Shown: one piece after another, positions 1 to 64,000 of the stretch
Layout: every line of letters begins with the position of its first letter
How positions within the stretch are numbered: position 1 is the stretch's first letter
Source: a virus
Taxonomy: Duplodnaviria > Caudoviricetes
DNA: 64,000 nucleotides
IMG/VR virus record: IMGVR_UViG_3300030330_004093
Location: 1 to 64,000 of that record
Strand: one strand, 5' to 3'
Made by a program: the position numbers and the translations under genes
The notes under the pieces: generated by a model
The model's input: only the letters and a program-made list of their open reading frames with translations
Databases searched by the model: none
What the model was told of the DNA's origin: nothing

Positions 1-663
1 ATGGTATATACAACTCAAAATTGGTCTTTTCCAAAAGTTCTAAGCTGTTAATACCTATATTTTGTATGGTATATACAACTAAGGAAGTTGAAGTGATTGG
101 TTGGCTGTAGCTGTTAATACCTATATTTTGTATGGTATATACAACATGCGTATTAATACATTGCTCGCTTAGTAAGCTGTTAATACCTATATTTTGTATG
201 GTATATACAACTTCGGGTCGTCTTCGTATGATAGCTTTCTGGCTGTTAATACCTATATTTTGTATGGTATATACAACCTACCTTCTTTGCCTCTCTTCAA
301 CCCCAATCTGTTAATACCTATATTTTGTATGGTATATACAACGAGTAAAAGAGAGATTATTAACAGAATTAGTTGTTAATACCTATGGTTTGTATGGTAT
401 ATACAACTACTTTGGAATGAGACTTTCTTTCTCATATGCTGTTAATACCTATGGTTTGCATGGTATATACAACTGAATGGGCTGAGGCTAATAAAAAATC
501 AATATTTGCTGTTAATAACTATGGTTTAATTGGTATATACAACATGACTAAGATAGTAAAAAATCAATATTTGCTGTTAATACCCATGGTTTAATTGGTA
601 TATACAACCACTCAGGTACGTAATAGGTGATGTTAACACCTATGTTTGTATGGTATAAACAAC
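1..663 (+). CRISPR. CRISPR array, type VI-B (Cas13b)-like 36-bp repeat GCTGTTAATACCTATATTTTGTATGGTATATACAAC; truncated by the window start
   Basis: Repeats at 1-14 (partial), 44-79, 110-145, 176-211, 242-277, 307-342, 372-407, 438-473, 508-543, 573-608 and 629-663 (35 bp). Spacers are 29,30,30,30,29,29,30,34,29,20 nt. Repeats decay rightward. G(C/T)TG...TTTG...GGTA...ACAAC hairpin architecture resembles Cas13b repeats. Confidence 0.97.
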
Positions 664-722
664 GTCTGGAATATTCGATTCTCTACAAACTAATTAAAAT
701 TCTAAAAAAAATACTTTAATAT

Positions 723-1379
723 ATGAGTAAAAAAAGACATGGTTATTGGACAAAAGAAAATTGTCATAAAGAAGCATTGAAGTATAGTACTAAAACAGAA
801 TTCAGAAATAGTTCTGGGGGTGCGTATAGAAAAATATTGAAAGAAAAATGGGATACAGATGAATTCTTCAAACATATGAATAGGCCAATTGGTAGAGGTA
901 TTAAATGGACAAAAGAAAAGTGTCATGAAGAAGCGTTGAAATACAAACATAAGGTTGATTTTAAAAACGCCTACGGTAGTGCTTACCGTAGGGCAATAGT
1001 GTGCGGTTGGTTAGATGAGATAACCTCACATATGACAACTAAGGTTAATAGAAAACGTGGTAGTAAATACGATTTGTCTTTTGAAAATTGCAAAAAAGAA
1101 GCATTAAAACACAAACATAAGATTGATTTTAAAAAATCATCACCTACCATATATGAACATATTAGAAGAAATGGTTGGATTAGTAAGGTATGTGAACATA
1201 TGATACTTAAGAATATTAAATGGACAAAAGAAAGGTGTCATGAAGAAGCATTAAAACACAAACATAAGGTTGATTTTAAAAATGCCAACGGTAGTGCTTA
1301 CAATAGGGCAAGAGTGTGCGGTTGGTTAGATGAGATAACCTCACACATGACAGCTAAGGTTAATAAACAAAAGGTCTGA
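723..1379 (+). CDS. Basic protein made of four ~50-aa WTKExCxxEALK...F...SAY...GWLDEI..HM repeats; probable nucleic-acid-binding module with no catalytic domain
   Basis: Four visible repeats; units 2 and 4 are near-identical in DNA (~900-1050 vs ~1214-1364). I recall this repeat from phage GIY-YIG-type endonucleases, but there is no GIY-YIG or HNH motif here. Confidence 0.75.
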   Translation: MSKKRHGYWTKENCHKEALKYSTKTEFRNSSGGAYRKILKEKWDTDEFFKHMNRPIGRGIKWTKEKCHEEALKYKHKVDFKNAYGSAYRRAIVCGWLDEITSHMTTKVNRKRGSKYDLSFENCKKEALKHKHKIDFKKSSPTIYEHIRRNGWISKVCEHMILKNIKWTKERCHEEALKHKHKVDFKNANGSAYNRARVCGWLDEITSHMTAKVNKQKV

Positions 1380-1402
1380 TATTACATCAGACCTTTTTTT
1401 TT
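1371..1402 (+). terminator. Rho-independent terminator
   Basis: AAGGTCTGAT-attac-ATCAGACCTT followed by a T-tract; overlaps the stop codon. Confidence 0.9.
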
Positions 1403-1433
1403 GTATTTACATTTCAAAAACATACCCTATATA

Positions 1434-1447
1434 TATTTATAATAAAG
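1434..1447 (+). promoter_or_regulatory. Putative late-promoter motif TATTTAT(A) heading the baseplate operon
   Basis: TATTTATAATAAAG here and identically at 11939-11952. The TATTTAT core recurs before many structural or late genes. Confidence 0.6.
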
Positions 1448-1457
1448 AAAATGTATT

Positions 1458-1847
1458 ATGGCTGGTAATGGTAAGTTTATAAATATTGAGTTCCCATTTA
1501 AAGACGGGAATATTGGTCAATTCCTTAATTTAAATAACGAGGATAATTCAGCTATTAAATCAGACCTAATGCATTTATTATTAACCAGAAAAGGTGAAAG
1601 ACTTTATATGCCTGACTTTGGTACTGACCTATTAAAATACATCTTTGAATTCAACGATGGAACTACTAGAAGTGATATTAGTAAAGAACTAAATGAAACG
1701 GTTAAAAAATATATACCAAACCTTATAATAAATAGTGTTGATGTTACAGAAAGTGAAGACAGTGAACACGCTGTTGTAGTTAGAATAGATTATACTGTAA
1801 CCGAAGATACTTTCCAAGAAACAGACTTCATATTACTTCAAATCTAA
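1458..1847 (+). CDS. Baseplate wedge subunit, gp25/GPW family
   Basis: IKSDLMHLLLTRKGERLYMPDFGTDL motif; 129 aa. Confidence 0.92.
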   Translation: MAGNGKFINIEFPFKDGNIGQFLNLNNEDNSAIKSDLMHLLLTRKGERLYMPDFGTDLLKYIFEFNDGTTRSDISKELNETVKKYIPNLIINSVDVTESEDSEHAVVVRIDYTVTEDTFQETDFILLQI

Positions 1848-1859
1848 ATTTAAAAAACT

Positions 1860-3677
1860 ATGTCAAAAAAAATAAATTACTTTAGTCGAAACTTTGCAGA
1901 TGTTAGACAAGAACTTATAGGTTTTGTAAGACAATATTATCCAGACATTTTTAATGATTTTAATGATGCTTCTGTAGGTATGATGTTATTAGAATTAAAT
2001 GCTGCAGTAGGTGATATGCTGTCTTTTCAAACAGATAGAATGTTTCAAGAGACTCAAATTGATTTCGCACAAGAAAGGAGTTCAATACTTGCAATGGCAA
2101 GGACATTCGGATTAAAGGTTCCAGGTAATAGACCCTCTCTAACTATTGCTGATTTTTCAGTTACAGTTCCAGTACTTGGGGATACATTTGATGTTTCTTA
2201 CGCTCCAGTTATAAACAGAGGCGCTCAAATAAGTGGTGCGGGTAAAGTTTTTGAAACTAGAGATGAGATAGACTTTTCATCACCATTTACAACAGGAGGG
2301 TTACCAAACAGATTGATATTACCCAACACAGATAATAATGGAAATATAATTAACTACACAATAACCAAAAGAGAAATAGTAGTTAATGGTGTTACTAAAA
2401 TATTTAAAAGAGTTCTTAATGATGGTGATGTTAGACCATTTCTTGAAATAGTACTACCAGAAGATAATGTCTTATCTATTAATTCTGTAATAACATTAGA
2501 AGGAACTGACTATGTTACAAGCCCATCTACAGGTACATTCTATGATGAAGACCTTAGATGGTATGAAGTAAATGCATTAGCTGACGATATAGTTTTTATT
2601 CCAGACGACACAATAGTTAGTGATAACTCAACGGTTAAGCCTGGTAAATTCAAAAGAGTTGACCAAAGATTTATAAAAGAATATACAGATAATGGATTCA
2701 CTAAACTTATATTTGGTGGCGGTACACAAGACATAAGTTCACTATGTGAATTTGACGTGGATAAATCACTTGTAAATAGAATAGGTGACTTTATTAACAA
2801 TCTATCTTTAGGTGTTACGGTTAGCCCTAACAGAACAATGTTTATCTCTTACAGAGTAGGTGGAGGCGCTAACACGAATGTAGGTCCAAACACACTAACA
2901 TCGGTAAATAGTGTTGAACTATTTGTAAACGGGTCAGATAGTACTAATAATCAATTAGTAAGGGACTCACTTACAGTAAACAACCCATTACCAGCTTTGG
3001 GTGGTAAAGACGAACCTTCTGTAGAAGAATTAAGAAACTTAGTTAGATACAATTACGCTTCACAAGAAAGGTGTGTAACACTAGAAGACTATAAAACAAG
3101 GATAGCTCTTATACCTGGTGAATTTGGTGTACCATTTAGAAATAATGTAATTGAGATACAAAATAAAATTAGAGTATACACATTAACACTAGATAGTAAC
3201 GGAGCCTTAAGCACAAGCTCAACATCAACTCTTAAGAATAATATAGCAACATACTTATCTAATTATAGAATGTTAAATGACTATGTTGAAGTATCTAACG
3301 GTAAGATATTTAATCTAGGATTTGAGGTTGATTTATTTGTTGATAAACAATTTTCACAATCCGAAATAGTAGGGCAAGTTATAAACACTATAACAGATTA
3401 TTTTGATATTAATAAATGGGATATGGGTGATAATATCTATATAGCTCAATTAATTGAAGAAATAAACAATGTCGCTGGTGTATTAAATGTTGTGGACTTA
3501 AGAATCTTTAATAAAGTAGGTGGTGGTAAATATTCTTCAAACGAAGTTTCACAACCTTATATCGATGACGAAACTAGACAGATAGATTTATTAGGTCAAT
3601 ATACTTTATTTGGTGACCCAGTTGGAATGTTTGAAATAAAAATACCAGCTAGTGATATTAAAGTTAGAGTAAAATAA
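1860..3677 (+). CDS. Baseplate wedge protein, T4 gp6 / baseplate J-like
   Basis: N-terminal NYFSRNF...FNDASVGMMLLEL; GGKDEPSVEELR...QERCVTLEDY; follows gp25. Confidence 0.9.
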   Translation: MSKKINYFSRNFADVRQELIGFVRQYYPDIFNDFNDASVGMMLLELNAAVGDMLSFQTDRMFQETQIDFAQERSSILAMARTFGLKVPGNRPSLTIADFSVTVPVLGDTFDVSYAPVINRGAQISGAGKVFETRDEIDFSSPFTTGGLPNRLILPNTDNNGNIINYTITKREIVVNGVTKIFKRVLNDGDVRPFLEIVLPEDNVLSINSVITLEGTDYVTSPSTGTFYDEDLRWYEVNALADDIVFIPDDTIVSDNSTVKPGKFKRVDQRFIKEYTDNGFTKLIFGGGTQDISSLCEFDVDKSLVNRIGDFINNLSLGVTVSPNRTMFISYRVGGGANTNVGPNTLTSVNSVELFVNGSDSTNNQLVRDSLTVNNPLPALGGKDEPSVEELRNLVRYNYASQERCVTLEDYKTRIALIPGEFGVPFRNNVIEIQNKIRVYTLTLDSNGALSTSSTSTLKNNIATYLSNYRMLNDYVEVSNGKIFNLGFEVDLFVDKQFSQSEIVGQVINTITDYFDINKWDMGDNIYIAQLIEEINNVAGVLNVVDLRIFNKVGGGKYSSNEVSQPYIDDETRQIDLLGQYTLFGDPVGMFEIKIPASDIKVRVK

Positions 3678-3743
3678 GATAAGAGATGAAAGTCTTCACT
3701 TTTTAACTAAAAAACTTATATTAACTATATAAAATATATCATT

Positions 3744-4085
3744 ATGGGATGCAATTGCAAAAACGACAAAAACAAAAAAACAGGAGAACAAAAAAACACT
3801 GAGAAAAAGTCATCTGTTTTTAACAAGGTACTATTAATAATAGTTAAATTATTTCTTTTTATTATAGCATCAGCTATAGGGGCGGTAATAGTAATTCCTT
3901 TTACAATCTTTTTACTATATAAAAGTATTTTTAGTGATAGCAGCGTTGATGTAACCAACATGATATTATCTATCGCAAAACCACTTAAGAATAGAAAAAA
4001 AGAAAAAGAAAATAACGAAAAAGACGAGAACTACGAAAAGTTTGAAATTGAAGAAGATGTAATCTTACTAACTGAAGAAAAATGA
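3744..4085 (+). CDS. Small membrane protein with N-terminal MGCNCK motif
   Basis: Long hydrophobic segment at aa ~28-62; acidic C-terminus. Confidence 0.7.
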   Translation: MGCNCKNDKNKKTGEQKNTEKKSSVFNKVLLIIVKLFLFIIASAIGAVIVIPFTIFLLYKSIFSDSSVDVTNMILSIAKPLKNRKKEKENNEKDENYEKFEIEEDVILLTEEK

Positions 4086-4096
4086 TATAAAAAACA

Positions 4097-7000
4097 ATGT
4101 CAGACAATATTAGAATAAAAACAACACCTGGGGGTGGTGAAAGCTTAGTAAATCTACAAGTAAATCAAAAATTTGATTTTATTGAGATATTATCGCTTAA
4201 AATTTCACAAGATGAAGCCTACAGAAGGTTTTGTTCTGATTATGGCGTAGTAGTAGGTAGGGTAATAGTAAACAACGGACTTGGTGTACCTAACGCCAAG
4301 GTATCTATATTTATACCAGTTGATGAGGTTGATGCGGAAGACCCAGAATTATTAGGTATGTACCCATACAAAGAAGTCACTGGAAAGGATTCGGATGGCA
4401 TACCATATAATCTAGTACCTAGAAACGGTAGAGGTAAAGACGAATGTTTTACCCCAATAGGTACATTTCCAAGTAAAAGAGAAATCCAAGACAACCCATT
4501 GTTAGGTGAAGTATACTGTAAATACTACAAGTTTACAACCACAACTAATAGCTCAGGTGACTTTATGATATTCGGATTACCAGTTGGTACTCACTTTATG
4601 CATGTTAATGCAGACATGTCAGATATAGGTATTTTATCGCAAAGACCTTACGACTTAATAAGAGACGGAGCTTCTGAAAAATCATTTACATCACCAACTA
4701 AGTTTAAAGGTAGAAAAGAAAGTCCAGTATTAAGTCAATTAAAAACAACATCACCAATTAGCGTTACCGTACCACCTTTTTGGGGTGATACAGAACAATG
4801 TAATATAGGTATCGCAAGGTCAGACGTTGATTTAGCAACAAATATAACCCCAACAGCCATATTCATGGGTTCTATCATTAGTGATAATGATAAACACGCA
4901 TTAAATAAAAGATGTAGACCTAGAAAGAAACTAGGTAAAATGGATGAAATTGTAACTGGTAGTGGTAGAATTGAAATGATTAGGAAAACCTTTGACAACG
5001 GAATCGAAAGATTTGACGTTGAAGGTGGAGAAGTTATAGACGAAGATGGGGCATGGGCTTATCAAATACCAATGAATAGAGACTACATGGTTACGTCAGA
5101 AGACGGTACACTAGTCCCTTCTGGAGACCCATCAAAAGGTATACCAACAACCGCCAGAGTTAGATTTAGAATCGGAATGATGGTTAATGGTGATGAAGGT
5201 AGACTTAGAACTAGAGCAAAATATCTAGTACCACATAACCCATCAAGTTGGAGTAAAACTGATTTTACTTTTGACACATCGACTAATGATGAAAATTTCA
5301 GAGATTTATCGTGGAATAATATATATACAATTAAAAACCACATAACCAGAGTACAACCAAATAAAAATATTGAAAATAGAAATTTTATAGGTCTTAAAAA
5401 CGTTGACGACTCTGGTTCCAGAAATCCATTTCCATTTAACAAAATGGATAATGACGTAAATCCACTATACAGCATACTTTGTGTATTAATAAAGATAATA
5501 GCAAGGTTAGTAGCCACAATGAACACAGTACTTATATCATTATTAAACACTGTTATATTTTTATTAAACGGTATATTAGTTGTGATATGTAATGTAATTA
5601 AAGGTATAGGTCTTTTAATATGTTTTTTCCCTAAATGGCTTGTAGGTAGTGATTGTGAAAGTAAATTCTGTATAGGCCCTAATAAAGACGAAATAAGTAA
5701 AATAGCAGACTGTGACTGTAGAGAAATATTGAGCTATATACCGTTCATAGGTCTTAAATGTGAAGATTTAAAATATATACCAGGGGGTAAAGTAAGTGGA
5801 AAGGGGTATGAAGAAACCGTAGAGAAAGCCGAAGAAGACGGAGAAACACTTGTATGGAAAAAAGATACAGATGGTGAGGGTGAAGCGTTATTAAATTACC
5901 AAACATGTGACAGCGCTCAAAAATTAACAGCAGAAGGATGTGATGCTGGATGGAGTAAATGTCAAACAACTAAACTAGCTGACGCTTTAGATATATTTAA
6001 ATTCGATTTTTATAATGATTGGATTAACGGAACATTATACGCATTTTTATTAAAATATAAGAAAAAAAAGAACGGAAAAGAAAAATTTTGTGAAGTAGAA
6101 TGTGACGATTTTGATAGTGATAGTGATAACAAATGTAGAAGTAACTATGTTATAGATAGCTGTACTGGCGCACTACCTCAAGATGAAGACAATGGTGGAA
6201 ATGACGAAGGAGTTAATAGTAAACGATTTAAAAACATTAAAAGTGGTTATATAAAAAATCATGAGGGTGAGTTATATTATTCACCAGTAACATATGATAA
6301 CAACAGTAAGTTGTTCGCAACCGATATAGTAAACTTAGGTTCAGTTTTTGACTGTAGTTGGAACGGAGACCAAAAGTTTTATCAATACCTTACAGATACT
6401 ACATCTAACCTACCTCCATTAATCGATGATAAAGTTGGTAGTGACACAATAACAACAGGTTATGACTTATTTGGTGAAATAACTTGTCTTGCGTTTAAGA
6501 CTAATAGCGATAATTGCAATAACCTTAAAAGAATATGTGAATTAGGTGTTGGTTTAGATGAATTAAGAGAATCACCATCCATACTTCCATTAGACCCAGA
6601 CAAAAAAATAACTAATGCAGATGTTGACGACCCTTTAGTTAGAAGTATTTTTACTAAACTAAATTCAAATATAATCTCACCAGCAGCATTGCCTGAAATT
6701 TACATTGACTCACCGAATAACACAACAGTTGTAAACTACCAAGACCAATATTACACTGAATTTAGAGTGGACGGTGGAATTAGACCTGCAAACACTTCAT
6801 TCTGGAATAACCCAGTATGGGTTTATGATAACTCATATTATTTCTATTTTGGACTTAATAAAGGAAACACTGCATTAGGTAAAATGAAAAGAAAATACTT
6901 TACTGAATGTACCCCAGAAGTAGATGTAGACTTTTTTGTTGTATCCGATTCAATAATAGCTGATAACCCAGCAACAGCTGCAAGAGATGGAGCCATAAGT

Positions 7001-8425
7001 ATTAATATATTTGGAGGCATAGGGCCTTATACTTTTGTGTGGGACCAATTAACAGAGGGAGGTGTTAGCTACCCAACCACAACTACAACTACTTCAAAGA
7101 CTATTAGCGGTTTAATAGCTGGTACATACAACGTAAAAGCTATTGATTCAGTTGGTAACATAGCTAATGGTACATTTACAGTTCCTGGTCCAGTACCAGT
7201 GGGTTGTAACGTACAAAGTACCGACACAACACAAAACGCCACTTCTGACGGTAAGATAACAGTAAACCTAAATGGTGGTGTTGGGGATTATACTGTAACT
7301 TTGTACGATACAATAGACGGGGTTGAAAGCGGCTTAACGTCTTTATCATCACCACCACCACCAGGAGCGACTAACCCTAGAACAATTACAACAAACAGTA
7401 CAGAATTTGTAGGTTTACCCGCAAGGTTTGACTCAAACGACTATAGCGACACATCTATTACACCCGACACCACTAAAATGCTAGGGTATAAAGTTGTTGT
7501 CACCGATAACACACTACCAACACCTAGTAGTTGTGAATCAGTTGTAGAAATAAACGAACCATCAGCTATAAATGTAACACTTACTAAAACAGATATAACA
7601 TGTAACGGAAATGGGGATGGTAAAATAATAGCTAATGTAACAGGCGGTGAAGCCCCATATTCTTTCGAATGGAATAGTGACCCAAGTTTAGACACTAAAA
7701 ACCTTTCTAATTTAGAAGTGGGTAGCTACGAATTGGTAGTTACGGATAGTATAGGAGCAACTAAAACTAGTTTAACAGAAACGATATCCGAACCATTAGC
7801 AATTTCATATAATGTAACACCTAAATCTGGATGTAACGGAACAAAAGGAGAAATAGAAATAGATAGCGTAATAGGAGGTACACCACCTTACACAGTAACC
7901 ATAAACGGTGGTAATCCTAATATAACTGAAACCATCACACTAAGTTCTGGTGGTTCAGATACTTTCGATAACTTAAACGAAGGTAAGGGTCCTGAAACGT
8001 ACCAAATAACTGTAGAAGATAGCGCAGGGTGTTTTAAATATGATTCAGCTGAAATACTCGTACCAGCCACACAATTAACCGCAAACTTAACTGTTGACGG
8101 AAATATAGGTGGAAACGCTTCTGATACTGTTAGAACATTCACTGTTAGTATAAACGGAGGTATATTTAACACCAACTCTGCATTAGGTGATGTTTACAAA
8201 TACAAAGTACAAGTTATGAGAGACACAGGTGGTGGGTTTGTAAACTTTGGTTCATTAGAAGATGTTTCAAACACAACATATGTATTCACCGATAATTACT
8301 TATCTATAACCCCTACAGGTACTTATACATACGAATACAAGGTTATTGTATATGATAAAAATAAAGAACCATTTGGATGTGATGCCACTAGTAATAAAGA
8401 ATCAATTTTTGTTACAATAATTTAA
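4097..8425 (+). CDS. Large virion/baseplate-associated protein: N-terminal beta-sandwich, hydrophobic Cys-rich middle, C-terminal SprB-type repeats
   Basis: GVVVGRV..NNGLGVPNAKVSIF; four DGxIxxxxxGGxxPY-like repeats; structural operon context. Confidence 0.75.
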   Translation: MSDNIRIKTTPGGGESLVNLQVNQKFDFIEILSLKISQDEAYRRFCSDYGVVVGRVIVNNGLGVPNAKVSIFIPVDEVDAEDPELLGMYPYKEVTGKDSDGIPYNLVPRNGRGKDECFTPIGTFPSKREIQDNPLLGEVYCKYYKFTTTTNSSGDFMIFGLPVGTHFMHVNADMSDIGILSQRPYDLIRDGASEKSFTSPTKFKGRKESPVLSQLKTTSPISVTVPPFWGDTEQCNIGIARSDVDLATNITPTAIFMGSIISDNDKHALNKRCRPRKKLGKMDEIVTGSGRIEMIRKTFDNGIERFDVEGGEVIDEDGAWAYQIPMNRDYMVTSEDGTLVPSGDPSKGIPTTARVRFRIGMMVNGDEGRLRTRAKYLVPHNPSSWSKTDFTFDTSTNDENFRDLSWNNIYTIKNHITRVQPNKNIENRNFIGLKNVDDSGSRNPFPFNKMDNDVNPLYSILCVLIKIIARLVATMNTVLISLLNTVIFLLNGILVVICNVIKGIGLLICFFPKWLVGSDCESKFCIGPNKDEISKIADCDCREILSYIPFIGLKCEDLKYIPGGKVSGKGYEETVEKAEEDGETLVWKKDTDGEGEALLNYQTCDSAQKLTAEGCDAGWSKCQTTKLADALDIFKFDFYNDWINGTLYAFLLKYKKKKNGKEKFCEVECDDFDSDSDNKCRSNYVIDSCTGALPQDEDNGGNDEGVNSKRFKNIKSGYIKNHEGELYYSPVTYDNNSKLFATDIVNLGSVFDCSWNGDQKFYQYLTDTTSNLPPLIDDKVGSDTITTGYDLFGEITCLAFKTNSDNCNNLKRICELGVGLDELRESPSILPLDPDKKITNADVDDPLVRSIFTKLNSNIISPAALPEIYIDSPNNTTVVNYQDQYYTEFRVDGGIRPANTSFWNNPVWVYDNSYYFYFGLNKGNTALGKMKRKYFTECTPEVDVDFFVVSDSIIADNPATAARDGAISINIFGGIGPYTFVWDQLTEGGVSYPTTTTTTSKTISGLIAGTYNVKAIDSVGNIANGTFTVPGPVPVGCNVQSTDTTQNATSDGKITVNLNGGVGDYTVTLYDTIDGVESGLTSLSSPPPPGATNPRTITTNSTEFVGLPARFDSNDYSDTSITPDTTKMLGYKVVVTDNTLPTPSSCESVVEINEPSAINVTLTKTDITCNGNGDGKIIANVTGGEAPYSFEWNSDPSLDTKNLSNLEVGSYELVVTDSIGATKTSLTETISEPLAISYNVTPKSGCNGTKGEIEIDSVIGGTPPYTVTINGGNPNITETITLSSGGSDTFDNLNEGKGPETYQITVEDSAGCFKYDSAEILVPATQLTANLTVDGNIGGNASDTVRTFTVSINGGIFNTNSALGDVYKYKVQVMRDTGGGFVNFGSLEDVSNTTYVFTDNYLSITPTGTYTYEYKVIVYDKNKEPFGCDATSNKESIFVTII

Positions 8426-8432
8426 TAAATTT

Positions 8433-10184
8433 ATGGATAATAGATACAAATATAGGTTAAATGAAAACGAGTCAAAATCTGATATAAACGAAGACTCATT
8501 TAGTAAGGTTTCTTTTAATAATGAAAGAAGGTTACTACCTGTAGGTGAAATAAATCATATAGTTGACTTAGGTGAACAATTTAATAAAGAAAGAAACTCT
8601 TCATTTATTTATAGGCTACAAGGAACAGTATGTCCATTATTCAGCAACCCATTAATGAACCCAACTGGTAACGACCCAACTAACCCTCTTAAAAAAACAG
8701 ATAATGGTTTAGATATATTTGACAACCCTTTATTTACAAACCCACAAATTGGTAATAATATAGATTACCCAGAAGCTTACAATAAATATTTAATAGAACG
8801 TGATGGCTGGTTTGGTTTTACTGAACCAGATATAACGAAAGAAGGGTTATGTGATTTCTATTATATAGAACCAGGAAAAGATAAATTTGACTTAAATTCA
8901 AGTCTACCATATAAAAATTGGGAAATAACAGTAACTTACCCATACGCTAGTGATAGCGGTCATACAGTTGTAGGAGACACAGCGCTTAATATAAATGGAT
9001 TATTACTTATTCAAGCCGAGCCAGTTATTGTCGGTGGTAAACCAATGACAGCTTTAGCTACATCAACAAGACACGGACTAGAAAATGGTGATAGAGTTAA
9101 AATAACCACCACATCATCATTTGTAACTGATGGTGAATATACAGTCAAAAGGCTGGGGCTAGATAACGGGGATTACATTCAAAATTATTTTGTTATTGAC
9201 GTAGACCCAGCATCATTGTCAACAGCTTTACCCACTGCATTTAACGGTAGACTCCAAAAAATAGTTGGAGGTCAATTATCTGTATATTATTTAAGAAAAT
9301 TTAAAAAATTAGTAATAAATAATGGTGATTATGAAATGTATCCTTTAGCGTTTAGCAAGACAATATTTAATGACGGTAACTATCAGTTTGTAATTAATCA
9401 AGATATTGATTTAGAAGGGCTAAAAGATAATTTAGGTAGACCAATTAGTGAGTTATATGTTACATTCATAAAAACAGATAGTGACAACACCTTTGGGTTA
9501 TTAAAATCAGGTTTAGATTTAGAAGATTTATTATATAACAAAGACAACATCCTTCTTTCAAATGTAAGAAGAATACATGACGGAACAACAACACCAGTTC
9601 CAACACACACACCCTTAACGAATGATTTGTATAGAGATTATATTAGTAATTCTATTGATGAGTTTTATGGTGATGTTGTAGAATATAATAAATATACATT
9701 AACCGAAACAGTACTTGCTAATGTATTACATAGATTCAATACAGTAGGTAGAGAAACTTCAAATAGTGGAAGCCCTCTAGCTAAGGGTCCTAGAAGAGAA
9801 GGGTACCTATATAACCCACATCACTTATATACAGTAAGAGATTTTTCATCATACATAGAACAAGGCGATTCATCAACTGACGGTATTCCTGATTATGCTG
9901 AAGATTTAGGTGACGGTAGATTTCTATGGAGAGATTTACTAGATATTGGGTTTAGTGATGGAGCTAATGAAGGTGTTAATTACCCATTTACCAATGGAGC
10001 ACATTATTTACACCGAAACATATGTTTTATGACCACAAGGCAAGACCCATTTAATAATTACGGTCTATATTATGACGGTAACACAATTGGTCCGTATACT
10101 ACTACTCCATTTGACCCAGCTGACCCAATTGGTGATGCATTAACGGATAACTTTATAGTAAAATCGAGTCAAAATGTTTGTTAA
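8433..10184 (+). CDS. Putative virion structural protein (contains HGLENGDRVKI beta motif)
   Basis: 583-aa ORF in the structural operon. Confidence 0.6.
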   Translation: MDNRYKYRLNENESKSDINEDSFSKVSFNNERRLLPVGEINHIVDLGEQFNKERNSSFIYRLQGTVCPLFSNPLMNPTGNDPTNPLKKTDNGLDIFDNPLFTNPQIGNNIDYPEAYNKYLIERDGWFGFTEPDITKEGLCDFYYIEPGKDKFDLNSSLPYKNWEITVTYPYASDSGHTVVGDTALNINGLLLIQAEPVIVGGKPMTALATSTRHGLENGDRVKITTTSSFVTDGEYTVKRLGLDNGDYIQNYFVIDVDPASLSTALPTAFNGRLQKIVGGQLSVYYLRKFKKLVINNGDYEMYPLAFSKTIFNDGNYQFVINQDIDLEGLKDNLGRPISELYVTFIKTDSDNTFGLLKSGLDLEDLLYNKDNILLSNVRRIHDGTTTPVPTHTPLTNDLYRDYISNSIDEFYGDVVEYNKYTLTETVLANVLHRFNTVGRETSNSGSPLAKGPRREGYLYNPHHLYTVRDFSSYIEQGDSSTDGIPDYAEDLGDGRFLWRDLLDIGFSDGANEGVNYPFTNGAHYLHRNICFMTTRQDPFNNYGLYYDGNTIGPYTTTPFDPADPIGDALTDNFIVKSSQNVC

Positions 10185-11046
10185 AAAATATAAATTTGTA
10201 AATAACTTAACTGGAGACACTGGATACAATATTAATGTACCAGTGGGTAATAATAGTGGGTTTGTTGGCCAACAAGAAATAATAGAAAAAGACTTTATAG
10301 ACATTGAAGTTGAAAAAGCTGTTAACATTACATTTGATTACGAAAAAGTTAAATTATTACCAGTACATAACACAGATGGAATATTAGAAAATATAACATA
10401 TACGGTTAATTTATTAGACTCTACCGCAACAGCCTTTAACACATCACTTAAATGGAGTGATATTGGTTTTAACGATGATGATTTAAGGTTTAAAAAGAAA
10501 TCATTTACTAAATCATTTTTAAGGTTAGATTTTTACGATAGTGATATTGTGAGTAACCAAAATCTAATATCATTTATTACGTTATTCCCTGAATTTAGTA
10601 ATGAAGATATGATTGGTTTTTCAATACCACAAGCTATAAATTATTCAGTAAGTTTTAAGTTAGGAAATACATTAGTAGATAGGGATAGAAACGGAGAAGG
10701 GTTTGCTTTATATCATTTTAAAGATGAAGTCTTACCAAACCCATTACCATCTAAGAATTTATATATGAGAGCCACCTTTAATAATGCAAAGGAGGGTACA
10801 TCAATAGGTTTAATGTCTAGCGACTCTTTAACTCTAAGTATTGATGACTTAATAGGTAGTACTGAAGGTACAACTAATAAAAATAATTTATATACCAAAT
10901 ATATATTAACTAGAAACGCTACTGGATATTATTACAAAATAGATGATACTTATTCTAATAATGTAGCTTACGAAAGCCCAACCACTACACCATCTAGTAC
11001 TACTAATGATTATATAATTAATTTATACCAAATAAACGCTATTTAA
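10174..11046 (+). CDS. Putative virion structural protein
   Basis: Overlaps both neighbours; FTKSFLRLDFYDS motif. Confidence 0.6.
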   Translation: MFVKKYKFVNNLTGDTGYNINVPVGNNSGFVGQQEIIEKDFIDIEVEKAVNITFDYEKVKLLPVHNTDGILENITYTVNLLDSTATAFNTSLKWSDIGFNDDDLRFKKKSFTKSFLRLDFYDSDIVSNQNLISFITLFPEFSNEDMIGFSIPQAINYSVSFKLGNTLVDRDRNGEGFALYHFKDEVLPNPLPSKNLYMRATFNNAKEGTSIGLMSSDSLTLSIDDLIGSTEGTTNKNNLYTKYILTRNATGYYYKIDDTYSNNVAYESPTTTPSSTTNDYIINLYQINAI

Positions 11047-11930
11047 TGGAGTTAATTAAAAGAAAAATATCACTTGATGACTACACCAGTAGAAAAAAAG
11101 AAAATTGGGGACAGATAACCGCAACAACCTTTAATCTAAATGTGTTCTTTACGCAAGACGGGGATGATATGGGTATCGGTACAGACATGCCATTTATAGC
11201 CAAGGATAACTCAATTATAGTTCCAAGTATTTTTTATAATAAACCACCTAATGGTGAGTTATTAACTAAATTATCTGATAGTGGATATACATTCACATTT
11301 ACAGACGGAAGAAAAACTAATGTTGTTGTTAATAGCGCATTTCCAAATACTAGAAATCCAAATAAAACAATTAGTGATTACTATATTAGTGGAGGTCCAA
11401 CAACAGGATTAACAGAAGATAGATTAGACGTTGTAACTTCATACGATAGTGCCGAACCTTATAAAATAGATTTTGACATAACTAAATCTTCAGATATTGA
11501 TTATCAGGGCACTCCATATGACAATACAATAAAGGTAAAGTACAACGACAACGTAAACCCAATAAAATATTTAATTAATGGTGATGACGGCGAACTTATA
11601 GATTTAAACAACCCAGAAATTAAAAAAGGTGTTTTTTACGTTACTACAACAGCAGAAACGAGAACTGTAAATAGTCAACAATATGGAATATCTAATATAC
11701 CATTTACTGAAATGTATTATAATTCAGAAGGGTTTAATCAGACAAATGTAGAATTATCGGCAACAACTAAGGAAGAATATCTATTTGGAATAACATCATC
11801 ACCAACAGTATTTAATGACTTATTTATTGACAGAGGAAGAGCCACTGTTATACAGAGTCATATGCAATTAGGTGAGATAAAGAATATGGAAGATTTAATA
11901 AATTATGGAAATGGCTTTTATAATTTATAA
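11046..11930 (+). CDS. Putative virion structural protein
   Basis: TAATG coupling; C-terminal DLFIDRG...LGEIKNMEDLINYGNG. Confidence 0.6.
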   Translation: MELIKRKISLDDYTSRKKENWGQITATTFNLNVFFTQDGDDMGIGTDMPFIAKDNSIIVPSIFYNKPPNGELLTKLSDSGYTFTFTDGRKTNVVVNSAFPNTRNPNKTISDYYISGGPTTGLTEDRLDVVTSYDSAEPYKIDFDITKSSDIDYQGTPYDNTIKVKYNDNVNPIKYLINGDDGELIDLNNPEIKKGVFYVTTTAETRTVNSQQYGISNIPFTEMYYNSEGFNQTNVELSATTKEEYLFGITSSPTVFNDLFIDRGRATVIQSHMQLGEIKNMEDLINYGNGFYNL

Positions 11931-11967
11931 ACACAAGATATTTATAATAAAGATAAAATAAATTAAT

Positions 11968-12879
11968 ATGAGTTCAGGAGTTTACGGTACAATAAGACCA
12001 GCAGATATGTCCCCAGAGGATGTTGAAATCACTGTGTTTTATTCAGAAAGTAGAGAAGCTAGTAATACTAATGTGTTTAAGTTAGATTCTTCTAATTTAA
12101 CGCCAATAAATAATCCTAATAATTCAAGTGGATTTGAGGTTTTTGGTGGTTTATACACGCTAAAATTACCAGTTAGTGATTTTGGAAGTAAGGGTATATA
12201 CACCATAACATTTAAACCTAGAGAAATTAGAACAAGAATAGTTGATTGTGGTGTTTTATCAGCATTCCCTGATATTAAGGGAATTGTTTTTGACACATCT
12301 GACCCCAATTTAAGTCAAGTACTTGAATCTTTTGAAAATAACAATTTAGTTGGTTATAGAATAGAATATATTAATACCGATACAAATGTAGCGGATAAAA
12401 AAATAAAAAATTTCTTTAGAATAGTTACTTCAAATAACAGAGCAGAGCCAGTTAATCAAAATTTAACAAATACTAATCAAAAAGCAATTAGATATAGATT
12501 TAATGATAACTCAACACTTTCATTTTGTACGTTATCACCATCAGCACCAAATAATGTTAATCCAAATGTATTACCATTTATCGGGGCACCTAATCAAGAA
12601 GTTATTATAACCAACACTTTCTTCTCACCATTTATTATGGAGGTTGAAATTGTTGATTATGATATTGAGAGCTTAGCTATTGGTATGTTTGGTAATCAAA
12701 GTAAGAGTCTTGAAGACGGTATTTACACTATCTACAATTTTGACGATGATATTTACAAACAATATAACTTATACGAAATTAAAGATAGATTTAGCGGTAA
12801 ACCATTATTTGAAATTAAAGAAAATAGACTTAATAATATTGATTTCGGAAAAGAATTCGGTGACGTATCAAACACATAA
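11968..12879 (+). CDS. Putative virion structural protein
   Basis: 303 aa; preceded by TATTTATAATAAAG (11939-11952). Confidence 0.6.
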   Translation: MSSGVYGTIRPADMSPEDVEITVFYSESREASNTNVFKLDSSNLTPINNPNNSSGFEVFGGLYTLKLPVSDFGSKGIYTITFKPREIRTRIVDCGVLSAFPDIKGIVFDTSDPNLSQVLESFENNNLVGYRIEYINTDTNVADKKIKNFFRIVTSNNRAEPVNQNLTNTNQKAIRYRFNDNSTLSFCTLSPSAPNNVNPNVLPFIGAPNQEVIITNTFFSPFIMEVEIVDYDIESLAIGMFGNQSKSLEDGIYTIYNFDDDIYKQYNLYEIKDRFSGKPLFEIKENRLNNIDFGKEFGDVSNT

Positions 12880-12884
12880 AATAA

Positions 12885-15800
12885 ATGAGTCAAGACGATA
12901 GAATAAGAGTAGTCGGTTATGCACAAAGGGTATTTTATGGTGACGGTATAGAATACAGAAACTTTAGTAGCGATATAGTTGGTAATCAAGGAACAGAAAG
13001 CCCTGATGGAAATACATCTGTATTTACTTTTGGTAACTTTGTTACAACAACTAACTATGAAGGTAGGACTAGTAGGATATTCAGCACTAACAAATTTAGT
13101 AACTATTACTCTTTAGATACATATAACCTATTACCAGGTGAAAACAAGACATTAATTAAAAACAATGTCAATGTAACCCTAAATTTAGATAATAGTGATT
13201 TATCTAATTTTGTATATTTTGGTTCTTCGACAGAATTTATTAGAGTAACACTTGAAAAAATTATTACAGATTGGCCAGCCTCACTATATTTGACACCACT
13301 TAGAACAGATGGTGCTAATACTGTTGTAGGTAATACAGTATCCAACTACACTTATGACCCAGCTTTAAACAAATCAAGATTTGAGGTAGATACAAACTTT
13401 ATAGATAATAAGTTTAATATAAACTACCTAAAAACTGGCACAATCATTAACACATTTAATGAAAAAAACACTACCAGAAACCTTACAGTTAATTTCAATA
13501 AATACGCTGTAGCGATTAATGGAAACGAATACAATATAATAAGTTTTAGCGGAGCAAATACACCCACTAACGATATTATAACTATTGAAACAAAGGGTGA
13601 CCCTTTTGGGTTTAATGGTTCAGTAAATTCAAACCCAACTTACCATATAAGACCAAATTCGGAAAACGTAGAGAGTTTTTTTAATGCATTAAGTGATTAT
13701 GAAACAAATTTATTAAATAGACTTACAGTTCCAATATATACATCAAAATTTGAATTTAAAAAACAAGAAGACGATGGTACGGTAAGTCTTGGTGAAGAAA
13801 CATTATCTTGGCCAGTATCAGACGGGTACAATATTGACTTCGATACTACAGATTATGTTAGTTTCGTAACTAAACTACTAGAGATTAGTAAAGATAAAGA
13901 CGGTATTGAGACAAACCTAATGACTAGGTTCTTAACCGCTCAAGCAATATCTGACTTCGACACACTACCATCATACAATGGTACTGATGATGAAACTGCG
14001 GGTCAAAAAATGAACAGAACTCTTAAGATTTACGGTAGAGAGTTTGATGAAATTAAGAAATATATTGACGGTATATCATTTGCTAACGTAGTATCTTACG
14101 ATAAAAAGAAAAATACACCAGACCAACTAGTAAAATACCTAGCAAGGGTCTTAGGGTGGGAATTAACCAGTTCTATCGTTGAAAACGACTTAGTAAAGTC
14201 ATACTTGAACGTTGGCGCAAGAAGTTACGCTGGATATAGTAGAGGATTGACCCCAGCAGAAGCCGAAATTGAATTATGGAGAAGACTTATACTTAATTCA
14301 TCTTGGATTTGGAAATCTAAGGGTACTAGAAAGGCTATAGAGTTCTTTTTTAAGTTAATAGGTACTCCAGATGGTCTTATAGATTTTGATGAATACGTTT
14401 ATGTGGCTAAAGAACCTATTGACATGGATTTATTCTATGCAACTCTAAAAAATAATGATTTAGATAATGATTTATCTTTATATAACGTTGATAGTGATGG
14501 ATATCCTAAGTTTTTAAGAGATACCCCTAACATGTACTTCCAAAAAGGTGGTCAATGGTATAGAGAAACAGCTGGAGAAAACGCAAGTCAATACATATTA
14601 GCTGGAAATAACCCACATGTTGGTCCGTATGATGGTGGTAAGGAGTATATCAACCAATTGGAGAATATTATACCTTCATTTACACCATTTACACTTACAT
14701 CAACAACAGTAACTACAGGAACTACAAAATTATTTACAAATTATAATTCTGGATTAATAAACCAATATACTGGTGACACCTATGTAACATTACAAAATGA
14801 TGACGGTATTGATTTAACTGGTAAAATTAACTCTACAACAAACATCATTAAAGACCCATTCCCTCAAACAGAATTAACGGACTGTGGTTGTGATGTTCCA
14901 GAAGATGATGAATGTTTAATAGTAGATATAGACGTACTAGACGTAACCGCCTTAGACAACTGCGAAATAGAATTATACTCTCCAGATTACAATTACACTC
15001 CATTTAGTTCTACACCTGGATGTTACGGACAAATTAATAGGTTAGATATAACAACTTGCTGGATACATAAATGGAACTCAGGGTTTTGGTCTATATCAAA
15101 TAAAAAATACGACATGGCTGGCACTCCAGTACCAAACGCATTTACTATTAATAAGTTTATAAGTCCAGAATGTTGTGCTATTGAAGATATTGATTCCTCA
15201 ATATTTAAAGAGCGGTTATTCAAGCATAGTGATAGATTTTATCTAGGTGGTATACCATACTACCACGATGATTATGAATTTATAGGTCAACCTACACCAG
15301 AATCTACTGGTGTTTTAGATATTATAAATTTTTCTGACCGAGGTATTCAAGAAGTAAGCCAATATAATACGGAAACTTATAATTATACAATCCCTACACC
15401 AACAATCGGTGGTGGTGATATATACAACCCTGCTGATTTAAACTTGTCATGGAAATTAGTAAATTCTGGTTATTTATGCTTGAGAAAGGATTATAGCCCC
15501 CCAACCTTACCTGAAACATTTGTTACTGACGGCTATTATGGTTCTAATATACAAGACCACTACACTAAAGCAGAACTACACTTAGCGGGTCCGTCACCAT
15601 TAATATCAAACAGTTGGATGCTAAATGGTCCATCAATAAGTGATATGTATACAGACCCAAGTAACGGTTATGTTTATTTAAAATTTAAAAAACCAAATGG
15701 CGATTTTACAATAACTTCGGATACTGATACAGGTATGTTTCCAATCCAACCTTATGGTACACCTTCAACCCCAACACCATGGTGCGAAGTACCCCAAGTT

Positions 15801-15986
15801 CCAGGTCAGCCTTACGAAACAATACTTGACCCATACACTGGTAAAGTTGGATACCCTTGTAGGTTAACTAATTTTGCTAAAAATCACATTAATAATAATC
15901 CAACATATACAAACTCAGTATACCAAACATACTTACAAAGAGCTATAGGTATTATAGGGGCTACTGATTATTTTTTAATACCATAA
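12885..15986 (+). CDS. Baseplate wedge/tail protein with P2 gpI / T4 gp7-like motif
   Basis: LVKYLARVLGW...IWKSKGTRKAIEFFFKLIG; Cys/Pro-rich C-terminus. Confidence 0.7.
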   Translation: MSQDDRIRVVGYAQRVFYGDGIEYRNFSSDIVGNQGTESPDGNTSVFTFGNFVTTTNYEGRTSRIFSTNKFSNYYSLDTYNLLPGENKTLIKNNVNVTLNLDNSDLSNFVYFGSSTEFIRVTLEKIITDWPASLYLTPLRTDGANTVVGNTVSNYTYDPALNKSRFEVDTNFIDNKFNINYLKTGTIINTFNEKNTTRNLTVNFNKYAVAINGNEYNIISFSGANTPTNDIITIETKGDPFGFNGSVNSNPTYHIRPNSENVESFFNALSDYETNLLNRLTVPIYTSKFEFKKQEDDGTVSLGEETLSWPVSDGYNIDFDTTDYVSFVTKLLEISKDKDGIETNLMTRFLTAQAISDFDTLPSYNGTDDETAGQKMNRTLKIYGREFDEIKKYIDGISFANVVSYDKKKNTPDQLVKYLARVLGWELTSSIVENDLVKSYLNVGARSYAGYSRGLTPAEAEIELWRRLILNSSWIWKSKGTRKAIEFFFKLIGTPDGLIDFDEYVYVAKEPIDMDLFYATLKNNDLDNDLSLYNVDSDGYPKFLRDTPNMYFQKGGQWYRETAGENASQYILAGNNPHVGPYDGGKEYINQLENIIPSFTPFTLTSTTVTTGTTKLFTNYNSGLINQYTGDTYVTLQNDDGIDLTGKINSTTNIIKDPFPQTELTDCGCDVPEDDECLIVDIDVLDVTALDNCEIELYSPDYNYTPFSSTPGCYGQINRLDITTCWIHKWNSGFWSISNKKYDMAGTPVPNAFTINKFISPECCAIEDIDSSIFKERLFKHSDRFYLGGIPYYHDDYEFIGQPTPESTGVLDIINFSDRGIQEVSQYNTETYNYTIPTPTIGGGDIYNPADLNLSWKLVNSGYLCLRKDYSPPTLPETFVTDGYYGSNIQDHYTKAELHLAGPSPLISNSWMLNGPSISDMYTDPSNGYVYLKFKKPNGDFTITSDTDTGMFPIQPYGTPSTPTPWCEVPQVPGQPYETILDPYTGKVGYPCRLTNFAKNHINNNPTYTNSVYQTYLQRAIGIIGATDYFLIP

Positions 15987-16060
15987 GATAATAAAGATAT
16001 TTTAATTTACATTTTGAAAAAATAAACTAGATTAAGAGATAATTATAATAAAGAAATTAC

Positions 16061-19000
16061 ATGCCAGCGATTTGTAAAACCAAGAGCGACTACGATAGTC
16101 TAAATTATACCATTAAAGAAATGGATAACGGTACCGTATCGTTATTTGATAATACTGGACAACCTGTAAATGAGCATGAAACCAAACCTTGTTGTGAGTT
16201 ACTTGGTTATACATTTGACATTGAAAATCAAAAATGTAGATGGGCAGCAAATACTAATGTTAATGAGTTATTCAAAGTAGTACTAAATCCAGATGGAAAC
16301 TCTAGTACACTATTTGAAGTTGAAGAAAATGAAACATGTTCATTAGAGGTATCATTTGATTATTTATTCTTATTTAAGTGCGATGATTTAATAACAGCTA
16401 AAGCTATAAGAAATGGTGTTACAGCAACAGCTGGGTCAACACTTATAGATAATCAAATAAAAATTGACAACTTAGAAGCTGAGATAAGTACATTAACTAA
16501 TCAACGTGATTTTTATCAAGACCTTGTTGATAACCACAACTCTCCACCTTTGGTGGTCGAATGTATGGGTCTAACCCTTAACAACTACTGTTTAACAACT
16601 CAGGGTGAAATAGCATGGAATAGTATATTAGATGATAAAGACGTTGCAAACGTTGCAAACGGGACCATACCATCACTACCATCACCAAGCTCTTATATCA
16701 AATGGAGCGGCTCACGAGGGACAGACACTTCAATGTATGGTTGTGATGATGTAAATAATTTAATAAGCTTAAATGATATAGAATTAGCATCAGGGAACCC
16801 CCCGTTAATAGAACCTACTTGTAATTATACTATATTTGACAAAAAGAAATCTGACGATGATTTAGTAACTAACCAAACGGCAAAGAGTGATGCTCAAGCT
16901 AAGTTAGATGATAAAATAAATGAATTAGATTTGTTCTTAACGTCAATTGGGGCTGACTCATCGTCAAATTCCACACCTGTTGAATGTGGTGAATATATAG
17001 ATATGTTTGAAAACTTTGACACATCATTTACTGTTGAAGTATTAGGTCCAAGCGGTACAGCTTTAACTACTGTATATGAAGAAGATTTAATAACTATAGG
17101 TGCTGGTAATCTATATAGTTATATAGATTCATCTAGTGGTAAAACTGGTATATTAATTAGTGGTGATACCGCTTTAATGCCTACATTAGAGGAAACAGAA
17201 TTATTTGACCTGTCTGCTGATTTATGTAGTCAAATAAGGGATACATTAGTTACAGATATATTTGACCAATACTTGGAAAACAACCCGTTTCCAAGTACAG
17301 AAGAAGAAAAAACAAAAATATTTAAAAAATTAACAGAATGGTATCAGTCATCTTGGTTAGAATACAAAACAGTAATTACCGATGAGAGCGTTATATCATT
17401 ATTAGAGAATGAAAAAATAAACATTTCAGTCTCTATAAATGATACTTGTGTTAATTTTTCTATCCTATTAGATAGGATAAAAATGAATAAAGTTTGTACT
17501 AAGGTTGATAATGTAAAGGAATTTATATCTGAACCGCCAAAGTTTGAATTAAGTAGAATTCCAGATAATCAAAAATCTTGGTTAGCTAACACTACTAGAG
17601 ATTATAGATATTCAAATTTAAAATATAGAGGAACAGAATACAATACGAATCACCATAAATTAGTGGTAAACACTAAAGAGGTTGATTTGACACTTAGTCC
17701 AGCTAGAGCAGTTGAACAAGATGTGTGGTGCTATGTTTCTGATAATAACTGCATATTAGAAGGATGTGTATCTAGTGGAGAAACATATAGCGCATTTACT
17801 TGCCCCTCTGGATACACTTTAGACACTGACGGTAATAGTTGTACTAAACTAACCACAACTGGCGTTACAACGTCTGCAACAACCTACACGATAGGTGCTG
17901 GAGTTGGTTTAACTAAACCAGTACATTCATTATCTAGAGGAACTATATTTATTGAAGATATTACAGATAAAACTTGGCCTATATACTGGACTGGTACAAC
18001 TAAAGATAGTTGGGTTGGTCCTTATTATAATTCAGACTATTTAGTAGATTCTTCTGGTAATTATTTAAACCATACAGGATTCGGTTCAAACACTTTTACA
18101 GACGGTTCATTAGACTACGTATCACCAAACGCATTTAGTGGTATTAAGAGTGAGTACGGTAAAAGCAATTCAAGTATATACAGTGGTAAATTAAACCCAA
18201 ATATACTTTGGGGAGGTACGGACGGTTCTGTATCTGGGACACCATATGTCAACATAAGTAATACGGATAACGCTGGTAGACTTTTAAATGCATCTATATG
18301 GTCAACAGGATTGACACCAAGTAATGAATGGATTGGAGTTTCTTATTGTTTTGAATTAACCGAAACTAAAGTTTATAGATTAGGATTTGCTGGTGACGAT
18401 GATGTTAGGGTTAAGGTTAATGGTAAATACATCTTTAATTCAACCACAACACCATCACACGATATTAATATACATAAAAACTTTAGCGCATCGTATTCAA
18501 GAACAGCACAAAGTTATTTAGTTGTTGGTGTTAGCTTACCAGCTGGTAAAAACATCATAGAAGTAGAAGGGTACAATACAATTTTAGGTGTTTCAGGGTT
18601 CGTATTAGAAGTATATGACGCTACAGAAGCACAATTAATGAACATGAGATACGAAACTGAATTAAATTCGGTTAGAGTATTTAGTACAGCTGATAGAATA
18701 GGACAAACCTTTGACCTAGGTGAAGAAAGTGCAAATTCATGCCCTACTGGATACGCTTACGACAATTGTAACTCAGCAAGTACATCTTGTGTTTTAATAG
18801 AAAGAACATTTAGAGAAACTGAACAATTAGATGAATACTGTCCATGTCCGACATATCCACTAATTGCTAAAGATTACTCTGGAACAACAATTGAATTACC
18901 ACTAACAGCATCAACAACCACATTTAGTTGTAGTGGCTTAACAACATTTGTTGATAACTATAGCGGAACTACCACAATACAAGATGTTGAGATAATAAAA

Positions 19001-21391
19001 GGTGGTTCAGCATATGCTTTAGGTCAAAGAACAGCAACAACCTTTGACGGATTCTGGATAACTGAAGAAAATGATGGAACGGTAGGATTATATGATGTTA
19101 GTTATACAGCTGGGACAAGTCACAACTACGAAAATGTATCTAATCAAGTCGATTCAGACTGCTGTAAGGTAATAGATGATGCATTTACCACATATGCTAA
19201 TATGTTTGAACAAGGTGTGGATACTTACCCATCTATTAGTTGGGATAATAATAAAAAGAAATGTGTATACAGAAAGTGCGGTGATAACGGATGTATAGAT
19301 TTAGATGATGTATTAACTACAGAATTAAGCGCTATAGATACTGTTAAAGAATTCGCATCAACATTATCTTCTGAATTAATTGATGTTAAGAATAGAAAAA
19401 CATTAAGCGGCTACCCAACATTAAAAATGTTGTACGATAGATACAATACTCGTTCTGAAGAATTTTGCGGTAATTCAAGCTCAAAATATGATTATTTTGA
19501 TATGGATAAATTCGGACAAACTGTTGGTAATTACTGGATTGACTTAATAGAACAAGTTGTTCCAGCAACAACCATATGGGGGTCAACTTATACATATAAA
19601 AACACAGTATTTGACCAACAAAAATTTGATTATAGAAATAGTAATACATACTTTTGTCTGGACACTCCAAACCCACCAGAACCAGCTTTTGTTTTGGCTA
19701 AAAACGAAACCACATCGTGTTCGTGTCCAACAACACCACTAGATTATGCACCAACACCAGCACTTGAAAAGTGTCAATTTACAGAAACAGCAAGCGTTTC
19801 AGGAAGTGCAGTTGGGCCTGTAATAAGAGGTAGTCAGAATGGAGCTTATGGTTCAAGTGGCACGTACTTCTTTAACGATATATCAAACGAACCATTTCCA
19901 ATAGTACCATTAGACGGTACCACTTCCAATAAAAAGTTAAAAAATGGTGCTGGGGTTGAGTTACCACACGCAATACACGTAAATAGTGGTACTCTATGGG
20001 ATTCAGACGGGTCATCATCACAAGGTAGATTAAATAATGTTGGTATATGGGGTAATATTGGAACTCCCCCTGCCCCTGTTGGTACAGGAATTTGGATTGG
20101 AGTTGTTGACTGTATCGACATACCAGTATCAAAAACTTACTGTATAGGTATTGCAGCGGATGATAGAATGAGATTTTTTATAAATGGTGAGAAAATTTTT
20201 GAATGGAATGTAAATAGTAACACATCAACACACAAGTACTGGAGAGTTTTTGAAATCAAACTTGATTCAGGGTTAAACTCAATAAGAATGGAAGGTTATA
20301 ACGAAAGTAACGTCAAGTCTTTTGGTGTTGAAATATACGAGTCAGACATTACCACACTATCTAATATGACAACTGAACCAGAATTGGCAGCGGTTACTGT
20401 TTTTTCTAGTTTAGATTTATTTAATAATGGTGACGATATATTATTATCTGATGCGACAGGAGTTGGTTATAGTTGTCCAGCTGGTTATGTGTTAACTAAC
20501 TGTAATAGCGGTACTTTAGAATGTACTAAATTTAATGAAGTACCTATAGTATGTAACACCAATAATGGGTTTGCACTACCAGTAACTAATGACACAACTA
20601 ATATCGAACCTTTTTATTACGATGGAGACCCTGTAGTTGACGGTATAGCATCAACATCTGCAATTGTTACACCTGTTGAAGTGCCACCAAGCTCTATTTA
20701 CATAGCTTTAGCTTCAGCAACCAGCAACCAACCATTTAGCTCTACTGGTCAAGTAACTGGGGGTCTTAGAGAATTAGAATATTATGACGGGACAAAGGTA
20801 ACATTAAATCAAGCACCAGGTAGGACACTAACGCAACTAGCAGATGAAATATCAGCTGATTTCTTATTAAAAAATCCTTCTGGTGATGTAGAATTAGTAT
20901 TAACACCTAAACCAAAGATTACTAGTGATGGACTTGGAAACCTTACATTAGACTTAGATTTTGAAATAACCTATAATGTTGTAGCACCTGGTGGAGACTC
21001 AACTTTAGTCTCAGCATCAAATTTAATTAAAAGTATTTATTTTAAAAACGGTACTATAATCAGTACAAACCCAACTGAATTAGCAAAAAACTTTAATGTA
21101 AGATATGAGTTCCCTAATAGTGCAAGTGGTGGTAGTAACTGGGTAGTTAATGAGGCTATTGCTGGAGGACCACCATTTTCTGGATTAGCAAAAGATTACA
21201 CAACAAACGTAATAACTCAAGAACTACCTAAACCTATTGAACCTAATCCTGACGGGACAATTAACTTATCAACAATACAACCATCAATTAACACTTGTAA
21301 CGGTGTTTATATATTAGATAGAAATTGTGATAGTCAATTTTTAGGAACAGTAAAACAAATGGATAATTTAGGTAACATAACTACAATTTAA
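16061..21391 (+). CDS. Very large Cys-rich virion protein (putative receptor-binding/tail appendage) with two PA14-like modules
   Basis: YRLGFAGDDDVRVKVNG and YCIGIAADDRMRFFING (PA14 DD motif), each flanked by CPxGY-type motifs. Confidence 0.72.
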   Translation: MPAICKTKSDYDSLNYTIKEMDNGTVSLFDNTGQPVNEHETKPCCELLGYTFDIENQKCRWAANTNVNELFKVVLNPDGNSSTLFEVEENETCSLEVSFDYLFLFKCDDLITAKAIRNGVTATAGSTLIDNQIKIDNLEAEISTLTNQRDFYQDLVDNHNSPPLVVECMGLTLNNYCLTTQGEIAWNSILDDKDVANVANGTIPSLPSPSSYIKWSGSRGTDTSMYGCDDVNNLISLNDIELASGNPPLIEPTCNYTIFDKKKSDDDLVTNQTAKSDAQAKLDDKINELDLFLTSIGADSSSNSTPVECGEYIDMFENFDTSFTVEVLGPSGTALTTVYEEDLITIGAGNLYSYIDSSSGKTGILISGDTALMPTLEETELFDLSADLCSQIRDTLVTDIFDQYLENNPFPSTEEEKTKIFKKLTEWYQSSWLEYKTVITDESVISLLENEKINISVSINDTCVNFSILLDRIKMNKVCTKVDNVKEFISEPPKFELSRIPDNQKSWLANTTRDYRYSNLKYRGTEYNTNHHKLVVNTKEVDLTLSPARAVEQDVWCYVSDNNCILEGCVSSGETYSAFTCPSGYTLDTDGNSCTKLTTTGVTTSATTYTIGAGVGLTKPVHSLSRGTIFIEDITDKTWPIYWTGTTKDSWVGPYYNSDYLVDSSGNYLNHTGFGSNTFTDGSLDYVSPNAFSGIKSEYGKSNSSIYSGKLNPNILWGGTDGSVSGTPYVNISNTDNAGRLLNASIWSTGLTPSNEWIGVSYCFELTETKVYRLGFAGDDDVRVKVNGKYIFNSTTTPSHDINIHKNFSASYSRTAQSYLVVGVSLPAGKNIIEVEGYNTILGVSGFVLEVYDATEAQLMNMRYETELNSVRVFSTADRIGQTFDLGEESANSCPTGYAYDNCNSASTSCVLIERTFRETEQLDEYCPCPTYPLIAKDYSGTTIELPLTASTTTFSCSGLTTFVDNYSGTTTIQDVEIIKGGSAYALGQRTATTFDGFWITEENDGTVGLYDVSYTAGTSHNYENVSNQVDSDCCKVIDDAFTTYANMFEQGVDTYPSISWDNNKKKCVYRKCGDNGCIDLDDVLTTELSAIDTVKEFASTLSSELIDVKNRKTLSGYPTLKMLYDRYNTRSEEFCGNSSSKYDYFDMDKFGQTVGNYWIDLIEQVVPATTIWGSTYTYKNTVFDQQKFDYRNSNTYFCLDTPNPPEPAFVLAKNETTSCSCPTTPLDYAPTPALEKCQFTETASVSGSAVGPVIRGSQNGAYGSSGTYFFNDISNEPFPIVPLDGTTSNKKLKNGAGVELPHAIHVNSGTLWDSDGSSSQGRLNNVGIWGNIGTPPAPVGTGIWIGVVDCIDIPVSKTYCIGIAADDRMRFFINGEKIFEWNVNSNTSTHKYWRVFEIKLDSGLNSIRMEGYNESNVKSFGVEIYESDITTLSNMTTEPELAAVTVFSSLDLFNNGDDILLSDATGVGYSCPAGYVLTNCNSGTLECTKFNEVPIVCNTNNGFALPVTNDTTNIEPFYYDGDPVVDGIASTSAIVTPVEVPPSSIYIALASATSNQPFSSTGQVTGGLRELEYYDGTKVTLNQAPGRTLTQLADEISADFLLKNPSGDVELVLTPKPKITSDGLGNLTLDLDFEITYNVVAPGGDSTLVSASNLIKSIYFKNGTIISTNPTELAKNFNVRYEFPNSASGGSNWVVNEAIAGGPPFSGLAKDYTTNVITQELPKPIEPNPDGTINLSTIQPSINTCNGVYILDRNCDSQFLGTVKQMDNLGNITTI

Positions 21392-21404
21392 AATATTTAT
21401 AACT

Positions 21405-21647
21405 ATGGCAGTATTAGTAAAAAAATTAATAGGTAAAGTAATAAGTGATATTAAGGGTAGTGTTAATATTGGAAATCTTGGTGAAACCGCTTTTGGTCAC
21501 GAAGATTGGTTTAAGGTTGGTTACTTAGAGGTTTTTTTACAAAACCTTAAAAAGGTAACAAAAAAAACTGATTTAAACAAGACTAGCGACATAGGTTTAA
21601 GTTTTAATAATCAAAAAGAATTTACTAAAAAAGACATATCATATTAA
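21405..21647 (+). CDS. Hypothetical protein
   Basis: 80 aa; TATTTAT motif 4 nt before the ATG; coupled to the next gene. Confidence 0.6.
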   Translation: MAVLVKKLIGKVISDIKGSVNIGNLGETAFGHEDWFKVGYLEVFLQNLKKVTKKTDLNKTSDIGLSFNNQKEFTKKDISY

Positions 21648-23107
21648 TGAGTTACCAAGAAAAAAAATATAATCAAAACGGTAAATTTAACAGAAACTCA
21701 GTTGGTCCAGTACCAACACTTAGTTCTGATATATCAGTATTTAATAGACCATCATATACAATGAGTGGGGCTACTAGTATTGAGTGTTCAAGCGCCACAA
21801 CGATTAATGATGAAAATGTATATGTATTAACTGGCCAAACTGAATTTAATTTAACTTTTGATTTTACTGGTAACACATCATCCTTTATTGACAACAACGC
21901 TAAATTCAGATATAATATACATAAATATGTACCTGGGTTAAATAGATTCAACACTTCACCTATATATTCTTCAGAGTATATTAATTGGTCTGGGTTTAGT
22001 GGTACAAGTGCTTATACAGCAGCAATAACAGCAACCACAATATCACCAGACGGTGAATACATAGTTAAGGGCCAATTTAAACACGATGTAAGTACTGAGT
22101 TTGGAAAAATATTAGGATATGAGTATACGACAGTACCTAGTATTAATGGAGACCCATACGGTATTTATCAATCCGATAAGGATAAATATTTTATAGTATT
22201 CAAAGAAGCAGACACACCAATACTTGCTGATAGTGAAATAAGTAATGGCGGTACATTAAATGGATTAACTGTATCATCTATATTATTAGACGGTACAAAT
22301 ACAGAATTTAATCTACCAGTAAACTTAGGTGATTATTTAATATCATTAAACGGTATCACATTATCTCAAAACAATGATTATACAATTAACGAACTAGAAC
22401 TAGCTGATAATGTTGTTTCTAATTTAAAATTATCTGGACAAACTTTTAGTGGTGACATACTAACATACGCTTACACTAACAGCTTAGAAACTAATAATCT
22501 TAAATCTGATTCATTTGACATAAATTCACCCATTGTCAGTGGGGTTACGGACGGTCAAGGTACAAATACTATTTATTATAATACTACTAAGGGTAAGTAT
22601 GAAATGTATTTGAGTATGACACCTGTAACCAATAACGACATAGGTGTAACTTTAAATGGTGTAACACTAGCTAATAATGTTGATTACTATCAGTCAAATA
22701 CAAACGCAAAGAGGATTATATTTGAAGGTAACTTAATTGTGGGTGATTTATTAACCGCATACTACAACACCAACACAAACATACAAGGTGACCAGTTCGG
22801 TACTGGTGTAACAGTTTCTTGGACAATTGAAAACGCACCAATAAATGACGATGGGTTATTTACGATTCAAATATCAAATGACAATAATTTTACATCTATA
22901 GTATCATCAGGAACTACAAGCTATATTGCTGGTCAAACAAGTTATGGTCAACTTATAAACTTAGTAGGTACGTTTGGTGATAAACAATACTATAGGGTTA
23001 AGAATGAAAAAAACTTTAAAAATTTATGTGGGCAAACCCTCACAACTGAAAAATACAGTGAAACTGTTGAAATAACAATACAAACAAATTTAAATAATTC
23101 GTACTAA
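21647..23107 (+). CDS. Putative tail/virion protein with repeated LNG(I/V)TL...DY beta modules
   Basis: ISLNGITLSQNNDY and VTLNGVTLANNVDY; Fn3-like C-terminus. Confidence 0.6.
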   Translation: MSYQEKKYNQNGKFNRNSVGPVPTLSSDISVFNRPSYTMSGATSIECSSATTINDENVYVLTGQTEFNLTFDFTGNTSSFIDNNAKFRYNIHKYVPGLNRFNTSPIYSSEYINWSGFSGTSAYTAAITATTISPDGEYIVKGQFKHDVSTEFGKILGYEYTTVPSINGDPYGIYQSDKDKYFIVFKEADTPILADSEISNGGTLNGLTVSSILLDGTNTEFNLPVNLGDYLISLNGITLSQNNDYTINELELADNVVSNLKLSGQTFSGDILTYAYTNSLETNNLKSDSFDINSPIVSGVTDGQGTNTIYYNTTKGKYEMYLSMTPVTNNDIGVTLNGVTLANNVDYYQSNTNAKRIIFEGNLIVGDLLTAYYNTNTNIQGDQFGTGVTVSWTIENAPINDDGLFTIQISNDNNFTSIVSSGTTSYIAGQTSYGQLINLVGTFGDKQYYRVKNEKNFKNLCGQTLTTEKYSETVEITIQTNLNNSY

Positions 23108-23161
23108 ACATTTATTTTTTAGTATTTATTATTAAAATAAAGAATAAAGATATTTATAACT

Positions 23162-25327
23162 ATGAGCTACATAATTAACAAAACTAATGCCTTTGTCAAT
23201 ATCAAGTTAACTGAAACTGGTAGACAAAAGTTAGCACAAGGACAATTGAACTTCACATCGTGGGGTATAGGTGATTCTGAAATCAACTATGATAGAGAAG
23301 AATTACACGATACGTATGGAGCAAACGCTTTATACCCTTCACTAACTGGAACTAGCAAGGTATTAAGCCCGTTTGATAGACAACCAGATATAAAATCTTA
23401 TATTACTGCTACAAGTAACAACAATGCAAATCTAAATACTTTAAATGCTTCACAAATCAGCACAATAAAAGCGATTGTAAATAATGAAGCGTTAGAAAGA
23501 GGGTTTTTTAGTGGAAATAGCTCAACTTATACAACATATACAGGTGATACTTATACAAATGGTACAGGAACAGTAGTATCTATTACTGGTGGTACTTCAT
23601 TAAACATAGGCACAGGTACAACATACAGTGTGGGTGATTATATACTAATTAAAGTTGGAAATGATACTGTGGGTAGTTTAGCTTTAAACCAAAACTCCAC
23701 ACCAGTACCACATTTATGGTATAAAATAACAGGTCAAACCACCACTACAAATTTAAACGATACCGTTTTATTAGATAGAGCATTACCTGGTATATCAGCA
23801 GCAACTGCAACATCACAATTCCTTATATATCCAGGGGGTGAAGTATATGGTTCATTTGGCTTTGAAACAACTACACCATATTGGAATAGTAATACTTTAG
23901 ATTTTGCTGGATGTTGTGATGTATCTTGTGGTGACGTACCAGTATTAAATCAAAATTCTGTTTGGTGTGAAAACCTAGCAGGGATGACAGGTACTAGCGT
24001 TGTTAACGGTATAGCATCAACTCCAAATGAAAGCTTTGAGAAGTTCGGGTCTAATGATTATTTAGGTCAGAAGTATCCATACTTTGAAGTTGACTGTACA
24101 GGACAAAGCATAGGTAATGATATTTGTGATAATCCTGGAGAATCGGTAATTGATGACGCACATAAATCAATATCAATACTACACTATACTAATAATACTA
24201 TTTCAAATTATTACGGTGAATTCTTTTTCATTGATGGAGCGAATAGTAAAACATTAAAACTACAATTACCAGATTTAATGTACCACAGAAGAAGTTTCGG
24301 AACTGAATCAGGTACCACTATGGGCATGACATTCATAGCAACTGGGGCTACAAAATTTGTTGGTACATCTGATTTAGAATATGTTGACTTAATAGAAGAC
24401 CCATCACTAGTTAGTGGTACTGAAAAAGTTGTTGGTAGAGTATTCCCACAATTAAAAAGTGTGGTATTAAATGATGACGAAATTGTAGCTGCAACTTCAT
24501 ATAAATCAAATAGAAACTGGACTCTTCCCCCACTTAAAGCTAAACTTGTTGCTTCTGCCAGTGGCGCAACTGGTGGAGTCCTGGCTACAAATAAAACAAT
24601 GTATCTAACATATACATTTGAAAATACTACAGGAACTGGGTTAACTACAACATTACCTTGTCAGTATTATACTAAAATAGAAAATAATACTTCAAGTACT
24701 AAAGATATAGAATTTAACATAGATGGTTTAGATTTATTACCATATATGAGAAAAGAAGAAAAAGGTACATATGACGGCATGGGATTCTCAGCTAGAGACT
24801 TTAAGGTATTATACCAAATAGTTGATGATTCAACCGACAGACCGCTATCAAACGCATGGAAAGTTTACGACTTTACAAGTACAGCAATAACTAGTGGTGC
24901 AACTGAAACAATAGACCCTAAATTACTTGAAATTCAAAACCCAACAACAAATGGATTCTTAATTGACGGAACAGTTTCGGGAGCCTCAACTACTTTCAGT
25001 ATTATTGATTCTTTAAGTATGGCAACTAACGCATCACCTGATAGTCTTCAGTTTGGTGACGAAAGGTTCTTTTATGGTAACCTACAAACTTATATTGGGG
25101 CCACAATATTTAAAACTATATTTAATATAAACATATCTGCTGATGATTTTAAAACAACTAGTAATATCACTAGACCAAATAGCGGTTCAGGTTTAGCAGA
25201 TATCAGAGTAACTGAGGTAGGTATATATGATAGTGATAACGCATTAGTAATGATTGGTAAATTAAGTAAACCAGTTAAATTAACAGCAGGTAATACTGTT
25301 ATGTTAGAATTAGCAATTGACTTTTAA
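23162..25327 (+). CDS. Tail-collar/fibre-attachment-like structural protein (DUF3751-like termini)
   Basis: KLTETGRQKLAQG...GDSE at the N-terminus; VTEVGIYDSDNALVMIGKLSKP at the C-terminus. Confidence 0.65.
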   Translation: MSYIINKTNAFVNIKLTETGRQKLAQGQLNFTSWGIGDSEINYDREELHDTYGANALYPSLTGTSKVLSPFDRQPDIKSYITATSNNNANLNTLNASQISTIKAIVNNEALERGFFSGNSSTYTTYTGDTYTNGTGTVVSITGGTSLNIGTGTTYSVGDYILIKVGNDTVGSLALNQNSTPVPHLWYKITGQTTTTNLNDTVLLDRALPGISAATATSQFLIYPGGEVYGSFGFETTTPYWNSNTLDFAGCCDVSCGDVPVLNQNSVWCENLAGMTGTSVVNGIASTPNESFEKFGSNDYLGQKYPYFEVDCTGQSIGNDICDNPGESVIDDAHKSISILHYTNNTISNYYGEFFFIDGANSKTLKLQLPDLMYHRRSFGTESGTTMGMTFIATGATKFVGTSDLEYVDLIEDPSLVSGTEKVVGRVFPQLKSVVLNDDEIVAATSYKSNRNWTLPPLKAKLVASASGATGGVLATNKTMYLTYTFENTTGTGLTTTLPCQYYTKIENNTSSTKDIEFNIDGLDLLPYMRKEEKGTYDGMGFSARDFKVLYQIVDDSTDRPLSNAWKVYDFTSTAITSGATETIDPKLLEIQNPTTNGFLIDGTVSGASTTFSIIDSLSMATNASPDSLQFGDERFFYGNLQTYIGATIFKTIFNINISADDFKTTSNITRPNSGSGLADIRVTEVGIYDSDNALVMIGKLSKPVKLTAGNTVMLELAIDF

Positions 25328-25338
25328 ATAAAATATAA

Positions 25339-26544
25339 ATGGGATTTTTACAAAACACTGCACAATACGAATTAGTTGCAAAACTAACACCACAAGGTAG
25401 AAGAAAATTAGCAACTAGTTCAAATACACTAATAACTACTTTTAGTCTTGGTGACTCTGATAGTTACTATGTTTCATTATCTGGACTTACTGGAGGTCAA
25501 GTTCCAGCTATATCTGGAAACGGAAATGGTGTTGATTTAAGTAATGGTGGGGCTAACTATATATTAAAGAGTACACTTAATTATAATGCTACTACTGATA
25601 AAAAACCAGTTGACCCAGCATCTATATCAGTTACTAATAGTTTTGAACACGTAGGGTATAAAACAATACAATATAGTGGTAATGGTATAACCCAGAATCA
25701 AATTAATTTAAACGACACACAAACTGACACCCTAACAAACTTATTTTATTCCTTTTCACTACCAACAACAGCTGCAGATTTCAACACATATACAGGGTTA
25801 ACATCTGCTCAAGGTGGTTACTTAGATACCGCATATAGTGGTATAGCTCAAACTAATATATTAGTAATTGGTATTGATGTAAGTCAATATTCAGAACTTA
25901 TAGACGGTAAAAGTATTAAACTAGAAATGGAGACTAGTGCATCAACGTATAATATTTATGGTACATACGAAACAAAAGGCTCTCCATTAACAACTGAAGA
26001 TACTGCAGTGGTAGACTCATCAAGTAGTGTTGGAAAATACGGACCAAACAGAACAATGTTATTTTCTGATACAATACTAAAACCAAATGGTGGTGACGCA
26101 ACTAAAAGCTGGGCCACAGGTTACAGTCAAAGTAAACCATTTAGTGTTAACGGTAAAGAAAGATTTAATGTAACAACTAACGTTAATATAAGTGCAGTTG
26201 CCGACAAACCAGTTGGAGTTGCTTATTTAGATAAAGGGTTCTTAGTTATTACAGAACCTACTATAGTAAATTCTTATAACTCTACATACTCTGGAGCTAC
26301 TGGGACCACAATTACTTTTGATACAGTTAGAAACAAAGTATCTCAATCAATCACATGTATAGCAAATAGAGGTGAATTTGGGGTATCTAACAATACAACT
26401 TGGTCACCTGGGGACACACCAAGAATTACCGAAGTAGGTATGTTCGATTCTAGTAATACACTTATTGCCATAGGTAAACTAAACAAGCCATACGAGAAGT
26501 CGACAGATGATTTTGTAACATTTAATATTACTATAGAATATTAA
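25339..26544 (+). CDS. Paralog of the preceding tail-collar-like protein
   Basis: KLTPQGRRKLA...LGDSD; ITEVGMFDSSNTLIAIGKLNKP. Confidence 0.65.
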   Translation: MGFLQNTAQYELVAKLTPQGRRKLATSSNTLITTFSLGDSDSYYVSLSGLTGGQVPAISGNGNGVDLSNGGANYILKSTLNYNATTDKKPVDPASISVTNSFEHVGYKTIQYSGNGITQNQINLNDTQTDTLTNLFYSFSLPTTAADFNTYTGLTSAQGGYLDTAYSGIAQTNILVIGIDVSQYSELIDGKSIKLEMETSASTYNIYGTYETKGSPLTTEDTAVVDSSSSVGKYGPNRTMLFSDTILKPNGGDATKSWATGYSQSKPFSVNGKERFNVTTNVNISAVADKPVGVAYLDKGFLVITEPTIVNSYNSTYSGATGTTITFDTVRNKVSQSITCIANRGEFGVSNNTTWSPGDTPRITEVGMFDSSNTLIAIGKLNKPYEKSTDDFVTFNITIEY

Positions 26545-26592
26545 GACTTTACATTTGAACAAATTAAATTATACTTAATTAAAATTAGTATA

Positions 26593-27258
26593 ATGGAGTA
26601 TAATGAAGATTTTAACAACAGCCAAAACGGATTTGTTTTAGGGTTAGATGTTTCAACAAAAACAATAGGTATTGCCTTATTTGAAAACACTGGTAAGTCA
26701 GGTAAATTAAAATTATTACATCACGTAACACCTCAAGTTAAACCTAAACCAAAAAGTAATATGCAAACACTTTTTGAAAAGGCTAGAATATTTGAAGAGG
26801 AGTTCCTAAATAAGTATTCAGATATAGGAATAGACAGGGTTATAATAGAAGAACCGCTATTGCGCTCAAATAATGTAAATACCGTAGGTACTCTTCTTAG
26901 ATTTAACGGTATGATTTCTAGGTCTGTTTATGATACGTTGGGTATTGTCCCTGATTTTATATCATCATATGATGCAAGAAAATATGCATTTCCAGAATTG
27001 ATGGGTAAGAGAACAAAGACTAAAGCTGGAAAACCATTTACTGAAGCTCAAATAAAGAAGAAAGAACCCGTACTTTTCGGTTCACTACCCTATGACATTG
27101 ATAAAAAGCAGATTATATTCGACAAAGTGTGTGACTTAGAACCTCAAGTTACTTGGTTATACAAGAAAAATAGAACACTAAAAAATGAAAACTTTGATAT
27201 GAGTGACGCTTACGCTTGTTGTTTAGGGTACATGCAAAAAGAAGGTTTTTGGTTATAA
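26593..27258 (+). CDS. RuvC-like Holliday junction resolvase
   Basis: VLGLDVSTKTIG; VIIEEP; FDMSDAY catalytic acidic motifs. Confidence 0.85.
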   Translation: MEYNEDFNNSQNGFVLGLDVSTKTIGIALFENTGKSGKLKLLHHVTPQVKPKPKSNMQTLFEKARIFEEEFLNKYSDIGIDRVIIEEPLLRSNNVNTVGTLLRFNGMISRSVYDTLGIVPDFISSYDARKYAFPELMGKRTKTKAGKPFTEAQIKKKEPVLFGSLPYDIDKKQIIFDKVCDLEPQVTWLYKKNRTLKNENFDMSDAYACCLGYMQKEGFWL

Positions 27259-27296
27259 TATTTGGAGATTAAATCAATTTTTAATATATTTGTATT

Positions 27297-28253
27297 ATGT
27301 CTCAAATAATATCTGATATATTAAAACAATTCCTAGGTGAACCTTACGAGCATAATGAAGATAAGGGGCAAATGTCATTTGATTGTCCAGCATGTGCTGA
27401 AGATAAAGGTTTAAGTCATGGTGATGGCAAGCACAAATTGGCAGTAAATTACAAGAAAAACAAATTCCAATGTTGGGTATGTAGATTTGACAACAACATG
27501 CATGGCAACGTGCCCAGTCTTATAAAAAGGTACGGTAACAAAAGGATACTAAAGGAATATGAAATAGTAAGACCTTCCGCTAACGACATTAGCTCCATAC
27601 CTAAGTATATTAGACCAGATATTGAACTACCTAAAGGATTTAAAAAGATATCTGAATCTAACTACCAAGATTATAAATACGGTGATGCTTACAGATATCT
27701 AAGAAATAGAGGTATAGATGATAAGTTAATTGAAGAATACAATATAGGATATACAACCATAGGTAAATATCAAAATAGAATTATAATACCATCTTATGAC
27801 GATTTAGGTGATTTAAATTACTTCATAACTAGAGCTTGGTTAAAATCTAATAAACCAAAATATCTAAATCCAGACATACCAAAACAAGAATTTATATTTA
27901 ATGAAAAAACCATTAATTGGGATGGTACAATATATTTGGTTGAAGGAGTGTTTGACCACATAGTGGTCCCAAACTCAATACCATTATTAGGTAAAATCAT
28001 GTACCCGAAATTAAAATCAGCGCTATTTAACAATGCTAAATCAGATATCGTAATCTTACTAGATGATGACGCTAAAGATGATGCCATAACCATATATAAA
28101 GACTTAAATGTTGGTAAGTTATATAATAGAATAAAGAGATGTACACCACCAACAGATACAGACCCATCATTAGTCTTTGAAAGGGAAGGAAATAGAGGGA
28201 TAATCAACCTACTTAGGAGTTCAGAAAAAATATTAGAAAGTAAACTATACTAA
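27297..28253 (+). CDS. DNA primase (Zn finger + TOPRIM)
   Basis: CPAC...CWVC; YLRNRGI; RIIIPSY; KYLNP; LVEGVFD; LLDDDA. Confidence 0.92.
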   Translation: MSQIISDILKQFLGEPYEHNEDKGQMSFDCPACAEDKGLSHGDGKHKLAVNYKKNKFQCWVCRFDNNMHGNVPSLIKRYGNKRILKEYEIVRPSANDISSIPKYIRPDIELPKGFKKISESNYQDYKYGDAYRYLRNRGIDDKLIEEYNIGYTTIGKYQNRIIIPSYDDLGDLNYFITRAWLKSNKPKYLNPDIPKQEFIFNEKTINWDGTIYLVEGVFDHIVVPNSIPLLGKIMYPKLKSALFNNAKSDIVILLDDDAKDDAITIYKDLNVGKLYNRIKRCTPPTDTDPSLVFEREGNRGIINLLRSSEKILESKLY

Positions 28254-28294
28254 GTTTACTCAAAAGTAGTATATTTGTTGATAAACTATTTTTT

Positions 28295-29236
28295 GTGGAC
28301 AAGAAAAAACAACTATTAGTAATTGCAAAAGAAATACGTGATTTAATCACAAAAAAGCAAAAAGAACTAGACCTATCCTTTGTAGAAGATGACCACATCT
28401 ATTACATGAGGGATAAAAACGGTAAAATAAGGAACAACTTCCCTAGTGTATCTACTGTAATAAAACAATTCTATACTGACTTTCCAGAACTAGATAAATC
28501 ATTAGAAATGTGTGAAAATGATATATTCGCACAGGATGAATTATTAAAAGAATGGAGAAGTACCGCAGACTACGCAAACAATAAGGGGTCTAGGGTTCAC
28601 TATTTATTAGAAATGGACCTATTAAAACAATACGGTTCATATAAAGACGTTAGAAAACCACATTTTGAATGTGATGAAGAACAAATCGCTGATGGTAACG
28701 CCATGATTGATGCTGGACATGACTTCATTAGACAAATGCACAGAAGGGGTGCCGTATTATTAGATACGGAAATGGTTTTAGGTAGTTCTGATTTAGAATA
28801 CACAGGACAGCCAGACAAGATGTGGCTTATATTTGATAAAGATGGTAACTTAGGTATTATAATAACAGATTGGAAAACCAATAAACCAAAAAACTTCAAG
28901 ATACAATCTTACACTGAACCAATGTTACCACCATTTGAGGATTATATGGATACAGCATTAAGTCACTATATGATACAACTACCACTCTATGTAAGACTTT
29001 TTATTGACATGCTTAAGGGTACTAAATATGAAAATATCAAAGTGCTTGGTGGTATCATAGTACATTTAATGAGCACTGGAAGGTTTGATGAGTATAGAAT
29101 ACCTAAAACTTTTATGGATAGGGTGTTAACAATGCCACCATTACCAAGAATTAAAGAGGTGATGGCTAAGAAAGAAAATGATAAACTAAGAGAGCAACAT
29201 AGATTAGAAGAATTAAAAAGACAATTAAATGGTTAA
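28295..29236 (+). CDS. PD-(D/E)XK exonuclease (RecB/Cas4-like phage nuclease)
   Basis: PSVSTVI; GSRVH; GQPD; DWKT; HYMIQLPLY; GTG start. Confidence 0.85.
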   Translation: MDKKKQLLVIAKEIRDLITKKQKELDLSFVEDDHIYYMRDKNGKIRNNFPSVSTVIKQFYTDFPELDKSLEMCENDIFAQDELLKEWRSTADYANNKGSRVHYLLEMDLLKQYGSYKDVRKPHFECDEEQIADGNAMIDAGHDFIRQMHRRGAVLLDTEMVLGSSDLEYTGQPDKMWLIFDKDGNLGIIITDWKTNKPKNFKIQSYTEPMLPPFEDYMDTALSHYMIQLPLYVRLFIDMLKGTKYENIKVLGGIIVHLMSTGRFDEYRIPKTFMDRVLTMPPLPRIKEVMAKKENDKLREQHRLEELKRQLNG

Positions 29237-30041
29237 AAAAATTATACATACAGCCGATATTCATATCAGAACATTTAGGATGCATAGTGAATATAAAGAG
29301 GCTTTTAAAACATTTATAAGTGACGTTAAGGAATTAGTCAAAGATTACCAAAGGGAAGAAGTTAGAATAGTAATTGCTGGTGACTACGTACATCAAAAGA
29401 TTACAATATCTAACGAGTTACTAATATTAGGTACATGGTTCTTAAGAGAATTAGAAAAAATTGCACCAGTAGTCATAATTCCAGGTAATCACGATTTATT
29501 AGAGAATAATAAGGATAGGGTTGACAGTATAACCCCAATGGTTGAATTACTACCAGATACAGACATAAGATATTACACCGAAACTGGCTGTTATGAAGAT
29601 GAAAATATAGTTTGGTGTGTTTACTCAATAATGGAAGGTAGTAACAGACCAAACATAGAGGAGGCTAGAATAGACTACGGAGATGACAAGACATATATCG
29701 GCTTGTTCCATGGACCACTAATTGGCTCATCAACAGACATTGGTTACGTTATAGAGCATGGTCACAGTCTTGACATTTTTGAGGGTAATGATATAGTTAT
29801 GTGTGGCGATATACACAAGAGACAAGAGCTAAGATTTAATAATATACCAATAGTTATGCCTAGCTCTTTAATTCAACAAAACTTTGGTGAAAAAATAAGC
29901 AAACACGGATTCTTAGAATGGGATGTTGAAACTAAGACATACAAAGAACACGATGTTGAAACAGATTATGGCTTTTATCAATTTAAAATTGAATCATTGG
30001 ATGATATAGATAATGGCACTGAAATACTAACAAACGAATAA
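29229..30041 (+). CDS. Mre11/SbcD (gp47)-like metallophosphoesterase nuclease subunit
   Basis: HTADIH; AGD; PGNHD; FHG; GDIH motifs. Confidence 0.92.
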   Translation: MVKKIIHTADIHIRTFRMHSEYKEAFKTFISDVKELVKDYQREEVRIVIAGDYVHQKITISNELLILGTWFLRELEKIAPVVIIPGNHDLLENNKDRVDSITPMVELLPDTDIRYYTETGCYEDENIVWCVYSIMEGSNRPNIEEARIDYGDDKTYIGLFHGPLIGSSTDIGYVIEHGHSLDIFEGNDIVMCGDIHKRQELRFNNIPIVMPSSLIQQNFGEKISKHGFLEWDVETKTYKEHDVETDYGFYQFKIESLDDIDNGTEILTNE

Positions 30042-30592
30042 TGGAGTTACCTAAAGATATAAAGGACGAAATATGGGAGTACTGTAGATTAAATGATATA
30101 TCTTCAGTAGATAGTTTTATATTAAAGATGGTAAAACAAGGGTTTACATCTGAAAAGTTTGGTGCGACACCATGGGATAAACCAGCCGAAATTAAAGAGG
30201 TTGAGAAGATTGTAGAAGTAGAGAAGGAGGTTATTAAAGAAGTTCCTGTTGAAGTTATTAAAGAGGTTGAAAAGATTATCGAGAAAGAGGTATTCGTAAC
30301 TGATGATGAGGCTAATAACAAGCTAAAGGGGCACATTGACAAATTAGAAGACAAAGTTAGTCTATTAAAGGGTGAATTAGATAAATCCGAAACTGAGTTT
30401 AACAAAAACTTATCTAAAATTAATAAATTAGAAAAAGAGTTAAAAGAAAAGGATAAAACTATAGAAAATTTATCTAAAGAATTAGAAATAGAAAAAAATA
30501 AACCTAAGATAGAAGAGGAAGGGGACATATACGGGGATAAGAAAGGATTTTTGGGGTCTAACATTAGTGATTTATGGAGAAAAAAGAAATAA
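30041..30592 (+). CDS. Coiled-coil protein with EKIVEV/KEVPVEV repeats
   Basis: Sits between the sbcD-like and sbcC-like genes and overlaps both. Confidence 0.7.
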   Translation: MELPKDIKDEIWEYCRLNDISSVDSFILKMVKQGFTSEKFGATPWDKPAEIKEVEKIVEVEKEVIKEVPVEVIKEVEKIIEKEVFVTDDEANNKLKGHIDKLEDKVSLLKGELDKSETEFNKNLSKINKLEKELKEKDKTIENLSKELEIEKNKPKIEEEGDIYGDKKGFLGSNISDLWRKKK

Positions 30593-32940
30593 AGGTAAAT
30601 AAAAACGGAAAGGTAAAGGTATATTGGTCAGACCAACCAGAAAATTATTCAAAAGAAGCTAGAAATAGGATTAAAAAATATTTCTCGGTTAAATACGGTA
30701 TAAACACACAAAATATTGATGTGGTCTACAAGCCCAGCAAGAGAAATAGTTCTGGTGAATTAGTTGAGATAGATGGTGCTAACATAGAAAATATAATGAG
30801 CATCGAATACCAAAGGGAATTATTCAAAGAATGGTTAACTAGGGAAGGTAAAGAAGATGCTAATTTTAACAAGATAATAGCTTTAGATGATAAGGTCAAT
30901 AACGAGATGAATATTGACTCAGAATATGATTTAAATAAAAAATACAGACTTAAATGGCTTACAGTTAATAATTTTTTATCATATGGAGAAAACAATCACT
31001 TCCCAGTTGATAGATTTAAAGGGTTCACTGTTGTAAATTCAAACCCAGCCAACCAAGGAGGTAAAACATCAATAACAATAGATGCGGTTAAATTCTTATT
31101 CTTCGGAAAAACAACTAAGACTGACACAAACGAGCAAGTGTTTAATCAATTCAGTAATGGTACTGAATTAATTGTTAAGGGGCTTATAGAAATTGAGGGT
31201 AATAACGAATTAATAATAGAACGAAAGTTAGAAAGAAAACCTAAGAGAAAGGGTGGTTGGAATATAACTAATAAATTAAACTATTATAGGATATTACCAG
31301 ATGGTGAAGAAGAATCTTTGAATGACGAGGACGCTATTAAAACAACTCAACTAATAAAGAAAATAGTTGGTAATGAAGCAGACTTTGATTTAGTAGTTTT
31401 AGCCACATCTAGAAACCTAGACACCTTAATCGATTCAACAGCAGGTGAAAGCGGTAAGTTATTAACTAGATTCATAGGTTTAGAACCAATAGCACTTAAA
31501 GAAAAGATATCTAGGGAAATGTATAATACCTTTAGTAAATCTATGAAGGGTAACATTTATGACATCGAAACACTAAAAGAAGAGATAAGTGGTCATGAAG
31601 CTAATTTAAAAAGATTAGTTAATAGTAAAAAAACTTATGATGATGAGTTAGAAAAAGAAACTAAAAATTATAAACTACTAACTAATCAAAAAATAATAAA
31701 AGTATCTGAAAAGGATAAAATAGATTCTGAAATCTTAAGTTTAAATCCCTCCAAACTTGAAGGTGAAATAAAAACCATAACCGATAAGGGGTTAAAATAC
31801 AAAAAAGAAACAGAAGCAATAACTGATGAATTAAAAAAGATTGGTGACATTAACTTTGATGAAGATAAAGATTTTAAATTAACCAAAGACAAAGAAAAAC
31901 TAACTAAGACAATTAATCTGGGTGAGGCTGAGGTTAACAGACTAGATACAACCATTAAAAATTTAATCAAGGGTGGTATTTGTCAATCTTGTAATAGGAA
32001 ATTAGATGATGTTGATAATACAGCACATATAGAAAAACACAAGAAGGAGATTGAGACAGAAAACAGGGCGATAGATACAGCCAAGAGAAAATTAAAAACG
32101 GTAAATTCTGAATTAGAAAAACTAAGTGGAACCAAAAAACTTATCGAAAGTAAAAACTCCTTAGAGTTAAAAAGAGATAGAATTGGAGTGGAAATTGATT
32201 CATTAAGAAACGAAATAAAAGAGAAAAGGTTGGATTTAAAAAGATATAAGGATAACCTAGAGTCAATAGAAAAGAATAAAAAGATAGATACCGATATTAG
32301 CCTTATAGACACAAAGATAGTTATAAGTGAAAACACTAAAGCTAAAATAAATTCACAACTACAAACCATTGCTATTGAAACAGATTCAAATACCAAGGAC
32401 AAGTTAAAGAAAGAAAACTTAATAAAAACTATAAAAGCAGAGCGAGAGATAGAAGTTATATTCAAACTTTACATTGATATGGTTGGTAAAAAAGGTATTA
32501 GTAAATTAGTACTTAGGTCAACACTACCAATAATAAATGGGGAACTACAAAGACTTCTTGAAGACATAACAGATTTTAATGTTGAAGTTTTTATTGATAA
32601 TAAAAATGAAGTTAGATATTTATTAGTTAAAGATGGTGTTGAAAAGTCCTTAAGGTCTGGTAGTGGTTTTGAATTAACGACAGCCAGTATAGCATTAAGA
32701 TGTGTACTTGGTAAAATGTCATCATTACCATCACCTAACTTTATAACATTTGACGAAGTTATGGGTAGAGTGGCGCAAGAGAACATAAGTAAAATGAAAC
32801 CTTTATTTGAAAGGATTTCAGACATGTTTGATATAGTGTTTTTCATAACTCAAAATGATGTTATAAAAGATTGGGCTGACAACATAATAACAATAGATAA
32901 AGTGGACAATATATCAAAGATAAATGTAGGTAAGGTTTAA
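30574..32940 (+). CDS. Rad50/SbcC (gp46)-like SMC ATPase
   Basis: NFLSYG; Walker A NQGGKTS; coiled coil with CQSC zinc hook; SGSGFE signature; Walker B FITFDEV. Confidence 0.93.
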   Translation: MEKKEIKVNKNGKVKVYWSDQPENYSKEARNRIKKYFSVKYGINTQNIDVVYKPSKRNSSGELVEIDGANIENIMSIEYQRELFKEWLTREGKEDANFNKIIALDDKVNNEMNIDSEYDLNKKYRLKWLTVNNFLSYGENNHFPVDRFKGFTVVNSNPANQGGKTSITIDAVKFLFFGKTTKTDTNEQVFNQFSNGTELIVKGLIEIEGNNELIIERKLERKPKRKGGWNITNKLNYYRILPDGEEESLNDEDAIKTTQLIKKIVGNEADFDLVVLATSRNLDTLIDSTAGESGKLLTRFIGLEPIALKEKISREMYNTFSKSMKGNIYDIETLKEEISGHEANLKRLVNSKKTYDDELEKETKNYKLLTNQKIIKVSEKDKIDSEILSLNPSKLEGEIKTITDKGLKYKKETEAITDELKKIGDINFDEDKDFKLTKDKEKLTKTINLGEAEVNRLDTTIKNLIKGGICQSCNRKLDDVDNTAHIEKHKKEIETENRAIDTAKRKLKTVNSELEKLSGTKKLIESKNSLELKRDRIGVEIDSLRNEIKEKRLDLKRYKDNLESIEKNKKIDTDISLIDTKIVISENTKAKINSQLQTIAIETDSNTKDKLKKENLIKTIKAEREIEVIFKLYIDMVGKKGISKLVLRSTLPIINGELQRLLEDITDFNVEVFIDNKNEVRYLLVKDGVEKSLRSGSGFELTTASIALRCVLGKMSSLPSPNFITFDEVMGRVAQENISKMKPLFERISDMFDIVFFITQNDVIKDWADNIITIDKVDNISKINVGKV

Positions 32941-33002
32941 TTAAAAAAATATGTCTTTTTTAAATTAAAAATCAGTATATTTGTCTAATAATATTATTGA
33001 AT

Positions 33003-33587
33003 ATGAATTTTAAATACTTTTGTATAGTTGTGATGGGAGAAACTAACGGGGCGTTAGCTGAGATAGACAAAATATCTGAAAGCAAACCTAGAGTTTTAAA
33101 GTCAGAAGGGATATTAATCACAACCTTTAAAAGCGCTGCCAGAGCGGGTGAAATTGAAAGTTATCTAACATCATTAAATAGAAACTTTTTTATATTTGAA
33201 GTTGGTGGTCATAATACGGGTTATAACATCATGAATAAAATGATATCCAAAGATTTATTTTCTCATATTGAAGATGAGATAAAATCGGGTGAAATCATAC
33301 CAATGACTCATTATCAAGAGGAAATAATATTACCAGACATTGAATTTAAACCAGAAATGTTATCATACAAAGACAGGTTAGATTATATAAATCATTTAAT
33401 ATCTGACGAGGGTTATGAGTTTTTAACCCTAGAGGATAAAAAATTCTATATCTTAGCATTTAAAGAAACACCAGGGTTCTTGGAGGGCCAAGAAAAGGTG
33501 GTGGTTGAACAAATAATCGAAAAGGGTTATGAAAACTTAAGTAATGAAGATAAAGAATTATTAAAATTATTAAGTAACAATAAGTAA
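33003..33587 (+). CDS. Hypothetical protein with two C-terminal GYExLxxEDK (DUF6576-like) motifs
   Basis: LISDEGYEFLTLEDKKF and IIEKGYENLSNEDKELL; TATATTTG at 32976-32983. Confidence 0.6.
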   Translation: MNFKYFCIVVMGETNGALAEIDKISESKPRVLKSEGILITTFKSAARAGEIESYLTSLNRNFFIFEVGGHNTGYNIMNKMISKDLFSHIEDEIKSGEIIPMTHYQEEIILPDIEFKPEMLSYKDRLDYINHLISDEGYEFLTLEDKKFYILAFKETPGFLEGQEKVVVEQIIEKGYENLSNEDKELLKLLSNNK

Positions 33588-33675
33588 AGGGTTTACTTAT
33601 TTTATTTTTTAACTATATTTATATCTTAATTTGTTAGATGTAAATTAAAATAAGAGTTTTTATGTACAAAACAGA

Positions 33676-34512
33676 ATGAACAAAAATTTTACAAGTACGT
33701 CAGACGATGAAACAATATCAAATTACTTTAAAGAGGTAAGAAAAAGCGTACTAATCACATCAGAAGAAGAAATCACATTAGCCAAAAGAATACAACAAGG
33801 AGACAAAAAAGCAATAGACAAGCTAGTTAAGGCAAATTTAAAATTTGTAATATCAATAGCAAAAGAGTATCAAGGTCAAGGGTTACCCTTAAGTGATTTA
33901 ATTAGCGAAGGGAATCTAGGTTTAGTCAGAGCCGCAACCCGATATGACCACACAAGAGGTTTTCGCTTCATATCATATGCGGTATGGTGGATTAAAGAAG
34001 CTATCTTAAAGAGTTTAAACGACAATTCTAGAATTATAAGATTACCATCTAACGTAATTAAAAAAATATCAGACTTAAGAAAAGAAATTGACAAGTTTGA
34101 AATTGAAAATGAAAGATTACCAGGTCACGGAGATTTAACAAACGAACTGGGTGAAGTTTTGGAAGCGCCAAAAACACCGTCATGCACATCATTAAACGAT
34201 GTAATAAATGATGAAGGTGATGAGTTATATTGTTTAATCGAGGATAAAAATTCAACAACAGAAAAAGAAATATTCTCACAAGATGATAAAATAAAGGAAG
34301 AAATCAAAAACATATTATCTAAACTAGATGATAGGGAAAGAGAGGTTTTGGAATGTTATTTTGGTATCAACAAAGAATATGATGGTATGACTTTAGAGGC
34401 AATTGGTGAAAAATATGACTTAACTAAGGAAAGAATTAGACAAATAAAAGAAAAAGCAATTAGAAGAATTAGATTCAATGCTGACGGGTTATTTGACATT
34501 TTAAACGGGTAG
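33676..34512 (+). CDS. RNA polymerase sigma-70 factor, RpoD/SigA-like (Bacteroidota type, no region 1.1)
   Basis: LVKANLKFVISIAKEY; DLISEGNLGL; RFISYAVWWI; TLEAIG...LTKERIRQIKEKAIRR. Confidence 0.95.
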   Translation: MNKNFTSTSDDETISNYFKEVRKSVLITSEEEITLAKRIQQGDKKAIDKLVKANLKFVISIAKEYQGQGLPLSDLISEGNLGLVRAATRYDHTRGFRFISYAVWWIKEAILKSLNDNSRIIRLPSNVIKKISDLRKEIDKFEIENERLPGHGDLTNELGEVLEAPKTPSCTSLNDVINDEGDELYCLIEDKNSTTEKEIFSQDDKIKEEIKNILSKLDDREREVLECYFGINKEYDGMTLEAIGEKYDLTKERIRQIKEKAIRRIRFNADGLFDILNG

Positions 34513-34532
34513 TTAGATATTTATATAATACT

Positions 34533-35696
34533 ATGAAAAAAATATTATTATATTTAATTTTGATTATGGCGGTAACTATGGCAGGTATAGTTGCTTACGT
34601 ATCAGTTGGTGGTCTAATGAAGGTATTTAGTGGTGCTGGATTTTTGGGGCTACTATTTTTCTCAGCAATAGAAGTTGCTAAAATAATAGCAACATCCGCA
34701 ATGCATACCTATGGAAAGAAAATAGGTATTATATATAAAATACTATTATCTATAGGTATAACAATTACAATGGTAATAACATCTGTAGGTATTTACGGAT
34801 TCCTTTCTTCAACCTACAAAGAAAGTTTTATTAAGTTAGAAGGTGTCGAGGCTCAAGTCACTCTTTTAGAAAAAAAACGTGACGGAATACAATCACAATT
34901 GAACGGAATAGATAAAGAAATGACCTCAATAAATACAAGGGTTTCAGAACTAAGTAGCGGACTATCTAACAACGTTATACAGTATAAAGATAAGGAAACT
35001 GGTCAGATTATAACCACAACCTCATCTTCAACTAGAAGAGTACTAGAAAGGCAGTTAGATAAGGCTATAGAACGACAAAGTAAACTAAATATCAAATCAG
35101 ATGATTTAAACTCTAAAATTTTTGATTTAGATAATGAGATACTTGAAGTTAAAGTTGGTAATGACACAGCTGCAGAACTTGGACCTTTAAAGTACCTATC
35201 TGAAGTTACTGGAAAATCTATGGATGAAGTCATGAAGTACTTTATATTTTTATTAATCCTAATAGGTGACCCTATGGCGGTATTAATGGTAATTGTATTT
35301 AATAAAGTGGTTAAAAAATCATCTGAAGATAAAAAACCTATAAGTGAACCCGAACCTAAAGGTAATATATATGATACTGACGGAACTATTACTACAGAAC
35401 GAATGGTAACACAACCAAAGGAAGAACCTTCTTCAATTACAACTGAAATAGTACCCCCTATTTCAACAGAACCTCCCTCTGGAGAAGGGTTAAAATCTTA
35501 CATGGATATAATTGAAGAACCTAAAGAAGAAACTAAAACTGAAGAGGTTAAAGAAGAACCAACCCCAACTCAACCAGAAAGAGGGTTTTCTGTTAATATA
35601 CCAAAAAGAAAAAACACTAATACAGTTAATAGGATAGGTTCGAATAAAGAAACAAGAAACGGTGATGATAGTGCTGTTTACTTTAAAAGAAGATAA
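34533..35696 (+). CDS. Membrane protein: three N-terminal TM helices, coiled coil, fourth TM helix, disordered tail
   Basis: Hydrophobic segments; ELGPLKYLS...IGDPMAV motif. Confidence 0.7.
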   Translation: MKKILLYLILIMAVTMAGIVAYVSVGGLMKVFSGAGFLGLLFFSAIEVAKIIATSAMHTYGKKIGIIYKILLSIGITITMVITSVGIYGFLSSTYKESFIKLEGVEAQVTLLEKKRDGIQSQLNGIDKEMTSINTRVSELSSGLSNNVIQYKDKETGQIITTTSSSTRRVLERQLDKAIERQSKLNIKSDDLNSKIFDLDNEILEVKVGNDTAAELGPLKYLSEVTGKSMDEVMKYFIFLLILIGDPMAVLMVIVFNKVVKKSSEDKKPISEPEPKGNIYDTDGTITTERMVTQPKEEPSSITTEIVPPISTEPPSGEGLKSYMDIIEEPKEETKTEEVKEEPTPTQPERGFSVNIPKRKNTNTVNRIGSNKETRNGDDSAVYFKRR

Positions 35697-36316
35697 TGAA
35701 AATAGATAGTGTAACATATAAACTTAGTGAAAACAATTACACAAATCAAGGTACTAAAAAAGATAAGATTGTAATTGGAATAACCAACACGACTAAAATG
35801 GCACACTATAAGGGGTGGACAAAAAGATTTAATGGTAAATACAAGAAGACAGCTATGTTTACTATCGGTATAGACGGTAGAATATATGAACACTTCTCAC
35901 CCAACTTCTTTTCAAACTATATGGGTAGTTCTAAATTAACTGAAAGTACTATAACTATACTATTAGAAAACGAAGGCTGGTTAAACAAAGACTTAACTAG
36001 TAAAAATAAGTACATTAACTATGTTGGACATATTTATAATAGAAAAGAAACTGTAATAGAAAAAAATTGGAGAGGTCAGAAATATTGGGCACCATTTACT
36101 GAAGAACAAATTAGCTCCGCTATTAAACTAACCTCTGAATTGTGTGATAAATTTAACATACCAGTTAAAGTAATATCACACAACACCAATATAGATAATG
36201 CCGACAATTATAAGGGCGTTCTTTACAGAAGTAATTTTAATAAACATTATACAGACATAACCCCAGCATGGAATTGCAAATATTTTAAAAACAAATTAGA
36301 AAATGATGAAAAATAA
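35696..36316 (+). CDS. N-acetylmuramoyl-L-alanine amidase-like protein (Amidase_2 fold), apparently degenerate
   Basis: FTIGIDGRIYE; ITILLEN; FTEEQISSAIKLTSELCDKFNIP; the usual first Zn-ligand His is absent (IVIGIT). Confidence 0.65.
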   Translation: MKIDSVTYKLSENNYTNQGTKKDKIVIGITNTTKMAHYKGWTKRFNGKYKKTAMFTIGIDGRIYEHFSPNFFSNYMGSSKLTESTITILLENEGWLNKDLTSKNKYINYVGHIYNRKETVIEKNWRGQKYWAPFTEEQISSAIKLTSELCDKFNIPVKVISHNTNIDNADNYKGVLYRSNFNKHYTDITPAWNCKYFKNKLENDEK

Positions 36317-36791
36317 CAGAATTGAAAACGAGCACGACATTACCAAAAGAATGTTAAACACCATTAGAAAGGGTGTTAATAGACTTAACGAAAACGAAGA
36401 AATCACTATTGACGACAAAGAAGTTGATGATGACGGAGCTATTGAAAATGAAACCGAAATAGAGATTGATGATGTTGAGGGTGAAAATAATGAATTGGAT
36501 AGTCCAGAAGCAAAAGAAGAGGCTAGTAAGATTAGCGAAATGGTCAACCCCTTAATAAACGTAACATCTTTTAAAATTTATGAAGATAGTGGAAATGTTG
36601 TCCTGTCTGGAAATTTTCAGAATACAGACATTGAGTGGCAGTTTTCTAAAAACGATGGTCTATTTATAAATGCTGAAAACGTTAACCTAACTGACAATGT
36701 AAAAGAAATGTTGGACAAGTTAAGTGCGTATTACAAAAATTGGCAAAATGACTGGGCATCAAAGATTGGTGAATATACTAAAAATAACTAA
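36303..36791 (+). CDS. Acidic hypothetical protein (possible head/virion protein)
   Basis: TKRMLNTIR...LNE leader followed by an acidic tract. Confidence 0.6.
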   Translation: MMKNNRIENEHDITKRMLNTIRKGVNRLNENEEITIDDKEVDDDGAIENETEIEIDDVEGENNELDSPEAKEEASKISEMVNPLINVTSFKIYEDSGNVVLSGNFQNTDIEWQFSKNDGLFINAENVNLTDNVKEMLDKLSAYYKNWQNDWASKIGEYTKNN

Positions 36792-36792
36792 A

Positions 36793-37146
36793 ATGGATAG
36801 TAAGAATTTATTTATAATTTTATTGGGTACAGCATTAATTCTAAGTTTTATATTTAGACCTTCAAAGGGTATTGAAATGTATGAAAAAGAGATTGATAGT
36901 CTAAGGGTAAAAAACCAAACTTTAATCTTAACCAATGACACATTGTTAATGTTAAATAAATCATTAAATAGTGAGATACAAGAATTGATTAATAATATTG
37001 ATAGTACCAAAGCACAATTAAATAAAACTAAAATAACAATAAATAATTTAGAAAATGAAAAAGGTAAAGTTTCTACTTACGTTAATACTCTTAATGCTGA
37101 TGAAATTGCAGGTGAACTCTCAAACTACCTCAACAACAGAAAATAG
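36793..37146 (+). CDS. N-terminal TM + coiled-coil protein (i-spanin-like)
   Basis: MDSKNLFIILLGTALILSFIF then heptad repeats; ATG at 36793, just after the previous stop. Confidence 0.55.
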   Translation: MDSKNLFIILLGTALILSFIFRPSKGIEMYEKEIDSLRVKNQTLILTNDTLLMLNKSLNSEIQELINNIDSTKAQLNKTKITINNLENEKGKVSTYVNTLNADEIAGELSNYLNNRK

Positions 37147-37528
37147 GGTTAAAACATTTATAAACCAAAGGGGTGACACATTGGTACAGATGTGTTATAA
37201 GGACGCTAGAACACTTTTAAATGACGTTTTAGAATACCAGTATACTGATAGTCTTTTAGATGTTTATAAGGACAGAGACAGCTTAAATACAAAAACTATA
37301 ACACTACAAAAAGAGACTATAGTAAAGTTATCATTAAAAGAAGCTAATTATGAAAAAATAATAAAAAATCTAAACGAAATAAACAAAAACAAAAATGACG
37401 AAATAACTCTTCAATTGGATATTATAAAACAACAAAAGAAAGAAATTAGAAAACAAAAATTTTATAAGACATTATCAACAATTGGGTCAGTTGTTTTACC
37501 CATAATAACATTATTAACCTTAATTTAG
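37055..37528 (+). CDS. Signal-peptide, coiled-coil, C-terminal hydrophobic protein overlapping the previous gene (spanin-partner-like)
   Basis: MKKVKFLLTLILLMLMKLQVNS/Q; C-terminal IGSVVLPIITLLTLI; 92-bp out-of-frame overlap. Confidence 0.55.
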   Translation: MKKVKFLLTLILLMLMKLQVNSQTTSTTENRVKTFINQRGDTLVQMCYKDARTLLNDVLEYQYTDSLLDVYKDRDSLNTKTITLQKETIVKLSLKEANYEKIIKNLNEINKNKNDEITLQLDIIKQQKKEIRKQKFYKTLSTIGSVVLPIITLLTLI

Positions 37529-37529
37529 C

Positions 37530-37805
37530 ATGGGTAGTAATCATATGCATGATTTTTTTAGAAGTAAAAAAAAAGATATACCAACACACGACCCATATAC
37601 TGGAGAACTAAACCCACTATATGAAGAACTAACGGGTAATAAAAATCCACTAGAACCTAAAGAAAATAAAAGCACTATACCTGACCATGACATACCCCTA
37701 ATGGATGATTTAGTTAAATCACTAGAAGGTAGAAATACATTTAATTCAGCTAGGGATGTCTATATAATTAATAAACTAATTACATTCTATAAAGAAAATA
37801 AATAA
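37530..37805 (+). CDS. Hypothetical protein (DPYTGELNPLYEELTG motif)
   Basis: 91-aa ORF ending at a terminator. Confidence 0.65.
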   Translation: MGSNHMHDFFRSKKKDIPTHDPYTGELNPLYEELTGNKNPLEPKENKSTIPDHDIPLMDDLVKSLEGRNTFNSARDVYIINKLITFYKENK

Positions 37806-37806
37806 G

Positions 37807-37830
37807 AAACCTCAGAGATGAGGTTTTTTT
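37807..37830 (+). terminator. Rho-independent terminator
   Basis: AAACCTCA-gaga-TGAGGTTT followed by a T-tract. Confidence 0.85.
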
Positions 37831-37864
37831 GGTATTCGTTTATATTTATATATAAACCTTTTTT

Positions 37865-38119
37865 ATGAAAGAATTAATTAAAAAAAGACTTACTGAGGAA
37901 TTCACTAAAACTGATGCTAAAACTGAAATCAAAAAGTATATTGATTCAAGCGAGTTTAAGGGTAAAATTGAAAAAATAATTAAGGATAGAATAAAAAATG
38001 AGAAAGAATTAGAAGATAAGGTTGTTGACATTACTAAAAATGTATTAACACAACTTTATAAAGCTCTTTGGGTAAAGAGGTCAGTATGGAAAAACATGCT
38101 ATCAAATAAAGGTAACTAA
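37865..38119 (+). CDS. Late hypothetical protein with MKELIKKRLTE leader
   Basis: TATTTAT at 37843-37849. Confidence 0.65.
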   Translation: MKELIKKRLTEEFTKTDAKTEIKKYIDSSEFKGKIEKIIKDRIKNEKELEDKVVDITKNVLTQLYKALWVKRSVWKNMLSNKGN

Positions 38120-38120
38120 G

Positions 38121-39833
38121 ATGAAAAAGATAAAAATAAGTGAACAACAAGCCGATATGTTAAAAAACTTAGGTAAACATAAAGTTCTTAAGGTAACTAA
38201 AGAGCAATATGAAAAAATAGTTAGTCTTGAAAAATTATCGGAAGGTAGTCACGCAATCGACCTAGCATTTAGACAAAACTTAAGTAACGATGCTAGAAAA
38301 GACTTCAACAAAACTAAAATACCTGGAATAACTGAAATGTATCAGTCATTCATCTCTGAATTGTACGGGGTTAACGAAAACACGGAAAAAAAACACGAAA
38401 AATTAATTAAGCTAATGGAACTAGCTGGTTTAATTAACAACAACAGAATCGTAAAAGAAAAATTTAACAATGATAAAAACATGGTTAAGAATGTAATGTG
38501 TGAGGCCCTTTACGAAATACATAATGGTTGTAGTGAATACAAAGTTATGGAGATGATAGAAGAAATGCTCCATGAAAAAGAAGGTTATTCTGACAAATAC
38601 CAAGAACACAAACCTGGTGAGACTATAGACATGTTCAAAGATTATCAAGGAAAACCCGAAAGAGTTGAAGTAGATAATGAAAGCTATAAGAAAAGACTTG
38701 AGAATTGGTTAGTTAATAATCAAAACCACGAGAACTACTTATATTTTAAAAACAAATACAATAAGGGGGAATATCAAAAAGCATTGTTAGACATAACAAG
38801 ACTAAAAGAATATAACAACCCAATTGAAGAAGTATTATCAGAAGATGAGTCCAACATTATTGGAAACGAGATATTAAATTACGAACCATTTGTTAATCTA
38901 CCAGAAACTAGAGACGAGGTAGATTTTTTAAATAGAGGTGAAGCTAAATTACCATCATTAAAGGACGGTGATGTATCCATGAATATATTAGAAAAAGAAA
39001 CAGTTAGAGCATGGGTAGCAGCTTTTATAAATATGTTTAAAGAAGAACCAATTTTTGAACTAAACCCAGAAGGTCCAGGATACGAAAAGGTGAAAGTGTT
39101 AAATCAATCATTTAATGATTGGCAAAGTGGATATGTTAGTGGAAAAGCTTCAGAATTGGAAAAGTTTAGTTCAAAAGATGAAGCAACCACTGCAGGTTCA
39201 TCTGGTGCTTATGTAGGGGCGTTAGGGATGGATACACCAATAAATAAATCAAACGTTGTTGATGAGTTGATAAATGATGAAGTATCTGATATAGAAACTG
39301 AAACAGACACAGAGACGGAAGTACTACACGGTGTGGTTGATTTATTATCCTCTGTGATTAATTCACCAGCTGTAAAACCAGATGATATAAGTAAACGCTC
39401 ATATATCTTAGTAAAGGCTATAAATTACTTAAAACATATCGACACAGATAATATTATGTTTAATTATTTCTTACCAGATTTAATTAAAAAATTAATCTAT
39501 TATAGTAGAAATATTTCTGATGAAGGTATGTTTGAAAAATATATACACCATATGAAATATGTGTACCAAACACTAAAGGTACTTAAGGACGACATTAACG
39601 TTAAACCATTTCCATATGAAGAGGAGATACTAGAACAAGGTATTGGAAATTCTGGAGCGTATGATACACCAGGGTTTGATAATCCAGCCATGACTGGAGA
39701 TACACCAAGAGGTACAGGTCCAACATGGAAAAAACCAACAATAGCTGGTGGTAAAGAAGTTAAAGTAAAAGAAAAGTGTTCTGAGTTCCCATATTGCAAT
39801 CAGGGGTCAGACGCTATAGAAATAAGTAAATAA
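38121..39833 (+). CDS. Acidic modular late protein (possible internal head protein)
   Basis: MKKIKISEQQ leader; EATTAGSSGAY and GNSGAYDTPGF motifs; C-terminal KCSEFPYCNQG. Confidence 0.65.
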   Translation: MKKIKISEQQADMLKNLGKHKVLKVTKEQYEKIVSLEKLSEGSHAIDLAFRQNLSNDARKDFNKTKIPGITEMYQSFISELYGVNENTEKKHEKLIKLMELAGLINNNRIVKEKFNNDKNMVKNVMCEALYEIHNGCSEYKVMEMIEEMLHEKEGYSDKYQEHKPGETIDMFKDYQGKPERVEVDNESYKKRLENWLVNNQNHENYLYFKNKYNKGEYQKALLDITRLKEYNNPIEEVLSEDESNIIGNEILNYEPFVNLPETRDEVDFLNRGEAKLPSLKDGDVSMNILEKETVRAWVAAFINMFKEEPIFELNPEGPGYEKVKVLNQSFNDWQSGYVSGKASELEKFSSKDEATTAGSSGAYVGALGMDTPINKSNVVDELINDEVSDIETETDTETEVLHGVVDLLSSVINSPAVKPDDISKRSYILVKAINYLKHIDTDNIMFNYFLPDLIKKLIYYSRNISDEGMFEKYIHHMKYVYQTLKVLKDDINVKPFPYEEEILEQGIGNSGAYDTPGFDNPAMTGDTPRGTGPTWKKPTIAGGKEVKVKEKCSEFPYCNQGSDAIEISK

Positions 39834-39852
39834 TAAATTAAATAGAAAGATT

Positions 39853-40203
39853 GTGGGGAAAACAGGTAAATTAATAAGTAAAGTAATTGTAGCTATGGGA
39901 GTGGTTGCAGCGGGGTCATATTTAATATTAAATGACTCTAATAGTGCTGAAGTAGATTCATTTGATAAATCAATATTTGAATTAGATTCAGTATCAACCG
40001 ATAGCGTTAGTATTTGTGACACTATACCAGTAATAGCTGAAGACACTATAGAACCTAAAACTACAGTAGTTAAGGAAATTCCAGTAAAAGACACTACAAT
40101 AGTTAAATCTGTTGAAAACAGAACATTTAAAATTATATTATCAGTTAAGGATACTGTACTTTCGGATACATCAAGCCTTATGAAATCTTTTTACAAGAAA
40201 TAA
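39853..40203 (+). CDS. Membrane-anchored hypothetical protein
   Basis: GTG start; N-terminal hydrophobic helix. Confidence 0.5.
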   Translation: MGKTGKLISKVIVAMGVVAAGSYLILNDSNSAEVDSFDKSIFELDSVSTDSVSICDTIPVIAEDTIEPKTTVVKEIPVKDTTIVKSVENRTFKIILSVKDTVLSDTSSLMKSFYKK

Positions 40204-40249
40204 GATAATTTTAGGTAAATATTAGATATTTATATAAATAAAGTAGATT

Positions 40250-41851
40250 ATGGACAAGAAAAATATAAAAAAACATTTAACAAGTACTTTTTTATCAGAA
40301 GATAAAAAACCTGTTGGATTAACCAGTACTGAAAAAATCCAAGCGGATTCAAAGAAGTTTAACGCAGATAATCAAAAAGAAGTTGCTAAAGAAATGGAAG
40401 GTTATGAGAAATCTTTGGAAAAAGAAACTGAACCTGTAAAATACGAGAATAGCGATTCTGATAAAGAGTATCATGAAGAAATGGAAACTATGAATGGTCT
40501 TGAAATGAATAGATTTCAAAACGAACCGAGTGAAGCATTTAAAGAAAGAGCAGAAAAAGCTATAGCTGGTGATGCATCAATGGGTAACTCTCCAGACTAC
40601 GCTAATGTTATACCAGAAGACCAAGCAGGGTTTACTGGACCAGACTTTGGTAAAAACTTAGTAAAGAAAATTAAATCATCTAAAGAAAAAAGAGATAAAT
40701 CTAGTGAATTAAGTAATAAGAATAAAACTAGTGTTAGTGGTACTGACTTTAAAGACAGTGCAATGAATAATAAATCACCTAAAAGTGTTGCTATATCAGA
40801 AAACAAAGAAAGCTCAAACTTCAAAGATAAGATTTATTATGCTGGTAAAGAATTAACTTTAGACACCATCTACAATGAAGATAAACAAAAATCATGGGAT
40901 GATGACGCCCAAGCTATGATTGACTATCACAAAAAAAACGGTAAAAAGGCAGCTGTAATTCATAAGGGTAATGAACATGGGTTATATGTTGAAAAATCAA
41001 TAAAAGAAAACAAATCAAATAAAATGAAAAGACTTGTATTTAAAAAAGAATTTAAGGGTGTTGGGAATGCTCTTAATGTAATCCCAGAATCTTATAAGGT
41101 TGATGGAAAAGAATTCCAAATGACTGATGGAAATGAAAAGTATGAAATCAGATGGGAAGGAAGCTTGACTGAAGGTAGAGCAATTGTTCTTAAGGCTTCA
41201 GATAAGAAACTTATGAACGAAGACATGGAAAACATGAAACGTCTTATGGGGTATAAGTCTCAAGACACTCTTGGAACAGTTAAGGGTGCTGGTAGAATTG
41301 ATGAAAACAAAAAATTCAATGATATCTGGGGAAAGACAAAAAACCTTATGACTGAAATGACTGGTGGTTATGGATTTACTGGTGAGGGAAACCTTGAAGG
41401 AATGAAAGAATATGACATGAGTGAAGACTCTGACCCTATCTTAACTAAACACTTATCTGATTTTTACAATAGAATTGGTAAACAAAAAGGGGATAGTCTA
41501 ACACCAGAAGAAAAGAAAGAAGAAGAAAAGGTTTATTCTAATTATTTTAACAGTAAACACGACCATCCTGAAGATTTTATGGAAGGTAAGGACTTTCCAG
41601 ACTTAACTGGTGACGGTAAGGTAACTCAAGCTGATATTCTTAAGGGTAGAGGTGTTGAGTTAGATGAAAAAATCGCTGAAGAAGGTATGATATCTGAAAA
41701 TCCTGAACAACCATTAGGGTCAGTAGAATTAACACTTCAAGATGTTATTTTTCTAAATATAGGTTTAGAAAAATACCCATTTGAAAAAAGTCCTAGATTT
41801 TTGGAAACTGTAAGTAAGATTCAAAATTTAATGAAAAACATTAAAAGATAA
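40250..41851 (+). CDS. Acidic modular late protein; shares a ~110-aa domain with the next gene; has an EF-hand/dockerin-like FPDLTGDGKVTQADIL motif
   Basis: MKRLVFKKEF...IPESYKVDGKEFQMTDGNE domain at 41024 to ~41350; TATTTAT at 40227-40233. Confidence 0.7.
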   Translation: MDKKNIKKHLTSTFLSEDKKPVGLTSTEKIQADSKKFNADNQKEVAKEMEGYEKSLEKETEPVKYENSDSDKEYHEEMETMNGLEMNRFQNEPSEAFKERAEKAIAGDASMGNSPDYANVIPEDQAGFTGPDFGKNLVKKIKSSKEKRDKSSELSNKNKTSVSGTDFKDSAMNNKSPKSVAISENKESSNFKDKIYYAGKELTLDTIYNEDKQKSWDDDAQAMIDYHKKNGKKAAVIHKGNEHGLYVEKSIKENKSNKMKRLVFKKEFKGVGNALNVIPESYKVDGKEFQMTDGNEKYEIRWEGSLTEGRAIVLKASDKKLMNEDMENMKRLMGYKSQDTLGTVKGAGRIDENKKFNDIWGKTKNLMTEMTGGYGFTGEGNLEGMKEYDMSEDSDPILTKHLSDFYNRIGKQKGDSLTPEEKKEEEKVYSNYFNSKHDHPEDFMEGKDFPDLTGDGKVTQADILKGRGVELDEKIAEEGMISENPEQPLGSVELTLQDVIFLNIGLEKYPFEKSPRFLETVSKIQNLMKNIKR

Positions 41852-41854
41852 ATT

Positions 41855-43207
41855 ATGAAAAGACTTAAATTCAAAAAACCATTCAATGGAATGGATAACG
41901 CAAAGAAACTTATTCCAGAATCTTATAAGGTTGATGGTAAGGAGTTTGAAATGACTGATGGTAATGAAACTTACAAAGTTAAGTGGTCGTCATTAATTAA
42001 TGAAGGCATTGTATTAACATCTTCCAATAAAGCTCAAATCAATGAAGATATGGGCAAAATGAAACATCTTATGGGATTTAAATCTCAAGAAACTCTTGGA
42101 ACCGTTAAGGGTGCTGATAGACTTGATGAAAATAAGAAGTTTGGTGACGTGTTAGACAAGACAAAGAAACTAATTAATGAATCTGCAATTACTGAGGTAG
42201 AAGAAGAAATAGACGAATCAATAGAAGAAGGTGAACACATTAAATCAGGAATGGGTGGTTCTAACAAAGGTAAGAGTAGAACTGACAAGACTGAAGTGTT
42301 AAAGAATAAGTCTAAGAAACAAAGAAGAAAAGCTGACAAGGAAGCTACAAAAGACATCAATGAAAATGATGTTGAAGCACTTCAAAGCGCATTAGGTGAT
42401 AGCCCAAAGGTTGCAGCTGCAGCTAAAAAGGTAAACACTAGAGATGAAAAGTTTGAAGCAGCTATTGCTTACATTAATAACATGGTTGGTGACAATGATG
42501 TATTAAAAAGTAAAATAGCTAGAACATTATTAAAAAAAGACGGTAGCGATGTTGTAAATGAGTTTGATGGAGATGAAGACGAGTACGAATACTACCGTAG
42601 AGGAGGAAGAGAGCTTGACGATTATCTAGATGATGCAGAAAAGGAAGCTAGAAGAGCAAAAGAATCTGGAATCTTTAAAGACGATTTACCACCAGGACCT
42701 TCAGACGAAGAAGAACAAGCTGCTCAAGTTTACGAAGATGACTTACCAATACCACCAGGACCTTCAGACGAAGAAGAACAAGCTGCTCAAGTTTACGAAG
42801 ATAGATTTGACGAAGTTTTTGAAGGTATGTATGAGGGAGATGATATTGAAACATTAGATGAAGGTTTAAAAAACTGGATAGCTGCTGGTCTTATTACAAT
42901 AGGTAGTATTGCTGGTATAGGTAAAGTTATACAATTAGATAATCAAGCACAGGAAGCTAAAATGGAGTACTATCAAAATGTGTTATCACCTAAAACTGGT
43001 GATATAGAAAAAATGGCTGAATTAGGTCATGAAATTCAAGATGAAACACATGAGTTAGCGATGAGTATGGACCTAATTAAAACTATATCACAGGAAGAAG
43101 GTGGTATGAAAAACTATTGGGCTGATTTCGCAAAGACTAAACTACAGAAAAATCCACAAGATTTCTCGGTAGACCAATCTGGTACTATACATTATACACC
43201 AAAATAA
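41855..43207 (+). CDS. Paralogous acidic late protein with an internal tandem repeat and a hydrophobic helix
   Basis: MKRLKFKKPF...IPESYKVDGKEFEMTDGNE; LDEGLKNWIAAGLITIGSIAGIG. Confidence 0.7.
   Translation: MKRLKFKKPFNGMDNAKKLIPESYKVDGKEFEMTDGNETYKVKWSSLINEGIVLTSSNKAQINEDMGKMKHLMGFKSQETLGTVKGADRLDENKKFGDVLDKTKKLINESAITEVEEEIDESIEEGEHIKSGMGGSNKGKSRTDKTEVLKNKSKKQRRKADKEATKDINENDVEALQSALGDSPKVAAAAKKVNTRDEKFEAAIAYINNMVGDNDVLKSKIARTLLKKDGSDVVNEFDGDEDEYEYYRRGGRELDDYLDDAEKEARRAKESGIFKDDLPPGPSDEEEQAAQVYEDDLPIPPGPSDEEEQAAQVYEDRFDEVFEGMYEGDDIETLDEGLKNWIAAGLITIGSIAGIGKVIQLDNQAQEAKMEYYQNVLSPKTGDIEKMAELGHEIQDETHELAMSMDLIKTISQEEGGMKNYWADFAKTKLQKNPQDFSVDQSGTIHYTPK
42687..42802 (+). repeat. Perfect 53-bp direct repeat x2 (period 63 bp), in frame
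   Basis: 42687-42739 equals 42750-42802; encodes PPGPSDEEEQAAQVYED twice. Confidence 0.95.
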
Positions 43208-43233
43208 ATTGGTAATCCATTTATAAATAAATT

Positions 43234-43262
43234 AAACCCTCCCCTAATAAGGAGGGTTTTTT
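43234..43262 (+). terminator. Rho-independent terminator
   Basis: AAACCCTCC-cctaataa-GGAGGGTTT followed by a T-tract. Confidence 0.88.
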
Positions 43263-43288
43263 ATTATTTATAGATATTTATTAATAAG

Positions 43289-43963
43289 ATGTTTTATAAA
43301 ATAATACAATTATTAATTAATCTTTTCACATCAAAAAAAACTGAAACGGTTAATAATGATTTGGAACCACAAATTGTGGCACCGAAAGAAGAAGAAGTAA
43401 TAATAGATAATAAAAAAGATAAAGACATGGAAAAAGTTTCGGAATATGTTTCATTGGCAGAAGTAACTCATAGTAATACCGCAATAAGTAAAGGATTAGA
43501 TAATACACCAACATTAAATCAGTTAATGCTTATACAATCTCTGTGTATTAATGTTTTTGATAAATTAAGAGAACACACAGGTAAACCAATAAAGATAAAC
43601 TCGGTATTTAGGGGACCAGAATTAAATGAAGCTATTGGCGGGTCAAAAAATTCACAACATTGTGTGGGGTTAGACCCTAGTGAACGTAATTATGGTGCGG
43701 CAATGGATATTGATGATTATTACTGGAGAAAGAGTATTAATAAGTTTAACAACACAGAGATGGGTGACTGGATTAGAGAGAATTTAGATTATGACCAATT
43801 AATATACGAAAGACCTGTAAATGGTTATCCAGGGTGGATTCATGTTTCTTATAGACCAGATGGTAAAAATAGAAAACAAAACTTAATATATTTGGGTGGT
43901 GGCAAGTATATACCATACGAAGGCAATGAAAGTATAATAAAAAATCCAGATTTGGATAAATAA
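43289..43963 (+). CDS. Peptidase M15A (Zn D-Ala-D-Ala peptidase family), candidate endolysin
   Basis: INSVFR..LNEAIGGSKNSQH...AMDI...WIHVSY. Confidence 0.88.
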   Translation: MFYKIIQLLINLFTSKKTETVNNDLEPQIVAPKEEEVIIDNKKDKDMEKVSEYVSLAEVTHSNTAISKGLDNTPTLNQLMLIQSLCINVFDKLREHTGKPIKINSVFRGPELNEAIGGSKNSQHCVGLDPSERNYGAAMDIDDYYWRKSINKFNNTEMGDWIRENLDYDQLIYERPVNGYPGWIHVSYRPDGKNRKQNLIYLGGGKYIPYEGNESIIKNPDLDK

Positions 43964-44002
43964 CATTTATTTTCCAGAGACATAAATTATATTTGTTTTG
44001 TA

Positions 44003-44479
44003 ATGGAAAATATTGATAAAAGTTTAAAATTCTTGAGTTATATAAAGACACCACTAAGCGAGAACAGTGTTAATGTATTATTAAATGCTAATAATATCAA
44101 ACACAACTGTTCTGAACTATATAGTGATTTTATTCAGTCATTATTCTCCTTAATATTTGACACCTATATGGGTGATGATATAACATCAGAAATAGACAGG
44201 ATATATCATTTTAAATGGTGTTGGAAGAAAAATATAGAAAACTTTAATGATGAAGGTATAAATTTTGTTGACACAAAAGAAGCTTACTATTATTTCCTAG
44301 AATTTATGTGTGAAGTATATTACTCAGTAGAACAAAAAGAGTCCAAACCACAGATACCAGAAACCATAAAAAACCTATGGTATAAGTTATTTTCATATGG
44401 GTCACAAAAGACTCGTTCTGATATTGATAACTTCATAGAGATATATAATATTTTGGATAAATCTTTAAAAAAACACTAA
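44003..44479 (+). CDS. Hypothetical protein
   Basis: 158 aa; TATATTTG at 43988-43995. Confidence 0.65.
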   Translation: MENIDKSLKFLSYIKTPLSENSVNVLLNANNIKHNCSELYSDFIQSLFSLIFDTYMGDDITSEIDRIYHFKWCWKKNIENFNDEGINFVDTKEAYYYFLEFMCEVYYSVEQKESKPQIPETIKNLWYKLFSYGSQKTRSDIDNFIEIYNILDKSLKKH

Positions 44480-44529
44480 AAACCCCCATTTAAGCTTTAT
44501 TTATTAATTATTATCCTTATAATTGGAAA

Positions 44530-44742
44530 ATGAGGACTATTAATATAATTCTAATGGAACTAGGTTTAGACAAACTTAAGATAGAGGATAAACTTGAAAA
44601 GTTAATCAACTCAAATGATGATATTGATGAAAAAACTAAAGAAATTAAATCAATATTAAGAGAAATAGTCATGATTGACGAAATGATTAAAAAATGGCAA
44701 GAGTATATGCCAGGCGAAGAGCCAAAAAATAATAACGAATAA
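44530..44742 (+). CDS. Small coiled-coil hypothetical protein
   Basis: 70-aa ORF in operon orientation. Confidence 0.6.
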   Translation: MRTINIILMELGLDKLKIEDKLEKLINSNDDIDEKTKEIKSILREIVMIDEMIKKWQEYMPGEEPKNNNE

Positions 44743-44757
44743 TTAAAATTAATTAAA

Positions 44758-44931
44758 ATGAAAAAATTCGAAAATTTAAAAGAGATTATTGAAAGTATCT
44801 CTGAGGATGTTGCTAAGTTTGATGAAAAAGGTAACAAAGCTGCTGGAACTAGGGTAAGACAAGGTTTACAGCAAATTAAAACGGTAGCGCAAGACCTTAG
44901 AAAAGAAATTTCTGAGAGAAAGAACGCTTAA
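44758..44931 (+). CDS. Histone H1-like nucleoid protein (Hc1 family), 57 aa; not in the ORF track
   Basis: My translation: MKKFENLKEIIESISEDVAKFDEKGNKAAGTRVRQGLQQIKTVAQDLRKEISERKNA, with the KGNKAAGTR hallmark. Confidence 0.9.
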   Translation: MKKFENLKEIIESISEDVAKFDEKGNKAAGTRVRQGLQQIKTVAQDLRKEISERKNA

Positions 44932-44945
44932 TAAATATTGTTTGA

Positions 44946-45152
44946 ATGGATATACTTAATAAAATATTGTTAACCGTGTTAGTTATGTCATCCTTGAATG
45001 TCATAAGACACTTATATTATTTTACACAAGCTTGGGTAAAATCGGACACCGAAACACCTCAAAAGTATAAATTGGGTAATGGTTCGTTGTGGGTTTTAAG
45101 TATGTCCATTTCTTACATTATAACATCACTTATTTGTGGTGTTTTTATATAA
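44946..45152 (+). CDS. Small two-TM membrane protein
   Basis: Two hydrophobic segments. Confidence 0.6.
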   Translation: MDILNKILLTVLVMSSLNVIRHLYYFTQAWVKSDTETPQKYKLGNGSLWVLSMSISYIITSLICGVFI

Positions 45153-45161
45153 AAAACATTT

Positions 45162-45830
45162 ATGAGTAATATACAAGAAAGACTAGACTCATTACAACCA
45201 CACATCATTGGAATTAGATACGTACAAGGTGTGCAAGTTGTTGACGCAGCATTTAAGAGCGGTTGGACAATACCAGATTCAGATATAATCAAAAAAGACT
45301 TAATAGAAAAGGACAATAATTACTATGTGTTCTATACTGAAAAGGAAGGGGTTACATTTGATGACCTATTAGACTATATTGAAGGTATAATCTCTATCAA
45401 CATAGAAAGAGAAAAGAAGCACGAACTTTTTAAAGCTAAAGTAAAAGAGTTACAAGAAATATTCAAAACTAATAACCTATCTAAGTTAAAATTATTAAAC
45501 TTTAAATTTGACGAACCTGTTTTGAGCTTTGATAGTTCTAGTGAGATTAACATAGACATCACACCTAATGAAGTTGTTGAGGAAAAACAAGAGTTAGATG
45601 AATCTAATGTACCAGAAGAAAGGGAGGATGATACTAATTCAGAAGTTGTTAATGAAACTACAGAGACAAGTGTTGAAGAAAATACAGATACTTCAGTGAC
45701 TAGAAAGGTTAAAAATCAAGAAATAGAATTACCACCAAAGAGGGAAAAAATAGAACTTCAAGAATTTAAGAAACCAGAAATTATATGTAATTGTAGTAAT
45801 GGTGAGATTTGTATAGAATGTGCTGAATAA
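45162..45830 (+). CDS. Hypothetical protein with acidic linker and C-terminal CxC-x5-CxxC motif
   Basis: NIEREKKHELFKAKVKELQEIF; ends ICNCSNGEICIECAE. Confidence 0.65.
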   Translation: MSNIQERLDSLQPHIIGIRYVQGVQVVDAAFKSGWTIPDSDIIKKDLIEKDNNYYVFYTEKEGVTFDDLLDYIEGIISINIEREKKHELFKAKVKELQEIFKTNNLSKLKLLNFKFDEPVLSFDSSSEINIDITPNEVVEEKQELDESNVPEEREDDTNSEVVNETTETSVEENTDTSVTRKVKNQEIELPPKREKIELQEFKKPEIICNCSNGEICIECAE

Positions 45831-45889
45831 AACTATAAGTTTATTTTTTTATTTAAAATTTTTTTCATACCTTAGTTTAAATACTAAAT

Positions 45890-46099
45890 ATGGAAAAACT
45901 AAAAATTAATAAAACTGTAGTTAAAGAAGTTAAAAAACTAAATAGGTCAAATCAAAGATTAATAATCTTAAGAGACGTTTACGGAAAAAGCTTTGAGGAG
46001 ATATCAATTAAAACTGGATTAACCGAAGACGAGGTTAAATCAAAAATATTTAAGATTAGGAAAAAAATAAAGGATAAGGTAAAACCCCTTATCCCTTAG
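45890..46099 (+). CDS. Stand-alone sigma-70 region 4 (ECF-like) HTH protein
   Basis: LNRSNQRLIILRDVYGKSFEEISIKTGLTEDEVKSKIFKIRKKI. Confidence 0.7.
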   Translation: MEKLKINKTVVKEVKKLNRSNQRLIILRDVYGKSFEEISIKTGLTEDEVKSKIFKIRKKIKDKVKPLIP

Positions 46100-46430
46100 T
46101 CTTACTTTCAAAAAATTCTTGTACTGTATTTATGAACCAAACTATTCCAGATGAAAAAACACCATCAAGGAATAATATCAATACTAAAGAATCAAACCCC
46201 ATATTAGCAGTGATTGATAAGGTACTATCACCAAAGTAAATCGATAAAAACGAAACCAAGGGTCCAATCCATGTTGGTAGGCACATGAAACATGTGAATA
46301 ACTTATAAAGACTGTAATCACCTTCACCTAACTTATTTAGTAGATTTCTCCACCAAGAAAAGTTACTACCCCATATTAGTATATTACAAATACCATATAC
46401 AATAAACGAATAAATAAATATATTTGTCAT
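46089..46430 (-). CDS. Three-TM membrane protein with LFTCFMCLPTW motif (DUF1360-like)
   Basis: CxxC followed by W; minus-strand TATATTTG at 46447-46454. Confidence 0.7.
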   Translation of the reverse strand: MTNIFIYSFIVYGICNILIWGSNFSWWRNLLNKLGEGDYSLYKLFTCFMCLPTWIGPLVSFLSIYFGDSTLSITANMGFDSLVLILFLDGVFSSGIVWFINTVQEFFESKTKG

Positions 46431-46527
46431 AGTAAAATATTTTTTACAAATATACTACATATTACAAAATATGAAAGTATTTATCTAAAGTATTTACATA
46501 TTGTCAAAAAATAAGTACATTTGTTTT

Positions 46528-46839
46528 ATGAAGCGGAATATGAAAAATCCCATACCACTTGAACAAGTTTTAAGCAAGTTTAATCAACATAATAAGGAAT
46601 TTATCAAAAATTTAGATAGGGAAGAAATTATAGAAAATGTTGAAACTGTTGATGTAATAGAAAACGAGATTAAAGCAATTAAACTAAATACTCAACGAAA
46701 CAAAGATAAGTTTATAAATGAACTAAAATCTAGTTTAGGGGAAGAGTTAAAAAACAACCCTAGTGAGGTTAAGAAAATAAAGAAAGGTTTTTGGGAAAAA
46801 GTTAAAAATAATTTAAAAAATATATTTACTAGGTTTTAA
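46528..46839 (+). CDS. Hypothetical protein
   Basis: ATG just after a TTTACA-N17-TACATTTG promoter. Confidence 0.6.
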   Translation: MKRNMKNPIPLEQVLSKFNQHNKEFIKNLDREEIIENVETVDVIENEIKAIKLNTQRNKDKFINELKSSLGEELKNNPSEVKKIKKGFWEKVKNNLKNIFTRF

Positions 46840-46840
46840 T

Positions 46841-47074
46841 ATGACATACGATGAACTAATTAATACTATATCAGAAATAGTTAACAATAAAGAAATATTC
46901 AAAGAAGGGTTAACATTAACTTACGAATTGGATGAGGATAACCATAAAAAAATGGATGAACATTTGTTTTATAAAGCCAATCCAGAAGGTGTTGATTTTG
47001 AACACAAAGATACTGTGTTTGTTAATTTTGGTGAGATAAAAGTTAAATTTATTAAAAAAGATTTGGACAATTGA
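46841..47074 (+). CDS. Hypothetical protein
   Basis: 77-aa operonic ORF. Confidence 0.6.
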   Translation: MTYDELINTISEIVNNKEIFKEGLTLTYELDEDNHKKMDEHLFYKANPEGVDFEHKDTVFVNFGEIKVKFIKKDLDN

Positions 47075-47114
47075 TTAATTTTTTCTATATTTGATTATGA
47101 TTAAAAAAAAAGAT

Positions 47115-47627
47115 ATGAAAGAGTTATTATTTTTGGTGATTAAAATTTTTTTATTAGCTACATTATTGACTATTTGTTCTTGTAGGAAGGATGACGAATA
47201 TATGCCATGGGTTAATGTACCAGAGGAACAAAATGACACAACTCAATGGCAAGATAATTATAGTGATGGAGGGACGTTACCTTACGACACTTCATATAGT
47301 TCAGGTATTGTAGGTACTAAATGGGTTTTAACTAAAATGGTTACAGCATTTGCTACTGAATACCCAAATGACACTATAGAGTTTTTAACACAAAATAATT
47401 ATATAATATATGGAAGTCCAGTAGTTAGAAATTACCAACTTAACTCAATTGTAGGGTCAACTGACTACAGTTTATCACTCTACTATTTCACATCATTTGG
47501 TGGTGGACATTACAGTGCTAACGTTGGATACTACTTTATAGATGATGGAGTAATTGATAATGCTGAATTTCATAACAATTACAATTCTACCACAAGCAAA
47601 ATTAGAGCGTGGTTTGAAAAAATATAA
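47115..47627 (+). CDS. Lipoprotein (lipocalin-like domain) with Bacteroidota surface-export signal
   Basis: MKELLFLVIKIFLLATLLTICS-C-RKDDE; IVGTKWVLT motif; the start could also be 47097. Confidence 0.72.
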   Translation: MKELLFLVIKIFLLATLLTICSCRKDDEYMPWVNVPEEQNDTTQWQDNYSDGGTLPYDTSYSSGIVGTKWVLTKMVTAFATEYPNDTIEFLTQNNYIIYGSPVVRNYQLNSIVGSTDYSLSLYYFTSFGGGHYSANVGYYFIDDGVIDNAEFHNNYNSTTSKIRAWFEKI

Positions 47628-47639
47628 TGGACTATTAAA

Positions 47640-47789
47640 ATGAAAAATACCACAAAAAAACAAACAAAAAAAATTAGTGAAAAATTAGATAATATTTATA
47701 TAATTAAGTTAATCGAAAATAGTAACTCGCATAAGGATTTAGGTAAAAGTATAGAAGATTACTACAATTACATTAAAAATAATTTATAA
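47640..47789 (+). CDS. Small hypothetical protein (49 aa; not in the ORF track)
   Basis: Open frame that fills the gap up to the next ATG at 47791. Confidence 0.45.
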   Translation: MKNTTKKQTKKISEKLDNIYIIKLIENSNSHKDLGKSIEDYYNYIKNNL

Positions 47790-47790
47790 A

Positions 47791-47982
47791 ATGATAAATA
47801 AAGAGAAGGGTGACTTATACGATAAGTATGTTTCAGAGGTTAGTATAATACAAAGGCAGATATCAAAACTTAAGTCTGAATATGTTGTAAATGTACCAGA
47901 AAACATACAAAAAGAAATCGAAAGTAAAGAGTTAAAGATTAAAGAATATGAAAGATTACTAAAAAATCTTTTTGAATATTAA
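47791..47982 (+). CDS. Small coiled-coil hypothetical protein
   Basis: 63-aa ORF. Confidence 0.6.
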   Translation: MINKEKGDLYDKYVSEVSIIQRQISKLKSEYVVNVPENIQKEIESKELKIKEYERLLKNLFEY

Positions 47983-47989
47983 AAAAGGG

Positions 47990-48020
47990 TTGACAAAAGT
48001 AAATTATTTTTATATATTTG
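47990..48020 (+). promoter_or_regulatory. Promoter TTGACA-N17-TATATTTG
   Basis: Same layout at 55231-55261 and 57230-57260. Confidence 0.82.
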
Positions 48021-48049
48021 TATAACGTTAAATTTTAAAACTAGGAATC

Positions 48050-49504
48050 ATGACTAAATTGGTGAACGCATTAAGGACTAACGACAAGTTAACTGAAAAC
48101 GGAATGGCAACTAATAGCACTTCTTTAAATAGCTGTGTCGATTTATTTTTCAAGATAGGTGCTTTAAGAGGGCAAGACAAATTGAAAAAAATAAATGTCT
48201 TTAGTAGAGCATATGGTGAAAACCCACTTTTAGCCATGAAATTAATTTTCTGGGCCAGAGACGTTAGAGGTGGTGCTGGTGAAAGAGGTACGTTTAGAGA
48301 GATTATTACTTATATAGCTAATAATAGAACTGAGTCACTTAGAAAAAACTTACACCTTATACCAGAGTACGGTAGATGGGATGATATGCTAACCTTAGTT
48401 GGTACTAAGTTAGAAACTGAAGCTTTATCAGTAATTGCTACTGCCCTTAAAGAAGGTAATGGGTTAGCCGCTAAATGGATGCCTAGTGTTAACGGTAAAA
48501 ATAAAGAAAAAAAGAAGCTTGCTTCTGTTCTTAGAAAATATTTAAAACTTACACCAAAGGCGTATAGAAAGATGTTGTCAGAACTTTCCAACACCGTTGA
48601 GCAATTGATGTGTGCTAAAGATTATGAAAACATAAACTATAGTCACGTACCATCTAAGGCTATGTCTGATTATATGAAAGCCTTCACTAAAAATGATGGT
48701 ATAAGATTCGGTGATTACTTAGATTCCTTGTCGAAAGGTGAAGCCAAGATAAACGCTGGCGCTATTTACCCTTATGACGTAACGAAGAATCTTAATTACG
48801 GTTCTTCAGAAGGTGCTTCAGAACAATGGAAAGCGTTACCAAACTACATGGAAGGTAACAACGAAAGAGTTTTACCAGTGGTAGATACTTCAGGTTCTAT
48901 GGGTATTTCTGCTGGAGGTAGTGCAAAGTTAACTTGTTTAGATGTAGCTTTATCGTTAGGTTTATACATTTCAGAAAGAAATGAGGGTGCATTTAAAGAT
49001 GCGTTCATGACGTTTTCTAGTAGACCAACTTTACAGTATTTAAATGGTGACTTATCTGATAGATTCAACCAACTTACTCGCGCAGATTGGGGTATGAATA
49101 CAGATATAGAAGCTACATTTTTAGAGATTCTAAGTAAAGCTAAGGAAAATAATGTTTCTGAGTCTGAAATGCCAACTATGATTTTGATACTTTCAGATAT
49201 GGAGTTTGATAAAGCTAAAGGTATCACTTGTTACGGTGATACAAATACATGGAACCCAACAGCGCAAACCATGATTGAGGAAAGTTATACTGAAGCTGGA
49301 TATAAGGTTCCAAAGATTGTATATTGGAACATACAGTCTAGAAACGAAAATGTCCCAGTACAATTCGATAAGGATGGTACGGCATTAGTTTCTGGGTTTA
49401 GTCCAGCATTATTAACTGGCTTATTGTCTGGTGAAGATATAACTCCAGAATCAATTATGATGAAGATTATAGGTAGTGAAAGATACGCACCAGTTACGGT
49501 TTAA
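48050..49504 (+). CDS. DUF2828-family protein (TROVE/Ro60-like helical domain + C-terminal vWA)
   Basis: TENG; FWARDVRGGAGER; YGRWDD; AAKWMP; VDTSGSM MIDAS motif; ILSDMEFD; IVYWN; LVSGFSP. Confidence 0.88.
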   Translation: MTKLVNALRTNDKLTENGMATNSTSLNSCVDLFFKIGALRGQDKLKKINVFSRAYGENPLLAMKLIFWARDVRGGAGERGTFREIITYIANNRTESLRKNLHLIPEYGRWDDMLTLVGTKLETEALSVIATALKEGNGLAAKWMPSVNGKNKEKKKLASVLRKYLKLTPKAYRKMLSELSNTVEQLMCAKDYENINYSHVPSKAMSDYMKAFTKNDGIRFGDYLDSLSKGEAKINAGAIYPYDVTKNLNYGSSEGASEQWKALPNYMEGNNERVLPVVDTSGSMGISAGGSAKLTCLDVALSLGLYISERNEGAFKDAFMTFSSRPTLQYLNGDLSDRFNQLTRADWGMNTDIEATFLEILSKAKENNVSESEMPTMILILSDMEFDKAKGITCYGDTNTWNPTAQTMIEESYTEAGYKVPKIVYWNIQSRNENVPVQFDKDGTALVSGFSPALLTGLLSGEDITPESIMMKIIGSERYAPVTV

Positions 49505-49550
49505 AACACTCTTCTTTTATTCAAAGAATGTCTTACACATTCTTAATTGT

Positions 49551-49585
49551 AAAAAAAGGGTTATATTTGAATATAACCCTTTTTT
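49551..49585. terminator. Rho-independent terminator (possibly bidirectional)
   Basis: AAAAAAGGGTTATAT-ttga-ATATAACCCTTTTTT. Confidence 0.88.
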
Positions 49586-49644
49586 ATTGTTTACACTTTA
49601 AATAATTTTTCTTATATTAGAGTATAATTAAATAACAGAATTAT

Positions 49645-49878
49645 ATGATGAAAATTTTATCTAAAGAAATTAAAGAAGATGGTTCACAATCAATAGTTTA
49701 CCTACTTGACGAAAATGACAAACCACTTAAAGCTAGTATTGTCGATTCTAACGAAAAATCAAAACTAATTAACGAATTATTAGCAACATACTTCACACCT
49801 GAAGATTGGGTTAATAACAAAGAAGATTTGTTAAATAATGTTGTCGAAATGACATATAACGAATATATAAACCAATAA
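49645..49878 (+). CDS. Hypothetical protein
   Basis: 77 aa, after TTTACA-N17-TATATTAG. Confidence 0.6.
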   Translation: MMKILSKEIKEDGSQSIVYLLDENDKPLKASIVDSNEKSKLINELLATYFTPEDWVNNKEDLLNNVVEMTYNEYINQ

Positions 49879-49880
49879 AT

Positions 49881-50192
49881 ATGGAAAAGGGATACCCTAT
49901 GATTCTAGTATTTTATATAGATAGGGAAACAATAACTAACGGAGAGGTAATTAAAATTTTTAGTGACCAAGTTAACAAAGTATTAGCTGAAAAAGAAGCT
50001 AATGCAATAGCATTCTTTTTACCTACATCAAATGGTGAAAGTGAAAGGATTGAATGTGTAAACCCAATTCAAGTTGAACCAGCTAAAATGGGTGAAATTA
50101 ATAAAATCATTCAAGACATTCAAAATAATTTCGACATAGGTAATGGTGCTGATGATGATATTGACAATCCAGAAAATAGTATAGAGTTATAA
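49881..50192 (+). CDS. Hypothetical protein
   Basis: ILVFYID...FFLPT...RIECVNP. Confidence 0.65.
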   Translation: MEKGYPMILVFYIDRETITNGEVIKIFSDQVNKVLAEKEANAIAFFLPTSNGESERIECVNPIQVEPAKMGEINKIIQDIQNNFDIGNGADDDIDNPENSIEL

Positions 50193-50209
50193 TAGTAAAT
50201 AAATAATAT

Positions 50210-50452
50210 ATGAATTTTTATAGAAAAAAACCAGAAGTAATTTCAGCAGTTCAATACAATGAAGAAAACAAAGACGAAGTATTGAAATTTATCAAACCAT
50301 CTAATGTTGCCTTAAAGTTCAGAAAACTACAATCTGGCGATGGCATTACTGACCTACATATTCAACCAGGTGAATTTATAGTTAAATATACTACTGGTAG
50401 TTATGAAATACTTGATAAAGAAGAGTTTAATAAAAGATTTGAAAAAATATAA
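50210..50452 (+). CDS. Phage protein of the YRKKPxxIxAVQ (PGDYG-like) family
   Basis: YRKKPEVISAVQY...PGEFIVK...FNKRFE. Confidence 0.7.
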   Translation: MNFYRKKPEVISAVQYNEENKDEVLKFIKPSNVALKFRKLQSGDGITDLHIQPGEFIVKYTTGSYEILDKEEFNKRFEKI

Positions 50453-50454
50453 TT

Positions 50455-50607
50455 ATGATTTTAAATATATTGTATGCGATTTTAGCTTGTTTATGTTTTA
50501 AACTTAGCTATGTTAAAACCCAAAGTGGGTATGAGGTTAAAACAGGATTTGTTATATCAACAATCCTTTGGATTGCATGTATTGGTTTACGCTCATATAG
50601 TTTATAA
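50455..50607 (+). CDS. Small two-TM protein (50 aa; not in the ORF track)
   Basis: MILNILYAILACLCF...GFVISTILWIACIGL; fills the intergenic gap. Confidence 0.5.
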   Translation: MILNILYAILACLCFKLSYVKTQSGYEVKTGFVISTILWIACIGLRSYSL

Positions 50608-50609
50608 AG

Positions 50610-50909
50610 ATGAGCTTACAAGAAAAAAACCTTAAATTATATAATGCATGGCTAGAATCAAAAGACTCACCAACTGATGAGTTTATAAATGAAGCTTGGG
50701 ACCTAGCTAATACTTGTAAATCTTTACATAATACTTACACTACATTTGGTTCAAATGATGAATATAAAATATTAAAATATGTTGTTGACACTATTATAAA
50801 GTTAAGAAATGAGTATCCTGATAAAGATAAAAATGGCAATGCTATATGGGGATATTTCTGTAAAATAGCTCAATCAGCGTTTGCTAAAAAAATTAAAGAA
50901 AATGGATAA
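50610..50909 (+). CDS. Small protein resembling sigma region 2 of gp55-like phage sigma factors
   Basis: YPDKDKNGNAIWGYFCKIAQSAF resembles the F/YDP...AYFxxIAxxAF pattern. Confidence 0.45.
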   Translation: MSLQEKNLKLYNAWLESKDSPTDEFINEAWDLANTCKSLHNTYTTFGSNDEYKILKYVVDTIIKLRNEYPDKDKNGNAIWGYFCKIAQSAFAKKIKENG

Positions 50910-51270
50910 AGTAACAAAAAAATGGCACTCTTTAGGATTTCTTGAGGGAATGGAAAATAATGAAATGGTAGTTACAGCAAAACTAATGGAAGAGGCTTCA
51001 AAAATACTAATCAGTAATATAGACGAATCTTCAAATGAAAAAACTTTAGATTATCATGAAAATGTATTTACCTGTATTTTCCCATTCATATACCGTTTAG
51101 TTAAGAATAATCCAGCCATGTGTTCTAAATCAATAAATATAAATATTGATGTGAATCAAATAATAGGTTTTTTAGATAAAAATTTAAAAAGTCATTACGA
51201 TTTATTTAAACCAAAAGGTGATGATAAAGAACTTGAATTTTTAACTAACCTAATTAGTAATTATATCTAA
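50902..51270 (+). CDS. Hypothetical protein resembling the N-terminus of gp23-type major capsid proteins
   Basis: KKWHSLGFLEGM...AKLMEEASKIL...IFPFIYRL. Confidence 0.5.
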   Translation: MDKVTKKWHSLGFLEGMENNEMVVTAKLMEEASKILISNIDESSNEKTLDYHENVFTCIFPFIYRLVKNNPAMCSKSININIDVNQIIGFLDKNLKSHYDLFKPKGDDKELEFLTNLISNYI

Positions 51271-51927
51271 TTAAGGTCTTGTTGAAGTTCTGCGTATTTT
51301 TGTATAAGGCCAACCTGTATGTTCGTGTATTATTTCATACATATATGAGACCGTTGCTTCTGATGCTGTACCCATAAATATAATACTTTTTATCTTATTC
51401 TTTTTACAGGCTTTATGTATCGTGTGATGTAGTCTTTGAGCGTCTTCTTTACACTTACAAATAATCATTTCGAATTGTTCTTCATTATAGAGAACCAGTT
51501 TGTTATGAACTACAATTAGTTGCTTGGTCATATTTTTCTTATAGGCACCAACCATCATTACTTTAAGTATGTCATTTATCTTAACCCTATTTTTAACTGG
51601 GTCTTTACCAAACATCCAAAATGTTTCCTCAAACTCATATGGGTGGTCATCAATTATTGTCCAATCACCCAGTGGTTTTTCAGTGTAAGTTCTACCCATC
51701 TTATCTCTAAGAACCCTAAACTCGTCACCCTCTTCGGTTTCCTTAACAATACAAACCTTATATGTTATTGGTTTTATCCCACCGTAATTAACATATTTCC
51801 TTGGGAATATTATTCCAACGTTTTCATCGATAATTCTTCTATAGTTTATAAATGACGTTTTTCTAGTCTTACAACGATGCATCGTCATACTATAGTTACC
51901 ATTTTTTAATAGAATTACTCTGTACAT
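51271..51927 (-). CDS. Basic hypothetical protein
   Basis: 218 aa from ATG at 51927; own minus-strand promoter TTTACA-N16-TATATTTG (51963 to 51934). Confidence 0.72.
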
Positions 51928-51967
51928 ATTCAACAAATATACCTATATTTATGTAAATGTAAATATT

Positions 51968-53011
51968 ATGCCAAAAGATTACTACGAAATATTAGAAGTA
52001 GATAAAAATGCTTCAGATTCAGAAATCAAAAAATCATATAGAAAGTTGTCCAAAAAACATCATCCAGATGTCGGTGGTAACGAAGATAAGTTCAAGGAAA
52101 TAGCTGAAGCTTACGAAATTTTATCAGATTCTGAGAAAAAATCTAACTACGACAGATATGGCCATGCTGGTAATAAAATGCATATGGGTGGTAATCCATT
52201 TGGGGGTAATCCATTTGAGGGAGGTTTTAATATGAATGATTTCATGAATAATTTTCATGGAGGTGTTCGAAGACAAAAGAGAGGCAACGATATTTCATTT
52301 AATATAAAAATAACTCTAGAGGAAGTATTTAATGGGGTAACTAAAAAATTTAAATACAAAAGAACTTCAGCATGTAAAGATTGTAATGGTGAAGGGGGTA
52401 CAGAAAAAGAAGTTTGTAGCTCTTGTAATGGTAGAGGGTTTAACGTGGTGCTACAAACAACACCTATGGGCAGTTTTCAAGCACAACAAACTTGCCAAAG
52501 ATGTCAAGGGGAAGGTAGAGTTGTTAAAAACATTTGTAAAACATGCAACGGTAATGGTGTTAGTTACAAAGAAGAAACCGTTAGCGTTGAATTACCAAAA
52601 GGTATTAGCGAGAACGAAACCCTACAATACACAGGGATGGGTAACGCTGTAAAGGGTGGGTTACCAGGTTCTCTATTCATAAAGGTGTCTATAACAAACC
52701 ATCATGACTTTGAAAGAAGTGGTAATGATTTAAAATATAATTTAAAATTAAATTACTCACAACTAGTGTTAGGTGATAAAGTAAAGGTACCTACCATTGA
52801 TGGTAGTGATATAATGATTGATATACCTAAATATAGTGATGTTGGTGATAACTTAAGGGTAGCTAAAAAGGGGTTATATAAAATGAATAGTGACGAGAGG
52901 GGTAATATGATAATAATTTTAGATATAGATATACCTAAGAATATTGATGGTGAAGAGTTAGAATTAATTGAAAAATTAAAAAAATTAAAGAAGGGTGTTG
53001 GCGATAATTAA
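51968..53011 (+). CDS. dnaJ: Chaperone DnaJ (class A)
   Basis: DYYEIL; HPD; G/F region; four CxxCxGxG motifs; C-terminal domain. Confidence 0.96.
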
Positions 53012-53068
53012 ATTTAGTTGTATATTTGTCAAGAATTAAATAATTAATAACAATTAAAATTTTAAATT

Positions 53069-53500
53069 ATGTCAGAGTACTACGAACCAAACGAGGACAC
53101 ATTATCTGTATTTAACGCAACAATTTCAAAAAGTTCATTACCATCAACTCTAAAGATTGCTATTAGAAGTAACAATAGAGAGAAAGACTTATATAGAATT
53201 GACAAGACAAGTCAGTTAATGAGGTCTGAAACTAAAAAAGAAATTTACATAGTGGTTAATGAATTAATATTTGAACAACTAGAAGAACAACACCAGTCAA
53301 TTGTTGCAGAAGAAGCTATAGCTTCAATTGTATACGATTTAGAAAAGGACAAGATAACACTCAAGCGTGGTGATGTCGGTATCACTAAAAGAGGTGCTTT
53401 CACTGGTATTTTAAAGAAATATGGTGCAGAAACTTATGAAGTGGTTCAAGAAAGCGTTAAAACGCTTTATAATGCTAAAAAAGAAGAAGCTGAAGTATGA
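53069..53500 (+). CDS. Phage putative-metallopeptidase-like protein lacking HExxH
   Basis: IVVNELIFEQL...AEEAIAS...DV...FTGILKKYG. Confidence 0.5.
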   Translation: MSEYYEPNEDTLSVFNATISKSSLPSTLKIAIRSNNREKDLYRIDKTSQLMRSETKKEIYIVVNELIFEQLEEQHQSIVAEEAIASIVYDLEKDKITLKRGDVGITKRGAFTGILKKYGAETYEVVQESVKTLYNAKKEEAEV

Positions 53501-53754
53501 TGACACCAGAAGAAGTTGCAGAATACAACGAAGAGGCTTTAATAGCTGATGGATTAGACAAAGCGATAATAGGGGTTGCCGAGAGAATAAATCTTGGTCC
53601 CGTTGCCGCATATAGTGTCGAAAAGATATACGAAATACTAATGACTCGCGATGGTATGACGTATGAAGAAGCCATTGAGTTTTTTGAATTCAATATAAAG
53701 GGGTCATGGATGGGAGAATACACACCTGTCTACATTTACACAAACGAAGATTAA
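53497..53754 (+). CDS. Conserved phage hypothetical protein
   Basis: ADGLDKAIIG...MTYEEAIEFFEFNIKGSWMGEYTP. Confidence 0.75.
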   Translation: MMTPEEVAEYNEEALIADGLDKAIIGVAERINLGPVAAYSVEKIYEILMTRDGMTYEEAIEFFEFNIKGSWMGEYTPVYIYTNED

Positions 53755-53756
53755 AT

Positions 53757-53975
53757 ATGAAAGAACAACTGTACAAATTATTGAAAAGTAAAGCTGAATC
53801 TGAAAAAGAAGAAGCTTTAACAACATTAAAATTATTAGGTCAATATCCAGCTGGTATTGGCGACCACTCTACTGGTGATTTTTACGAAAACGCTGAAGAA
53901 GCATTACAAAAATTAGTTGATTCGGATGACAAGTTAGAAGCATTGGAAAAATATAAAAAAACTATTTTTAATTAA
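53757..53975 (+). CDS. Conserved phage helical protein (PAGIGDH motif)
   Basis: ATG at 53757 after the previous stop. Confidence 0.7.
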   Translation: MKEQLYKLLKSKAESEKEEALTTLKLLGQYPAGIGDHSTGDFYENAEEALQKLVDSDDKLEALEKYKKTIFN

Positions 53976-53978
53976 AAT

Positions 53979-54716
53979 ATGGAGAACTACATAAATACAA
54001 ATATGGACTTTTATAGTGAATTTAAAAATTACGCAATGAACCATATGGGGATTAGCGGAATGCAGTTTCACTATTGGGATAAACTACAAGCTTCAATTTA
54101 CGATAATGTAAATGTATTAACTGGAACACAACCTAGCAGTTCAATGACACCCTATATCCTTGAAGAAAGGGAATTAAGAGTGACTCAAATGGACATCTTC
54201 TCAAGACAGATGATGGATAGAATACTTTGGGTAGTTGGACCAGTTAATGACCAGATGTCAACGGTTGTATGTGCTCAGTTAATGTTCTTAGACAACTTAG
54301 AGGTGTCTGACATTAAGATGTACGTAGATAGTCCAGGAGGTAGCGTTAAAAGTGGTCTTAGTATGGTAGACGTAATGAACTATGTCGAATCTGATATTTT
54401 AACGGTTAACACTGGTATGGCAGCATCGATGGGTTCTATCTTATTAGGTAATGGTACCAAGGGTAAAAGATTTGCTTTACCGAACTCAAGAGTTATGCTT
54501 CATCAAGTTAGTAGTGGTGCTAGAGGTCATGTTGAAGATATGAAGATTAGTATTGCTGAAGCGGAGAAATATAATCAAAACTTATTTGGTATGCTTGCTG
54601 AATATACTGGTAAGGATATCAAGACAGTACTTAAGGATTGTAATAGAGATAATTGGCTTAACGCTAAAGAAGCTTTAGAATATGGTATCATAGATGATAT
54701 TATAACTAAAAAATAA
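53979..54716 (+). CDS. clpP: ATP-dependent Clp protease proteolytic subunit
   Basis: DSPGGSV; GMAASMG (Ser); RVMLHQ (His); RDNWL (Asp); Bacteroidota-like N-terminal extension EFKNYAMNHMGI. Confidence 0.96.
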   Translation: MENYINTNMDFYSEFKNYAMNHMGISGMQFHYWDKLQASIYDNVNVLTGTQPSSSMTPYILEERELRVTQMDIFSRQMMDRILWVVGPVNDQMSTVVCAQLMFLDNLEVSDIKMYVDSPGGSVKSGLSMVDVMNYVESDILTVNTGMAASMGSILLGNGTKGKRFALPNSRVMLHQVSSGARGHVEDMKISIAEAEKYNQNLFGMLAEYTGKDIKTVLKDCNRDNWLNAKEALEYGIIDDIITKK

Positions 54717-55191
54717 TAATTGGTTGCCCCATATAACAATTTAAATACATAAATAGATATGGAAACAATTATTTTAATTTCAGTTTTATCAACTCTAGGT
54801 GTAGTTGCATTAGTTACGGCTATTGTGGTTATGTTTACGAAGTTGAACAAAAAGGTTGGGAACGAAATGTTTAACAACGAAATGACAGGTTTAATCAATT
54901 TAATTGATGAAAACCAAAGGTTAAATAACAAAAGGGGTGAGAAAAATGATAATGACTTATCCCGAAACATCGATGAAATATATCGAGCAATAACTAAAGT
55001 TGAATCTAAATTAGATTCAAGGACTGATAAGCTTCACGACCTTATTAAGTTAACGGAAAAAGAACTTGTAAATCAGTTAGATTACAGGTTAAGTGAAATG
55101 GAAAGACTTATTTTCAAGGTCCAAGAAAAGGTCAATAAGGTTAATGAGGAATTATTAACTAATTAATAATAAACGGGGCAACTAATTATTA
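54714..55191. repeat. 17-bp inverted repeats (16/17) bracketing ORF 54759-55166
   Basis: TAATAATTGGTTGCCCC (54714-54730) and GGGGCAACTAATTATTA (55175-55191). Confidence 0.85.
54759..55166 (+). CDS. N-terminal TM + coiled-coil protein
   Basis: Hydrophobic aa 3-26; KVESKLDSRTDKL. Confidence 0.72.
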   Translation: METIILISVLSTLGVVALVTAIVVMFTKLNKKVGNEMFNNEMTGLINLIDENQRLNNKRGEKNDNDLSRNIDEIYRAITKVESKLDSRTDKLHDLIKLTEKELVNQLDYRLSEMERLIFKVQEKVNKVNEELLTN

Positions 55192-55220
55192 ATGGGGACT
55201 TAACGGTTCCCATTTTTTTT
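55191..55220 (+). terminator. Rho-independent terminator
   Basis: AATGGGGAC-ttaacg-GTTCCCATT followed by a T-tract. Confidence 0.8.
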
Positions 55221-55230
55221 ATTAAAAAAG

Positions 55231-55261
55231 TTGACAACTTAGTAAAGTTTTAGTATATTTG
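55231..55261 (+). promoter_or_regulatory. tmRNA promoter TTGACA-N17-TATATTTG
   Basis: Canonical spacing, ~30 nt upstream of the tmRNA 5' end. Confidence 0.82.
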
Positions 55262-55291
55262 TGAATATATATATAGTAGTTCTTTTTTTAT

Positions 55292-55655
55292 GGGGTATAA
55301 TGATATTGATTGCTTAACGTAATGGTTAACAAGCATGCAGTGTTAGATGGAAACACTAGAATAACCTATCAAGACTTTTAAACGACAACGAATTTAACGT
55401 TGACAAAAACTTCCTTGAAACTTCTACAGTAGAAGTATTTGAAGGAGAGGTAGCATTCGCCTAACAGAAGATGCACGTTCCTTCGGGGACACCAGGTTTA
55501 TCTGATTGTACTTAACAATCGGTTGAAGGTTGTAAGTTACCGCTCTGCTAATTTGGGAACTTAATATTTTTGTTCTTTTAGAAAAAACGAACTAAGCATG
55601 TAGAAAGTTTATTGTTAGTAAGTAAGAAGTGGGGTCATGCCCACATACTCCACCA
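55292..55655 (+). ncRNA. ssrA: tmRNA (transfer-messenger RNA)
   Basis: GGGGTAT/ATACTCC acceptor stem with G3-U, A discriminator and encoded CCA; T-stem GTGGG/CCCAC; tag frame 55384-55464 ending VAFA-stop; 364 nt between a promoter and a terminator. Confidence 0.9.
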
Positions 55656-55669
55656 TACTTTTTTGCCTT

Positions 55670-55703
55670 AAAACCCATCTCTTAAAAAAAGATGGGTTTT
55701 TTT
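55670..55703 (+). terminator. Rho-independent terminator after tmRNA
   Basis: AAAACCCATCT...AGATGGGTTTT followed by a T-tract. Confidence 0.88.
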
Positions 55704-55769
55704 ATTAAAAGTGTTTACATTTAAATTAATAAGTGTATATTTGTATCATTATAAATTAAAAATTAGATT

Positions 55770-56216
55770 ATGGGAGTAATTACAGAGAACAGCAAAGTAA
55801 CGGTACATTATATTGGAAAATTATCTGATGGTCAAGTATTTGACGCATCAATGCCTGTAGAGGGTGACGAAAACTTCACAGGTAGGGAACCAATTGATGT
55901 TGAATTGGGTAAAAAAATGGTTATACCTGGATTTGAGAAAGCATTACAAGGTATGCAAGAAGGGGAAACTAAAACCGTTACAATACCTTCATCAGAGGCA
56001 TACGGTGAAGTAAGTTCACAACATTTACATGAGATTGAAAAAGATAGGGTACCAGATACAGTTAAGGAAGGTGATGTTTTACAAACAGAAAATGCTGGTC
56101 AAGTTGCCAAGGTTATTGTTAAAGAAGTTAAAGAAAATACTGTTATTTTAGATGCAAATCATCCTTTAGCGGGTAAAGATTTGACTTTTGAATTAAAAGT
56201 TGTTAGTGTGTCTTAA
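55770..56216 (+). CDS. FKBP-type peptidyl-prolyl isomerase (SlyD/SlpA-like, with IF domain, no His tail)
   Basis: VTVHYIGKL.DG.VFD; VIPGFEKAL; EAYG; LDANHPLAGKDLTF. Confidence 0.95.
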   Translation: MGVITENSKVTVHYIGKLSDGQVFDASMPVEGDENFTGREPIDVELGKKMVIPGFEKALQGMQEGETKTVTIPSSEAYGEVSSQHLHEIEKDRVPDTVKEGDVLQTENAGQVAKVIVKEVKENTVILDANHPLAGKDLTFELKVVSVS

Positions 56217-56254
56217 GTAATGATTATTATTCATTAATTATTTGTTTTTTTACT

Positions 56255-56280
56255 AAACCCTCTTTATGAGGGTTTTTTTT
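56255..56280 (+). terminator. Rho-independent terminator
   Basis: AAACCCTC-tttat-GAGGGTTT followed by a T-tract. Confidence 0.85.
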
Positions 56281-56304
56281 GTATTTATATATAAACGGAT
56301 AATT

Positions 56305-56532
56305 ATGAAAGAATTTTTAAAGGGTATCTTTATAGAAGATAGTAAAGATGGTAAAGCGTCATCTAAAAAGGTTATGGGTATATTAGCTGGAATACTAGCA
56401 TTTGCAGCTTTTGTGGTTGATGGGTTTCACTTTTATGAAATCGATTCAGGAATGTTTGATTCAATGCTTATTTTTTCTGGAACAATGCTCGGAGCATCAA
56501 TAGTCAAGGGATTTGCAGGTGGAAATAAATAA
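56305..56532 (+). CDS. Small two-TM protein (holin-like, SSKK motif)
   Basis: TATTTAT at 56282-56288; two hydrophobic helices. Confidence 0.55.
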   Translation: MKEFLKGIFIEDSKDGKASSKKVMGILAGILAFAAFVVDGFHFYEIDSGMFDSMLIFSGTMLGASIVKGFAGGNK

Positions 56533-56553
56533 TCCAATTAAAACTTTAAATAA

Positions 56554-56579
56554 AACGGGTTGGTTTACTCTAACCCGTT
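56554..56579. terminator. Hairpin between convergent genes (probable bidirectional terminator)
   Basis: AACGGGTTGG-tttact-CTAACCCGTT. Confidence 0.7.
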
Positions 56580-56580
56580 A

Positions 56581-56673
56581 TTATTTACTAGTAGTGCTAT
56601 TGTTACCATTATCGCTATTAGTACTGTTATTAGCGTTAGTAGGTTTTGGTTTTTGTTTACATCCACATCCCAT
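56581..56673 (-). CDS. 30-aa microprotein MGCGCKQKPKPTNANNSTNSDNGNNSTTSK (not in the ORF track)
   Basis: My translation; MGCxCK start shared with ORF 3744; upstream minus-strand ATATTTATA; ends at the hairpin. Confidence 0.65.
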   Translation of the reverse strand: MGCGCKQKPKPTNANNSTNSDNGNNSTTSK

Positions 56674-56801
56674 AGTATTAAGTTTTAAATATTCTTATTG
56701 TTTTATTTATAAATATGTTTCTAAAATAAAATAATGTATATTATTTGGTTTTTAATAAAAAAACATATATATTTGACTATACTTATATAATAAAGGATAG
56801 T

Positions 56802-56996
56802 ATGATAAAAGTAAATGTTAAAAACGGCAATATTGAAAGTGCTTTAAAATTTTTAAAGAGAAAAGTTAGAAACACAAAACAAACTAACGAATTAAGGGAA
56901 AGAAAAACCTACACAAAACCCTCAGAAGAAAGAAGGGAATCAAAAAAGAAATCAATTTATATCGAACAGAAAAGAATAAAGGATGAAGATATTTAA
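56802..56996 (+). CDS. rpsU: Ribosomal protein bS21
   Basis: IKVNVKNGNIESALKFLKRKV...ELRERKTYTKPSEERR; TATATTTG at 56768-56775. Confidence 0.9.
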   Translation: MIKVNVKNGNIESALKFLKRKVRNTKQTNELRERKTYTKPSEERRESKKKSIYIEQKRIKDEDI

Positions 56997-57240
56997 AAAA
57001 AATAAAAAATCAGTTACTCTATTGGATGAAAAATGGAATGTAATTGATGATAATGTCGATTTCAATAATCTACCCAGAATACATGAATTAATCTTTTTAC
57101 CAAAAGAAAATAAATATTATAGAGTAGTTAACATAATTTATAACATGGTAAAACCCATTGAAACATACGTAGTTATAGAAATTTATGGGGATGATTATAA
57201 ATTAATTGAAAAAAATAATGACAAGGGGGTTGACACGTAA
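56983..57240 (+). CDS. Hypothetical protein
   Basis: Overlaps the rpsU end; LLDEKW...PRIHELI...YYRVVNI. Confidence 0.65.
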   Translation: MKIFKKNKKSVTLLDEKWNVIDDNVDFNNLPRIHELIFLPKENKYYRVVNIIYNMVKPIETYVVIEIYGDDYKLIEKNNDKGVDT

Positions 57241-57260
57241 CAAAATTATATGTATATTTG
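57230..57260 (+). promoter_or_regulatory. Promoter TTGACA-N17-TATATTTG driving a non-coding unit
   Basis: No ORF between this promoter and the terminator at 57421-57449. Confidence 0.82.
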
Positions 57261-57272
57261 TATTATAGTATT

Positions 57273-57394
57273 AAAGAAAGGATACAGCAGTCCAAAAACT
57301 AAAATCGGAAAACAACTCCTTTCTGTTACTTCTTATAAAGAAAAGATACAGCAAATTACACACACACAAAGCAAAATGTAAAAATTCTTTTCTG
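57273..57394 (+). ncRNA. Candidate structured ncRNA: two tandem AAAGAAARGA-TACAGCA...TCYTTTCTG units
   Basis: Stems AGAAAGGA/TCCTTTCT (57275-57282 with 57317-57324) and AGAAAAGA/TCTTTTCT (57339-57346 with 57386-57393), with a compensatory G-C to A-U change. Confidence 0.7.
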
Positions 57395-57420
57395 AAACTA
57401 GTTTTTAACGTAGTATAATT

Positions 57421-57449
57421 AATCCCCAGTGATAAGCTGGGGATTTTTA
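57421..57449 (+). terminator. Rho-independent terminator
   Basis: AATCCCCAG-tgataag-CTGGGGATT followed by a T-tract. Confidence 0.88.
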
Positions 57450-57464
57450 TTTAAAAAATTAAAT

Positions 57465-57986
57465 ATGAATAAAGAAAAAAAGTTTCCATCACTATTAATA
57501 ATAGGTAATAAAAGACACGGAAAGGATAGCCTAGCTGAAATACTAGGTGATAAGTTTGGTCTTAAATTCAAATCATCATCACAAGCTTGTGCGGATATTT
57601 TCATTTACGATGAATTAAAAACAAAGTATGGGTATAAGACACCAGAAGAATGTTTTGAAGATAGAGTTAACCATAGAAGGGAGTGGTACGAAATGATTAG
57701 AGATTACAACAAAGACGATAGAAGTAAATTAGCTAAGGAAGTTTTGAAAACCACCGATTGTTATGTTGGTATGAGGGATAGAGAAGAAATAGAAGAATGT
57801 TTAAAAAATAAACTATTTGATTTAGTGATATGGGTTGATGCTTCAGATAGATTACCACTTGAAGATAAGGAATCTTTTAATATAGATAAGTCATGTGCTC
57901 ATATTATTATAGATAATAATGGCACATATGATGAATTTGTCAATAAGAGTATATTATTAGGTAAATTACTAACTGGGACTATCTAA
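57465..57986 (+). CDS. P-loop kinase, deoxynucleoside monophosphate kinase-like
   Basis: LLIIGNKRHGKD; VGMRD..E; IWVDAS.R; IIDNNGT. Confidence 0.75.
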   Translation: MNKEKKFPSLLIIGNKRHGKDSLAEILGDKFGLKFKSSSQACADIFIYDELKTKYGYKTPEECFEDRVNHRREWYEMIRDYNKDDRSKLAKEVLKTTDCYVGMRDREEIEECLKNKLFDLVIWVDASDRLPLEDKESFNIDKSCAHIIIDNNGTYDEFVNKSILLGKLLTGTI

Positions 57987-58016
57987 TATTAAACTATATA
58001 ACTTAATTATTAAAAT

Positions 58017-58048
58017 AACCCTGTAATTGATTACGGGGTTTGTTTTTT
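58017..58048 (+). terminator. Probable terminator
   Basis: AACCCTGTAAT-tg-ATTACGGGGTT followed by a T-rich tail. Confidence 0.72.
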
Positions 58049-58088
58049 ATTTAAATTTTATTATATTTATATACAAAGGTAATTCACT

Positions 58089-58559
58089 ATGAAAATGTTA
58101 GATGTAATAAAGAAAGAATTGGAAGGTAAAAAGTTGCCACCAAATGCAAATAAAATATTTGATATAATTAAAAAGTGTGATGAATTATCACTTAATGTTT
58201 CAAAATTATACACCAAGTTAAGTTTTGAAACAATAGGCGCTATTATACTAGGTGAGACTGATATATCTAAGTACGATTCAATGGTTGAAACTCTAGATGA
58301 TTACTCTACTCAGTATGATAGGGAGTTAAGCTCTGAAATGAAATCGGTTGAGGATAATTATGATATATATGAAGATTTTTTTCACGTTATAGATAACAAC
58401 ACAAGTGATATTATTGCTTGGAGAAAAATAAGTTCTTTATCTGATTTAACAAGAAAGTTAGTAGACCTAACATCAGAAGACCATGATAAATTCATGGGAC
58501 AAGCGAATAAAGATACCGAAATAAGTAACTTTAAAAGGTTTTCATTAGGAAATGGATAA
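58089..58559 (+). CDS. Hypothetical helical protein
   Basis: TATTTAT at 58064-58070. Confidence 0.6.
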   Translation: MKMLDVIKKELEGKKLPPNANKIFDIIKKCDELSLNVSKLYTKLSFETIGAIILGETDISKYDSMVETLDDYSTQYDRELSSEMKSVEDNYDIYEDFFHVIDNNTSDIIAWRKISSLSDLTRKLVDLTSEDHDKFMGQANKDTEISNFKRFSLGNG

Positions 58560-59109
58560 ATCACAAATCAAAATAGCTTTAAGAGAGGGTTTAGAAGAAA
58601 CCATAACCAAAGTATCAATATTTGACTTTGACGGAACCCTTGTGGATTCACCAATACCAGACGGTAGAGATGCTGAGACAAATAACCCAACATCCAAAGA
58701 ATACAAAGAAAATACTGGGCAAGACTGGCCATTCAAAGGTTGGTGGGGTAGAGGCGAAAGCTTAGATATGGAAGCGTTTAATATACCACAAATAAGTTCA
58801 ACAATAGCGGACTATAATGAAGAAAGGTCAAAACCAAATACTTTGGTTGTTATGATGACTGGTAGAATTCCTAAGATTTCTGAACATGTTGAAAAAATAT
58901 TAAATAAATATAACCTTAAATTTGATGATTACATTTATAACAACAAGGGGGCTACATTAGATTTTAAAATTAAAGTACTAGAAGATTACCTTACAATATA
59001 CCCAAATTTAAGGGAAATTGAAATGTGGGAAGACAGGGTTGCGCACACAAAAGCATTCAGAGAATGGGGTGCGAATAAAAATATTGAAATGATTGTTAAT
59101 CAAGTATGA
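58552..59109 (+). CDS. HAD-superfamily phosphatase (Swiss-Army-knife RNA-repair-like), with IKIALREGL leader
   Basis: IFDFDGTLVDSP; GWW; MMTGR; K; MWEDR..H. Confidence 0.82.
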   Translation: MDKSQIKIALREGLEETITKVSIFDFDGTLVDSPIPDGRDAETNNPTSKEYKENTGQDWPFKGWWGRGESLDMEAFNIPQISSTIADYNEERSKPNTLVVMMTGRIPKISEHVEKILNKYNLKFDDYIYNNKGATLDFKIKVLEDYLTIYPNLREIEMWEDRVAHTKAFREWGANKNIEMIVNQV

Positions 59110-61685
59110 AACATTTAATTAAAAAATTATTAAATGAAGAATCTAGAAAAATAACATTACTAGAGGAATTATCTTTATTAATAGAAAAAGAAATATCTGT
59201 AGGTCCAGCATTAAAGAAAAAACTTGGTAATATAAACAAGCCATTTGCTGACAAATTACTAAAATTTTTAACTTCAGATAAAATATCCGATAAGGTCACG
59301 ATAGATACTATAGACTACAATTTAGATGATGACAAAACCATAACTGGTTATTTTAAAGATAGAGAAGGTAAAAGAAAAGCTAGGAAGTTTAAGGTAGGTA
59401 AACTGTTAAAATACTTAGGTGTTAATCCTTCGGAATATAAGGGATACGAAATAGAGGAATTAATATCTTATCTGAAACAAGGTAGTCTAGAGGACTTTAA
59501 GGTGGTTGATGGGGAAGATATATTAAAAGCGTATCATTGTGATAATTATGACGAAGGGGAAACCATGGGTTCTTGTATGCGATATGAAGCTGCACAAACT
59601 TATTTAAAGATGTATGTAGATAACCCAGACGATGTTAAATGCTTAGTCTTACTTAACCCAAACAATAATAAAGTTAGAGGTAGAGCCTTATTATGGCATA
59701 TGGATAACGACAGATGGTTTATGGATAGGGTATACATGATAAATAGTCAATACAGGAACCTATTCAATTTATATAAAGAAAAGAATAATTTTAGTATGAT
59801 ACCTAAAACTGTAACACTAACAAACGGTGGGGAATATGATAAATATCCATACATGGATACTTTTGAATTCTATAGCCCATCCAATGGTGAATTAAGTACA
59901 GAAGATTACCATGATGACTCTATTATGTTAACAGATACGCAAGGTGGTTACTCTGAAGGTGGTGCTTATATTGAGTATGGTGAACACGAAGGAGAAACTA
60001 TCGATGAGGACGATGCTGTTTTTTTATCATACAGAAAACCAAATGAAAATGTGGAAGGATATGCACACGAGGATGACGTAGAAACAATAGATGGAACCGC
60101 ATATCTAAAAGATGACTGTATAGAGTTATACAATGGTGACTTTGCATTTAAATATGACGACTATAGTTATCCTGTTGAATTAACTCACGGCGCATATGAA
60201 GGTGAATATGCTAAATTAGATGACACTGTACAACTAGAAGACGGACAATATGGTAGTGATTCTTATATTACAACAGATGACGACTATATAGAATTAGATA
60301 ATAGTATATACGATACACCTTATGCTTTTACTGATGATACAACACAAACTTATAGTGATAAGATAATACTAAGAGACGATGCTATAACACTTTACGAACC
60401 ACATTACGGCGACTTCAATTATGCTCATCCAGATGAAGCAACTGAAGTAGATATAAAAGACCATGGTTCGGCATGGGTTCTAGATGATGATTTAGATGAG
60501 TTTGAAGAAAATGGTCTTATTGAAGAAAAATTAGAAGCTATTATGGAAAATAAATCTTTAATCAAAAAATTACTAAGAGAAGGTCTCGATAAAGTTAATT
60601 CGTTTGAATCTCTATTAGGTGAAGTAACAAGTAAACTTGATTTCTCATCATTTAAGATGAATGATACACTTAATCCTGAGATATGGGTTGATGAAAATAC
60701 TATTAAACCAGAAATACAAGAAAACCTTATAAAAATAGCTGAAGATTATTATAATAATCTAGAATTAGACATACCAATATTAGATATAACACTTACAGGT
60801 AGTTTAGCCAATTATAATTGGTCAAAATACTCTGATGTTGATTTACATATAATATTTGATGCAAATGAACTTGGGGATAATAAGGACATGGTTAAGGATT
60901 TACTAGATGTAAAGACTAGAGCATGGAATCTTAAGCACAATATAACAGTAAAGGGGTTTGATGTGGAGCTATATCTTCAACCAGAAGACCAACCACATCA
61001 TTCAACAGGTGTTTATTCTCTAATGAACAAAGAATGGGTTGACAAACCAGAAATAGTAAAACCAGAGATTGACAAAGAAACTATAACTAAGAAATACAAT
61101 AACATCATATCAATAGTTAAAGATATCGAAGACGATAAGGATAATCAAAACGTTATTGAAAAGATAGAACAACTAAAGGATAAGATTAAAGACATGAGAA
61201 AGTCTGGTCTTGAAGATAAGGGAGAATATAGTTCCGAAAACATAACCTTTAAATTACTTAGAAGAAATGATATAATGCAAAAACTAGATGATTTATTAGT
61301 TAATGCTTATGACGATGAACACACTATAGTTGAGGTATCTAAGTTCCCAATAGCAGACCCACCAATGTACGGCGACTCTAATTACAAGGATAGAAACGGT
61401 ATTATTGTGGACATGAAACCACAAGACTATTTATATTTGGTACCACATCTAGAACTAGATGATGATTCAGAGGACAATATAGAAGATTTAGCTAGTATGA
61501 TGAGAGATGGTGTTGAAATTGACCCACCTACATTATATTTAGACGGTAATAGGGTGGACAATCATGACGGTAGGCATAGAGTTTACGCCGCTATGAGACT
61601 AGGATTAAATAGAATACCTGTCCTTTTCTTAGACAAAAACAATAATAAACCCCAATTAAAGGGTCTCAAAAAACAACTTGGATGA
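59106..61685 (+). CDS. Multidomain fusion: GSCMRY/RALLW/YPYMDT domain, acidic repeats, Pol-beta-type nucleotidyltransferase, ParB/Srx-like domain
   Basis: LTGSLANYNWSKYSDVDLHI...DVELY; PPTL...HDGRHRVYAA...IPV; internal second leader MENKSLIKKLLREGL at 60543. Confidence 0.8.
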   Translation: MKHLIKKLLNEESRKITLLEELSLLIEKEISVGPALKKKLGNINKPFADKLLKFLTSDKISDKVTIDTIDYNLDDDKTITGYFKDREGKRKARKFKVGKLLKYLGVNPSEYKGYEIEELISYLKQGSLEDFKVVDGEDILKAYHCDNYDEGETMGSCMRYEAAQTYLKMYVDNPDDVKCLVLLNPNNNKVRGRALLWHMDNDRWFMDRVYMINSQYRNLFNLYKEKNNFSMIPKTVTLTNGGEYDKYPYMDTFEFYSPSNGELSTEDYHDDSIMLTDTQGGYSEGGAYIEYGEHEGETIDEDDAVFLSYRKPNENVEGYAHEDDVETIDGTAYLKDDCIELYNGDFAFKYDDYSYPVELTHGAYEGEYAKLDDTVQLEDGQYGSDSYITTDDDYIELDNSIYDTPYAFTDDTTQTYSDKIILRDDAITLYEPHYGDFNYAHPDEATEVDIKDHGSAWVLDDDLDEFEENGLIEEKLEAIMENKSLIKKLLREGLDKVNSFESLLGEVTSKLDFSSFKMNDTLNPEIWVDENTIKPEIQENLIKIAEDYYNNLELDIPILDITLTGSLANYNWSKYSDVDLHIIFDANELGDNKDMVKDLLDVKTRAWNLKHNITVKGFDVELYLQPEDQPHHSTGVYSLMNKEWVDKPEIVKPEIDKETITKKYNNIISIVKDIEDDKDNQNVIEKIEQLKDKIKDMRKSGLEDKGEYSSENITFKLLRRNDIMQKLDDLLVNAYDDEHTIVEVSKFPIADPPMYGDSNYKDRNGIIVDMKPQDYLYLVPHLELDDDSEDNIEDLASMMRDGVEIDPPTLYLDGNRVDNHDGRHRVYAAMRLGLNRIPVLFLDKNNNKPQLKGLKKQLG

Positions 61686-61879
61686 TGAAAAACAAAATAA
61701 AAACACTGTTAAGGGAGGCAACCAATAAGAGTAAAACACAATACCAAATTAGATATATTGACGGACCTATATTTTATAAGAGAAATAACTCTGAAGAAAA
61801 ATGGAAATTTATTACTGATGAAGAATTTGCCAATAATGTGTGTGATGGTGAATTAATAAAATGGGATAAAAAGGATTAA
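61682..61879 (+). CDS. Small protein with IKTLLRE leader
   Basis: ATGA coupling to the previous gene. Confidence 0.6.
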   Translation: MMKNKIKTLLREATNKSKTQYQIRYIDGPIFYKRNNSEEKWKFITDEEFANNVCDGELIKWDKKD

Positions 61880-61884
61880 ATTAA

Positions 61885-62856
61885 ATGAAACAACTATTAA
61901 GAGAAGGATTATTAAGACATTTAAGATTAAACGAAACTATAGCTGGAAATTGCGGGACTCACTATACAAAACAATTTATGTTTGAAGAAGGTGAAGATTT
62001 CGACCCATTTGGACACATAGAACAAGATACAGAAGTAATAACAGAACCTATTGACACTTTACAGGATTGTTTATTAGGATTTTCAAACAGCAACACTAAA
62101 CTTGAGTGGCCATACTTTTCTTTACCCGCTGGTTATACCTGCCCAATGGCTACCGTTTGTAAAAACTTTGCGTCTAAACCAGGTCAAAAGTTTTCAGACG
62201 GAAAGTCTATTAAAAAAGGAAAGGAAGCAGAAATGCTTTGTTACGCAGCTAGGGCGCAAGCTCAATATAAAGCAGTAAAAGAAAAAGTATTTAAGAATAT
62301 GGACTTAATAATGAAGGCCAATAAGGAAGGAGGTTCAGAAGCTATGGCTGAATTGATTCTCAAATCACTTAAGTACCACGGATTGGATAAAGAAAAATTA
62401 TTTAGAATACACGAATCTGGTGATTTCTTTAATAAAGAATATATGCAAGCATGGATAAAGGTAGCCAATACTCTACCTGGGACTTTATTTTATGCGTACA
62501 CAACATCAATACCATTATGGATTGCAAATAAAGGTTCAATACCTAGTAATTTAAAATTGATTGCATCAATGGACAAGAATAACGCTAAATCTATTATAGA
62601 TAATGATTTAAGATATTCATTAGTGGTATACTCACCAGAGCAAGCTAAGGAATTAGGACTTAAGATTGATGTAGACGACTCATTGGCTTGGGGTAGTGAT
62701 GAAAACTTCGCACTATTACTTCATGGTGGTCAACACGCTGGTAGTGATGCTGCAGAAGCACTAAAGAAAAATAAAAAAGCTGGTGTTTATGATAAAGTTA
62801 AACAAGCTTATAAACAAAACAGACAAAGTAAATTAGATAGAATAAGAAAACTATAA
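61885..62856 (+). CDS. Gp88-family (radical-SAM-like) phage protein with MKQLLREGL leader
   Basis: NTKL; FSLPAGYTCP...C...CYA; FRIHESGDFF; FYAYT. Confidence 0.8.
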   Translation: MKQLLREGLLRHLRLNETIAGNCGTHYTKQFMFEEGEDFDPFGHIEQDTEVITEPIDTLQDCLLGFSNSNTKLEWPYFSLPAGYTCPMATVCKNFASKPGQKFSDGKSIKKGKEAEMLCYAARAQAQYKAVKEKVFKNMDLIMKANKEGGSEAMAELILKSLKYHGLDKEKLFRIHESGDFFNKEYMQAWIKVANTLPGTLFYAYTTSIPLWIANKGSIPSNLKLIASMDKNNAKSIIDNDLRYSLVVYSPEQAKELGLKIDVDDSLAWGSDENFALLLHGGQHAGSDAAEALKKNKKAGVYDKVKQAYKQNRQSKLDRIRKL

Positions 62857-62906
62857 AAAAAATAGTATTTTAGTGTAAAATATAATATTTATAATAAAAC
62901 TAAGTT

Positions 62907-63905
62907 ATGAGAAGATTTGATAAAATGTACCACATGAAAAAAGCTAATATTTTAGCTGAAGAAAGATATTATGAATCAAAGAATTCATTAAAAGAAGATT
63001 ACGATTCAATCGAAGAAAACAGAACAAGCATGTCTGAATTTTTTGGAGAAACAACTGATAATGTAGATACGTTATTAAAAATGTTTTCAAAATATCAACC
63101 AGAAAAGGGTTGGTATATGACTGTGGGTTACGTCAATAGTGCAAAATTAGGTATTACCATTAAAAATGAGAACATGCCTGAGTTAGAGAAAATTGCTAGA
63201 GAATTAGGTAATCCAGCATTTATTGATATGGTAGATTCTGACGATTGGAAAACACAATTCGAAAAGGGTAAGAACACAAAAAATCCATTTGCTGCTCAAA
63301 AACCTAGGGGTGGTGACGCTATACCAGCAAAAATGTATACCACAAAGAAGTTTATGCTCCAATGGAAAAATACAAACATAAAACCTGAGAAGGATGCTGC
63401 AGTTAAATCAGTATATGATAAGCACGGACTAGATTGGGAAGAAGGTCAAATAGATAAAGACGATAAAAGAGGGTTAGGTTGGGACCAGATACCTGGCACA
63501 CCGTTCAAACAACACCAAAACACAGGCACTCAGGCGCTAAGTTACTACTCTAAGCAAGATGTTTCAAAAGGCATGGGTGAAACTAAGTACTTCTTGAACT
63601 TCCAAGGGGATATTACTGAATTGAGTAAAGAAGAAGTGAACTTCATATATTCTTTATCACCTAAAAAGGAATCAGGTATACCTAAGAAACTTGCTCATTT
63701 ACCGATAGAGGCTGCAAAAGAAATTGATGCTATTGAGAAGATGTATTCATTTAAAAATTTAGACTTAAGTAAAGTTATGTACATCAACTGTAGTATGAAC
63801 ATAGACGGAGAGACTAAGAAGTTTTCATATATAAACTACAATGTTGTACCTAAAGGGTTAGAACCAGGTGAGTTTAAAGAATTTATAGAAGCCTCAATAA
63901 GCTAA
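62907..63905 (+). CDS. Hypothetical late protein (MRRFDK...ANILAEERY leader)
   Basis: 332-aa ORF ending at a terminator. Confidence 0.7.
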   Translation: MRRFDKMYHMKKANILAEERYYESKNSLKEDYDSIEENRTSMSEFFGETTDNVDTLLKMFSKYQPEKGWYMTVGYVNSAKLGITIKNENMPELEKIARELGNPAFIDMVDSDDWKTQFEKGKNTKNPFAAQKPRGGDAIPAKMYTTKKFMLQWKNTNIKPEKDAAVKSVYDKHGLDWEEGQIDKDDKRGLGWDQIPGTPFKQHQNTGTQALSYYSKQDVSKGMGETKYFLNFQGDITELSKEEVNFIYSLSPKKESGIPKKLAHLPIEAAKEIDAIEKMYSFKNLDLSKVMYINCSMNIDGETKKFSYINYNVVPKGLEPGEFKEFIEASIS

Positions 63906-63926
63906 ATATAACCTAATTAAATTATT

Positions 63927-63958
63927 AAAACCTCAGACGTAAAGTTTGGGGTTTTTTT
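63927..63958 (+). terminator. Rho-independent terminator
   Basis: AAAACCTCAGAC-gtaaa-GTTTGGGGTTTT followed by a T-tract. Confidence 0.82.
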
Positions 63959-63984
63959 ATGTAAAAAGTCATATTTATTAATAT

Positions 63985-64000
63985 ATGAAACAGTTAATTA
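63985..64000 (+). CDS. Start of a truncated ORF (MKQLI...), probably another leader-motif protein
   Basis: TATTTAT at 63972-63978, then ATG AAA CAG TTA ATT. Confidence 0.5.

What the first reader, a model, noticed from the sequence alone, without database searches (positions are those of the whole stretch)
57230..57449. Independent non-coding transcription unit with two covarying TACAGCA hairpin units: candidate new ncRNA family
Seen: a consensus promoter, ~160 nt with no ORF, then a strong terminator. Inside are two ~55-nt units, each with an 8-bp closing stem (compensatory G-C to A-U change), invariant unpaired TACAGCA right after the 5' strand, a variable inner stem (TCC/GGA; TTACA/TGTAA) with an A/C-rich loop, and a 3' CTG that could alternatively pair with the CAG. 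It is not a tRNA, CRISPR repeat or terminator. Inference: a repeated protein-binding RNA module (sponge, antitoxin-like or guide-like with variable loops), possibly processed to monomers. The best in-window partner candidate is the TROVE/vWA-like protein.
Basis: partly seen in the sequence, partly recalled or inferred. Interest (0 to 1): 0.8.

Follow-up and report, generated by a model that had tools for sequence, protein, structure and literature searches.

The report
Phage small RNAs for Ro60-like protein
This marine giant phage has a small gene for two folded RNAs that share a conserved "handle"; the same handle travels with a ring-shaped Ro60-like protein gene in many phages, so the two are probably partners in an undescribed relative of the Ro60/Y-RNA particle.

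Summary
Positions 57230-57449 carry a promoter, two hairpin units of 51 and 56 nt, and a terminator. The whole unit is conserved in eight distinct relatives.

The units belong to a wide RNA family. It has a 7-bp terminal stem that covaries strongly, a CAGCAA bulge right after the 5' strand, a variable A-rich interior, and a 3' CUG.

Rfam gives only a sub-threshold, full-length match of unit 2 to the Dictyostelium Class I RNA model, which has the same build.

- The protein at 48050-49504 (DUF2828/DUF7788) is predicted to fold like Ro60.
- Around 80 homologous genes in viral contigs my model found 68 units, all on the gene's strand. In 27 loci a unit lies within 500 nt of the gene. A second cluster lies 5.5-9.8 kb downstream, as in this window.
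- 834 kb of control viral DNA gave no hits.
- The only three TTGACA-N17-TATATTTG promoters in the 103-kb record drive this protein gene, the tmRNA and these RNAs.

No transcript or binding data were obtained, so the function is inferred. Earlier notes of this scan already report this RNA-protein pairing in at least 246 other genomes.

The parts
57230..57260 (+). Promoter of the RNA gene: TTGACA, 17-nt spacer, TATATTTG
   Evidence: Promoter scan, 11 of 12 matches. Conserved in all relatives. One of only three such sites in the 103-kb record.
57275..57325 (+). Unit 1: terminal stem 57275-57282 pairs with 57317-57324; handle UACAGCAG at 57283-57290; A/C-rich interior; unpaired G at 57325
   Evidence: Sequence and fold. 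R1 hit of 54.9 bits, E = 2e-9. Compensatory GGA/TCC to GGG/CCC change in L188.
57339..57394 (+). Unit 2: terminal stem 57339-57346 pairs with 57386-57393; handle UACAGCAA at 57347-57354; CA-rich interior; unpaired G at 57394
   Evidence: Sequence and fold. R1 hit of 59.3 bits, E = 2e-10. Full-length but sub-threshold alignment to RF01414.
57421..57449 (+). Intrinsic terminator that closes the RNA gene
   Evidence: 10-bp stem with 5 G-C pairs and a T run. Nearly invariant in relatives.
47990..48020 (+). Promoter of the DUF2828 gene, of the same TTGACA-N17-TATATTTG type
48050..49504 (+). Gene for the proposed protein partner: a DUF2828/DUF7788 protein of 484 aa with a Ro60-like fold (helical-repeat ring plus vWA domain with a DxSxS MIDAS motif)
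   Evidence: Pfam E = 8e-48 and 8e-35. AlphaFold2 model with pLDDT 89.4. The top 13 PDB matches are all Ro60/TROVE structures. D279, S281, S283, T351 and D383 are invariant.
49552..49586 (+). Terminator hairpin after the DUF2828 gene, which makes the gene a unit of its own
   Evidence: Read directly from the sequence.
55231..55655 (+). Context: the third promoter of the same type (55231-55261), driving the phage tmRNA gene (55292-55655)
   Evidence: Rfam RF00023 at 54.2 bits; promoter.
57465..57986 (+). Context: the downstream P-loop kinase gene, first gene of an RNA-repair-type cluster (HAD_SAK_1 at 58552-59109, nucleotidyltransferase at 59106-61685)
   Evidence: Pfam and PHROGs. Relatives of this gene served as the anchor for finding homologous loci.

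Best explanation
The stretch is a gene for two tandem small RNAs of the 'CAGCAA-handle' family.

Each unit has a 7-8 bp stem joining its ends. Right after the 5' strand comes an unpaired N-U-(U/A)-CAGCAA bulge, and a G follows the 3' strand. The interior is variable and A/C-rich.

I propose that the stem plus bulge is the docking site for the phage's Ro60-like ring protein (DUF2828/DUF7788, 48050-49504). The RNAs would then play the part that Y RNAs play for Ro60: they load onto the protein and, through their variable interior, gate the protein or connect it to other RNAs or enzymes.

The likely field of action is RNA surveillance or repair, or counter-defence, during infection. The gene sits among phage tRNA-related, tmRNA and RNA-repair genes.

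Shown here: the RNA family, its structure, and its genomic coupling to the protein gene. Inferred: transcription, binding and function.
For: RNA family and structure:
- Homologous units lie upstream of kinase homologues in close relatives, with compensatory stem changes.
- A scan that required only CAGC, a stem and CUG found units with quite different stems (AGAATCA, AGGTTAG, AGATTAG, AGTGTTC and others). All of them also carry the longer UUCAGCAA and 5' UAA context, which the scan did not require.
- Stem covariation on 41 units: 93% of cells paired against 73% in shuffles, 0 of 500 shuffles as high.
- Stem covariation on 68 units fetched through the protein alone: 98.2% paired, all 7 pairs with double changes, score 0.744 against 0.193.

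Protein:
- The model has pLDDT 89.4. The top 13 PDB matches are Ro60/TROVE structures over the full length, at E = 3e-10 to 7e-6.

Coupling of RNA and protein gene:
- In 80 IMG/VR loci centred on DUF2828 genes (45-67% identity), R1 found 68 units, all on the gene's strand. 41 loci have a unit, and 27 have one within 500 nt. Only one hit lies between 0.5 and 2 kb upstream and one between 2 and 5 kb downstream. A second cluster lies at +5.5 to +9.8 kb, which matches this window's +7.8 kb.
- 834 kb of other viral DNA gave 0 hits.
- Bacterial and archaeal assembly contigs gave 15 more hits, all on the gene's strand and mostly just upstream of the gene.
- The unrelated 476-kb phage G006 has two units and a terminator directly ahead of its DUF2828 gene.
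- Listeria phage LMTA-94 has two units just upstream of the gene. Felixounavirus allfine has two units (plus a weaker third match) between the tRNAs just downstream of it.
- All 8 records holding both enough sequence and units carry PF11443. G004 (93% complete, 33 tRNAs) has neither.
- In the 103-kb record only three TTGACA-N17-TATATTTG promoters exist: ahead of the DUF2828 gene, the tmRNA and these RNAs.

Precedent:
- Thermus phage phiLo Ro60 binds two Y-like RNAs encoded next to its gene (PMC12135203).
Against: - No transcript, RNA ends or binding were observed.
- In this window the RNAs are 7.8 kb from the protein gene, not adjacent to it.
- 39 of the 80 DUF2828 loci showed no unit within 10 kb. 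This may reflect limited model sensitivity or short contigs.
- Vibrio phage KVP40 and Cronobacter phage S13 gave no R1 hit near their genes.
- The canonical Ro60-binding motifs (GGUCCGA, GNCGAAN0-1G) are absent.
- Genes in these phages mostly point the same way, so strand agreement carries little weight by itself.
- DUF2828 genes often sit next to tRNA arrays, which is a possible confounder.
Confidence: 0.7

Rival explanations
1. The hairpins are processing or stability modules of phage tRNA/ncRNA transcripts (punctuation for RNases, or protective 5'/3' hairpins). Their link to DUF2828 arises only because that gene lies near tRNA clusters.
For: - Units abut tRNAs in many relatives. In L319 they flank tRNA-Gln and tRNA-Met with 3-5 nt spacers.
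- In L191 and L289 they lead tRNA operons. In L194 and L458 they sit just before a tRNA. In allfine they lie between tRNAs.
Against: - G004 has 33 tRNAs but no unit and no DUF2828.
- The units of G001 lie more than 230 kb from its tRNA clusters but 8.4 kb from a DUF2828 gene.
- In this window and in G006 there is no tRNA in the transcription unit.
- A sequence-specific conserved bulge suggests a dedicated binding partner rather than a generic hairpin.
Confidence: 0.12
2. The units are a cis-acting leader, either an attenuator/antiterminator or an autoregulatory protein-binding site. They would control read-through of the terminator into the downstream kinase and RNA-repair genes here, and into the DUF2828 gene elsewhere.
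For: - The layout promoter, two hairpins, terminator, gene is seen here and ahead of DUF2828 in G006.
- About eleven viral and ten genomic loci have units directly upstream of the gene.
Against: - In 16 loci the units lie just downstream of the gene, and in others between tRNAs or at operon ends.
- The downstream gene differs between relatives.
- L192 and L193 keep the kinase without any unit.
- No alternative pairing between the units and the terminator is conserved.
Confidence: 0.08
3. The RNAs act mainly by base pairing or as decoys through their A/C-rich interiors, as a regulatory sRNA or a sponge for a host factor. The handle would be only a scaffold, and no Ro60-like partner would be needed.
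For: The interiors are single-stranded, A/C-rich and evolve fast, while the handle is fixed.
Against: - No target could be sought because the host is unknown.
- Interiors differ completely between clades, and in some relatives they hold tRNA-like parts instead (L003 unit with a T-arm).
- This reading does not explain the coupling to DUF2828.
Confidence: 0.07
4. It is a DNA-level element (protein-binding inverted repeats, or an origin-like site) or a chance repeat, and not an RNA.
For: At the DNA level the units are 8-bp inverted repeats with a 64-bp period.
Against: - The conserved motif is strand-specific.
- G-U pairs are tolerated in the stem.
- A promoter and a terminator frame the units.
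- All 83 model hits beside DUF2828 genes lie on the coding strand.
Confidence: 0.03

Closest known systems
Ro60 (Rsr/TROVE2) with Y RNAs: vertebrate Y RNAs, Deinococcus Yrn1, Salmonella and phage YrlA/YrlB (PMC4201824), and Thermus phage phiLo Ro60 with Yrl1/Yrl2 (PMC12135203)
   Same: - A ring protein of helical repeats plus a vWA domain (fold match).
- Small RNAs whose ends pair into a stem, with a conserved motif on or next to the 5' strand.
- RNA genes encoded beside or near the protein gene, often two in tandem (phiLo).
- Setting among tRNA and RNA-repair genes (PMC7824862).
   Different: - The protein is Pfam DUF2828/DUF7788, not TROVE. It shares only 11-17% identity with solved Ro60 structures and gave no sequence-level PDB hit.
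- The RNA motif is CAGCAA, not GGUCCGA or GNCGAAN0-1G.
- The window's units are half the size of Y RNAs (51-56 nt against 80-130 nt) and have no tRNA-like domain.
- No Rfam Y_RNA or YrlA hit.
Class I RNAs of dictyostelid social amoebae (Rfam RF01414; Kjellin et al. 2021, PMC7919456)
   Same: - Length of 42-65 nt.
- A short stem joining the 5' and 3' ends.
- A conserved motif, (CC)UUACAGCAA, directly after the 5' stem strand.
- A variable A-rich remainder.
- A 3' CUG(U) whose C pairs with the conserved 5' G.
- Unit 2 aligns to the whole Rfam model.
   Different: - The score of 14.8 bits is far below the gathering score of 41.5. Fourteen other unit-bearing loci gave no RF01414 hit at E <= 1.
- The setting is phage and bacterial-promoter, not a eukaryotic DUSE promoter.
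- The paper reports Class I RNAs as unique to Dictyostelia and bound by the RRM protein Rnp1A/CIBP.
- Homology versus convergence was not resolved.
Bas63 (Felixounavirus) gp130, a Ro60-like counter-defence protein (PhageMaP preprint, doi 10.1101/2024.10.10.617714)
   Same: - It is described as structurally similar to Ro60 and as lying directly upstream of the phage's tRNA stretch. The authors guessed that some 'tRNA genes' are Y RNAs.
- In Felixounavirus allfine the DUF2828 homologue of the window's protein (39.5% identity) occupies exactly that place. Unannotated CAGCAA units lie between the tRNAs.
   Different: - I did not compare gp130 itself with the window's protein.
- The preprint names no partner RNA.
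- Its phenotype (countering the ppl defence in E. coli) may not carry over to a marine phage.
Phage T4 stable RNAs species 1 and 2 (rnaC, rnaD) of the T4 tRNA cluster (from my own knowledge)
   Same: Small stable non-tRNA RNAs of unknown role, co-located with phage tRNA genes.
   Different: No sequence or structure relation was tested. T4 has no known Ro60-like partner for them.

Membership tests
CAGCAA-handle RNA family (not in Rfam; defined here by model R1) | A 7-bp terminal stem joining the unit's ends, supported by covariation | tested here: met
   Both units pair 8 of 8. Across the family, 93-98% of cells are paired, with double changes at 5-7 of the 7 pairs.
CAGCAA-handle RNA family (not in Rfam; defined here by model R1) | Unpaired N-U-(U/A)-CAGC(A)A directly after the 5' strand, and CU-G at the 3' end | tested here: met
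   UACAGCAG (unit 1) and UACAGCAA (unit 2); 3' ends ...UCUG. CAGC is invariant in 41 of 41 aligned units.
CAGCAA-handle RNA family (not in Rfam; defined here by model R1) | A DUF2828/DUF7788 gene in the same genome, on the same strand | tested here: met
   The gene is at 48050-49504, 7.8 kb upstream on the + strand. Thirteen related loci show the same 5.5-9.8 kb spacing.
Dictyostelium Class I RNA (Rfam RF01414) | Score at or above Rfam's gathering threshold (41.5 bits) | tested here: not met
   Unit 2 scores 14.8 bits and unit 1 gives no hit. No hit in 14 related loci.
Dictyostelium Class I RNA (Rfam RF01414) | 42-65 nt; a stem joining the ends; an 11-nt motif next to the 5' strand with U3, C6, C9, A10 and A11 conserved; 3' CUGU | tested here: inconclusive
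   Length, stem, C6, C9, A10 and CUG are present in both units, and A11 in unit 2 only. U3 is not matched in the window's units.
Dictyostelium Class I RNA (Rfam RF01414) | Eukaryotic DUSE promoter about 60 nt upstream; dictyostelid genome | tested here: not met
   The promoter is bacterial-type, TTGACA-17-TATATTTG, in a phage record.
Y RNA / YrlA (Rfam Y_RNA, YrlA) | Match to the Rfam models | tested here: not met
   No hit at the gathering score or at E <= 10.
Y RNA / YrlA (Rfam Y_RNA, YrlA) | Ro60-binding motif GGUCCGA or GNCGAAN0-1G near the 5' end | tested here: not met
   No CGAA is present in 57262-57420. The motif definition comes from PMC4201824.
Y RNA / YrlA (Rfam Y_RNA, YrlA) | tRNA-like T and D arms (YrlA) | tested here: not met
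   ARAGORN finds nothing in the window. The interiors are 26-31 nt, A/C-rich, with at most a 3-5 bp helix.
Y RNA / YrlA (Rfam Y_RNA, YrlA) | Bound by a Ro60-type protein | not testable with these tools
   Only genomic association and the protein's predicted fold are available.
Ro60/TROVE protein family (for the proposed partner at 48050-49504) | Helical-repeat ring plus a C-terminal vWA domain with a MIDAS motif | tested here: met
   Model pLDDT 89.4. Full-length Foldseek matches to 1YVP, 2I91, 2NVO, 9L5Y and 9NEN, with TM 0.54-0.61 for most (0.37 for 2NVO). DxSxS is invariant.
Ro60/TROVE protein family (for the proposed partner at 48050-49504) | Match to the Pfam TROVE domain | tested here: not met
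   Pfam returns only DUF2828 and DUF7788. There is no sequence-level PDB hit.
Type III toxin-antitoxin antitoxin RNA (ToxI-like) | Near-identical tandem repeats followed by a terminator and an endoribonuclease toxin gene | tested here: not met
   The interiors of the two units differ. The downstream gene is a P-loop kinase. That gene occurs without units in L192 and L193.
CRISPR repeat / solitary repeat unit | Similarity to a CRISPR repeat, such as the array at 1-663 | tested here: not met
   By eye, the 36-nt repeat (CTGTTAATACC...ATACAAC) shows no likeness to the units.

The most novel reading that the evidence does not exclude
The phage CAGCAA-handle RNAs and the Class I RNAs of social amoebae may be one RNA type, the docking RNA of DUF2828-type Ro60-like proteins.

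If so, the huge DUF2828 family would gain an RNA partner. That family has more than 6,700 clusters at 50% identity and occurs in 702 cultured phage genomes, including Felix O1-, P100- and KVP40-type phages. The long-unexplained Class I RNAs would gain a candidate function as Y-RNA analogues. The particle may also serve phages as a counter-defence device.
Probability: 0.25. Interest if true: 0.85.

Novelty: new variant of a known kind. Interest (0 to 1): 0.7.

Why it matters
DUF2828/DUF7788 is one of the larger protein families without a known function. It gave 6,720 clusters at 50% identity and homologues in 702 cultured phage records.

A defined, easily recognised RNA partner would turn it into a testable ribonucleoprotein. 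It would also extend the Ro60/Y-RNA principle to a second protein lineage with a different RNA code.

Hidden small-RNA genes inside the 'tRNA arrays' of well-used model phages would be identified. I found unannotated units in a Felixounavirus and in a Listeria P100-type phage. A preprint already reports that a Ro60-like protein of a Felixounavirus counters a bacterial defence.

The likeness to the Dictyostelium Class I RNAs, which were reported as unique to those amoebae, raises a question about their origin and function.

I found no paper on this pairing. 'DUF2828' occurs only in five unrelated papers, four on plants and one on a tardigrade genome, and 'CAGCAA' with 'phage' returned nothing relevant.

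Tried and rejected
Searches that led nowhere:
No expression evidence could be obtained, and read laying was not used.
- DNA similarity search against cultured phages with 55000-59000 gave only a 62-nt match inside the FKBP gene.
- The 15- and 16-mer scans of IMG/VR (AGAAARGATACAGCA, TAGTATTAAAGAAAGG) returned almost only chance matches; just one relative, L002/L165, was real.
- The 85-aa upstream ORF found no relatives.
The tighter pattern worked but forces the stem sequence, so I did not use it alone for covariation.
- The protein atlas look-up added nothing beyond the DUF2828 clusters.
- Whether Dictyostelium has a DUF2828 protein was not tested.

Readings considered and dropped after inspecting the sequence:
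- Type III antitoxin: the units are not identical and there is no toxin gene.
- CRISPR or solitary repeat: no likeness to the array at 1-663.
- tRNA or T-loop: position 58 does not fit, and ARAGORN finds nothing.
- Box C/D kink-turn: the 5' side has AA, not GA.
- Hammerhead: CUGAUA lacks G8 and A9.
- HDV-like 'theta' ribozyme: no P3 next to the P1 3' strand and no P2 partner.
- Retron msr: no reverse transcriptase, and the unit is too short.
- CsrA/Hfq sponge: no repeated GGA.
- rrn-type boxA leader.

Other results:
- Rfam gave only sub-threshold hits.
- R1 found no unit near the DUF2828 genes of KVP40 or Cronobacter phage S13.
Full report
**Setting**

The window is the first 64 kb of a 103-kb IMG/VR phage record that CheckV rates 29% complete, so it is a fragment of a jumbo phage. 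GC content is about 31% and nearly all genes are on the + strand.

Genes around the finding:
- ClpP at 53979-54716.
- A phage tmRNA at 55292-55655.
- An FKBP isomerase at 55770-56216.
- Ribosomal protein S21 at 56745-56996.
- An 85-aa ORF.
- The finding itself.
- A P-loop kinase at 57465-57986.
- A HAD domain of the 'Swiss Army Knife RNA repair' type at 58552-59109.
- An 859-aa nucleotidyltransferase.
- A DUF2828/DUF7788 protein at 48050-49504.

**The observation**

- Promoter TTGACA-17-TATATT(TG) at 57230-57260.
- Unit 1 at 57275-57325 (AGAAAGGA pairs with TCCTTTCT).
- Unit 2 at 57339-57394 (AGAAAAGA pairs with TCTTTTCT).
- Each stem is followed by TACAGCA.
- A strong terminator at 57421-57445.

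The fold forms both closing stems, with z = -3.75. The region holds no tRNA. Rfam gives nothing above threshold.

**Relatives**

I used the downstream kinase as an anchor and then a gapped DNA pattern.

The complete promoter-to-terminator unit turned up in eight distinct two-unit relatives and two one-unit relatives. Promoter, stems, CAGCA and terminator are nearly invariant, while the interiors change by substitutions and by insertions or deletions not divisible by three. One relative changes GGA/TCC to GGG/CCC, a compensatory change.

The one-unit forms look like deletions between the two repeats. In L002 the hybrid unit pairs a unit-1 5' strand with a unit-2 3' strand; the stem has decayed and the model score drops to 23 bits. 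That is the expected outcome if the stem is what selection keeps.

**A wide family**

More distant phages carry units with the same plan but quite different stem sequences, such as AGAATCA/TGATTCT, AGGTTAG/CTAACCT, AGATTAG/CTAATCT, AGTGTTC/GAACACT and AGAGTAC/GTACTCT.

My generic scan required only CAGC, a stem of at least 7 bp, and CU-G. The hits nevertheless shared the longer UUCAGCAA(U/A) motif and a 5' UAA context that the scan did not ask for.

Covariation results:
- On 41 curated units, the 7-bp stem is paired in 93% of cells against 73% in shuffles, with 0 of 500 shuffles as high. This set is partly circular because pairing was a selection criterion.
- I therefore repeated the count on 68 units fetched only through a neighbouring protein gene. 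There 98.2% of cells are paired, all 7 pairs show double changes, and the score is 0.744 against 0.193. Slid controls give 32-47% pairing. That alignment is model-fitted, which leans towards the structure, but the margin is large.

Complete jumbo genomes hold only 2-4 units each (one 19%-complete fragment holds 5), usually as a tandem pair or flanking tRNAs. The record containing the window holds just these two. This is a low-copy gene, not a dispersed repeat.

**What it resembles**

The only Rfam model that aligns end to end is RF01414, the Dictyostelium Class I RNA. Unit 2 scores 14.8 bits against a gathering score of 41.5.

The model's consensus is GaUcuC-CUUACAGCAAU...AAAAA...GagAuC-UG. 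Kjellin et al. describe Class I RNAs as follows (PMC7919456):
- 42-65 nt long.
- A short stem joining the ends.
- An 11-nt motif next to the 5' strand.
- A variable remainder.
- A 3' CUGU whose C pairs with the conserved 5' G.

This is the same architecture as the phage units. Membership by Rfam's threshold is not met, and other phage units do not hit the model at E <= 1. I report it as a likeness and not as membership.

**The protein partner, tested here**

After finding the family myself, I looked at earlier notes of this scan. They report 'CAGCAA-handle RNAs with DUF2828' in at least 246 genomes. I treated those notes as a lead and tested the link independently.

1. Fold. An AlphaFold2 model of the window's protein (pLDDT 89.4, pTM 0.88) has a helical-repeat N-terminal part and an alpha/beta C-terminal domain. 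Its 13 best PDB matches, all over the full length, are Ro60/TROVE structures: Xenopus, human, Deinococcus and Thermus phage phiLo. The vWA MIDAS residues are invariant in the family. Sequence searches alone do not show this relationship.

2. Adjacency in viral contigs.
   - In 80 IMG/VR loci centred on DUF2828 homologues (45-67% identity, up to 10 kb on each side), R1 found 68 units, all on the gene's strand.
   - 41 loci have at least one unit, and 27 have one within 500 nt (16 downstream of the gene, 11 upstream).
   - Only one hit lies between 0.5 and 2 kb upstream and one between 2 and 5 kb downstream.
   - A second cluster lies 5.5-9.8 kb downstream in the closest clade. That is the window's arrangement at +7.8 kb.
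   - 834 kb of unrelated viral DNA gave no hit, although much of it had been fetched because it contains the 15-mer AGAAARGATACAGCA.

3. Adjacency in cellular assemblies. In 80 contigs from bacterial and archaeal genome assemblies (Chloroflexota, Izemoplasmatales, Endomicrobium, a Woesearchaeota bin and others) there are 15 more hits. All are on the gene's strand and most lie directly upstream. Some of these contigs may be phage-derived.

4. Individual cases.
   - G006, an unrelated 476-kb phage with Shine-Dalgarno sites, has two tandem units and a terminator immediately ahead of its DUF2828 gene.
   - Listeria phage LMTA-94 has two units 190-340 nt upstream of its gene.
   - Felixounavirus allfine has unannotated units in the gaps between the tRNAs just downstream of its gene: two at E < 0.05 and a weaker third match at E = 0.31.

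5. Presence and absence.
   - Every record with units and enough sequence has PF11443: G000, G001, G002, G003, G006, G007, G009 and G010.
   - G004 is 93% complete and has 33 tRNAs, but it has neither units nor the protein.
   - The units of G001 are far from its tRNA clusters but 8.4 kb from a DUF2828 gene.
   - This argues that the units follow the protein gene and not the tRNAs.

6. Shared promoter. In the whole 103-kb record, the pattern TTGACA-N(15-19)-TATATTTG occurs three times (0.01 expected by chance in the 64-kb window): ahead of the DUF2828 gene, ahead of the tmRNA, and ahead of these RNAs. The DUF2828 gene also has its own terminator. The RNA and protein genes therefore look like members of one small promoter class.

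**How it most likely works**

By analogy with Ro60, the stem plus the CAGCAA bulge would be the protein-docking handle. Ro60 mainly reads the 5' strand of a bulged helix near the paired ends of Y RNA, and in Thermus phage phiLo it binds two Y-like RNAs encoded beside its gene. The variable interior would be the working end.

In some relatives the interior carries tRNA-like parts; the L003 unit contains a T-arm. In this window the interior is a minimal A/C-rich loop.

The neighbourhood points to RNA surveillance or repair, or to defence against host RNA-targeting systems:
- Here it holds S21, tmRNA, a kinase, HAD and nucleotidyltransferase genes.
- In cultured phages it holds RtcB, RNA ligase and the CCA-adding enzyme.
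- The jumbo-phage survey by Iyer et al. places TROVE proteins in phage RNA-repair sets.

A preprint reports that a Ro60-like protein of Felixounavirus Bas63, lying directly upstream of the tRNA stretch, counters the ppl defence. Its authors guessed that some neighbouring 'tRNAs' are Y RNAs. I did not compare that protein directly with the window's.

Binding, processing into monomers, and function are all inferred.

**Rivals**

- A pure tRNA-processing role is weakened by G004, by G001 and by the tRNA-free units here and in G006.
- A cis-leader role does not fit units that lie downstream of the gene or between tRNAs, or the changing downstream genes.
- A DNA-level role does not fit the strand-specific motif, the G-U pairs and the promoter/terminator frame.

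**Novelty**

I found no paper describing these RNAs or their pairing with DUF2828. Rfam has no family for them.

The kind of system, a Ro60-like protein with Y-like RNAs in phages, is known. The protein's Ro-likeness is already noted in some GenBank annotations ('Ro-like RNA binding protein', 'RNA-binding protein') and in the preprint. I therefore class the finding as a new variant of a known kind.

Earlier notes of this scan report the same pairing on other DNA many times. This window adds a minimal, stand-alone two-unit gene in a marine clade and the shared-promoter observation.

Noticed in passing
window 1-663: A CRISPR array with at least 9 repeats of about 36 nt (CTGTTAATACCTATATTTTGTATGGTATATACAAC) and spacers of about 30 nt. 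It decays towards the right end, and no cas gene is in view. It shows no likeness to the hairpin units.
   Followed up: partly
window 47990, 55231, 57230 (whole 103-kb record): Only three TTGACA-N17-TATATTTG promoters exist in the record. They precede the DUF2828 gene, the tmRNA and the two-unit RNA gene. The bare TATATTTG element occurs 36 times on the + strand, so the full form marks a small, special class.
   Followed up: yes
window 51968-56996: The phage carries its own translation and proteostasis set: DnaJ (51968-53011), ClpP (53979-54716), tmRNA (55292-55655), FKBP isomerase (55770-56216) and ribosomal protein S21 (56745-56996).
   Followed up: partly
L002:2833-2985 (IMGVR_UViG_3300025276_000029): The closest IMG/VR relative (kinase 88% identical) has a single hybrid unit. 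Its terminal stem is broken, and a local hairpin (CTAGTTT-CAG-AAACTAG plus a T run) has taken its place. It looks like a decaying copy left by a deletion between the two repeats.
   Followed up: partly
L355:1-160, L384, L328, L201 (upstream of their units): tRNA-shaped genes that ARAGORN does not call. They have a 7-bp acceptor-like stem, a T-arm, and an 8-bp 'anticodon' stem closed by a conserved ACCACCU loop. They sit a few bases ahead of the units.
   Followed up: no
L355, L387, L401, L389, L384, L412, L328, L201 (50-90 nt downstream of their units): A third conserved small element, GATTTCAGCGAATC, preceded by a conserved GATAGCTGA. It repeats the UCAGC core in a different frame. Its role is unknown.
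   Followed up: no
L194:4571-4643, L196:4617-4691, L196:399-962: Related phages carry a tRNA with anticodon CUA (an amber suppressor, called 'Pyl' by ARAGORN). One of them also carries a release-factor-like gene (PCRF/RF-1). This hints at stop-codon recoding in this phage group.
   Followed up: no
L621:7750-8381 (Escherichia phage allfine, MN850633.1) and L623:5662-5812 (Listeria phage LMTA-94, NC_047872.1): Unannotated CAGCAA-handle units in cultured phages. In the Felixounavirus, two units plus a weaker third match (E = 0.31) lie in gaps between annotated tRNAs. In the Listeria phage, two lie just upstream of the DUF2828 gene.
   Followed up: partly
L622:7896-8138 (Cronobacter phage S13, KC954775.1): Two oversized 'tRNAs' (121 and 113 nt, one annotated tRNA-OTHER) lie just downstream of the DUF2828 gene. 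R1 finds no unit there. They might be handle RNAs carrying tRNA-like cargo, or a diverged form.
   Followed up: no
G010:C1:10245-11904 (L459): The DUF2828 gene of this relative matches in two separate open frames (366 and 194 aa). It may be split or interrupted.
   Followed up: no
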